DNA of 63,226 nt, filler included, from Octopus bimaculoides (lineage: Eukaryota), in the NCBI RefSeq assembly GCF_001194135.2. It is 7 parts of 7 records of this genome, joined end to end, with 100 filler letters (N's around TTAATTAATTAA, not from the genome) between each part and the next. Parts side by side here need not be neighbours in the genome. Positions count along the whole stretch, not along the records: positions 6,793 to 24,037 come from NC_068985.1; 6 more parts are not named here. The stretch is one strand, 5' to 3'. The translations under genes and the position numbers were made by a program. Within the stretch, counting starts at the first letter, position 1; each line of letters opens with the position of its first letter. The notes under the pieces are model-generated. The model searched no databases. It was not told where the DNA came from and worked only from the letters and a program-made list of their open reading frames with translations. Shown here piece after piece: positions 1 through 63,226 of the stretch.

Positions 1-37
<37 letters not shown>

Positions 38-38
38 T

Positions 39-207
39 ACGACGGGCTTCTTTCAGTTTCCGTCTACCAAATCCACTCACAAGGCTTTGGTCGGCCCGAG
101 GCTATAGTAGAAGACACTTGCCCAAGGTGCCACGCAGTGGGACTGAACCCGGAACCATGTGGTTGGCAAGCAAGCAAGCTACTTACCACACGGCCACTCC
201 TACGCCT
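39..207 (-). mobile_element. SINE family A, 5' half (tRNA-like head)
   Basis: Reverse complement of the head seen in full copies (2498-2907, 50202-50625): GGAGTGGCCGTGTGG A-box-like and GGGTTCAGTCCC B-box-like motifs. Confidence 0.85.
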
Positions 208-577
208 ATGCATGTATACACTTATGTTTGCGCACGTAAGTTAACGCCGCTATATTGGATATTATGTACGTAGTGTTTGTTGCATTGTACGTTTGTGTGG
301 TGTGAATGCTTATAATCTCTTATACCTTCGTCGTTTTAATTCCCCTAGCTCCGTGCCCGTCAGGCACTTTGTTCTGAAACACGTGTATATTGAGTTCTAA
401 ATACCCGGTGCGACCAACTGAGGCACTTAAGTGTTGTTTGTCCACTCTTGGCTCACGTTTTTCTCAGTCTTCAGTTTGTACCATATACATACGAGTTAAA
501 TATGTAATAAAATATTTTGAAAATATTTCCGAATACTCGGTTATCAGTGCGATACGCCTAGGAGGAATAATAAAATA

Positions 578-626
<49 letters not shown>

Positions 627-1084
627 TGTGGGTGCTTCTGATTTCTTGTTATTTTCCTCCTACCTGTTTGAAATCATTACATTGCAGCATCATTTTGTAT
701 TGCTACATCATCTTTACGAGTAAATAATTGGTCAGCATAGTTGTTGTTGTTGCTGAAGTTNNNNNNNNNNNNNNNNNNNNNNNNNNGGGGGGGGGGGGTC
801 CGAAATATAGTCAGGTGACAGGTACTGTTCTTTCAAGAAATTTTTCCTCAACTTTGACCCAATTGTAATTGAGGTTGATAAGAAAATATCTGGATAATTT
901 TCGGTGTTTAGCAATCGATATTCTTTTCTCTGTTGGATTCCAAGTCAATTTTTTCCCCCCTCACTAATGTTTAATTCGATAGTTTTCAAATTTCCAAAAA
1001 TGAGGTCTAAAATGGGGTAAAATGAGTAATGACTAATTTCTCCTCTTTACCTGCATGTAGTGTAAACATATTACGAATAGGATA

Positions 1085-1540
1085 CTCCAGCATGCAATTA
1101 GAGTCAGAAAGTTTGTGAGGAACTCATTGACCCAATTTTCTGACTTTTCCAATGGCACACAGGTGTTGATGAATGGTTGAATGACCAAATCCAAGTTTCT
1201 CTGCTAGTTCCTTAACAGTTACGATGGGATTTTGTTTCACCAGGGTTTGCAGGATGTCTTCGTCATGCTCTACAGATCTTCCAGGATGACTCTCATCTTC
1301 TAGGATGTAGCTTCCAGCTCAGAATTTCTGGAACCACTGTTGACACTGGCTTATGTTTAGTGTCCGATCCCCATGTACTTCATTAATATTCCTTGCACTT
1401 TCCATTGCGTTGTTGCCTTTATTAAACTCATAACGCAAAATATGTCGAATATGCTCCTTTGTCACTTCCATTACAGCTTTGAAAAATAACTGTTAAAATC
1501 GAACTGCACTCTTCAAAACTTGCACTAAGAATAAGTACGA
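1085..1540 (-). mobile_element. Mariner transposase N-terminal fossil
   Basis: Minus strand from ATG 1471: MEVTKEHIRHILRYEFNKGNNAMESARNINEV...QCQQWFQKF*...PGRS...STIHQHLCAIGKVRKLGQ*VPHKL (HTH region and WVPHEL motif, with stops). Confidence 0.9.
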
Positions 1541-1886
1541 GGTAAAATCACTCCTTGCTTTTATAGCAAGTTGATGCAGATAGTTTATCCCATTCCCGTC
1601 TGACTTTTGGTTCATACAATTGAAAAAAACCCACATTATTTATGGGATGACCTGATATATTCGTGTATGTATTCTTTACATCCATATAACTTAGCAGATC
1701 AGCAGGAGAGACCTGTAGAACAAATACCACTCTTTAAAAAAAAAAAATATCTGGAGGTTGATTCATCTGATGGAAAACTCTTCAAGGTAGTGTCCCAGCA
1801 TGAATGAAACAAGTGAAGGGATAAAAAAATATACCCTCCAAAACGAATCTCCAGAAAATTCCATTGAAAAATCATGCTCATCCTCA

Positions 1887-2090
1887 TCATTTAACGTCAG
1901 CTTTCCATGCTGGCATGGGTTGGATGGTTTGGCAGGAGCTGGCCAGACAAAAGAGTGCATCAGGCTTCACTGTTTTTGGTGTGGTTTTTTACAGCTCGAT
2001 GGCCATCCTAACTCCAACCACCCTACAGAGTGGACTCGGTGCTTTTGATGGGGCACCAGCACAGGTGAAGTCAGTTTTGTGGTTAAGAAG
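1887..2090 (-). mobile_element. RTE-LINE 3'UTR-derived repeat with (GAT)n tail
   Basis: Similar to 4017-4247 and to the 3'UTR following the RTE ORF end at 54260-54487. Confidence 0.7.
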
Positions 2091-2165
2091 CTCTCTGTTG
2101 TGCCACTATTTAGATTCGGGTACAAAATCACTCCATGGGACCTTGGGAAAAGCTACAGTATTTTC

Positions 2166-2314
2166 CAGGACTGTGGAGTCAAAACAAGAAAACACCAACT
2201 CCTCTACGATCAGCACCGCGGACTCCAATTCCTCTATGTAATTAAGTGATTGTGGTCTATTTTACTGACTCCAACTCCAGCTACCCTTTAATTGTTTCTG
2301 ACTCCACAGCCCTG
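2166..2314. mobile_element. hAT-type MITE, 149 bp
   Basis: TIRs CAGGACTGTGGAGTC / GACTCCACAGCCCTG (14/15 match); perfect 8-bp TSD GTATTTTC at 2158-2165 and 2315-2322. Confidence 0.85.
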
Positions 2315-2497
2315 GTATTTTCTAATATAGCCCCCCAGCTTGATCAATGCCCTGTGAATGAATCTGAAAAATAGATACTGTGTGAAACCCATTGTTATGT
2401 CTATATGTGTTTGTGTGTGTGTGTGTATGTTTCCCACTACCTCTTAAAAACCAGTATTGGTTTGTTCCTTTCCTGGTGTAAATAGACTGTAAACAGT

Positions 2498-2663
2498 AGG
2501 TGCAGGAGTGGCTGTGTGGTAAGTAGCTTCCTTACCAACCACATGGTTCCGGGTTCAGTCCCACTGCGTGGCACCTTGGGCAAGTGTCTTCTACTATAGC
2601 CTCAGGCCGACCAAAGCCTTGTGAGTGGATTTGGTAGACGGAAACTGAAAGAAGCCTGTCGTA

Positions 2664-2702
<39 letters not shown>

Positions 2703-2907
2703 GTGTGTGTGTTTGTCCCCCTAGCATTGCTTGACAACCAATGCTGGTGTGTTTATGTCCCCGTCACTTAGCGGTTCGGAAAAAGTGACCGATATAATAA
2801 GTACTAGGCTTACAAAGAATAAGTCCCGGGGTCGATTTGCTCGACTAAAGGCGGTGCTCCAGCATGGCCGCAGTCAAATGACTGAAACAAATAAAAGAGT
2901 AAAAGAG
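2498..2907 (+). mobile_element. SINE family A, full length with internal (AT)n/(GT)n microsatellite
   Basis: tRNA-like head, body, tail GGCGGTGCTCCAGCATGGCCGCAGTC...GAAACAA and (GAGTAAAA)n end; many near-identical copies in the window. Confidence 0.9.
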
Positions 2908-3004
2908 TATTTTATTTTACTTTTTCATTACAGTTGTTCATTTTCCATGTTTTATTTGTTCCTAGATTCTGCGAAAAGGCTCTCTCTCTGGTTGTAAATG
3001 ATAA

Positions 3005-3533
3005 ATGGAGAGAGCCATATTGAAACAGACTCTCACACGTGTTTCGCACCCTCACAGCTCTTCTATTGCTACTACTACTACTACTACTATTTCTACTACA
3101 ACTGCTACTAGCACCACTACCTCACCCAGAGATGCTTCACGGACCAGCATTCCTTCCAACAAGTGCAGCATCAAATCTCCTGGCCGTTCTTCAACCAAAA
3201 GAACTGCAGCTGCTACAGCATCAAAGGCAGAGGAGAAGCGTAAGTCAAGGACACCAACAGCAGGGCTCCAAAACACCAAAGGGACACACGGCAACAGGCA
3301 TCAGACCCAACGAACTCACCACAATGTTAATAACCATAGTAATTACAGCAATGAAGACAGAAACAAGGGCTACAATGACAACGATGTTTATTATGATGAT
3401 GTTGGTGATGACAGACAAACTTGGATGGCAACTGCTGGATCCCACGTAGTTGAAACCAACAGCTTTCCACCACATACTTTAGGCAATGGGCTTGCGACAA
3501 ACTACTGTGATCTGCAGAAATCAGCTGTCAATG
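3005..3533 (+). CDS. Putative first coding exon (S/T-rich, low complexity) of a coiled-coil gene
   Basis: Acceptor ttttatttgttcctAG at 2964-2965; ATG 3005 preceded by in-frame TGA TAA; 176 open codons; donor AATG|GTTTGT at 3533/3534 is phase 1 and matches the phase-1 exon at 5794. Confidence 0.5.
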
Positions 3534-3662
3534 GTTTGTTAGTCTTATCATTAATATTTATTTATTTATTCATTTAAGCCTTTATGTTTTTCATTTGGGC
3601 TTTTTTTTTTCATAAGACTGCAGCCATAACAGGGCCCAGTTTTCTGGGGTACGTGTTGATGA

Positions 3663-3760
3663 TATCATCATCATCATCATCATCATCATCATTTAATGTT
3701 TGTCTTACATGCTGGCATGAATTGGATGGTTTGACAGGAGCTGGTGAGTCAGAGGACTGC
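3663..3760 (-). mobile_element. RTE 3'UTR-derived repeat fragment
   Basis: (CAT)n followed by the reverse complement of the family tail. Confidence 0.65.
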
Positions 3761-3785
3761 ACCGAGTTCCCAGCCCCCACTCCTC

Positions 3786-3959
3786 CTAGTATGCAAATCC
3801 AATGGGGGTTTTAAAAGACATGTTAGGATCCACAATGAGCAGAACTTACCTGCAGGTATTGGTAGTACAAATTAGAGGTGCAATCTGTGTGGGTGTTTTT
3901 GCAAAACATTGTCTGGTTTAAAAAGCCACATCAGACGCCATGAAAGGGCTAAGGTGTAG
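3786..3959 (+). pseudogene. Tandem C2H2 zinc-finger fragment, probably the C-terminus of an RTE-type LINE ORF
   Basis: LVCKSNGGFKRHVRIH...N*RCNLCGCFCKTLSGLKSHIRRHERAKV*; second finger is exact C-x2-C-x12-H-x3-H; one premature stop at 3873-3875; no TGEKP linker. Confidence 0.65.
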
Positions 3960-4016
3960 GGGCAGGAGGTGGTCAAACTCTGTGTAAGGAGTAGACAACC
4001 ACCATATGGTGGCACA

Positions 4017-4247
4017 TAAAATACACCATTTTGAGCGTGGCCGTTGCCAGTACAGCCTGACTGGCCTTTGTGCGGGTGGCATGTAAAAACACCCACTACA
4101 CTCTCGGAGTGGTTGGCGTTAGGAAGGGCATCCAGCTGTAGAAACTCTGCCAAATCAGATTGGAGCCTGGTGTCGCCTCCTGGTCCACCAGTCCTCAGTC
4201 AAGTCGTCCAACCCATGCTAGCATGGAAAGCGGACGTTAAACGATGG
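4017..4247 (+). mobile_element. RTE 3'UTR-derived repeat
   Basis: GTGGTTGGCGTTAGGAAGGGCATCCAGCTGTAGAAAC...CCAACCCATGCTAGCATGGAAAGCGGACGTTAAACGATG; homologous to 6480-6692 (-) and 54260-54487 (+). Confidence 0.8.
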
Positions 4248-4744
4248 TGTGTGATATATATATGAGTACATAAGTGTGACTTAGTATGTAGCTTTTAAGC
4301 TACTGACCCTGAATGGGAAGATCTGCAAACAGATCTCTGACTCATTTTGGAGAATTGACTGCAATTGCTTCCTCCAGAGTCATATCCTAATGGTGATCAT
4401 ATTTGGCACAAAGCATCACGTAAAAGAAGCGCCGAAAATAATCTCTGGATTTTGCAGTCAATTTCGATTCTGCTCAAAATTTATTTCCAAGTTATGAAAA
4501 TTGTTATTGTACAAAAAAACTTGTTGCAAAAAATCATCTAAAAACATACAGTAACGAAAACTTAAGAATCCAAAATTTCAGGATTGTGGGTCCAGATTTG
4601 GGGCCCGAAATGTTTTTAATTTACTCATGGAGTTGACCTGATTCCAAAATGGTATGATGTGCTGGGCAACAGCCTCTAGGAGTAAAGATGAAAAAGTGTG
4701 ACACACTGACATTCGCATTTATTATATTAGAAGTCACATGACCT

Positions 4745-4955
4745 GGTGACCTGAGTGCTGTGCTCATGATTGCCAGATTGTGGGTTCGGTTCTTAGACCC
4801 TGCAGTACGTTTTGTTCCTGAGCAAAACACTCCAACTCATGTTGCTCTGCAAGAATAAGTCCTGGGGTCGATTTCTTCAACTAAAAAAACCCTTAAAGGT
4901 GGTGCTCCAGTATGGCCACAGCCGAATGATTGAAACAAGTAAAAGAGTAAAAGAG
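4745..4955 (+). mobile_element. SINE with a different tRNA-like head and a family-A tail
   Basis: GGGTTCGGTTC B-box-like motif, then AAGAATAAGTCCTGGGGTCGAT...GGTGCTCCAG...GAGTAAAAGAG tail shared with family A. Confidence 0.6.
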
Positions 4956-4957
4956 AT

Positions 4958-5590
4958 GCTGGCATGGCTGTGTGGTCAAACGCTTGCTTCCCAACCACAC
5001 AGTTCCAGTTTCAGTCCCACCGTGTGGTACCTTGGGCAAATGTCTTCTATCGCTTGGAACTGACCAAAGCCTTGTCAGTGGATTTGGTAGGCAGAAACTG
5101 AAAGAAGCCGGCGAGCTGGTAGAAACGTTAGTGTGCCGGGCAAAATGCTTAGCGGTATTTCATCTGCCGTTATGTTCTGAGTTCAAATTCCGCCAAGGTC
5201 GACTTTGCCTTTCATCCTTTTGGGGTCGATAAATTTAAGTACCAGTTACGCACTGGTGTCGATGTCATAGACTTAATCCCTTTGTCTGTCCTTGTTTGTC
5301 CCCTCTGTGTTTAGCCCCTTGTGGGCAATAAAAAAATAAGAAACTGTAAGAAGCCCATTGTATATATGTGCGTGTGTGTGTCTGTGTTTGTCTCTCACCA
5401 CTGCTTGTCAAGCAATGTTGGAATGTTTAAATCCCAATAACATAGCAGTTTGGTAAAAGAGACTGATAGAGTAAGTACCAGGCTTTAAAAAAAAGTCCAG
5501 GGGTTGATTCTTCTTTCTAAAATTCTTCAGGCTGTTGCCCCAGCATGGTCTCAGTATAATGATCGAAAACAGTAAAAGACGAAGATAAAA
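4958..5590 (+). mobile_element. Diverged SINE family A interrupted by a family B insertion
   Basis: Family A head 4958-5109 resumes at 5339 after the inserted B copy. Confidence 0.8.
5110..5338 (+). mobile_element. SINE family B (Meta-domain-like core), nested
   Basis: GGCGAGCTGG head; core GTCGACTTTGCCTTTCATCCTTTTGGGGTCGATAAA...AGTACC; 17-bp TSD AGAAACTG(A/T)AAGAAGCC at 5093-5109 and 5339-5355. Confidence 0.85.
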
Positions 5591-5793
5591 CCTGAAACAA
5601 GTATTAAACTTGGGGATTTTTAAAAATTTTATTTTACTGTTTTATTTTTATTTTCATTTTATTCCATTTGCATTTTTATTTTTGTTTTTTATTTATATTT
5701 TTTTTGTATTTTTATTTTTACTTTCTTTGTGTATTTGCTTCTTTTTAAAAAAAATTTTTGTTGTTATATTTTTGTTGCAATTGGCATAAACAG

Positions 5794-6000
5794 GTGAGCC
5801 ATCATACCTTCCGACACGAACTACAGCAGCAGTTACTTCACACGAGGCAGACCAACTGCAATTGGTGCACCGGTTTAAGGAGCTGCGTCGTCAACAGATA
5901 CAGCAGCAAGAGATGCTGATGCAGCAACAGAAACAACAGCTACTGCTCCTCCGACAGGAAATGGAACAACGACAGAAGGTTATGGCCAACCTCCATGCAG
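5794..6000 (+). CDS. Internal coding exon, Gln-rich coiled coil, CENPJ/SAS-4 N-terminal-like
   Basis: Long T-rich tract then CAG| at 5793; donor GCAG|GTAATA at 6000/6001; 207 nt, phase 1-1, no stops: EPSYLPTRTTAAVTSHEADQLQLVHRFKELRRQQIQQQEMLMQQQKQQLLLLRQEMEQRQKVMANLHA. CENPJ resemblance is from memory, not searched. Confidence 0.75.
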
Positions 6001-6479
6001 GTAATAGTGGAGTTATTATTTAGCACAATGACCGGATGGCCACCACTCCTGTTGGACTGGTCTGCCAATACTTTGGTGCCCTACTAGTTCTTTCCTTTGT
6101 TTTTGATCATGGCTGTGTTATCACTGTGGGCTAACCAAGGCCTTGTCAATGAGTTTAGTTGATAAGAATTATAGTAAAGTTGTGTGTGTGTGTGTGTGTA
6201 TACACACACACACACAAGGCCTACTGGTTAGGGTATTTCACTTTTGATTGCATATATATATATTCCACAATGTAACCTCGTGGATATCGGTGGCGATTTT
6301 TTTCTTCCTCCGTTTTTCCCTTCTTTGGACTTTCTTTGTTTCCGACGAAGTGCTCCGCTCGAAACGTCATATTCTCTTCCTTTCTTTTCCCGAGCGTCCA
6401 GTAACACAATCTGTATCATGTCATCACGTTGTTTTTTGTTGTTTTTTTTTGTCTTTTTCCTTTTTTGAACCTATATATA

Positions 6480-6692
6480 TATCATCATCATCATCATCAT
6501 CATCATCGTTTAATGTCCGCTTTCCATGCTAGCATGGGTTGGACGATTTGACTGAGGACTGGTGAAACCGGATGGCAACACCAGGCTCCAATCTAATTTG
6601 GCAGAGTTTCTACAGCTGGATGCCCTTCCTAACACCAACCACTCAGAGAGTGTAGTGGGTGCTTTTACGTGTCACCCGCATGAAAACGGCCA
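6480..6692 (-). mobile_element. RTE 3'UTR-derived repeat
   Basis: Close reverse complement of 4017-4247 with (CAT)n tail. Confidence 0.8.
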
Positions 6693-6736
6693 NNNNNNNN
6701 NNNNNNNNNNNNNNNNNNNNNNNNNNNNNNNNNNNN

Positions 6737-6748
6737 TTAATTAATTAA
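6737..6748. other. Scaffolding linker TTAATTAATTAA within N gaps (also 24082, 26191, 28121, 53821, 56692)
   Basis: Identical all-frame-stop 12-mer always flanked by N runs: an assembly artefact. Confidence 0.95.
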
Positions 6749-6792
6749 NNNNNNNNNNNNNNNNNNNNNNNNNNNNNNNNNNNNNNNNNNNN

Positions 6793-6833
<41 letters not shown>

Positions 6834-7129
6834 GATATATATATTCCGAGAAGTGACATGTTTTCAAGGGAAGTTATATCTGGCCACTTAAAATGAGGAA
6901 CTCACAGATAATTCTGAAAGTGAAAACAATTCTTCATCCACAATCTTTAGTCCGACAAAATACATTGGGAATAGAGTAATGTATATTCCAGCAGTCTCTA
7001 TGCTATGCAACAAATAGTTTACAAACCAACAAAAGAAGTCCTTGCAATCAACCAATTTGCATAGTGTTAATGACAAAGCGTTAATGTAGACTCGTGCTAT
7101 GTGTGCATATGCTCTATCTCACAGCCTTT

Positions 7130-7540
7130 TAAAGAGAAGGACTTTAGTGAGTGGAATGTTCCGCATTGCATGCTTTACGAATTTTGTAAAGAGAACAATG
7201 CAATATATGGGAGGAAAAACATATTTGAGTTTTCGGAAATACCAAAGGTGCTTTAACAAATTTAAAAACGGTGATTTCGATTTTCCTTTTTTTTTTTTTT
7301 TTCTTTGGACTGGTATCGATCAGGAAGATCAACTGTTTTCAATAATGACGCATTGAAAACTACATTTGCAGAGGTTCCACGTCCAAGTATCGAGAACTTA
7401 TCCCAGTGGTTTAATAAACGTTGGTCAGCTGTACAGGATCATCTCAAGCAGATTAGGAAACTGTATAGAGAAGAGAAGTGTGAACATGAACTATCAACAC
7501 AAAGGGAGTCGTCCTGCATAATGATAATGCAAGTAATCCG
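7130..7540 (+). mobile_element. Degenerate mariner transposase N-terminal fragment
   Basis: Frameshifted HCMLYEF...QRCFNKFKNGDFD...RSGRS...AVQDHLKQIRK; same layout as the 1085-1540 fossil. Confidence 0.7.
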
Positions 7541-9451
7541 TCTTTCATTCTTCTTCGTTGCAGAGAATTAATTGGTTCGAAGCAGAAGCAACATGTAATC
7601 ATTGAGTTGACGAAGGATGAATGCAGGGAGGCTGACATCCACAGAAGGCTACAAGGTTATTTCAAATTATTTTGCCAGAAAAATGTCCTCCCTTAGCTAC
7701 CATTATTTTACTCTGTAGATACAGTAGTGTCACTCTATGGTGCTGGAAGGTTACACGCGATCTTCAATCTAATCACACAACAACTAAGTTGTAATTTTTT
7801 AACTGATCCGTGATTATTGTCACCGAAGAATTTTCTTGGAGAATTATGTTAATTATTTGATGGGTTTGTCTGCCAACCATCTCCAATCTCACCACCAACA
7901 GCACCACCACCGTCGTCAAATGACTGGCTGCCTGTTGTTATGAATAACCTTGAAACTTTGTCTGCGTGAGAAATCTGCGATGTTTTGGCAAGGAACGAAG
8001 AAACAATATTTTCAGTTGTAGTTAATAACAGCTTTAGTAAGTTGTGAATAAAGATTAACGTTTATATCAATAAAGACTGACGTTTATATCAATAAACACT
8101 TGCGTTTTAGTCAATGACGACATCTGCAAACCTGCAATATGTCTATTTTTGTAAACAGATCGAACACAGAAACAAACGGTTTCCCTTTGCTATCCCCCAC
8201 AACAAACATCAAGTAAATAAAAGACATGCCAGAAAAAATAGCTAACTTACTAAATCATATTTCTTTTGGTAGAATTAAGCTGATATTATTTGGGAAGTTT
8301 TTACATGGGAAAATGACATTCAACTAAAAGTAGTTTGCTATCTCTTATATGCTATTGTTAATAATACCGAAACATCTCATGTTTCAGTATTATCCAGACT
8401 CTTCAGCCATACATAGTTAAGTCATTACAGCGATCCCTTTTACAAGACTTGATACTAGCCACGGAGGAAATCTTCCCACAGTCGATTGACCAGCTAAAAT
8501 GTGTTGCCAAATCTACGTCAAATCACAGCGTACTGGACACGTCAGATAATGTAATCCTAGTTGCATGATGTATGATTTAAAAGACGGGATTGTCATCGCT
8601 GTAACATTTCAATCAACAGGCACACGATCCGCAATCACCGTTCAGTTATTTTTCGTACATTAGTCTGTATTTACTTTCTATTCACTGTACATTCTCTTCA
8701 CATAGTATGTCCTATTTTTTGTACAAGACACTCGATCTTCTTTTCATCCCCTCTTCAGAATTCCCTCTGGGAGTATGATATGGACCTTGGTTTTCTATAT
8801 TTCCGTATTTTGTCACGGTCTTTGTTGGTGCTAGATTGAGAAGAATCAGACACTGAGATGAATAAAGCACTTCAATGTTGTAGAATCGCTGATAACCGAA
8901 ACGATTGTGGGTGTCGGTTCATCATAACAGTCTTTAATCACTTCGTTATCTACAAATGGATCGTAGTAAATGTGAGGTTGGGGCATTGAAACCTTTGTAA
9001 ATGACATAAGAACAGTAATACAAGTGAGCAGGACACATCTTCGATTGGAAATTCAAGACGAAATCGACCCGGTATTTTAGTTGACGGTTATCTATTTTTC
9101 AAGAGATCGCCTAACGGTGCTGTTGACATCCTTGTGATATTTGTCCGAAATGTTTCAGCTAATATTATGCAATGTTTAGTTTTTCCATTTCTTTTTTTTT
9201 TTTTTTTTTTTTTTTTTTTNNNNNNNNNNNNNNNNNNNNNNNNNNNNNNNNNNNNNNNNNNNNNNNNNNNNNNNNNNNNNNNNNNNNNNNNNNNNNNNNN
9301 NNNNNNNNNNNNNNNNNNNNNNNNNNNNNNNNNNNNNNNNNNNNNNNNNNNNNNNNNNNNNNNNNNNNNNNNNNNNNNNNNNNNNNNNNNNNNNNNNNNN
9401 NNNNNNNNNNNNNNNNNNNNNNNNNNNNNNNNNNNNNNNNNNNNNNNNNNN

Positions 9452-9501
<50 letters not shown>

Positions 9502-10087
9502 GGGTGTGTTTGTGCGCATAATTGTGTCTGTGTGTATAGTGCCTGGAAAGGGAAATAGAGATTGTTGTACGAGAGATAACAGAAAAGTGACTACATATTA
9601 CGTGCCTGTTGTTATAGCTGTTGTTGCTCTTGCTGCCAGATCGTCTTGCTAAGACAAACCTATGATCGGTGTTGCAGTTGTGATCATGTCGTCTTTTAAG
9701 GACTACATTATCCTATATGTCCGACAGGGAGCGATTTGAAGGACATTTGCTTACAATTTTTAACAGCTTTTAACAGTCCACATGGAATCACGTCCCTTTG
9801 CTCAGTAATTTGGTATCACGGGCTCTTCTACATTATCTTATTCAACATGCTTGTATCATTTCGACAAAAAGTACTCGCCTTATATCATTGTGTCGGAATC
9901 ACATACATTGAGTATATGCAGTGGCTTTAACTCCTATTTATTTTGTCTTATAGTACCATGAAACTACTTTCAGAATATTATCTAGTAGGTTGTATTACAG
10001 AAGATTCCGGTTATGTTATTCCATTAAAGTATTTATATATATTGTATATATGTATATATAAATATATAGGTATGTATATGTGTATAC

Positions 10088-10131
<44 letters not shown>

Positions 10132-10388
10132 ATATATGTGTATATATACAAATGTGTGTGCCTAATTATAGATGACTATGGCTAATAAGATACGCAAATA
10201 TACAAATAATTAGTGTGGTCATTGTTGCGTTCGCATGCAGGCTATCTAATATTTTGAACTACTAATGAAGAATTAATGATTAAAACTCCACACTGATTAT
10301 ATAAGTATGTGTGTACGTGTACTATGTGCGTGCGCGCATGTGTGAGTGTGTATGTGAATGTATATGTAAAAATATACTTATATGATAT

Positions 10389-10560
10389 ATCTTCTTCTTA
10401 ATATATAAAATCCGTTCTGTCTGTCTGTTTGTGCGCTTATAACTCGAGTATTGTTCATCCGATCGCGCTGAAATTTTAAATATGGATACATGAGGGAGCG
10501 TTAGTTTCAAAGTGAGAATCGCTATTTTTGTAATCTTTATGTCCTGTTTGTTCCGCCATT
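10389..10560 (+). mobile_element. Possible non-autonomous Helitron-like 5' segment
   Basis: TC...ATATATAAAA start, (CTGT)n, then CCGATCGCGCTGAAATTT, a layout typical of DINE-1/Lep1-like elements; no 3' end found. Confidence 0.4.
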
Positions 10561-11499
10561 AAAACAACCAGTTGCTCAGACAGCCGGCATATACCATTTC
10601 GTTAGCAACAAGGGGTGTACAGGATGATAGTAAGCCAAAACCGTCGCTATGCGGTCTCACTTCTTTCCTCCCTCTCTCTGTAGGGTTAATAATCTTAATC
10701 TTTAGTTACAGCTTCTTATTGAAACTACATAATAGGCAGAATTGTCGGATTAAGACAGTAGGGTGTTTTGAGGGAGATTTGCTGCAATTTCTACCAGGTC
10801 TAGCTACCATGTAGAGGTCTCCCTCATTGGCTTATACATACAAACATACATACATNNNNNNNNNNNNNNNNNNNNNNNNNNNNNNNNNNNNNNNNNNNNN
10901 NNNNNNNNNNNNNNNNNNNNNNNNNNNNNNNNNNNNNNNNNNNNNNNNNNNNNNNNNNNNNNNNNNNNNNNNNNNNNNNNNNNNNNNNNNNNNNNNNNNN
11001 NNNNNNNNNNNNNNNNNNNNNNNNNNNNNNNNNNNNNNNNNNNNNNNNNNNNNNNNNNNNNNNNNNNNNNNNNNNNNNNNNNNNNNNNNNNNNNNNNNNN
11101 NNNNNNNNNNNNNNNNNNNNNNNNNNNNNNNNNNNNNNNNNNNNNNNNNNNNNNNNNNNNNNNNNNNNNNNNNNNNNNNNNNNNNNNNNNNNNNNNNNNN
11201 NNNNNNNNNNNNNNNNNNNNNNNNNNNNNNNNNNNNNNNNNNNNNNNNNNNNNNNNNNNNNNNNNNNNNNNNNNNNNNNNNNNNNNNNNNNNNNNNNNNN
11301 NNNNNNNNNNNNNNNNNNNNNNNNNNNNNNNNNNNNNNNNNNNNNNNNNNNNNNNNNNNNNNNNNNNNNNNNNNNNNNNNNNNNNNNNNNNNNNNNNNNN
11401 NNNNTTACGGATACAACTGCTTACAAAAATAGCGATTAATGTATAATTTCTTTCTATGTTCATAATTTTTTGCTTACAATATTGGGAAAAATATGCCAC

Positions 11500-13735
11500 C
11501 ATAGAAAAGACGTACTCTCCCCAGAAACCTCGAGAAGATCAAATCTTTCCTCCTGCAATGTAACCCAGGAAATATTCTGATGATAGGTGACTTCAACCTA
11601 CCCTCTGTAGATTGGTTCACTAATATTGTTAGACCAAGAACCTTCACCTCAAGCTCAGACAAAGCAGCAGTGGAGTTACTTTTTAAATTTATGGATAATT
11701 TTTTCCTGTCACAACTCGTCCATGAACCAACCAGAAACAGCCAAAGTGTCTTGGACCTAGTCCTAAGTAACCATGCTAACACTGTTCATAACATCACAGT
11801 GGAAAGAACCCTCCTGTCCGATCATGACATCGTAGTCTGTAACCTCCATCTTCAGCATCCAAAAATTTGGCATAGATCACAAACTCCAATGCACCCATTT
11901 GATATGAATTTACACAAGCCAAACTAGAGTGAGATCACTGAAAACTTATTGCAAGTGGACTGGTCCTTCACCCTTGCCTCCTCCAATACCACAATGAACA
12001 CGAACGCATGGCAACGATTTGAGGACACAGGCACCCAGATATGCTCAAAACACATCCACACGACTCATAAATAACAGTAGATGCAGGATTCCAAAACAGA
12101 GAAATGTGCTCACCTGGAGAATAAAAAGAATAAACCGAAAAATCAACACTCTAAAATACCACCATCAGCATCACCCCCAATTGAGAAAATTAACAACCTT
12201 GGAATTAAAGAAACAACAACTGCAGGACGGTATGGGAACACTCATAAACGACAAAAGAGCTGCAGAAGAAGCTTGGGCTATTAAAAATATAATGAATAAT
12301 CCTAAGGTCTTTTACTCCTTTGCAAAAACACAGAGGACAACAGTTTCCTCTATTGGCCCACTGGTTGACGGAAACGGCATCCTTCACGGTAATGCCAAAA
12401 ACATGGCTGAGATCCCACAAAGTCAATACTGCTCTGTTTTCAGTGACCTTGATTCAATTGACTCAAGCAGCTTTGCTTCTTTGAATCCTTTGAGAACCTG
12501 TTGAGATCAAGAATAACAGCCTTCCTAGAACAAAATCATCTTCTAAATTGCAACCAGCATGGCTTTCGTAGTGGGAGGGACTGTCTAACACAGCTCTTCC
12601 ACCACTTTGGTGACATCTTAAATGAACCAAGTGAGGACTCCAACGCGGATGTCAAATACCTTGATTTCAGCAAGACCTTTGACAAAGTGGACACAATATA
12701 TCGTTAAGGGAACTATCCAACACTGAAGTAGGTATAAAGCTACTTCAACGGATTAGGTATTTCCTAAGAAACAGGACCCAGTATGTTGTGGTTCATGGCA
12801 TCCACTCCAGACCAGCAAAAGTCATCAGCGGAGTATCGCAGGGTACTCTGCTGGGTTCACTTCTTTTTATTGTCTGTATCAATGACATTGCAGATTCCAT
12901 TGAACATAACACCATTAAAATATTTGCAGATGACTCTAAACTCCAGAATGTCATTAAGGGAGCATGTGATCGAACGATGCTTCAAACGGACCTATGTGCA
13001 GTAAACCAGTGGGCACGAAAATACAATATGCAGTTGAACGAAGAAAAATTTGTGCTCATCCACTTTGGGAAAGAGGGCACACTCAAACAACTATATACGC
13101 TACGTCGGGAGACCTACTTGAACTGTTGGATAATATCAGAGACTTAGGTGTAGCTGTCGACAGCAACCTTAGCTGGAGTGTGCACATCAACAAAAAAGTC
13201 GATGTTGCTCGTAGAACGTGCTCATGGATCCTCAGAACTTTTCAATCTAGAGATCATGAAACCATCATCCTTCTCTTCTCCACATTCACTAGGCCCCACC
13301 TCGAGTACTGTTGCCCATTGTGATCCCCCTACAAAAAATAAGAAATAATGAGGATCGAAGCGCCACAAACAGCTGAAGCTCTATTCTCTGCAACACCACC
13401 GTGAGCGATACATTATTTGCACCATGTGGAAAATATTCCACAAATATTGTCCAAATGATATCGGTATTATGTTTACAATTCACCCAAGACTAGGCCCCCG
13501 TGCAATGCATCCCCTACAAATTAAAGTAAAAAATGACCTCACAAATTCCTCCAGGAAATACCGGATAAACCACCTACACCTGGATACGTCTCAACCAACA
13601 ACAACTCTCTTTTTGAGTGGTCCATGGTGTCCTGAAATAATTAATTAAAAGACTTTTCCAGGTGGTGCTATTGAGTTAGTCATGACCTGGGCCGATAAAG
13701 GTCGAAACCAATCTAAGTTATCTAAGTTATATATA
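11500..13735 (+). mobile_element. Decayed CR1-like LINE ORF2 (AP endonuclease C-terminus, RT, 3' end)
   Basis: ILMIGDFNLP; NQHGFRSGRDCLTQL; YLDFSKTFDKVD; SGVSQGTLLGSLLF; IKIFADDSKL; RDLGVAVDSNLSW; TRPHLEYCCPL; frameshifts, stops and deletions; (TCTAAGTTA)2 tail. Confidence 0.9.
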
Positions 13736-14813
13736 TAATTTCGTGTTGCATCTCATATATATATNNNNNNNNNNNNNNNNNNNNNNNNNNNNNNNNNNNN
13801 NNNNNNNNNNNNNNNNNNNNNNNNNNNNNNNNNNNNNNNNNNNNNNNNNNNATATATATGTATATATATAATCACTTCATGTACATTATATATATATATA
13901 TATACATCTTTGTATGTGTGTGCATGTATGTTTATAATGTGATGGTAGTTTTTCTAATTGTTTACTATATAGTTTGATCTTAACTAAAACGCCAGTGCCC
14001 ATTCAGTTAAGAAGAAAATATAGTTTTAAATTAACAATTCAAAATTATGCAACCCGGATTTCCGTGAATGCGAAATAACAAACCGTATTCCGAAATTAAT
14101 TTTCGTACTTGACTATTTTCATAAGCTCGAAATGCTGTAACCTGCGGTAACTGCACCACGGGGAATGCCTGCATTCATTAACAAAGTGATAATATTATTT
14201 ATATAATATCATAAATTTACTCTCAAGACAGTTCATGTTAACGAACAGTTATAGAGATGTTATTCAATATTCGTCGGACAAGGCTGAAAGAAAGTGTTTA
14301 GCTTGAGTTCTTTATTACTTGATGCCTGAAAGCATCACATTCTCTTTGGTATACGCATTTCTTATTTCTTTAAAGTTGGTATGGGGTGACTTAAGAAAGT
14401 GAAATTTTGGAAAAAACAATTAATTTTCAAGGCTTTGGTTGATATTTGTAACACGCCGGCCAACCACATTGCGGCCTGCCTCATTTTCTTTGTTGGTTCA
14501 ACAAGCATCCACGCATACGCACCATGTATTGTCTTTCTCATAATAGGAGAAGTGGTTTATTATATTTTTTTTTTAAAGGAAAGTTTGGAAAGAGTAATTT
14601 TTGAAAGATTTGGTTGTTATTTCAAGCATATCGAGCGACCACATTGAGGACTCCTTCATCGTGTTTGCTTGTGTGTCTATTTGTATTTATTTTTCTGTAT
14701 GTATGTATCAATCTGTCAGTCAATCTCTCTGCCTGGCTGTCAAATTCACTATTCATATGCATACATGCATACATATGCATACATGCATACATATGCATAC
14801 ATGCCACATACAT

Positions 14814-14858
<45 letters not shown>

Positions 14859-15064
14859 TAGACAGNNNNNNNNNNAGACAGACAGACAGATAGACAGACA
14901 GACAGATAGACAGACAGACAGATAGACAGACAGACATGATAAAATATAGGCTGTTAGATGTTTGTGTTTACAAACAAGACAGAAAGAAAATAAGTACAAG
15001 AATTCTGATTATTGGAAACGTGAAACGAGTAGCTTGTAACATATGTAATTAATACATAGGTACA

Positions 15065-15067
<3 letters not shown>

Positions 15068-15156
<89 letters not shown>
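15068..15156. repeat. (TG)n microsatellite, one of dozens
   Basis: Directly visible. Confidence 0.98.
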
Positions 15157-15159
<3 letters not shown>

Positions 15160-15273
15160 ATGCACATTTCGAGTGAGAGAGAGTGTGTGACTGTAATGTA
15201 ATTGTTAGGGTATGTGTGTGTGTGTGTACACACAACACATACATATATATATGTGTGTGTGTGCGTGTGTATA

Positions 15274-15448
15274 CGAGGGTTGATGTAAGGTTGTCGGCTT
15301 TAAGGCTGTCGTGAAAGGACCGGTTGAAGTGCCAATCTCCCGAGTTCTTTTACGGGACTTAAAAAAAATACTAAAGGACTGCTGCAGTAATTGTACGAAT
15401 TTGAGAGGGGAATACGTTGAATAAAATCATAACAAACTGATCCTCTTG
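15274..15448 (+). mobile_element. Short internally deleted mariner derivative
   Basis: TA|CGAGGG left end, CCTCTTG|TA right end; retains transposase C-terminus-like ...CTNLRGEYVE*. Confidence 0.55.
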
Positions 15449-15499
15449 TATATTCTTTTACCCAAAGTTAGGAATTTTCAAGACACGCAAACACACATA

Positions 15500-15553
15500 T
15501 TTACTCTTTTGTTACTTTCAGCTGAAGTACTGTGGCCATGCTGGGGCACTGCC
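15500..15553 (-). mobile_element. SINE family A 3' tail fragment
   Basis: Minus strand GGCAGTGCCCCAGCATGGCCACAG...AAAAGAGTAA matches the family A tail. Confidence 0.7.
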
Positions 15554-15564
15554 AACAAAAATAG

Positions 15565-15652
15565 AAAAATATGGGACGCTTCACGAATTTGCGTGTCATT
15601 CTTGCGCAGGGACCATGTTGATTTTCTCCGTATCGTTCCAATTTTATTATAT
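15565..15652 (-). pseudogene. U6: U6 snRNA pseudogene (5' stem-loop missing)
   Basis: Minus strand AAAATTGGAACGATACGGAGAAAATCAACATGGTCCCTGCGCAAGAATGACACGCAAATTCGTGAAGCGTCCCATATTTTT matches the U6 3' ~85 nt; ACAGAGA box and AGC triad are mutated. Confidence 0.93.
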
Positions 15653-15693
15653 ATATGCATATATATATATATATACAAACATGCATACATACA

Positions 15694-15728
<35 letters not shown>

Positions 15729-17309
15729 GTATATGAAGTGTGTGCGTGTGTGTGTGTGTTTGTGCGTATAAGTGGTTAAAACAAGACTAAATGCCAGTGT
15801 CGAGAGGCAGTGTTATGTCAGTTGTAATGAGAGAGAAAATTTGGTGATGGGCGAGGTTAGACTGGAATATCAGAACGGTTGTGACGTCATGACCGACATC
15901 ATTTTCTTTTCTTCTCTTTTTTTTTTTTTTTTACTAGTTTTGGTTCCTTCTCATCTTTCGCAACAAAACTGATGGTTCTTGTTGTTGAAAGCTGTGTATA
16001 TATCTGTGATGTCTATGACTTTTGTATATAGTTCTGCGATGGCTGCTTTCAGACGGACACCNNNNNNNNNNNNNNNNNNNNNNNNNNNNNNNNNNNNNNN
16101 NNNNNNNNNNNNNNNNNNNNNNNNNNNNNNNNNNNNNNNNNNNNNNNNNNNNNNNNNNNNNNNNNNNNNNNNNNNNNNNNNNNNNNNNNNNNNNNNNNNN
16201 NNNNNNNNNNNNNNNNNNNNNNNNNNNNNNNNNNNNNNNNNNNNNNNNNNNNNNNNNNNNNNNNNNNNNNNNNNNNNNNNNNNNNNNNNNNNNNNNNNNN
16301 NNNNNNNNNNNNNNNNNNNNNNNNNNNNNNNNNNNNNNNNNNNNNNNNNNNNNNNNNNNNNNNNNNNNNNNNNNNNNNNNNNNNNNNNNNNNNNNNNNNN
16401 NNNNNNNNNNNNNNNNNNNNNNNNNNNNNNNNNNNNNNNNNNNNNNNNNNNNNNNNNNNNNNNNNNNNNNNNNNNNNNNNNNNNNNNNNNNNNNNNNNNN
16501 NNNNNNNNNNNNNNNNNNNNNNNNNNNNNNNNNNNNNNNNNNNNNNNNNNNNNNNNNNNNNNNNNNNNNNNNNNNNNNNNNNNNNNNNNNNNNNNNNATA
16601 TATATATACACATATATATATATACATTTGTTCTTGAATGAGTACGTAATTACATATGCATACATACACACACAAATATATATATATATATATATATACA
16701 TAGTGGTATGTTATATAAACAATAAAGATCGTTGAAACTCCAGGTGTCTATACAATTACTACCTGCTGCATTTGCTAAAAATACCCAGTTGTAAAGTACT
16801 GTAGCTACAGTCTGCAGCAGTGGATGTCACTGGAACTTTTACTGTGTTAATACCGCGTTTAATATAGACTTTCATCGTAGCTTATTTACATATCCTACAA
16901 ATATATATATATATATATATATCTGTGTGTATGTGTGTGTGTTCTTTTGGAGGGAGGAAGAGTGGATCTCGAAGTAGATGATAAAGCTACAAATAATAGC
17001 GTGTAAATGTTGGGTTAAAAAAATCTTTTGGATAGAAAAATTAAAAGGTTGCCCGTTGAACTCAGACCCACGTCTCCTGGAAGCATGATAGGTGTTCTGC
17101 CATTGAATCAAAGCAACCATTTGAATTTCTCTATCCATTTTAGAAACTTTATTCATACCAATGATAATTGTATGTTGCTGACGTCACTAGAATTTATAAA
17201 GTTCTGGAGAACATGAAGTAATCCGTTTTTTGTTTTGGAATTATTTCATGTTCTCAAGAAGTGTATAAATTCATATGACGTCAACTGGGGGGAGTGCGTG
17301 TGTGTGAGT

Positions 17310-17350
<41 letters not shown>

Positions 17351-17737
17351 TGTGTGTGTTTTAGTATGTATACATATATTGTGTGGAGTCAAAATGTTTG
17401 CAATATTTTGGTAACTTACTTTATTTATCAATTCGCAATAGAAGCATCGTGTTGCACCGTCGTGTTGCACTGTCTGCTAGTTCTTTGATCCCACGCTAAT
17501 ACCAGTTCTTGTTCATCGAGGTGGAGAACTTTTTTACTGAAGCTTCCACTTCCTTTTAATTGATAAAGAGCTACGTACAACAAGAATCAAAACATTGAGG
17601 TGTGTATTTGTTCTTACTTTGTTTCTATACTCTCGAACGTGTACAAGGTTCTTCGCTATTGGGAGTCGTATAGGAGGTCGACCTTTCTTTGTACACTATG
17701 ACTGCAAACAACACACCTGCACTGAAGGACATAAGTG

Positions 17738-17788
17738 GACTACTAGATACTATATTTCGGCGTAATTCTCGCCTCTTCAGTAGTAGTC
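17738..17788 (-). ncRNA. Type I hammerhead ribozyme, canonical core
   Basis: GACTACTA-CTGAAGA-GGCG(AGAATTA)CGCC-GAAA-TA(TAG)TA-TC^TAGTAGTC; 8-bp helix I, 4-bp helix II, short helix III, AUC site. Confidence 0.9.
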
Positions 17789-17965
17789 ACCTCTTCGTCT
17801 TTAGAGCTGAGTAGAAACAACTCTCTTATCAGTTGAATTTAACAAGCAAAACGCCTGTTGATGTTTGTAATCATTTGCTACATCGAGCTTAAAATATTGC
17901 AATCACGCAGAATAGCGAAAATCAAAATATTGATACGCTACACTACACACACACCCACACCCGCG

Positions 17966-18009
<44 letters not shown>

Positions 18010-18216
18010 AACACACACAACACACACACACACAACACACACACACACACACACACACATGAGCACACACACACGAGCACGTACACAAACACGCATGCAC
18101 ACACATACACACAGAGTTCTGTTTCTGATTTGTAATTTGCTTTAATGACCACCAGGTGGATGAGAGTCGAAGTTCAGTCTGGGCAGATTATAATTTAAAC
18201 TATCAGAATAGTATAA

Positions 18217-18428
18217 TGCGGAGGTCTGGCAGTAGCAGTAGCATGCTGGACAAAATGATTAGCAGTATTTCGTGTCTTTATGTTCTGAGTTCAAATTCCG
18301 CTAAGGTCGACTTTGCCTTTAATCTCTTTGGGGTCGATAAAATAAGTATCAGTTGCGTACTTGGGTCGATGTAATCGACTTGCCCACTTCCGTGAAACTG
18401 CCGCTCTTATGCCAAAATCTGAAACTAA
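18217..18428 (+). mobile_element. SINE family B
   Basis: TTCTGAGTTCAAATTCCGC...GTCGACTTTGCCTTT...GGGGTCGATAAAATAAGTA core. Confidence 0.8.
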
Positions 18429-18445
18429 TGTAATGTATTATAATA

Positions 18446-18790
18446 CTCTTTATTCTTTTACTTGTTTTCAGTCATTTGACTGTGGCCATGCTGGAGCACC
18501 GCCTTTAGTCGAATCAAATCGACCCCCAGGACTTATTCTTTGTAAGTCTAGTACTTATTCTACTGGTTTCTTTTGCCGAACCGCTAAGTTACGGGGACGT
18601 AAACACACCAGCATCGGTTGTCAAGCGATGTTGGTGGGACAAACAGTCACACAAACATATACACACATACATACATATATATTCAGTCTACCAAATCCAC
18701 TCACTTGCCCAAGGTGCCACGCAGTGGGACTGAACCGGCAACCATGTGGTTGGTAAGCAAGCTACTTACCACACAGCCACTCCTACACCT
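18446..18790 (-). mobile_element. SINE family A with internal deletion
   Basis: Reverse complement of tail and head; the CACAAGGCTTTGG segment is missing. Confidence 0.85.
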
Positions 18791-18862
18791 ATGTATAATA
18801 CTGTGATGACATAATATATATTGGAGTCAACAATGCCATGGTTCATATTATTTGCTGAATGT

Positions 18863-19077
18863 ATTCTTTTTTACTCTTGGCACAAGGCCCGAAATTTTGG
18901 GGGAGGGGACCAATCAATTAGATAGATCCCAGTACGCAACTGGTACTTAATTTATCGACCCCGAAAGGATGAAAGGCTAAGTCGACCTCGGCGGAATTTG
19001 AACTCAGAACGCAAAGACAGACGAAATACTGCTAAGCATTTCGCCCGGCTTGCTAATGTTTCTGCCAGCTCGCCGCC
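18863..19077 (-). mobile_element. SINE family B, full length
   Basis: Reverse complement of family B head, core and tail. Confidence 0.85.
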
Positions 19078-19504
19078 GACGAGATATGACACATTACCTT
19101 CTCACTTATACGTCATAACAATAGTTTTAAAACCTATTTGAAATGTCAGTGTGAACGTGAATCGTTGAGACGGACATGATTCTTATTGTAGCTGTTGTTA
19201 ACGTCAAGTCTGATCAAACCAAGCAAAACGATATTCAAAGATACTCAGGCTAAGACTCTCCCTTTTATTTATTGTCAGTAATACAATATCTTGGTCCACG
19301 TCATATACAATGGATTCGTTTGAAAACGGTAATATATTTCGTTTCGGGAAGATTTTGCTCGTCTTTGTTGTAGGTCGAATGAATGTTTTGTGCATGTGCA
19401 TGTGAGCAAGTGCGTGTGCATATGACTGTGTGTGGTATACATGTAAAATCTGAGTGGAAGTACCTATACTTCATATTCTCTCATATGTTAACATAAGGTC
19501 AGCA

Positions 19505-19697
19505 TTTTGAGAGTAGGGGAAGCCGATTGCCGATTACATCGACCCAATACTCAAATGATACTTCTTTTATCGACTCTGAAAGAATGAAATATAAAGTCGA
19601 CTTCAGTATTTGACTCAGAATGTATAGAGAACGGAAGAACTGTGGTTAAGCATTTTGACCGACGTGCTAACGAGTCTACCAGTTAGCTTGCCTCGCC
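19505..19697 (-). mobile_element. SINE family B, diverged
   Basis: TTTTATCGAC...AAAGTCGAC...GACTCAGAA reverse core. Confidence 0.7.
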
Positions 19698-20201
19698 GAT
19701 ACTTAATATTGAAATATCAGTTTGGAGAAAGCAGTTTGCCCTGTAAACTTAGTTTCAATCAGCGCCTTCGTTAGGGCTATGTGGAATGAAGACATTTTCC
19801 TTGGTATATAAGTGGCTACGGTCACATGGAGAAGAAGATATTTGACAGTCATTCTTGTTTTGTTTCACTATTTGGGTGCAGTAAAATATCGTACCAGTAG
19901 CATAATGATTGCTCCGAGTTCCGATTGTAGAGGCAAGAGTGGGTAGAAGAGACCTTAGACACTCTATTGAAAAGTTGACAGCATCGCAAATGTCAACAAT
20001 GTCAACTAACCTATCTGGATTGGACTGGTGCCCGTTGCGTGATGCCGGACTTAATATCCTGCACGATACAGTCACTGGAGACCAGCGTGGTAAACTCAGA
20101 AGACGTTCGGAGTAATTAGAATTATGTAAGAGACTAGGATGAACTTCCATAGTATTTTAAGAGATGTTTGATGATTATTTTATATTAGCGTTTTGATTTT
20201 C

Positions 20202-20237
<36 letters not shown>

Positions 20238-20404
20238 ACATCACTCGCAGTGTAGCAGCTGACAGTTACCCCTGTCTGAAATAAAACATTTGCAAGCTAG
20301 GTTGCAAGGGCACCTCTATTAAGCACACCTTTCATGTTGGTAGAAAGATAAAATATTTCCTATCATCTCCAAACATAGGTTTCTTTCAGGCATGCTCTTA
20401 ACTC

Positions 20405-20650
20405 ATCAGCAGGTAACTGGCAGAGTTTGTCTGAAATCCCCAGAAAACAAGACTGTGACTCCACCAATAATGTTCATGCTTAGCGGCATTTTGCCCGTCT
20501 TTAACATCCTGAGTTCAAATTCCGCCAAGACTGATTTTGCCTTTCATCCTATCGGAGTCAATAAAATACGCACAAGTTGAGTTTTGGGGTCAATATAATC
20601 TACTTGCTTCTTACTCCCAAATTACTGGCTTTATGCTAAAATCTGGAACC
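20405..20650 (+). mobile_element. SINE family B, diverged
   Basis: CTGAGTTCAAATTCCGCC...TTTGCCTTTCATCC core. Confidence 0.7.
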
Positions 20651-20880
20651 CATTTATACAAATTTTAAATATGAAATAATAAAAATAGTTTTTATCTTCC
20701 ATAGTATGTGAAACTGCGTAGTAACTCTATGAAATTATGATTCTTAAATGAAGAATTTTCATAACACTATTTAAATACCAAGTAATTTTCCCCAGTATTC
20801 AAGATGCAGTCCCATTGCACAACCACATTACAGTTCCTTCATTTGTCTGCCCCACTTACCAATAATATATAAACTGTGTA

Positions 20881-21095
20881 AGGCGGCGAGCTGGCAGAAT
20901 CTTTAGCAAACAGGACGAAACGCTTAGTGGCATTTTGTCCGTCTTCACGTTCTGAATTCAAATTCCGCCGAGGTCGACTTTGCCTTTCTTCCTTTCGGGG
21001 TCGATAAAATAAGAACCAGTTGAGTACTAGCATCGATGCAATCGACTTACCCCTTCCCCGAAATTGCTGGCCATATACCAAAATTTGAAATCAAT
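20881..21095 (+). mobile_element. SINE family B, full length
   Basis: AGGCGGCGAGCTGGCAGAATC head, core, tail. Confidence 0.85.
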
Positions 21096-21220
21096 ATATA
21101 GACTGTGTTACAGTTTATACATTATAGTTATTGCAGTGTATATATTATGACATAATCCATATCGTATTTGTTACTGTGTTTATTTTATATTTGTTGGACT
21201 GCATATATTATAATAATTGG

Positions 21221-21425
21221 TTTCAAATTCCAGCATGCAGCCAGTAATTTCGGGGGGCGAGAGGCAACATCGGCTCCAGTGCTCAACCGGTGCTTATTTT
21301 ACCGACTCCGAAAAGATAACGACTAAAGTCGACTACGGCGGAATTTGAACTCGTAACTTAAATACGGATGAAATGCCGTTAAGCATTTGCCCGGCGTCTT
21401 AACATTCTGCCAGTTCGCCGCCTTA
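21221..21425 (-). mobile_element. SINE family B, inverted relative to 20881-21095
   Basis: Reverse complement of head and core. Confidence 0.8.
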
Positions 21426-21924
21426 TAGATATCATCATCGTCTCGGTCTATATATTACAGTTGTTACAGTCAATATATTTCTAGAAAAAGTAGAGATTTA
21501 TATTTTTGTTGCTATCTTCTCACCACCGCAGCCCCACTACATTTTTTTTTTACCTTTAATCCTATTCCTGATATCTCATCTAACATCTTATCTGCTTTTC
21601 TTTAATCTTTAAAGCTGCTTCGTCTTCTACTTCCTCTTGTTTTTATTACTGTTATTATTTTGTCGATTTTTTGGGGTGTTTTTTGGTCTTCTTGTGATAA
21701 TTGTTGTTGCTGTTCTTCTTCTTCCTCTTATTCTACTTCTTCGTTTTCTTCTCTGTTTTGATCTTCCTTTTCTTCAATTACAATGACGTCATTAGAAATC
21801 CATGCGATCGATAGATATATGTGGTTTCCTTTTTTGTCCTTATCAATTTATCAATTAAACTATGCTACTACTATTACTACTACTACTACTACTAGCAGCA
21901 GCAGCAGCAGCAGCAGCAGCAGCT

Positions 21925-21984
<60 letters not shown>

Positions 21985-22346
21985 CAGCTGTGTTCAGAAG
22001 AGATGATTTCATATTCCTTCCTACTCTTCTGCCATATTCTATTATTCTGGATGTTTAGTTCTGAGTCTATCTATCAATTATTCCTATTTCGGAATAAAAG
22101 AATAACGGAATGGGAATTTATTACTTTCTAACAGCAAATACTCATCTGTATGCATGGTTGTATATATATATATGCGAGTGTTATGTATCTATGTATGCAT
22201 GTATTTACGTACATATGTTTGCATTTATGTAAGAATGTATGTTAGGTAGGTACCATATAGATAGATAGATAGATACATACATACATACATACATACATAC
22301 ATACATACATACATACATACACATACACATATATATATATATATAT

Positions 22347-22388
<42 letters not shown>

Positions 22389-23099
22389 NNNNNNNNNNNN
22401 NNNNNNNNNNNNNNNNNNNNNNNNNNNNNNNNNNNNNNNNNNNNNNNNNNNNNNNNNNNNNNNNNNNNNNNNNNNNNNNNNNNNNNNNNNNNNNNNNNNN
22501 NNNNNNNNNNNNNNNNNNNNNNNNNNNNNNNNNNNNNNNNNNNNNNNNNNNNNNNNNNNNNNNNNNNNNNNNNNNNNNNNNNNNNNNNNNNNNNNNNNNN
22601 NNNNNNNNNNNNNNNNNNNNNNNNNNNNNNNNNNNNNNNNNNNNNNNNNNNNNNNNNNNNNNNNNNNNNNNNNNNNNNNNNNNNNNNNNNNNNNNNNNNN
22701 NNNNNNNNNNNNNNNNNNNNNNNNNNNNNNNNNNNNNNNNNNNNNNNNNNNNNNNNNNNNNNNNNNNNNNNNNNNNNNNNNNNNNNNNNNNNNNNNNNNN
22801 NNNNNNNNNNNNNNNNNNNNNNNNNNNNNNNNNNNNNNNNNNNNNNNNNNNNNNNNNNNNNNNNNNNNNNNNNNNNNNNNNNNNNNNNNNNNNNNNNNNN
22901 NNNNNNNNNNNNNNNNNNNNNNNNNNNNNNNNNNNNNNNNNNNNNNNNNNNNNNNNNNNNNNNNNNNNNNNNNNNNNNNNNNNNNNNNNNNNNNNNNNNN
23001 NNNNNNNNNNNNNNNNNNNNNNNNNNNNNNNNNNNNNNNNNNNNNNNNNNNNNNNNNNNNNNNNNNNNNNNNNNNNNNNNNTATATACCCTCCACACCC

Positions 23100-23400
23100 G
23101 GAACTCCTTCTCCCGCACTTCATTCAACCTTATATACTGCATCCGATGCAATCTACGCAAAGATCTATATGTTGGTTAGACGGGCCGTCGGCTAGCCGAC
23201 TGGTTCACGGAGCACCTTTGGGACGTTCGTCGGCGAAGGCATACCCCGTCGCCCGTCGTTTTTGTTTGGCCGGCCACCCCACCTCACACCTCACAGTCTT
23301 CAGCCTTACCCTACACCAAAGATCCACCAACACCAGACTTCGCCTTGAACTGCGCTACATTTTTTACTCTTCGAACTCAAACTCCATTTGAACTCGACAC
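23100..23400 (+). mobile_element. Penelope-like element GIY-YIG endonuclease, pseudogenised C-terminus
   Basis: NLIYCIRCNLRKDLYVG*TGRRLADWFTEHLWDV / PVARRFCLAGH...LTVFSL...TRLRLELRYIF / TLRTQTPFELD across frameshifts; typical PLE GIY-YIG layout. Confidence 0.85.
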
Positions 23401-23551
23401 GACCCTCTACTTCCAGTGACATGTTTCACACACCTTTAAAACATTTTTATTTTATTATCATTTGATTATTATTTTTAATTCTTATTCTTCAGTTTCTATC
23501 TATCACACACACTCCAATATGCATAAGTCAAAATAAGAGTTAAAACAACCC

Positions 23552-24022
23552 ATTTGTGGCCATTGAATTGTTTTGACTCTCATTTCTAGCAATGCCGGTA
23601 CCGCTTAGTACTCTCTGTCACTTTAGTGACGTCTATAAATTTGCCTTTAGGTTGTTAAATTGCTAATAAGCTACCCATATTATTTATAGCTTTCACTTTT
23701 ACCGTTTTTGAAATCAGCGTATAACGTTTTTCTTATAAGCTGACAAGATGAGTTAAGTTTAACCCTAGGCATGGTAAGAGCCACCGATGAGAACTAAGAT
23801 GGTCTGCATCAAGATTCGAAATCACTGGTGATCTGGCTGTCCTCTAGGTAACTTATTTCCCTTGTCAGTCATTAAGATAGTGGATTTGTGGCTATTGAGT
23901 TGTTTTGACTCTTATTTCTAGCAATACCGATGCCACATAGTGTCACTTTAGTGTCACTTTAGTGGGGTCTATAAATTTGCCTTTAGGCTGTTAAATTGTT
24001 AATAAGCCACCCATATTATTTA
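23552..24022 (+). repeat. ~135-bp direct repeats (23552-23686, 23884-24022), period ~332-336 bp, enclosing a hammerhead (pseudo-LTR / retrozyme-like)
   Basis: Both copies read ATTTGTGGC.ATTGA.TTGTTTTGACTCT.ATTTCTAGCAAT...CTATAAATTTGCCTTTAGG.TGTTAAATTG.TAATAAGC.ACCCATATTATTTA. Confidence 0.85.
23764..23848 (+). ncRNA. Type I hammerhead ribozyme with extended helix I (U4C core variant)
   Basis: AGCCA-CCGATGA-helix II (GAA/TTC...GATG(GTCTG)CATC)-GAAA-TCAC(TG)GTGA-TC^TGGCT; distal CCTAG/CTAGG pairing gives a helix I internal loop. Confidence 0.85.
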
Positions 24023-24137
24023 AATGAATATATATATNNNNNNNNNNNNNNNNNNNNNNNNNNNNNNNNNNNNNNNNNNNNTTAATTAATTAANNNNNNN
24101 NNNNNNNNNNNNNNNNNNNNNNNNNNNNNNNNNNNNN

Positions 24138-24445
24138 TGACAACAGCTCTCTACTTGCTTCGATCCAGAACATCTCCTTCCCAATCACTTTCATACATAT
24201 CTAGTTTTTTTAGGTTTTGTTTAATGCAATCTTTATACCTCTTTCTCGGTTTCTGCCGCGGTCGCTCACCATAAAATAAGCGCTTCGGCAAACGATCATC
24301 CTTCATTCTAATTACATGCCCAGTCCATCTCATTTGGGCCAGGATAATATGTTTTTCAATTGAGCTACAGTGCACCCTGCGCAAAACCTCTGTATCTGCT
24401 AGAAACTCTTCCATTTTACTCCTAGGATGTGTCTTAGACACTTTT
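24138..24445 (-). mobile_element. RTE-clade LINE ORF C-terminal fragment
   Basis: DTEVLRR...SIEKHIILAQMRWTGHVIRMKDDRLPKRLFYGE...RKRYKDCIKQNLKKL. Confidence 0.9.
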
Positions 24446-24526
24446 GATGAAACCTTTCTAGCATCTTTATATGTATATATGTATATGTACATATATATGC
24501 ACATATATATATATATAAATATAAAC

Positions 24527-24560
<34 letters not shown>

Positions 24561-24569
24561 TTATTCTTC

Positions 24570-24783
24570 TTTTCTTCTTTTATTCTTTTACTTGTTTCAA
24601 TCATTTGACTGCAGCCATGCTGGAGCACCACCCTTAGTTGAGCAAATCGACCCCAGGACTTATTCTTTGTAAGCCTAGTACTTATTCTATCAATATCTTT
24701 TTGTCAAACTGCTAAGTTATAGGGATGTAAACACACCAACATCGGTTGTCAAGTGATGCTGGGAGAGACAAACACAGACACAA

Positions 24784-24846
<63 letters not shown>

Positions 24847-25004
24847 GCTTCTTTCAGTTTCCATCTACCAAATCCAGTCACAAGGATTTGGTTGGCCTGA
24901 GGCTATTGTAAAAGACACTTGCCCAAGGTGCCATGCAGTGGGACTGAACCCGGAAACATGTGGTTGAGAAGCAAGCTTCTTACCACACAGCCACTCCTGT
25001 GCCT
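24570..25004 (-). mobile_element. SINE family A, full length
   Basis: Reverse complement of the 2498-2907 type. Confidence 0.9.
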
Positions 25005-25045
25005 ACGTATATACACACATACATATGTATACATATATGTCCATA

Positions 25046-25080
<35 letters not shown>

Positions 25081-25441
25081 GTACGTGTATATGTATACAC
25101 ATAAATGTGCACACACACACAACTCTACACACATACACACCTCTACACACATACACACCTCTACACAGACACAAGCTAGTAAACAAAAGCACAAAAGAAA
25201 TTTTAAACTTTTTCAAAATATTGATAAATGGTCAAGACATAGATATATAGTGACGTGTTTGATAGACATGTACCTGGGTCATAATATGAATTTGGAGATT
25301 AGCCTGACAAAAAAACGAAACTGGTAGTAGTAAGAGTAGCAGCTGCAGTAGTAGTAGTAGTAGTAGTAGCAGCAGCAGCAGCCGTAGCAGTCGTGGTGGT
25401 GGTGGTGGTGGTGGTGGCAGTAGTAGTAAAATTTGTTGCAG

Positions 25442-25568
25442 TGTGGCTTAATTACGTGTGGCATGCTAAACAGAAGCTCACAATCGGATAGTTTGTTCAA
25501 AGGAAAGGAGGTAGACACGCACCCAGAGAAAGAGAAAGAGGCAACTTGTAGCTGTTATATTTTGTCAG
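25442..25568 (+). other. Candidate non-coding exon (possibly GPCR 5'UTR)
   Basis: tttgttgcAG acceptor at 25440-25441 and perfect CAG|GTAAGT donor at 25568/25569; non-repetitive body. Confidence 0.3.
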
Positions 25569-26062
25569 GTAAGTGAATACACACACACGCACACACACAC
25601 ACACACTTACATATATATGTGTATTTATGTATATGAAGATATCTATCTATCTAACTATCTATCTTTTAACCTATTTATCTTTATATATATGTTAATATGT
25701 TTATATGCATGTATACATTTGCATATATATATGTATGGATCCAAAAGGTCTTTCAACACAATATTTAACTACTGTCTATCATAGCCTCATAGCCTCATAT
25801 ATATTTCAAGATCCATACACATATATATGAATGCATGTATATGTAAGCCTTGTTACACTCTGTGTCACACTGAATCTCCCCGAGAACTATGTTAAGGGTA
25901 CACGTGTGTGTGGAGTGCTCAACCACTTGCATGTTAATTTAATGAGCAGGCTGTTCCATTGATCGGATCAACTGGAACCCTCGTCATCATAACCCACAGA
26001 GTGCCTTTTAATATATATATTAATATATATATACTTTATTTATTTAAAAGCAGCAGAAATAT

Positions 26063-26116
26063 AACAAAAGACTGTTACTCGGAGTTTCACGTTCCCGTTC
26101 ATCAGACAGTTTTGTT
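26063..26116 (-). ncRNA. Minimal type I hammerhead ribozyme with near-palindromic helix III
   Basis: AACAAA-ACTGT-CTGATGA-ACG(GGAA)CGT-GAAA-CTC(C)GAG-TA^ACAGT-CT-TTTGTT; GUA site. Confidence 0.88.
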
Positions 26117-26258
26117 CCCATTTCTAACAAAACTGTCCGATGAACANNNNNNNNNNNNNNNNNNNNNNNNNNNNNNNNNNNNNNNNNNNNTTAATTAATT
26201 AANNNNNNNNNNNNNNNNNNNNNNNNNNNNNNNNNNNNNNNNNNNNTGTGTGTGTGTA

Positions 26259-26289
<31 letters not shown>

Positions 26290-26530
26290 ATATATAAGAA
26301 CACAAGTGGTTCGAGGTTCACTACAGCTGTTTCGGACACATTTTTATTGGCGAACAAATCAATTACATCATGAAAATATGTTTTGTTCGGGTGAATAATA
26401 ATTTAAATCGTATATATATAGCGAAATTTGAGCTCAGGCCATAGAGGCAGACGAAATACCGCTAACCTTTTCATCCAGTGCTCTATCGGTTTTGCCAGTG
26501 CCCCACCTTAATAATAATAATAACAACAAC

Positions 26531-26580
<50 letters not shown>

Positions 26581-26762
26581 NNNNNNNNNNNNNNNNNNNN
26601 NNNNNNNNNNNNNNNNNNNNNNNNNNNNNTAAATGTTATAATATTTCTCATTTTTACAATATGCTACTTGGTTGTTTTCATATTTATATACAAACATATA
26701 GATATGTGTATGTATGTAATCGTATCGATGTGTGTGTGCACATATACTCATATATACATGGG

Positions 26763-26808
<46 letters not shown>

Positions 26809-26852
26809 TGCATACATATATGTGTGTGCGTGTGTGTGTGTATATAGATGTT

Positions 26853-26883
<31 letters not shown>

Positions 26884-27712
26884 GTGTGTGTGTATGTATA
26901 TATNNNNNNNNNNNNNNNNNNNNNNNNNNNNNNNNNNNNNNNNNNNNNNNNNNNNNNNNNNNNNNNNNNNNNNNNNNNNNNNNNNNNNNNNNNNNNNNNN
27001 NNNNNNNNNNNNNNNNNNNNNNNNNNNNNNNNNNNNNNNNNNNNNNNNNNNNNNNNNNNNNNNNNNNNNNNNNNNNNNNNNNNNNNNNNNNNNNNNNNNN
27101 NNNNNNNNNNNNNNNNNNNNNNNNNNNNNNNNNNNNNNNNNNNNNNNNNNNNNNNNNNNNNNNNNNNNNNNNNNNNNNNNNNNNNNNNNNNNNNNNNNNN
27201 NNNNNNNNNNNNNNNNNNNNNNNNNNNNNNNNNNNNNNNNNNNNNNNNNNNNNNNNNNNNNNNNNNNNNNNNNNNNNNNNNNNNNNNNNNNNNNNNNNNN
27301 NNNNNNNNNNNNNNNNNNNNNNNNNNNNNNNNNNNNNNNNNNNNNNNNNNNNNNNNNNNNNNNNNNNNNNNNNNNNNNNNNNNNNNNNNNNNNNNNNNNN
27401 NNNNNNNNNNNNNNNNNNNNNNNNNNNNNNNNNNNNNNNNNNNNNNNNNNNNNNNNNNNNNNNNNNNNGGGCAAGACAGTGAGATGAAAATGGATATGTT
27501 TTCTTGGAGGAAAATAGATTTGTATAATTCCTCTATTTTCATATCATCATCACCATCATCATCATCAATCCTCATCAATCATAACCATCACCATCAACAT
27601 TATTATGATTAATAGTATTATCATTATTATTATTATAACTGGCACGATAAGCATTTATTATCATTAGACATATATCACCATTTTTATTATCTTCAATAAT
27701 ATTACTATTATT

Positions 27713-27780
<68 letters not shown>

Positions 27781-28030
27781 GGTTTTTATTATTCTGATTA
27801 TTATTCATTGTATTAAAAACAATGTTATTTTTATTGCTTTTAGCATCACAAGCAGCAGCAGCAACAGCTCATGTGTGTGTGTATGTAGATATCATTTCCA
27901 TATTGTTATTCGCATCATCATCATCATCATCACCATCACCATCACTATCATCATCATCAAAACCATATTCAGTCTCATGTTTCAGTTACTGAAATTAGGA
28001 CAACAAAACAGTAATATATTCATATACATA

Positions 28031-28062
<32 letters not shown>

Positions 28063-28176
28063 CACACACACACACANNNNNNNNNNNNNNNNNNNNNNNN
28101 NNNNNNNNNNNNNNNNNNNNTTAATTAATTAANNNNNNNNNNNNNNNNNNNNNNNNNNNNNNNNNNNNNNNNNNNN

Positions 28177-28207
<31 letters not shown>

Positions 28208-30065
28208 CGTCATAGGAATTTATATACATTCGACAGAATAGGAAATAATTGTGGCGGTGGGGTATATTGGCTTTCCCGGCATATCACATAAAGGTATAAA
28301 TGATAGCATATAAATATTGAGATGAAAAACTCTTTTGGGTGGAAAAGTTCGGAGCAGCCTTCTAGAACTATCTTATTTCGGTATTTGGGTTGACTTCATA
28401 TACATTGCAGCAGCTCCACACTGTTGTCAATATTTATTTAATTGTATTCATTGACAAGCTTCTAATATTGTTTTATTAAGACGTTGTTTATAGTTGTTGT
28501 AGTTTCAATATGCCGATCTTTTGTTCTCGAAAATGTTTTTCTAAAATTGTTTTTATAATGTTGCCCTACGTGCCAATTCATTAGTAGTTCCATCTCTGCA
28601 CTTCGATTTCATAATTTGGTTCTTATTTATTTAGGCGTGTTCCATTCTTCTACAGCTGTCCATCAGCCAATTGCATAATCATTGCTCGGTTCAATAGTTC
28701 ACCTGTATCAGCTTCTTTCTTATGTCATTCCTATTCTTTTTTCACTTGTGGCTCACTCTACTTCGTAGATTGTATGTATATTTTAGGTTGCTACATATGC
28801 TTTTGCTATACTGTCTGTGGATAGGGTGTTCTTGGCTACATATCTGATGTCTCTTAACTGTCATTATTTATCCTGGTATAATTATTTTAGTGTTCCGTTG
28901 GTGTTAACATTGTTGTGTCTCCACTGCTATTTCTGCGACAGTTACCTCATCAGGTAGTGTTTAATCTTTTCGCAGTCCAGGGCAGTTTATGAAAATTAAC
29001 TTTTTTCTAGTGTCTATGGCAGATAACAAAATCCAACGCAATAAAGCTTAATAAAGAACAATTGTCATCAAATTTGCTGACATTCTCACACAGACCCACG
29101 GTAAACTATTCTAATTTTTCCTAATACTATTATTGAAAGCCGGTAATCTCGACAAAATATAATTAAAATCTATTTCGGCTGCTTTCCAGGCTGTCATGAA
29201 CATCATGGTGGATGAAAATTAAATTCGGAAAAACTGACAAAATAGACGAGGAATTTCGATTTAGCAACCGAATGTTGCTGAAACCAAAATTAAATGTGCT
29301 GTAGGGAATTAGTGATAATGGTACACCCCACCCCACCCAACCCCCACATGACGAATGGAATAACCTAATTACAATAAGTAAAGAGAAGTACGTGAAGTAC
29401 CAGAGTACGTAGTAGGCGGTCAGAGATATTTGTGTCTTTATTGGCTTCACTGTATACCGAAGTGGGCGTTAAAAATTTCACAACGCTTTATACATATTCC
29501 CAATACGATCCACCCCCACCCCCAAAGAATAAATTTACACACGAACTTCCATCGAGATTGTCACTTACAATCCATTGGTCGATCCGAACATGGAAGGCAT
29601 TTGATTAATGTGCCGCTAGGGGCATCTAACCCGAATAACGTACTTGCGAATCGCAATTCTTAACCGCTGAGTCATTTCTACGACGAAATTGTAGATATAA
29701 AATTACTGTTCAAGGATGTAAGGTTACCTCTGAGAATAGGGAGGACTTCTATATCGGAACTAGCTCACGTTATATTAAGCAAAGAATTACCAATCATTTA
29801 AATTCGTCTGAGATAAGGACAAAATTAATACTACTAGTCTTGGTAAACTAATTTTGGGCACTAAAAGGTAGTAACAAAATATATTTGATTTCCTGGAAGA
29901 TAATTAGTAAGGCAAAACCTTAGATAATAGGCGATAATACATGTGAATTTCGTGGGGAAGAAATGTATCAAATTTTCACTTCTAAAGTTACTCTTTGTTA
30001 TGGGGATAATAGTAATAATAGTATACTCCTCCCACGTGACGAGTATGTAAAGTCATTATAAATAC

Positions 30066-30581
30066 TGTCAGTTAGTGTCAGTATAGAGTAGTAGAGAGTA
30101 CAAAGTGGACGGTCATAGATAGTTGTGGTCTCACTTGTCTAACTAACTATACTGCTATACGGGAGTGGGCGTTATAACAGTCCGACAGAGAATTACAACA
30201 GTGGCAACGAGGAATTAATAAACTCACAAGCAGTTAACAAACTCACAAACGTTTTTGTCTCCCCCTTGTAAACATAAGGACACAGGAAATGTGTCAAGCC
30301 CGACAGAAAGCGGTGCAGCTTCCTAGCTCTAACCAACAGTAGTAGTATTCCCTTCAGGGGACTGTCACATTAAGTTGACAGCATACAACTACTTCATCGT
30401 ATCACTACTGCATAAATCTGAGTGATTTAGAAATGTATTATTTCTAAATCGTAAATATTGTCAATCAGTGTCAGTATAGAGTAGTAGAGAGTATGAAGTA
30501 AACGGTTATTGATAGTCGCGGTCTTACTTGTCTAACTAACTGTACTGGTATACCATAGTGGGCGTTATAACAGCCCGACAC
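30066..30581. repeat. Two ~123-bp direct repeats (30066-30188, 30459-30581), 393 bp apart
   Basis: Shared TGTCAGTATAGAGTAGTAGAGAGTA...ACTTGTCTAACTAACT...AGTGGGCGTTATAACAG.CCGACA. Confidence 0.85.
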
Positions 30582-30746
30582 ATGATTGCAGTATTCTTAT
30601 AAACAAGACAGGAACAGGCTCTAAGATGTTCTCGCTTGAGAGAATATACGTTTAGACAATTTAAATAAACACAACTCACCATCTATAATAATTATGTTAG
30701 TTTCAATAATGATTATAATAATAAATAATATTTATACTACTAATAC

Positions 30747-30808
<62 letters not shown>

Positions 30809-30897
30809 GCAAACCACAGCACATACCCAAGGCACACAGAGCTGCGCTCGGTAGTGAAGTGAAAGCACGTTATAAAAATAAAACTACTGAACAATCC

Positions 30898-30952
<55 letters not shown>

Positions 30953-31868
30953 NNNNNNNNNNNNNNNNNNNNNNNNNNNNNNNNNNNNNNNNNNNNNNNN
31001 NNNNNNNNNNNNNNNNNNNNNNNNNNNNNNNNNNNNNNNNNNNNNNNNNNNNNNNNNNNNNNNNNNNNNNNNNNNNNNNNNNNNNNNNNNNNNNNNNNNN
31101 NNNNNNNNNNNNNNNNNNNNNNNNNNNNNNNNNNNNNNNNNNNNNNNNNNNNNNNNNNNNNNNNNNNNNNNNNNNNNNNNNNNNNNNNNNNNNNNNNNNN
31201 NNNNNNNNNNNNNNNNNNNNNNNNNNNNNNNNNNNNNNNNNNNNNNNNNNNNNNNNNNNNNNNNNNNNNNNNNNNNNNNNNNNNNNNNNNNNNNNNNNNN
31301 NNNNNNNNNNNNNNNNNNNNNNNNNNNNNNNNNNNNNNNNNNNNNNNNNNNNNNNNNNNNNNNNNNNNNNNNNNNNNNNNNNNNNNNNNNNNNNNNNNNN
31401 NNNNNNNNNNNNNNNNNNNNNNNNNNNNNNNNNNNNNNNNNNNNNNNNNNNNNNNNNNNNNNNNNNNNNNNNNNNNNNNNNNNNNNNNNNNNNNNNNNNN
31501 NNNNNNNNNNNNNNNNNNNNNNNNNNNNNNNNNNNNNNNNNNNNNNNNNNNNNNNNNNNNNNNNNNNNNNNNNNNNNNNNNNNNNNNNNNNNNNNNNNNN
31601 NNNNNNNNNNNNNNNNNNNNNNNNNNNNNNNNNNNNNNNNNNNNNNNNNNNNNNNNNNNNNNNNNNNNNNNNNNNNNNNNNNNNNNNNNNNNNNNNNNNN
31701 NNNNNNNNNNNNNNNNNGTAAGACTTTGAGGTTGGTTACATGGTTTATTGAAGTGGTTGTTGAATAAACCATGAAGAAAAAAGCAGTAATGAAATTTATA
31801 ACAAAATCTGGTTCTACATTACTGTTGCTCAAAAAGAATCTTAATTGAACATTTACCTATTAGTGTGC

Positions 31869-31919
<51 letters not shown>

Positions 31920-32932
31920 TATGCACGCACTCACACACACACACACATACGCACATATACATGCGCACACTTTGAAAATAGTAGTTGTAGAATATATAAC
32001 TGTGTGTACAAATGAGCGTCACCACTTTTTTCAACAGGTTGTTTTCTTTGCATTCACGACCATGGAAACGAATGGGAATGTGTACAGTAATGGATATGTT
32101 TATATTATGACTAAACAATCGTATAAATAGATAATTAATCACACTAACAACATGTTTATTTCATCAATACATGTGACTAATTACTCCTTCACATTTTTTT
32201 AAATATGATTCTATTTTACATTGTTTTAAATTATCCATTTTGTTTTATCTCTCTTGGAATGTTTTGAGCTAATACATAAAGAAGATAATTAGATACACAT
32301 TATACTTTTGTTTTTTAAACATGCATTTTACTTCGTTCTTTTTTTTTTCTTTTTCTGTTTTGCTTTTTCTTTATCTTTTGTATATCGTTATTCCGCGTCC
32401 AATTTTACTTTCGTAGAAGTTATAATGGATTAGTGAGTAACTAATAATCAAGTATGCAATTTACTGTCTTTTTGTTGCTTTTGCTTTCTTTCAAGTTTTG
32501 TTCTTTCGTCATCACCACCATTTCTCAGATGCTCGTTGGCTAAATATCTTTCATATGCATTACTGCAGCCGTCACACTTACTCTTGTTTCTAATAACTAC
32601 TGCAATAGTTATTTTCTGACTTTTATTGACGTGAGTTAATATTCTTTTATTAAAAAGTCAATTCCTTCTTTCATATAGGAAGAAACGATTGAGCATACTT
32701 ACACAAAGGCACATCCACACCCAAAGGTTTACACAGACATATACAAATATGAATATGTGTTTATGTAAGTGTATGTATGCACATGTAAACACACAAACAC
32801 AAACATATAAATTCGATTAGACAATCCATTATATTTCTTTATATACTACAAGAATACGCTATTACATTTCATCTACTTCGCAGCCTTATTACTACGCCCA
32901 CAAGATGAGTTTCCAACTTATATATATATACT

Positions 32933-33346
32933 CTCTCTTTAACTCTTTTACTTGTTTCAGTCATTTGACTGCAGCCATGCTGGACCACCGCCTTTAGTCG
33001 AGCAAATAAACCCCAGGACTTATTCTTTGTAAGCCTAGTACTTATAATATCGGTCTCTTATGCCGAACCGCTAAGTTACGGGGACGTAAACACACTAGCA
33101 TCAGTTGTCAACGAATGTTGGGGGGAAAAACACAGACACACAGGCATATACACACACATACATATAAATATACATATATATACGACGGGCTTCTTTTAGT
33201 TTCCGTCTACCAAATCCACTCACAAGGTTTTGGTTGGCTCGAGGCTTTAGTAGAAGACACTTGCCCAAGGTGCCACTCAGTGGGACTGAACCCGGAATCA
33301 TGTGGTTCGTAAGCAAGCTGCTTACCACACAGCCACTCCTATGCCT
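32933..33346 (-). mobile_element. SINE family A, full length
   Basis: Reverse complement of the family consensus. Confidence 0.9.
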
Positions 33347-33349
33347 ATC

Positions 33350-34065
33350 GCTTACAGCACCTAGGTTTCTTCCGCCGTCCTCGACACCCTCAGCATCTCT
33401 GCCCTCTCCCCCGCACTGCAGAGGATGGCTGCCACCAGCCAGTCCTCGCCAATCTCGGGCGGCACCCTCCCCATTCCTACTCTGGCCGCGCGTCAGCCAC
33501 AGCAAGCAGGTAAGAGCGCCCACCGTGCCGACCTCAAGGCCACGGCGGAGCACTTCCGACGCTTCGCTCTCACCAACGAAGCGCACCTCCACCGTGCTAA
33601 ACTTTCCTCCTCCGCTACAGAATGTCACCACCTCCCTCACGTCCTTCAAACACTCCACTATCCCCAATGCCTGCCACCTCCACCTTTCCTGCCGCCATAT
33701 TCAGCGTTCGATAAGCAATTATTCCTCCTTCCGACCTCCCTGCTACCTCCCTGGTGGGTGCCAGTCCCATGCACCCTCCATCCTTCCTCAACAGGCCATC
33801 AAACCTTTTGCAGTTCACGTCTTCCACTTCCAGCTCCCGGACCTGCAGCAGCTCGGCCGTCAGACCCCCACCCGTCACCACAGCACAACTGCCCGACCGG
33901 ACCCGCGAATTCACACCTCCGCTGTTCACTGCCTCACCCACAAATGGGGAAGCCAAACAAAATCTTCAACGATTCCACAATGCAACACAATATTCAACAA
34001 TTCAACAGTATATCAACTCAACAACTCCGCAATTCAACAATTCAGAAATTCAAACAAAAATTCAT
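33350..34065. other. GC/C-rich island with overlapping ORFs and an (AATTCAAC)-like micro-repeat tail; unidentified
   Basis: Markedly GC-rich against the AT-rich background; 223-aa ORF 33425-34096; repeat tail 33965-34065. Confidence 0.5.
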
Positions 34066-49210: not shown

Positions 49211-49933
49211 CGAGATGTTCCCGGATTGGTTATGTTTAATAAAAAGGAACTTATACCTAAGTTTTAACATCTCCTTCGAAATTGTCGCCATCTCAGGTTT
49301 GAACCCATAGACCCAACGCTCGTCGCCTGTGATGATCCTCGACTTGAAGGATGGGTCTTCAGTGGCACGCTGATGGAGATGCTGACAGATTTCGACGCGA
49401 TGTTCTCTCTGCTCAGTGATCAGCATGCGAGGAACAAACTTAGCAGAGACACACCGCATGTTCAATTGAGACGTTAGGATTGCCTGCACGGATCCATAGG
49501 ACAGGCCAACATCAGCAACGTTGTTGATTATCCTCCGATTATCCTCATGCACAAGGTGATGAATTTTCTCTAGATTTTCTGACAGCAGGTCTTCCAGATT
49601 TCTCATCGTCTTCCGGGGACGTTCTTCCGCCTTTGAAGTGCCCGTTGCACTCGAAACATTGCGTACGACCCATTGCTTCGTCGCCTAAGCTTGCTGAAGC
49701 ATGTTCTTTGTCTCTAAAGCAGTCTTCCCAAGTTAACGCAAAATTTCACGTTGGCTCTTTGCTCTAACTTCCTGTCCATGAGAAAATCGCAGACTACAGC
49801 ATACACATGATCACAAAATTTCACGACTTCTGAAGTAAACACAGATGATGCCACTCAGCACAGTACCTCATGAAGGTCAATGCTAGCTCTCACTGCGCAC
49901 ACAACTGTCCGGGAATGTTTTGATACCACGTTG
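49211..49933 (-). mobile_element. Internally deleted mariner element with both ends and TA TSD
   Basis: ATG 49779 MDRKLEQRANVKFCV...; SAKFVPRML; RIITGDERWVYGFKPE jumps to DGDNFEGD; ends TA|CAACGTGGTATCAAAACATTCCCGGA and TA|CGAGATG-TTCCCGGA. Confidence 0.9.
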
Positions 49934-50201
49934 TACATTATATATGAGTGTAAACATACGGGTATGTGCATCAATGAGCGGGTAAACCAGTTTGTTGTAC
50001 AAAAAACATACCATAATATTTATCTCACCGAGCTACATTAAAGTGAACGCAGCATTCATTCAAATTGTAAAGTAAATACGAAACACATTAATGTCTTAGT
50101 TACAATCAAGTACAATCCCTCGAGCGCGGTGTTCCAGCATGACCGCACTATAATAAGTGATTCCAGTAAAATAGAAACAAAATAATAAGCAAAATACAAT
50201 T

Positions 50202-50363
50202 GCGTTGGAGTGGCTGTGTGGTAAGTAGCTTGCTTACCAACCACATGGTCCCGGGTTCAGTCCCACTGCGTGGCATCTTGGGCAAGTGTCTTCTACTATA
50301 GCCTCGGGTCGACCAAAGCCTTGTGAGTGGATTTGGTAGACGGAAACTGAAAGAAGCCCGTCG

Positions 50364-50416
<53 letters not shown>

Positions 50417-50625
50417 TTGTGTGTCTGTGTTTGTCCCCCCAACATCGCTTGACAACCGATGCTGGTGTGTTTATGTCCCCGTAACTTAGCGGTTCGGCAA
50501 AAGAGACCGATAGAATAAGTACTAGGCTTCCAAAGAATAAGTCCTGGGGTCGATTTGCTCGACTAAAGGCGGTGCTCCAGCATGGCCACAGACAAAAAAC
50601 TGAAACAAGTAAAAGAGTAAAAGAG
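50202..50625 (+). mobile_element. SINE family A, full length, little diverged
   Basis: Close to 2498-2907 throughout. Confidence 0.92.
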
Positions 50626-51351
50626 TAGTTTAAATAGCAGATGAAATAGTGAAAAACAAATAGATTTCATAATTATTTCTGTTTTCAATATACCACTGAA
50701 TTTAAAATGTCGATTATCAGAATCAATGGAGCGTTGGACAAAATAGCACGTGGCATTTTTCTGTTTCTTTTTTCTTTCTGAATTCCCAACGCCCTATGAT
50801 CGACTTCGCTTTCTATCCTAAATATTCTAAAAAACGGTCAAGTATTAGGAATCGAATTTAACTTTCTTACTTGGTCTTTTAATTTTTTTTTCTTATTGGT
50901 TTAGACAGAGGAGGAATGATAGCACTCGTGAGCACTTTTAGAACTTTGAGAATGATTAGGGAGTAGGAAGATAATCTCTGACTGCTGAAGAAAAGACCTG
51001 AAACTTGAAATAGAGTCGATTCCATTAAAGCATCCCAATAGTTAGGTGTTACTGTTAAACGAGAAGATATATTAAGTCTCCCACCCAAGAATAGAAACAG
51101 ACCCTCCGACAGGAATCCACTCACTTCCTGTCTACCAAATTCCAGTCAATTTGATCGATCCGTTGCTGAAGTAGAAGACGTTTATTTAAGGTTCTATGCA
51201 GTGGGATTGGACGTAAAACCACGTAGTTGAGAAACGAACTTCTTAATCTATATAGCTAAGCCAGCACTCACTTATAAACGACTATAACCTTCCCTCGAAG
51301 TTTGTGGCTTTATACCAAACGTTTAGAAATTAATTATCAATTAATTAATGC

Positions 51352-51374
51352 TGTCTTTCTTTTTATCTTTTCAG
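51352..51374 (+). promoter_or_regulatory. Splice acceptor of the GPCR coding exon
   Basis: ctgtctttctttttatcttttcAG at 51373-51374, 237 nt upstream of the ATG. Confidence 0.6.
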
Positions 51375-51611
51375 TTGTCTCATGAAAACAACAGACACTT
51401 CAGAGGAAAGATAAGGAGAAAGGATGCCAGCTAGAAAGTGATAAGCTGCCCCAGATGGAAATATATTGTAAAACAACATAATCTGTATATAAAAGTATGA
51501 AAGAAAATTAAATTGATAAATAAAAGGAAAATATATTAGAATTAAAGGAAACAAAATTAAGAAAACGATAAAAGTGTGATAACTCAAAGAATAAACATCC
51601 ATCAAGAAATT

Positions 51612-52928
51612 ATGTCGGCCATAACACATTCTCCGATGTATCCTTCAGACATGTTTAGTGAAGATAATTCAACACAGATCCTTTTCTATGATAATGCCAC
51701 CAACATAACAGAAGACGAATTACCTCTTGATACAAATAATTTATTAGTGGCTTATCACTACTGGTACGCAGGCATTCATGGTTATGTAGCTTCCATCGTC
51801 TGCATATTTGGAGTCATCACGAATATTCTCAACATTATTGTACTGACAAGAAAAAATATGATTTCTCCGTCAAATATAATCCTGACTGGACTGGCCATTA
51901 GCGATGGGCTTACAATGGCTCTCTACTTCCCANNNNNNNNNNNNNNNNNNNNNNNNNNNNNNNNNNNNNNNNNNNNNNNNNNNNNNNNNNNNNNNNNNNN
52001 NNNNNNNNNNNNNNNNNNNNNNNNNNNNNNNNNNNNNNNNNNNNNNNNNNNNNNNNNNNNNNNNNNNNNNNNNNNNNNNNNNNNNNNNNNNNNNNNNNNN
52101 NNNNNNNNNNNNNNNNNNNNNNNNNNNNNNNNNNNNNNNNNNNNNNNNNNNNNNNNNNNNNNNNNNNNNNNNNNNNNNNNNNNNNNNNNNNNNNNNNNNN
52201 NNNNNNNNNNNNNNNNNNNNNNNNNNNNNNNNNNNNNNNNNNNNNNNNNNNNNNNNNNNNNNNNNNNNNNNNNNNNNNNNNNNNNNNNNNNNNNNNNNNN
52301 NNNNNNNNNNNNNNNNNNNNNNNNNNNNNNNNNNNNNNNNNNNNNNNNNNNNNNNNNNNNNNNNNNNNNNNNNNNNNNNNNNNNNNNNNNNNNNNNNNNN
52401 NNNNNNNNNNNNNNNNNNNNNNNNNNNNNNNNNNNNNNNNNNNNNNNNNNNNNNNNNNNNNNNNNNNNNNNNNNNNNNNNNNNNNNNNNNNNNNNNNNNN
52501 NNNNNNNNNNNNNNNNNNNNNNNNNNNNNNNNNNNNNNNNNNNNNNNNNNNNNNNNNNNNNNNNNNNNNNNNNNNNNNNNNNNNNNNNNNNNNNNNNNNN
52601 NNNNNNNNNNNNNNNNNNNNNNNNNNNNNNNNNNNNNNNNNNNNNNNNNNNNNNNNNNNNNNNNNNNNNNNNNNNNNNNNNNNNNNNNNNNNNNNNNNNN
52701 NNNNNNNNNNNNNNNNNNNNNNNNNNNNNNNNNNNNNNNNNNNNNNNNNNNNNNNNNNNNNNNNNNNNNNNNNNNNNNNNNNNNNNNNNNNNNNNCGTAT
52801 TGTATTGCACAATGAGTAAACAGTTTAGAGAGACATTCATCAGAATATTTTTCAAATCTTTCATTGCTACAGATGTCGGCCAATTGCAGCTGGTGTCAAC
52901 CCAGGCTACTAGGTACTCGGAAGTATGA
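51612..52928 (+). CDS. Class A peptide GPCR (myosuppressin / sex-peptide / FMRFamide receptor-like), probably one coding exon
   Basis: N-terminal sequons NST, NAT, NIT; TM1 HGYVASIVCIFGVITNILNIIVL; TM2 SNIILTGLAISD; end of TM7/helix 8 LYCTMSKQFRETF; both sides of the 863-N gap (51933-52795) are in frame, giving ~438 aa. Confidence 0.9.
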   Translation: MSAITHSPMYPSDMFSEDNSTQILFYDNATNITEDELPLDTNNLLVAYHYWYAGIHGYVASIVCIFGVITNILNIIVLTRKNMISPSNIILTGLAISDGLTMALYFPXXXXXXXXXXXXXXXXXXXXXXXXXXXXXXXXXXXXXXXXXXXXXXXXXXXXXXXXXXXXXXXXXXXXXXXXXXXXXXXXXXXXXXXXXXXXXXXXXXXXXXXXXXXXXXXXXXXXXXXXXXXXXXXXXXXXXXXXXXXXXXXXXXXXXXXXXXXXXXXXXXXXXXXXXXXXXXXXXXXXXXXXXXXXXXXXXXXXXXXXXXXXXXXXXXXXXXXXXXXXXXXXXXXXXXXXXXXXXXXXXXXXXXXXXXXXXXXXXXXXXXXXXXXXXXXXXXXXXXXXXXXXXXXXVLYCTMSKQFRETFIRIFFKSFIATDVGQLQLVSTQATRYSEV

Positions 52929-53875
52929 TCTAACTCTCCTGGTGCAGTTATATCATAACGAAGAGCACAGTTATGATTTGATGAAAAGTTAAGCAACTTA
53001 AAGTAGACAAATACAGGATTAGTCCACTTTCAGTAGACATTCTTACGCCAGTCATCCAGTCATTTCAGTTTCCTGATCAACAAACCAGCAAAGCAATCAA
53101 CAAAGAAGTCTGCGAGTGGACGCTCAACTTGCTAGACATAGTAACCAAATTTCCTTTAAGTCACACACTTTACAAAGACACCTGAGACAACAGTGGATTA
53201 CACAGTATTAGGTAGACGATGCTTAAAAAGAAGACAAGGATGATCTTGGGGGAGATTCTTTTTATGGCAGGTCTTAACACATCCATATCGACCTCGGACC
53301 AAACACAAATTTGTTACTTCAAAAATACTGAGTTTAGTAATGCGATTGCATTCTTCTTTGTTTCTCATTTTGTCTCTCATCTTTTCTTCTACAAAAAAAT
53401 AGAAATTATTATATTCGAATTGAGAAAAATACAACAATCGCAGTATATTTATTTCATCTGAGTGTAAAAGTTGACTGAATACTTATAAACAATTATTTAA
53501 AAAGCAGAAAAGATTTTATTTTTTATCATTATATCTATACATATGTAGTTTCAAAATATGTGCTGACGTGGCTGTATGGTTAAGTTTGCTTTAGAACCAT
53601 GTTGTTCTAGATTCGATCTCACCGTGCGACACGTCAGACAAGTGTCTTCTATAATAGCTTCGAGGTAAACAATTACATTGTCCGTAAAATATAAGTGGAA
53701 AAATGTATACATATATATATATATATATATATATATCATATGTGTGCGTGTGTATAGCTCTGTGTGTGTGTGTGTGNNNNNNNNNNNNNNNNNNNNNNNN
53801 NNNNNNNNNNNNNNNNNNNNTTAATTAATTAANNNNNNNNNNNNNNNNNNNNNNNNNNNNNNNNNNNNNNNNNNN

Positions 53876-54487
53876 NGAGACATGGGCCTTGAATGCAGAG
53901 GACATGCAAAGCTAGAGAAGAATGAGGCTAATATGCGCCACTGGATTTGTAATGTAAGTGTACATATATGACAAAGTGCTAATGTGTTGAGAGAAAAGTT
54001 AGGCATAAGAGGAATTAGATACTGTGTATGAGAGAGAAGACTGTGTTGGTTTGGTCATGTGATGTGGATGGATGTTGACAACCCAATAAAGAAGTTCTAA
54101 TAACTCAAAGTGGATGGAACTCATGGAAGAGGGAGACTCAGGAAGACATGGGATGAACTTTTTGAAGGAGATGACAAAAGACTGAGATAACTGGTGCCTT
54201 GCTGTTCTCAAGAGGACCTGTCCTCCATAGAAGTGTTAAGGCCACTTCCCCTGATGAAGAGGATTGGCCTGCAAGAGCCCATCATGTAAAAGCATTTGTT
54301 CTGGTGCCATGTTAAAGGTATGCAGCACACACACTGTAAGGCGGTTGGTGTTAGGAAGTGCATTCAACCATAGAAACCAAGGCATATCAAACTGGAACCT
54401 GGTGCAGCTCTCCTACCTGCCAGCTGTGGTCAAACCGTCCAACCTATGCCATCATGAAAAACAGACATTAAAGGATGATGATGATGA
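53876..54487 (+). mobile_element. RTE-clade LINE 3' end: ORF C-terminus plus 3'UTR and (GAT)n tail
   Basis: ETWAL...LEKNEANM...VLREKLGIRGI...RRLCWFGHVMWM...GRGRLRKTWDE, followed by the same UTR seen as solo repeats at 1.9, 3.7, 4.1 and 6.5 kb. Confidence 0.85.
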
Positions 54488-56747
54488 TATCCTTCTCACA
54501 GAGAATATTTCTTTTTGTCCTGAGATACTTTATTTCATTTTATTTTTTTCCTCTTCAGAAGTAAATTGATTTTAAACTGTTTCACAATCTAACTGGGACG
54601 CTGTTCTGTCCACAGATCCAGTCAGTGGCTAACAGTAGGTTGTCTCATACAAACTCACTGTTGTCTTCTTTGTTATAGATCTCGGTCTCCACCCTCATCT
54701 TGACATAGGCATCATGTAATATGAGATGCTTCTGCATGTAATACAGAAGTCATTGCACTAGGTGTTTGTCAATGAAGATTTGTGTAGTTTTGAATTCCTA
54801 CAGATTTTAGTTAATCTGTTAAATGTTTCTTTGCATTTGCATGTTTTTTTTTGTTGATATATATTTGACATTCTTTCACAAAATATAAAATATTTTGCTT
54901 ACGGTAACAGAGAGTTAAGAAAGGATAAACATTTGAATTTTAGATGAAAATTAAGCAAAAGTTAATATTTTATGAATGTAAAGAATATTCACCTTAAATA
55001 GTATAGATACATTTTAAGTAGTAATACACATATTGAAAGAACAATAGATTTACTTTAAAATAGCTATAATTTTTTAACATTACAAGAATAATAACAGATA
55101 TAATAAATATTGCATAAAATATTTACTTGGCTCCTAATTCAGAACAGATGTCATTCACTATGTTATCCGAGAGAGATCTCTCACAAACTGGTATGTATTG
55201 TGACCCATAAAGCTTTTCCACTCTTCCAGACCACAAAGTTCGGCCATGAGTTAATTTAAACTCCCGTTTTTTACCTATATTAAAAAAGAAGAATTCTGAT
55301 TAAGTTGTTGATTAGTTTGGATAATGAATGAAACTAATACAATATTTAGTTTTGTGTTTTTATGGATGACATTGAAATACTGCAGGAATTTGCTTTGCCA
55401 TTCATTCACCACGGTCAATGTATTAAGTGTCAGTATTATACTATTTCCTTTTTTAAAATTCAAATGACTATACAGAAATTGACCAACAAAATTGGTCTGT
55501 GCTCATACAGAGAGGTACAAAAGATTGGGTTAGTTAAAGATTCTTCTGATGAAAATATTTAAAAAAATTAAGATCTGTAACAATTCCTTGAGCAGTTAAC
55601 ATTCACAATTATAAGTTCACTAAATTCTATTTAATCTCCTTTAAGTAGTTAGGAATCATTACCACATAATGTATTTCTGGAGAGGTCTTCTTGATAGAAA
55701 GAATCCTAACAATAGCTTTGGTTTTTGAATTCAGAAAGAGTTTGATTTATACAAGTATCTGAGCTGATTATCTTGATACATCTGATATCACTTCACATCT
55801 GTTTGTTTAAAGATTTCATCCTAATCTTGTCTATCTTTGCCTTAAAATATCCCCAATGAAATGATGAAGAAGCACTTGTATCATCTATGCTTGAATGATA
55901 CAATCTAAAGGAAACTGCATGTTACTCTTAGACTTGCTTTAATATCACACCTCTTTGAGGAGTTGCATCTATGAATAATAAAAGACAGAAGTTTGTAGAG
56001 TTTTCTACCAACTATTTTCTCTACTTCTAATATTTGTACTTTGTTGTCTCAAATCCTGATAAGCGCTATTGAATCTAACAGATTAGCATATCAGGCAATA
56101 AATTTTTGAAAGGAGATCCTCGAAATTAGTTATTATATTTAAAAAAATTAATAACTCTTTTCAGTAAATAAATAATTTTATATATCTATTGGCAAACTCA
56201 TTACTGGTACACAGAGGACATCATAAACTCATAAAAACCTAGGGTTGGGATTGTAAAGAGAGTACAATGCTTCTCAATCACTGAGTTAGTACAGGTTACT
56301 ATCCCTNNNNNNNNNNNNGCAGAACAACACTTTTTTGTGTTGATGGTTTTAATGACCAAAATACTGGTGGTGGCTTGCATTATTTCATTTTAACTGAACA
56401 ATAACAAATTTTATCAAAATAACTGGTATCNNNNNNNNNNATTTCATTTTAACTGAACAATAACAAATTTTATCAAAATAACTGGTATCATGGTGAAAAT
56501 GTAGACAGAAGGGAGGAGATTGCTCCTCTGTAACATCCATTCCATTCTTAAGATATGCTAGCATTACATATAAATCCCAACGACTTCAGGAATGTTAAGG
56601 AATGTTAAAATATAGACATAGTAAGAAGCTTGTGCAAGCAATATTTTNNNNNNNNNNNNNNNNNNNNNNNNNNNNNNNNNNNNNNNNNNNNTTAATTAAT
56701 TAANNNNNNNNNNNNNNNNNNNNNNNNNNNNNNNNNNNNNNNNNNNN

Positions 56748-57004
56748 TTGTTTGTGCGTTTGTGCTTGTGCGTGTGTTTCTCTCTCTGTGTGTGCGTGTG
56801 TGTGTATGTGTGTGTGTGTGTGTGTATGTGTGTGTGTGTGTGTGTGAATTTGAGCGTCCATAAAGCATCCAGATATTAAATACAAAAGGCTGAAAACAAA
56901 TGGCACAAACAGCCACATACGTACATATGTACGTACGTACGTATACGGACCTACATACATACATGGCTCCATACATACACACACATGTATGTATACGTTC
57001 ATGT
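56748..57004. repeat. 257-bp block identical to 57988-58244 (likely assembly duplication)
   Basis: Identical by eye; this copy is bounded by N gaps on both sides. Confidence 0.8.
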
Positions 57005-57435
57005 NNNNNNNNNNTATATATATATATATATACATACATATATATACATACAAAGAAAGAGAGATAAATAGATAGATACATACATACATAGGGAGATACA
57101 CAGCGGGAGAGAGTGAGAGAGAGAGAGAGGTACCTAGCTAGATAGATAGTTAGATACAGTCATACATGCATACATAAAAAATACGTACAATAAGTACACA
57201 CACACTAACGAGCGCGTGTTGAAATATGCGTGCATATATACATGCATGTATACGTGTACATTTATGTGTGACTCGTGTATCATGTTCATTCATATCTAGC
57301 GTATCTATTTATGTCTACCGGCATACATTTGCATGTATTTCTATCTTTTATTTACCTGTTTGATTCTCTGTCTATCAATTTATCTGACTATCTATCCATC
57401 TGTCTATATACATATATATATATATATATACATAC

Positions 57436-57493
<58 letters not shown>

Positions 57494-58569
57494 GTATATA
57501 TGTATGTATATGTATATACATATATATATACATGTACCTATCTATCTAGTTTTCTAATTTCTAACAGTCTATACATCTATCTTTCTTTCTATCTATCTAT
57601 CTATCTATCTCCCTACCTGTCTATTCATTTATCTATCTACTTATCTATTTCTCAATGTTTCACTCACTCTGTCATGGTGTGTGTATACACTTATATAAAG
57701 AGAAACATTTTTATTGCTAAAGATTTCTTTCCTTGGAGACATAAAATTCATATGAAACTGATATATTAAACAATACCCAATAAAATAAGCCAAAATTTTC
57801 AAAGGAGAGGAATCCAACAATGGACGATGAAAGAATCGTTGTAAATGGAATTCAAGGTACATTGATTTCGATCAAGATTTATGGAATTTGATTTTAATTC
57901 TAAGCATCCAACTGAAGACATAATTTATTTATTGTTTTTGTGATTTTTTGTATATGTTTGTGCGTGTGCGCGTTTGAGTACCTTTGTTTGTTTGTGCGTT
58001 TGTGCTTGTGCGTGTGTTTCTCTCTCTGTGTGTGCGTGTGTGTGTATGTGTGTGTGTGTGTGTGTATGTGTGTGTGTGTGTGTGTGAATTTGAGCGTCCA
58101 TAAAGCATCCAGATATTAAATACAAAAGGCTGAAAACAAATGGCACAAACAGCCACATACGTACATATGTACGTACGTACGTATACGGACCTACATACAT
58201 ACATGGCTCCATACATACACACACATGTATGTATACGTTCATGTATACACACAATCATACCCACATCCGTACATAAAAACATACATAGAGATGCATACAT
58301 ACACGAAATATGTGCTCTGTTGCATAAAGCGAAAACAAACCTGGCAGCCACACACAAAAACACTTAAGCAATGAGACGCGCATACGCAAACACAAACCCA
58401 TACTCGAACATAGAAATCTTCGCATAAATACACAGAGAGTAATTGTTGAATACGCAAATTTACTCTATTTTTAAAGATGAGCAAATAAATATTTCATCGT
58501 CACAAACAAGACTGTCAAAATTGAAAATTCATCCTCATCTTCTTAAACGTAAACAATGCGTAAACGCTG

Positions 58570-58991
58570 ACACTGCTACTGCTGCTGCTGTTACTGCTGC
58601 CGATGATGATGATGATGATGATGATGGTGGTGGTGATGATGATGATGACGATGACGACGACGACGACGACGACGATGATGATAATGAAGATGGTGAGGTC
58701 GGTGAGAGAGGAATGATGTTGAAATTCATGAGCATTCATGATCAGGGATATGACGACGACTACGACGACGACGACGACGATGATGATGATGATGATGATA
58801 AGGAGGAAGAAGAGGGGGAGAATAGGAAGATGATGATGATGATGATGAGGAGGAGGAGGAGGAGGAGTAAGTGGAGTAAGTGGAGGAGGAAGAATAGGTG
58901 GACGACGACATTGGCAACAACGAAGATGATGCTGATGAAGACGACAGGGAAGAGGTTGACATCGATGACAGCGACAACGATAGTGAGGATC

Positions 58992-59052
<61 letters not shown>

Positions 59053-59110
59053 CGATGTTGCTATTCACAACGACGACTACGACTACGACGATGACGACGA
59101 CGAGAACGAC
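58570..59110. repeat. Compound (GAT/GAC/GAG)n trinucleotide low-complexity tract
   Basis: Directly visible. Confidence 0.95.
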
Positions 59111-59375
59111 GTTGATGAATATCGTATCTCTAATTAGGCTGAAGAGTCGGCTAATCATATAAGACCAAACGACCGTCGTGTTGGATTGTCTTCTGATGTC
59201 ATTCACTTCAATTCTGAGAGAACCGTCGACGAATGCTGACAACTGATGCCAACTTTTAACCGCAGACGACAGAAGCGTGCAATCAGTGGGAAACTAACAG
59301 CTGCTTCCCTTTTCTCCACCTGGACCTTTCCTACGGGAAGGACCAAGAGAAGGACCGATGTATAATTATATGAGT

Positions 59376-59520
59376 TCAATTTCCGCCGACGTCGGTTTTG
59401 CCTTTCATCCTTTCGGGTCGATAAATTAAGTACCAGTTGCGTACTGCAGTTGATCTAATCGACTCGCCCCTTCCCCTAAAATTTCGAGCCTTGTCCCTAG
59501 AGTAGAACAGAATATTATAA
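59376..59520 (+). mobile_element. SINE family B, 3' part
   Basis: TTTGCCTTTCATCCTTTCGGGTCGATAAATTAAGTACC core and tail. Confidence 0.85.
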
Positions 59521-62129
59521 CAGTGCCGTGAAAGAAATTGACTGTCAGAACGCAGAGTGGAAACAGTACCCGAAGGGCCCAAAGAACCCAGTGCTTTAGA
59601 TTGGTAGGCCTCGTATCATCTTACTTTATGTATTTTGTCAGCATTGAGAATGTAGGATTTGATTCTGTGCTGTAATCGAAAATCTTTACGTCTCAACACT
59701 GGGTTCTCCACTTGATAGTCAGTAATGCAATTCCTGCTAAGTGCAATGTGGAAAGCTGAGGGCACTTTTCTCGAATGTTTTGCAAAACATTTTTTCTCTT
59801 TTATTTGTTTGCCATTCGATTGTGGCTATGCTGGAGCACCGCACTTATTCTGTAACCCTACCACTTATTCTGTCGGTCTCTATTGCCGAACCTTGTAATT
59901 AATAGCTTCATTCAAAATGTGAAACTGCTTTTCTTGCGTTCCCTTTGTTGGGACTTTATAAACCTATTTATATTAGGATTATGCACACAACTTATTGTTA
60001 TACTTTACTAGATAATCCTGTTATCATTCATTGAATATTAAGTATTAATCTCTATAGTTATATGATACACTAAATTTTTATATTCCTTTTTCGTATAAAC
60101 TTTCTAAGTCATATTTTGCATGGTCCCTCTAAATATATTCACCATGCATTTTTCGATTTCTCTTCTAAATACATTTACCTCCCGGTTAACGATATCACAG
60201 CATATCACTGATACGGCCAGCGTATTGATGCCTATCAACAAACTCCTTGCTTTTCTCTCCGTTTCAATTCGCAGTATATAGCTTCTGCGATGTATCTATG
60301 TAACCATGTTTTTCTTTACGTGTTATTCTAAGAATAATGCAATGATTCCTAAAGTATGAGTATTGGTTGTTCTTATTTCTGTTTCTATATCTAGCATCAT
60401 ACCCATCGTGTAGATAATTAATTGTCCTTTCTTCATTATTCCCTTGGCGAATTTCCCTAATCTAAATTTCATATTTATTCTGCTAATGAAACCATCATGT
60501 ACATTTTCGCAGCTGTACATATACTCGTTTATCTTGAAGTAAGCTATAGACTTCAAATAAAAAATGATTGATTATTTCCCTATAGCATTTGTATTCGAGT
60601 CTCACCTGGTTTAATATGTTAGTTAAAGGTGTTATCACAAAGCAGAGAAGAAGTTGGGAGAAAGAGCTCACTTGAAATATCTATATTTTAAAGAGATGTT
60701 CGTTTTACAATTCATTTTTGTATTCTGCAGAATATTATTTCCATTACACATAATGTATTTATCGCTTATTCTTATCATCTATATTACCATACCGCAAGCT
60801 AATATTTCCAAAAACAATAAGCACTGAAAGGATTATCTGGTAGACAATCCATTCCATGCTCAGAGCACTTTCCGCATCAGTGGACATTGGTTATATCTTC
60901 ACTGATCTGAACCTTTGTAGTATTACTTCTAATCTTTAAAGATATTTTCCTTTAGTATTTTAACGATTTTTCACCGTTATTATTCAGAAGATATAAAAAG
61001 CATGTAAGACTTTGAAAACTTTAAGAAACAATTCTATTACTCTGTAGATTTCATGTGTTTTGTGTTTTTTGTCCTTGTGTTCCTTTAGTCGAGAGGATAA
61101 ATATAGTTCCTCACATCCTCAAACAGAGGTCAGTCAGATGTTGTCTCCAGCTGCATAAGTATCATATAAACTGTTTACCCTAACATCGAATGGATCCCAG
61201 CTAAATATTGTAGTCAAAAATTACCAATAACGCCACCACCAAATTGTTTGCTTATTGCCTCGCCTACGTTTTGCGTTATTACGGCTTCACTCTGTTGTTC
61301 AGCGCTGGGCTATTTGTTTTAGCTATTCTCGTCCGTATCGATTCATTCACTGTCCATTACCATGCCTCATATCCCTTTCATGTCTCTTGCAGTAGGAACT
61401 ACATTAACTTCTGTTTCATCGTTGCCTAAATATTGTGCAGCACTATATCAATATGTTAACATCGACATTTGACAAATAAAACAGAAGTGATGCATATAAC
61501 ACCACGTAGTTTCTCGCAGGCGCGTTGCAACTGAACAAGCATGATAAATACAACCTATCAAGAGTAATCTATCATTGAATCTAAAAACTACGTATATCAC
61601 AGGAATCTAAAAAGTAACATAAGAAAAAAATCGTGTAAACAAGCAGAGATACCAGCCATATTATCTCCTCATCATTTTCTACATTTTCTAAAGAATTGTA
61701 GCTACTCCAATTACATTGCGAATATAGTTTTGCTTACCAATAATTATATAAACGCACAGAGAAATCGCAAGCACTGGTGTGCTTGCGATATTGTGTGATA
61801 GATCATCTACTGACACTCGCTATAGGCGAATCGGCTATTAATTTATCTTCTTGTCTGAGAATTCACATTTAGCAAGAAATTAAGTTTAACAGCAAGCAAT
61901 CACGACCTGCTTAATAATAAAAATGCATTAGATGGGTAAAATGTCACCATTTTATATTTTTAATTTCACGCATGCACGCTGTTTGTTTTCGATTTCCTCG
62001 ACAACACAGTATTGTAGGGTCAGTTTGGTACTGTCTGTGAAAAAAACAGCACCATGACAAAATTTAAGAGTGTTTGGGTGTCAATTTGAGGACAGTGCAA
62101 TCTGAGAAAATGTACCGAAAGTGATAACA

Positions 62130-62697
62130 CTTAAATATCCAGTAAACATTTTGGTGATGTCAACGTTATACTTCCATTCATCTTCCCACACGGCTGCAGA
62201 CTCAACATGGATGCCTATATCAAGTGCCTGGAGGAGGTAGTGCTGCCCTGGGCCAAGAGGGGGGCTGCTGGAAGACCTTATGTCTGGCAACAGGACTCTG
62301 CACCATGCAACATAAGGAGAACCCATTCATGGTTGTCAGACAATTTCTGCGACCGCATCACCACTAACATCTGGCCACTTAACACCTCAAACTGCAACCT
62401 CTCCAACCTCCTTGTTTATTATGTGTGGGTCGCAGTTAAGTGAGAGACCTACAAATTTCTCGGTAATACCAAAGTTGAACTGAATCCAAGGATTATGGCA
62501 GCATTCATCAACTTAAACAAGGATACAGTACAGAATGAGTTGCGGTAGTAGAAGCCAATAGCGATTTTATTGAGTAAATTTAATCTTAAGTATTTCAAGA
62601 TATTTTTATGTAATTTTAGTAAATATATCTGTTAAAAGGGATATCAAATGTTATTTTCATTTTCTAGTAATTAAAACATTTTATTCACCGCACCCTG
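62130..62697 (+). mobile_element. Tc1/mariner (DD37D maT-like) transposase C-terminal fossil with right TIR
   Basis: PFIFPHG...LNMDAYIKCLEEVVLPW...YVWQQDSAPC...WLSDNF...WP...YYVW; ends ATTTTATTCACCGCACCCTG|TA. Confidence 0.85.
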
Positions 62698-63184
62698 TAC
62701 AAATGTGGGCGTGTGCTTGCGCGGGCGTGTGTAATTGAAAAAAATTGATGTCAACAATAAGCGGTACAATGAATATATAAAACAGACGCACACCACATAT
62801 AGAAGAAAATTTGCCCCCCACACACCCAGTGAACTATCACAGCATTCAAATACACGAAAATCGAATATACTCAGAATACAATATAATTCAAACAAATTCA
62901 CTATTCAATACGACATTCTTACTCCCAAAATCCAAATCCAAGGGAGATAATTACGCAAGAGTAGAGCCCCTCGAATTATTGTTTTCTTCATGAGACTTTT
63001 CAGGAACTCATGAGATATTTCACGAACAACATTCCTCTGTGTTGTCGGCTTGAAAATTTGCTAAGAAATTAAGATATTTATTTTAATATAAAACCAATCG
63101 TAGCCTTAATACAGAAATGAAGGAATTTTATCTCTCAAGGTGATGTTCAGAACTCATTGTCGTTGTTCGGTATTTACGTGTATA

Positions 63185-63226
<42 letters not shown>

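What the first reader, a model, noticed from the sequence alone, without database searches (positions are those of the whole stretch)
23100..24022. Penelope-like GIY-YIG end followed by a ~332-bp hammerhead-bearing repeat unit (pLTR/retrozyme)
A PLE endonuclease fossil ends at ~23400. About 150 bp later is a monomer-and-a-half unit: ~135-bp direct repeats (period ~332) flanking a type I hammerhead with long helix II, 4-bp helix III and a helix I internal loop, the architecture used for loop-loop tertiary contacts. PLE pseudo-LTRs and animal non-LTR retrozymes are known to carry type I hammerheads in units of roughly this size that yield circular RNAs. The core is the rarer CCGAUGA variant. Whether unit and GIY-YIG belong to the same element is inferred from adjacency only.
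Basis: partly seen in the sequence, partly recalled or inferred. Interest (0 to 1): 0.85.

Follow-up and report, generated by a model that had tools for sequence, protein, structure and literature searches.

The report
Dead Penelope-like element tail with hammerhead
This is the decayed 3' end of a Penelope-like retrotransposon in an animal genome, followed by a short repeat unit with a worn-out hammerhead ribozyme motif; this association is already well described, so the finding is real but ordinary.

Summary
Window 23084-23419 (+) is a broken GIY-YIG endonuclease with one in-frame stop and two frameshifts. It is 44-56% identical to Penelope-like element (PLE) endonucleases, the closest being from Octopus bimaculoides. 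Two 135-139-nt direct repeats follow, R1 at 23552-23686 and R2 at 23884-24022 (86% identical, period 332-336). They flank a 197-nt unique segment. That segment folds into a long hairpin holding a type I hammerhead-like motif at 23779-23838, which meets every core position except U4 (C here).

A motif this good is expected 0.0025 times per 15 kb by chance. Nine related PLE loci all carry a minimal hammerhead 58-262 nt after the endonuclease stop, so a ribozyme at this position is expected.

Four points limit the claim:
- Rfam's hammerhead models do not recognise the motif.
- Its architecture differs from the relatives' minimal hammerheads.
- No second copy could be found, so there is no covariation test.
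- The copy is old and broken, so C4 is most simply a decay mutation.

The unique segment is not homologous to the sequence upstream of R1. The 336-nt unit therefore looks like an ORF-less, retrozyme-like partner joined head-to-tail to the PLE copy.

Verdict: a known kind of element, and a fossil copy.

The parts
22330..22388 (.). (AT)n microsatellite directly before the assembly gap (22389-23081) that cuts off the 5' part of the PLE copy
   Evidence: Together with the (AT)n at 24027-24037 it brackets the insertion. PLEs are reported to prefer microsatellite targets such as (TA)n (PMC8557442).
23084..23419 (+). Fossil C-terminal GIY-YIG endonuclease of a Penelope-like element. In-frame TAG at 23177-23179, frameshifts near 23240 and 23387, stop TGA at 23417-23419.
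   Evidence: It is 53% identical to the Octopus bimaculoides GIY-YIG protein P0003 across both frameshifts. No reverse transcriptase remnant lies outside the gap.
23420..23551 (+). A+T-rich 3' untranslated stretch. It holds a CCAAT at 23513-23517 and the left arm of an 18-bp inverted repeat (23531-23585) that reaches into R1.
   Evidence: No minimal hammerhead is found here even with 2 core mismatches.
23552..23686 (+). Direct repeat R1 (135 nt). It contains GCAAT and the best-conserved 21-mer GTCTATAAATTTGCCTTTAGG (TATAAA at 23633-23638). It is the probable 3' end of the endonuclease-bearing copy, 267 nt after the stop.
   Evidence: Tails of relatives are 156-260 nt long and hold CCAAT plus TATATAAA.
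23687..23883 (+). Unique segment U (197 nt) between the repeats. It is not homologous to the sequence upstream of R1.
   Evidence: local alignment score 17 against a shuffle mean of 17.9.
23739..23869 (+). Long imperfect hairpin (rod). Its outer part serves as an extended helix I of the hammerhead-like motif.
   Evidence: (-42.9 kcal/mol, z = -3.17, 0 of 200 shuffles as good).
23779..23838 (+). Type I hammerhead-like motif. Helix I 23779-83/23834-38; core CCGAUGA 23784-90 (C4 at 23785 in place of U); helix II 23791-23817; GAAA 23818-21; helix III 23821-32 (quasi-palindrome AUCACUGGUGAU); predicted cleavage after C23833.
   Evidence: Twelve of 13 conserved core positions are met. The fold lies 7.2 kcal/mol above the alternative rod. 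No Rfam Hammerhead_1 match.
23884..24022 (+). Direct repeat R2 (139 nt, 86% identical to R1, with an 11-nt internal duplication TAGTGTCACTT). It is the 3' end of the 336-nt unit U+R2.
24027..24037 (.). (AT)n run at the edge of the piece, 4 nt after the end of R2
17738..17788 (-). Exact core CUGAAGA...GAAA, helix I 8 bp, helix II 4 bp, helix III 3 bp. It sits in a roughly 580-nt non-coding segment between (GT)n and (AC)n runs.
   Evidence: (Rfam Hammerhead_1 at 26.7 bits, E=6.6e-5 in a 151-nt search; gathering score 34).

Best explanation
The region is the fossil 3' end of a 5'-truncated canonical Penelope-like retrotransposon, with its endonuclease at the C-terminus. It appears to have been inserted into an (AT)n microsatellite. 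The endonuclease-bearing copy most likely ends with R1. Joined head-to-tail behind it is a 336-nt ORF-less unit (U+R2) that shares only the terminal 135-nt R module with the PLE copy. This unit carries a type I hammerhead embedded in a rod-like hairpin. It would be a retrozyme-like, non-autonomous partner of the PLE.

In an intact family member the expected mechanism is as follows. Transcripts running through the unit fold the hammerhead and cut after C17, here C23833. Cutting could occur in a single motif, given the 4-bp helix III, or in a dimer through the quasi-palindromic helix III. This leaves a 5'-OH and a 2',3'-cyclic phosphate. The processed, possibly ligated, RNA is then copied by the PLE reverse transcriptase and integrated by the GIY-YIG endonuclease at microsatellites, producing head-to-tail junctions.

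Shown here: the endonuclease homology, the repeats, the motif and its improbability by chance, and the presence of hammerheads in the tails of related PLEs. Inferred: cleavage, RNA processing, and the division into two units. This particular copy is dead. The endonuclease has three disabling lesions, R1 and R2 have diverged 14%, and the U4-to-C change is most simply one more decay mutation that would weaken or abolish cleavage.
For: - Endonuclease homology.
- Relatives are true PLEs. L127 has reverse transcriptase motifs (PGRPI, YIDD) directly upstream of the endonuclease, and the CX4CX2C linker is present in P0009, P0011 and P0016.
- All nine related loci examined carry a hammerhead core 58-262 nt after the endonuclease stop. 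Seven are exact. L123 and L126 are degenerate. L128 holds a further solo copy with no endonuclease beside it. Proximal helix I shows a compensatory A-U to G-C change, and helix II is 100% paired.
- The motif is present with 12 of 13 core positions and G10.1-C11.1.
- Chance expectation is 0.0025 per 15 kb.
- Hairpin z = -3.17. The 336-nt unit folded as a circle gives z = -3.57.
- R1/R2 repeats.
- U is not homologous to the sequence upstream of R1.
- The PLE copy's own tail has no minimal hammerhead.
- L127 shows head-to-tail tail duplication in this family.
- (AT)n lies on both sides.
- Literature: PLE hammerheads in pseudo-LTRs (PMC4209133); animal retrozymes of 170-400 nt, including 350-390 nt units in mussels (PMC7229834); retrozymes related to PLE pseudo-LTRs (10.64898/2026.07.22.740005); non-autonomous elements sharing 3' ends with PLEs and forming head-to-tail insertions (PMC8557442).
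Against: - Rfam Hammerhead_1 and Hammerhead_3 give no match even at E<=10. The second hammerhead in the piece does score.
- The core has C4, a change reported to reduce activity considerably (PMC3088659).
- The hammerhead fold is 7.2 kcal/mol less stable than the competing rod.
- The architecture differs from the relatives' minimal hammerheads: no bulged nucleotide after A9, a long irregular helix II, and a 4-bp helix III with a loop.
- No DNA-level homology to the relatives' tails.
- No second copy of the unit in the piece or in any searchable collection, so there is no covariation or copy-number evidence.
- The split into a PLE copy ending at R1 plus a separate unit U+R2 rests on one negative alignment and on tail-length analogy. 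An internal duplication of R within a single element would look the same.
- The (AT)n runs are short and abut assembly gaps.
Confidence: 0.6

Rival explanations
1. It is one element only. R1-U-R2 is the 3' untranslated region of the same PLE, with an internal duplication of R, and the hammerhead is that PLE's own pseudo-LTR ribozyme.
For: All parts lie on the same strand and are contiguous with the endonuclease. Related PLEs always have their hammerhead in the tail. The copy's own tail up to R1 otherwise lacks any hammerhead, so the motif in U could be the missing one.
Against: The hammerhead would lie 365 nt after the stop, against 58-262 nt in relatives. It has a different architecture from the family's minimal type. 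Both R copies end with the same sequence and the second is followed by the flank, which is what two element ends in tandem look like. The stop-to-R1-end distance of 267 nt already resembles a complete tail.
Confidence: 0.22
2. It is a live ribozyme family with a C4 core. CCGAUGA would be the family consensus, not decay. Cleavage would be kept adequate by peripheral contacts, and tandem copies elsewhere would yield circular RNAs of about 330 nt.
For: U4C is a documented natural variant that still supports viroid infectivity (PMC3088659, citing Ambros and Flores 1998). T-to-C creates a CpG, which runs against the CpG-loss bias seen in the endonuclease fossil (CGG to TGG). The circular fold of the unit is unusually stable.
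Against: Only a single decayed copy is available. About 7% divergence per repeat copy predicts roughly one hit in 13 core positions by decay alone. The competing rod pairs C4 with G. There is no Rfam support.
Confidence: 0.1
3. It is a chance resemblance: an ordinary imperfect hairpin in a repeat happens to contain CCGAUGA and GAAA in hammerhead register.
For: The core is imperfect. Rfam hammerhead models fail. The minimum-free-energy fold is a plain rod. My descriptor thresholds were set after seeing the motif, and the loosest version expects 0.40 hits per 15 kb.
Against: With the motif's own helix lengths the expectation is 0.0025 per 15 kb. It is 5e-5 to 0.008 for the 620 nt downstream of a PLE endonuclease on the correct strand. 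That is exactly where nine related loci carry hammerheads. The G10.1-C11.1 pair and the palindromic helix III were not required by the descriptor, yet both match published PLE-hammerhead traits (PMC4209133).
Confidence: 0.07

Closest known systems
Minimal hammerheads in the pseudo-LTRs of Penelope-like elements (Cervera and de la Pena 2014, PMC4209133)
   Same: A type I hammerhead lies in the non-coding tail downstream of a PLE reverse transcriptase / GIY-YIG ORF, on the same strand. Helix I is short (5 bp), helix II is larger than usual, G10.1-C11.1 is present, and helix III is palindromic and could pair in a dimer. Relatives of this endonuclease fetched here carry exactly this published minimal type.
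   Different: The window's motif has a 4-bp helix III closed by a 4-nt loop (minimal type: 1-2 bp, no loop). It has no unpaired nucleotide between A9 and G10.1, has a 27-nt irregular helix II, and has C4. It sits in a segment that is not part of the endonuclease-bearing copy's own tail.
Animal non-LTR retrozymes (Cervera and de la Pena 2020, PMC7229834; Li et al. 2026 preprint, 10.64898/2026.07.22.740005)
   Same: The unit is ORF-less, about 330 nt and low in G+C. It carries one type I hammerhead with a stable helix III, as in invertebrate retrozymes, and has a rod-like predicted fold. Its size is close to the 350-390-nt mussel units. It is physically and evolutionarily linked to PLE ends.
   Different: Only 1.4 units and a single hammerhead are seen here. 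No tandem array, no second cleavage site and no expression data are available. The core is not canonical.
Classical satellite hammerheads of animals (Schistosoma Sm-alpha, newt satellite 2), Rfam Hammerhead_1 RF00163
   Same: Type I topology within a short repeat unit.
   Different: RF00163 does not match this motif. The canonical 6-bp helix I and 4-bp helix II spacing for loop-loop contacts is absent. By contrast, the second hammerhead at 17738-17788 (-) does match RF00163 at 26.7 bits.
Plant LTR retrozymes (Cervera et al. 2016, PMC4918200)
   Same: Direct repeats flank a non-coding core, and there is a hammerhead-processing logic.
   Different: In plants the type III hammerheads lie inside the long terminal repeats, and a primer binding site and polypurine tract are present. 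Here the hammerhead lies between the repeats and is type I.
U4C natural core variant of a viroid hammerhead (Ambros and Flores 1998, as cited in PMC3088659)
   Same: The same substitution at core position 4.
   Different: In the viroid the variant was shown to cleave weakly and to be viable. Here nothing shows that C4 is more than a mutation in a dead copy.

Membership tests
Hammerhead ribozyme, type I | Three helices around the core, with helix I open (5' and 3' ends in helix I) | tested here: met
   Helix I is 5 bp plus an extended rod, helix II is closed by a 5-nt loop, and helix III is 4 bp with loop CUGG.
Hammerhead ribozyme, type I | Conserved core C3 U4 G5 A6 N7 G8 A9 / G12 A13 A14 / A15.1-U16.1 / H17 | tested here: not met
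   Twelve of 13 positions are met. Position 4 is C (23785). U4C is a known weak natural variant (PMC3088659).
Hammerhead ribozyme, type I | Match to the curated covariance model (Rfam RF00163 or the hammerhead clan) | tested here: not met
   No hammerhead-clan match at E<=10 in 956-nt and 136-nt searches. The only match is RAGATH-1-hammerhead at 15.4 bits against a gathering score of 56.3.
Hammerhead ribozyme, type I | Helices maintained by compensatory changes among homologues | not testable with these tools
   No second copy was found in the piece or in the viral, metagenome or prokaryote collections. The source genome is not searchable here.
Hammerhead ribozyme, type I | Site-specific self-cleavage after H17 | not testable with these tools
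   This needs an in vitro transcription and cleavage assay.
Penelope-like element (canonical, C-terminal endonuclease) | GIY-YIG endonuclease of the PLE type at the C-terminus of the ORF | tested here: met
   39-61% identity to 20 PLE-type endonucleases (44-56% over alignments of at least 83 residues). Motifs LIYCIRC...LYVG(Q)TGRRLA..F.EHL.DVR...PVARRF are present. Pfam GIY-YIG alone is below the cut-off.
Penelope-like element (canonical, C-terminal endonuclease) | TERT-like reverse transcriptase upstream of the endonuclease in the same ORF | tested here: inconclusive
   The sequence upstream is a 693-N assembly gap. No reverse transcriptase remnant lies elsewhere in the piece. Relative L127 has the PLE reverse transcriptase directly upstream.
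Penelope-like element (canonical, C-terminal endonuclease) | Pseudo-LTR, meaning a partial head-to-tail tandem of the same element | tested here: not met
   U+R2 repeats only R. U is not homologous to the sequence upstream of R1.
Penelope-like element (canonical, C-terminal endonuclease) | Hammerhead motif in the terminal non-coding region | tested here: met
   A hammerhead-like motif lies 365 nt after the stop. Nine related loci have one 58-262 nt after the stop.
Animal non-LTR retrozyme | Tandem repeats of a 170-400-nt ORF-less unit, each with a type I hammerhead | tested here: inconclusive
   The unit size (332-336 nt) fits, but only 1.4 units and one hammerhead are present before the piece ends.
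Animal non-LTR retrozyme | Expression as linear and circular RNAs of unit length | not testable with these tools
   No transcriptome data are available. The predicted circular fold of the unit has z = -3.57, which is only compatible with this feature.

The most novel reading that the evidence does not exclude
The 336-nt unit represents a family of molluscan (possibly cephalopod) retrozyme-like elements. Its consensus hammerhead would naturally carry C4 and an unusually long, irregular helix II. It would borrow only the last 135 nt of a PLE for mobilisation. That would make it a functional core-variant hammerhead and a clean example of how PLE tails and retrozymes exchange modules.
Probability: 0.1. 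Interest if true: 0.5.

Novelty: new member of a known kind. Interest (0 to 1): 0.22.

Why it matters
Hammerheads in PLE tails and in animal retrozymes are established, and a 2026 preprint already argues that retrozymes derive from PLE pseudo-LTRs. This locus adds one decayed example of that association. Its modest value is as a physical junction. A PLE copy and an ORF-less hammerhead unit that share only a 135-nt terminal module sit head-to-tail, which is the arrangement expected if PLE machinery mobilises retrozyme-like partners through a shared 3' end. It also illustrates that Rfam's gathering thresholds miss both hammerheads in this 17-kb piece and all the minimal hammerheads in the related loci. 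Such motifs are therefore under-annotated in invertebrate genomes.

Tried and rejected
- A word-indexed protein search with the repaired endonuclease found nothing. The 49-residue frame-2 stretch worked.
- A LINE reverse transcriptase search for species identification gave two unnamed ENA hits with no DNA similarity to the window.
- DNA pattern scans for other copies gave nothing useful. The viral collection had no matches for two specific patterns. One pattern I chose was too short and gave only chance matches. The metagenome collection gave two 20-mer chance matches (rechecked in 58). The prokaryote genomes gave none.
- An nhmmer profile of the relatives' tails against the window showed no homology.
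- The octopus protein P0003 could not be placed on a contig, so the species of the window remains unproven.
- partly read non-existent files, because locus files hold several records. Both were repeated correctly.
- I looked for a degenerate minimal hammerhead in the PLE copy's own tail and found none.
- I rejected the classical pseudo-LTR reading.
- I rejected the MIR854 match at 23855-23953 (-) as unstructured chance similarity.
- I rejected dozens of microRNA 'matches' as microsatellite artefacts.

Full report
Setting. The piece (6793-24037) is animal genomic DNA. It is 37.6% G+C, has six internal runs of N, and is full of microsatellites. It holds a decayed LINE with an AP-endonuclease and RVT_1 at 11505-13320. 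It also holds a U6-like sequence at 15565-15668 (-) and six copies of a roughly 220-bp dispersed repeat between 18.2 and 21.4 kb. The region of the finding lies between an assembly gap (22389-23081) and the end of the piece.

The endonuclease. Six-frame translation of 23082-23460 shows LIYCIRCNLRKDLYVG*TGRRLADWFTEHLWDVRRRR in frame 3. It continues as YPVARRFCLAGHPTSHLTVFSLTLHQRSTNTRLRLELRYIFYSSNSNSI in frame 2 and returns to frame 3 (FELDTTLYFQ) before TGA at 23417-23419. Pfam GIY-YIG is only a weak match (E=0.0052, 17.5 bits against a cut-off of 22.6). A word-indexed search with the repaired peptide found nothing. An exhaustive HMMER scan with the 49-residue frame-2 stretch found one protein (P0003, E=1.3e-4). 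UniRef names it a GIY-YIG domain protein of Octopus bimaculoides. It aligns with the repaired fossil at 53% identity over 94 residues, across both frameshifts. It has Q where the fossil has the stop and R where the fossil has W, which are typical C-to-T decay changes.

Nineteen further homologues (P0004-P0022) give 39-61% identity, or 44-56% over alignments of at least 83 residues. Pairwise E-values run from 1e-12 to 1e-28. They are PLE proteins. Several carry the CX4CX2C linker before the GIY-YIG domain. Locus L127 has PLE reverse transcriptase motifs (PGRPI..., RYIDDC) directly upstream. tblastn finds this endonuclease only at 23087-23407 and finds no reverse transcriptase remnant in the piece. 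The copy is therefore 5'-truncated or continues into the gap.

The repeats. R1 (23552-23686) and R2 (23884-24022) are 86% identical, with start-to-start spacing of 332-336. R2 carries an 11-nt internal duplication. Similarity starts at ATTTGTGG and stops at ATATTATTTA in both copies. After R2 come 4 nt, an (AT)n run and the end of the piece. An (AT)n run also precedes the upstream gap. The 197 nt between the repeats (U) show no similarity to the 250 nt upstream of R1 (score 17 against a shuffle mean of 17.9). U+R2 is therefore not a 5'-truncated second copy of the endonuclease-bearing element, which is what a classical PLE pseudo-LTR would be. No other copy of the unit exists in the piece.

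The hammerhead-like motif. U contains a 131-nt imperfect hairpin (23739-23869; -42.9 kcal/mol, z = -3.17). At its tip the sequence can be drawn as a type I hammerhead: AGCCA / CCGAUGA / 27-nt helix II closed by G-C / GAAA / AUCA-CUGG-UGAU / C / UGGCU. Twelve of the 13 conserved core positions are met, and position 4 is C.

A descriptor with these helix lengths and any one core mismatch hits once in the piece. It hits 0.0025 times per dinucleotide shuffle of the piece. Looser descriptors expect 0.07 and 0.40. For the 620 nt after the endonuclease on the correct strand this scales to 5e-5 to 0.008, so chance is a poor explanation.

Other points weigh against the motif. Rfam's hammerhead models do not see it. 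In a 136-nt search only RAGATH-1-hammerhead aligns, in the same register, at 15.4 bits and E=2.1. The hammerhead fold is 7.2 kcal/mol above the competing rod, and restoring U4 in silico does not change that. The 336-nt unit folded as a circle is more stable than shuffles (z = -3.57), as reported for retrozymes, but this is only compatible with that reading.

Relatives. I fetched nine loci encoding related endonucleases from five ENA assemblies. None shares DNA similarity with the window, and a profile of their tails finds nothing in it. All nine carry a hammerhead core in the tail:
- Seven loci show 210-250 nt of homology beyond the stop. It contains CCAAT, TATATAAA and the nearly invariant CUGACGA-A-GGGCUAACGCUC-GAAACGUC. 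L123 and L126 are degenerate.
- L130 has gccc-CUGAUGA-a-gguauuuuauacc-GAAAAUUU-gggc.
- L131 has CUGAGGA-a-gccucguaugccgaggc-GAAAUAUC.

These are the published PLE minimal hammerheads: a bulged nucleotide after A9, G10.1-C11.1, and a 2-bp palindromic helix III without a loop (PMC4209133). On six distinct sequences, proximal helix I and helix II are 100% paired. There is one compensatory A-U to G-C pair and two one-sided changes. Rfam's gathering scan finds none of them. L127 also shows a head-to-tail duplication of its last roughly 66 nt that starts inside the hammerhead, so very short tandem tail copies do occur in this family.

What this means for the window. The window's motif is not the family's minimal type, however. 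It has a real helix III hairpin, no bulge after A9 and a long irregular helix II. The endonuclease-bearing copy's own tail (23420-23686, 267 nt, about the length of a complete tail in relatives) contains no minimal hammerhead, even with two mismatches allowed.

The simplest reading is two units in head-to-tail tandem that share R. One is the dead PLE copy ending at R1. The other is an ORF-less 336-nt unit (U+R2) with a retrozyme-style hammerhead. Non-autonomous elements that share only the 3' end with an autonomous PLE and form head-to-tail insertions have been described (PMC8557442). Animal retrozymes of 170-400 nt, including 350-390-nt units in mussels, carry type I hammerheads (PMC7229834). 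A 2026 preprint places retrozymes next to PLE pseudo-LTRs phylogenetically (10.64898/2026.07.22.740005). A single element with an internal duplication of R cannot be excluded.

C4. Here, though, the endonuclease has three disabling lesions, and R1 and R2 differ at 14% of positions. About one substitution in 13 core positions is what decay alone predicts. Without other copies the two readings cannot be separated.

A second hammerhead. Relaxing helix III to 3 bp exposed an exact-core type I hammerhead on the minus strand at 17738-17788: gacuacua-CUGAAGA-ggcgagaauuacgcc-GAAA-uauaguau-C-uaguaguc. Rfam Hammerhead_1 scores it at 26.7 bits (gathering score 34), E=6.6e-5 in a 151-nt search. It disappears in the piece-wide scan. 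It lies in a roughly 580-nt non-coding segment between (GT)n and (AC)n runs. It has no similarity to the unit at 23.5-24.0 kb and no endonuclease beside it. It shows that the genome carries hammerhead-bearing repeats of more than one family.

Verdict. It is overstated in function (tertiary contacts, circles, 'variant core') and inexact on 'pseudo-LTR'. The feature is a fossil member of a well-described association.

Noticed in passing
Rfam Hammerhead_1 scores it at 26.7 bits, below the gathering score of 34, and only in a small search. It sits in a roughly 580-nt non-coding segment flanked by (GT)n at 17286-17365 and (AC)n at 17945-18110, with 15-nt inverted repeats near both ends (17395-17409 / 17891-17905).
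   Followed up: partly
L123-L131 (e.g. L124 6647-6686, L130 about 869-912, L131 about 4696-4742): PLE-type minimal hammerheads lie 58-262 nt after the endonuclease stop in all nine related loci, preceded in seven of them by CCAAT and TATATAAA. None reaches Rfam's gathering score. L123's core reads CCAACGA (C4 and A5), as if a CCG intermediate had lost its CpG.
   Followed up: partly
L127 about 1734-1880: Head-to-tail duplication of the last roughly 66 nt of a PLE tail. The second copy starts inside the hammerhead core (ACGGGCUAACG...).
   Followed up: no
window 15565-15668 (-): U6 snRNA match at 89 bits, but with ACGGAGA in place of the ACAGAGA box and a 5' stem replaced by (AT)n. It is probably a U6 pseudogene sitting among microsatellites.
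   Followed up: no
window 11505-13320 (+): Decayed LINE with AP-endonuclease (Exo_endo_phos_2, E=8.5e-12) and RVT_1 (E=7.3e-10) spread over several frames. Its closest database proteins are unnamed ENA ORFs at 48% identity.
   Followed up: partly
window 18211-18432, 18859-19077, 19531-19669, 20476-20658, 20876-21100, 21215-21422: Six copies, in both orientations and 70-80% identical, of a roughly 220-bp dispersed SINE-like repeat. ARAGORN finds no tRNA-like head.
   Followed up: no
window 23855-23953 (-): Sub-threshold Rfam match to plant MIR854 (29.7 bits, gathering score 50). It covers only an unstructured part of the model and spans the U/R2 junction. I judged it chance similarity.
   Followed up: no
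window 23531-23585 (+): An 18-bp inverted repeat (AAATAAGAGTTAAAACAA / TTGTTTTGACTCTCATTT) straddles the start of R1. R2 keeps only the right arm.
   Followed up: no
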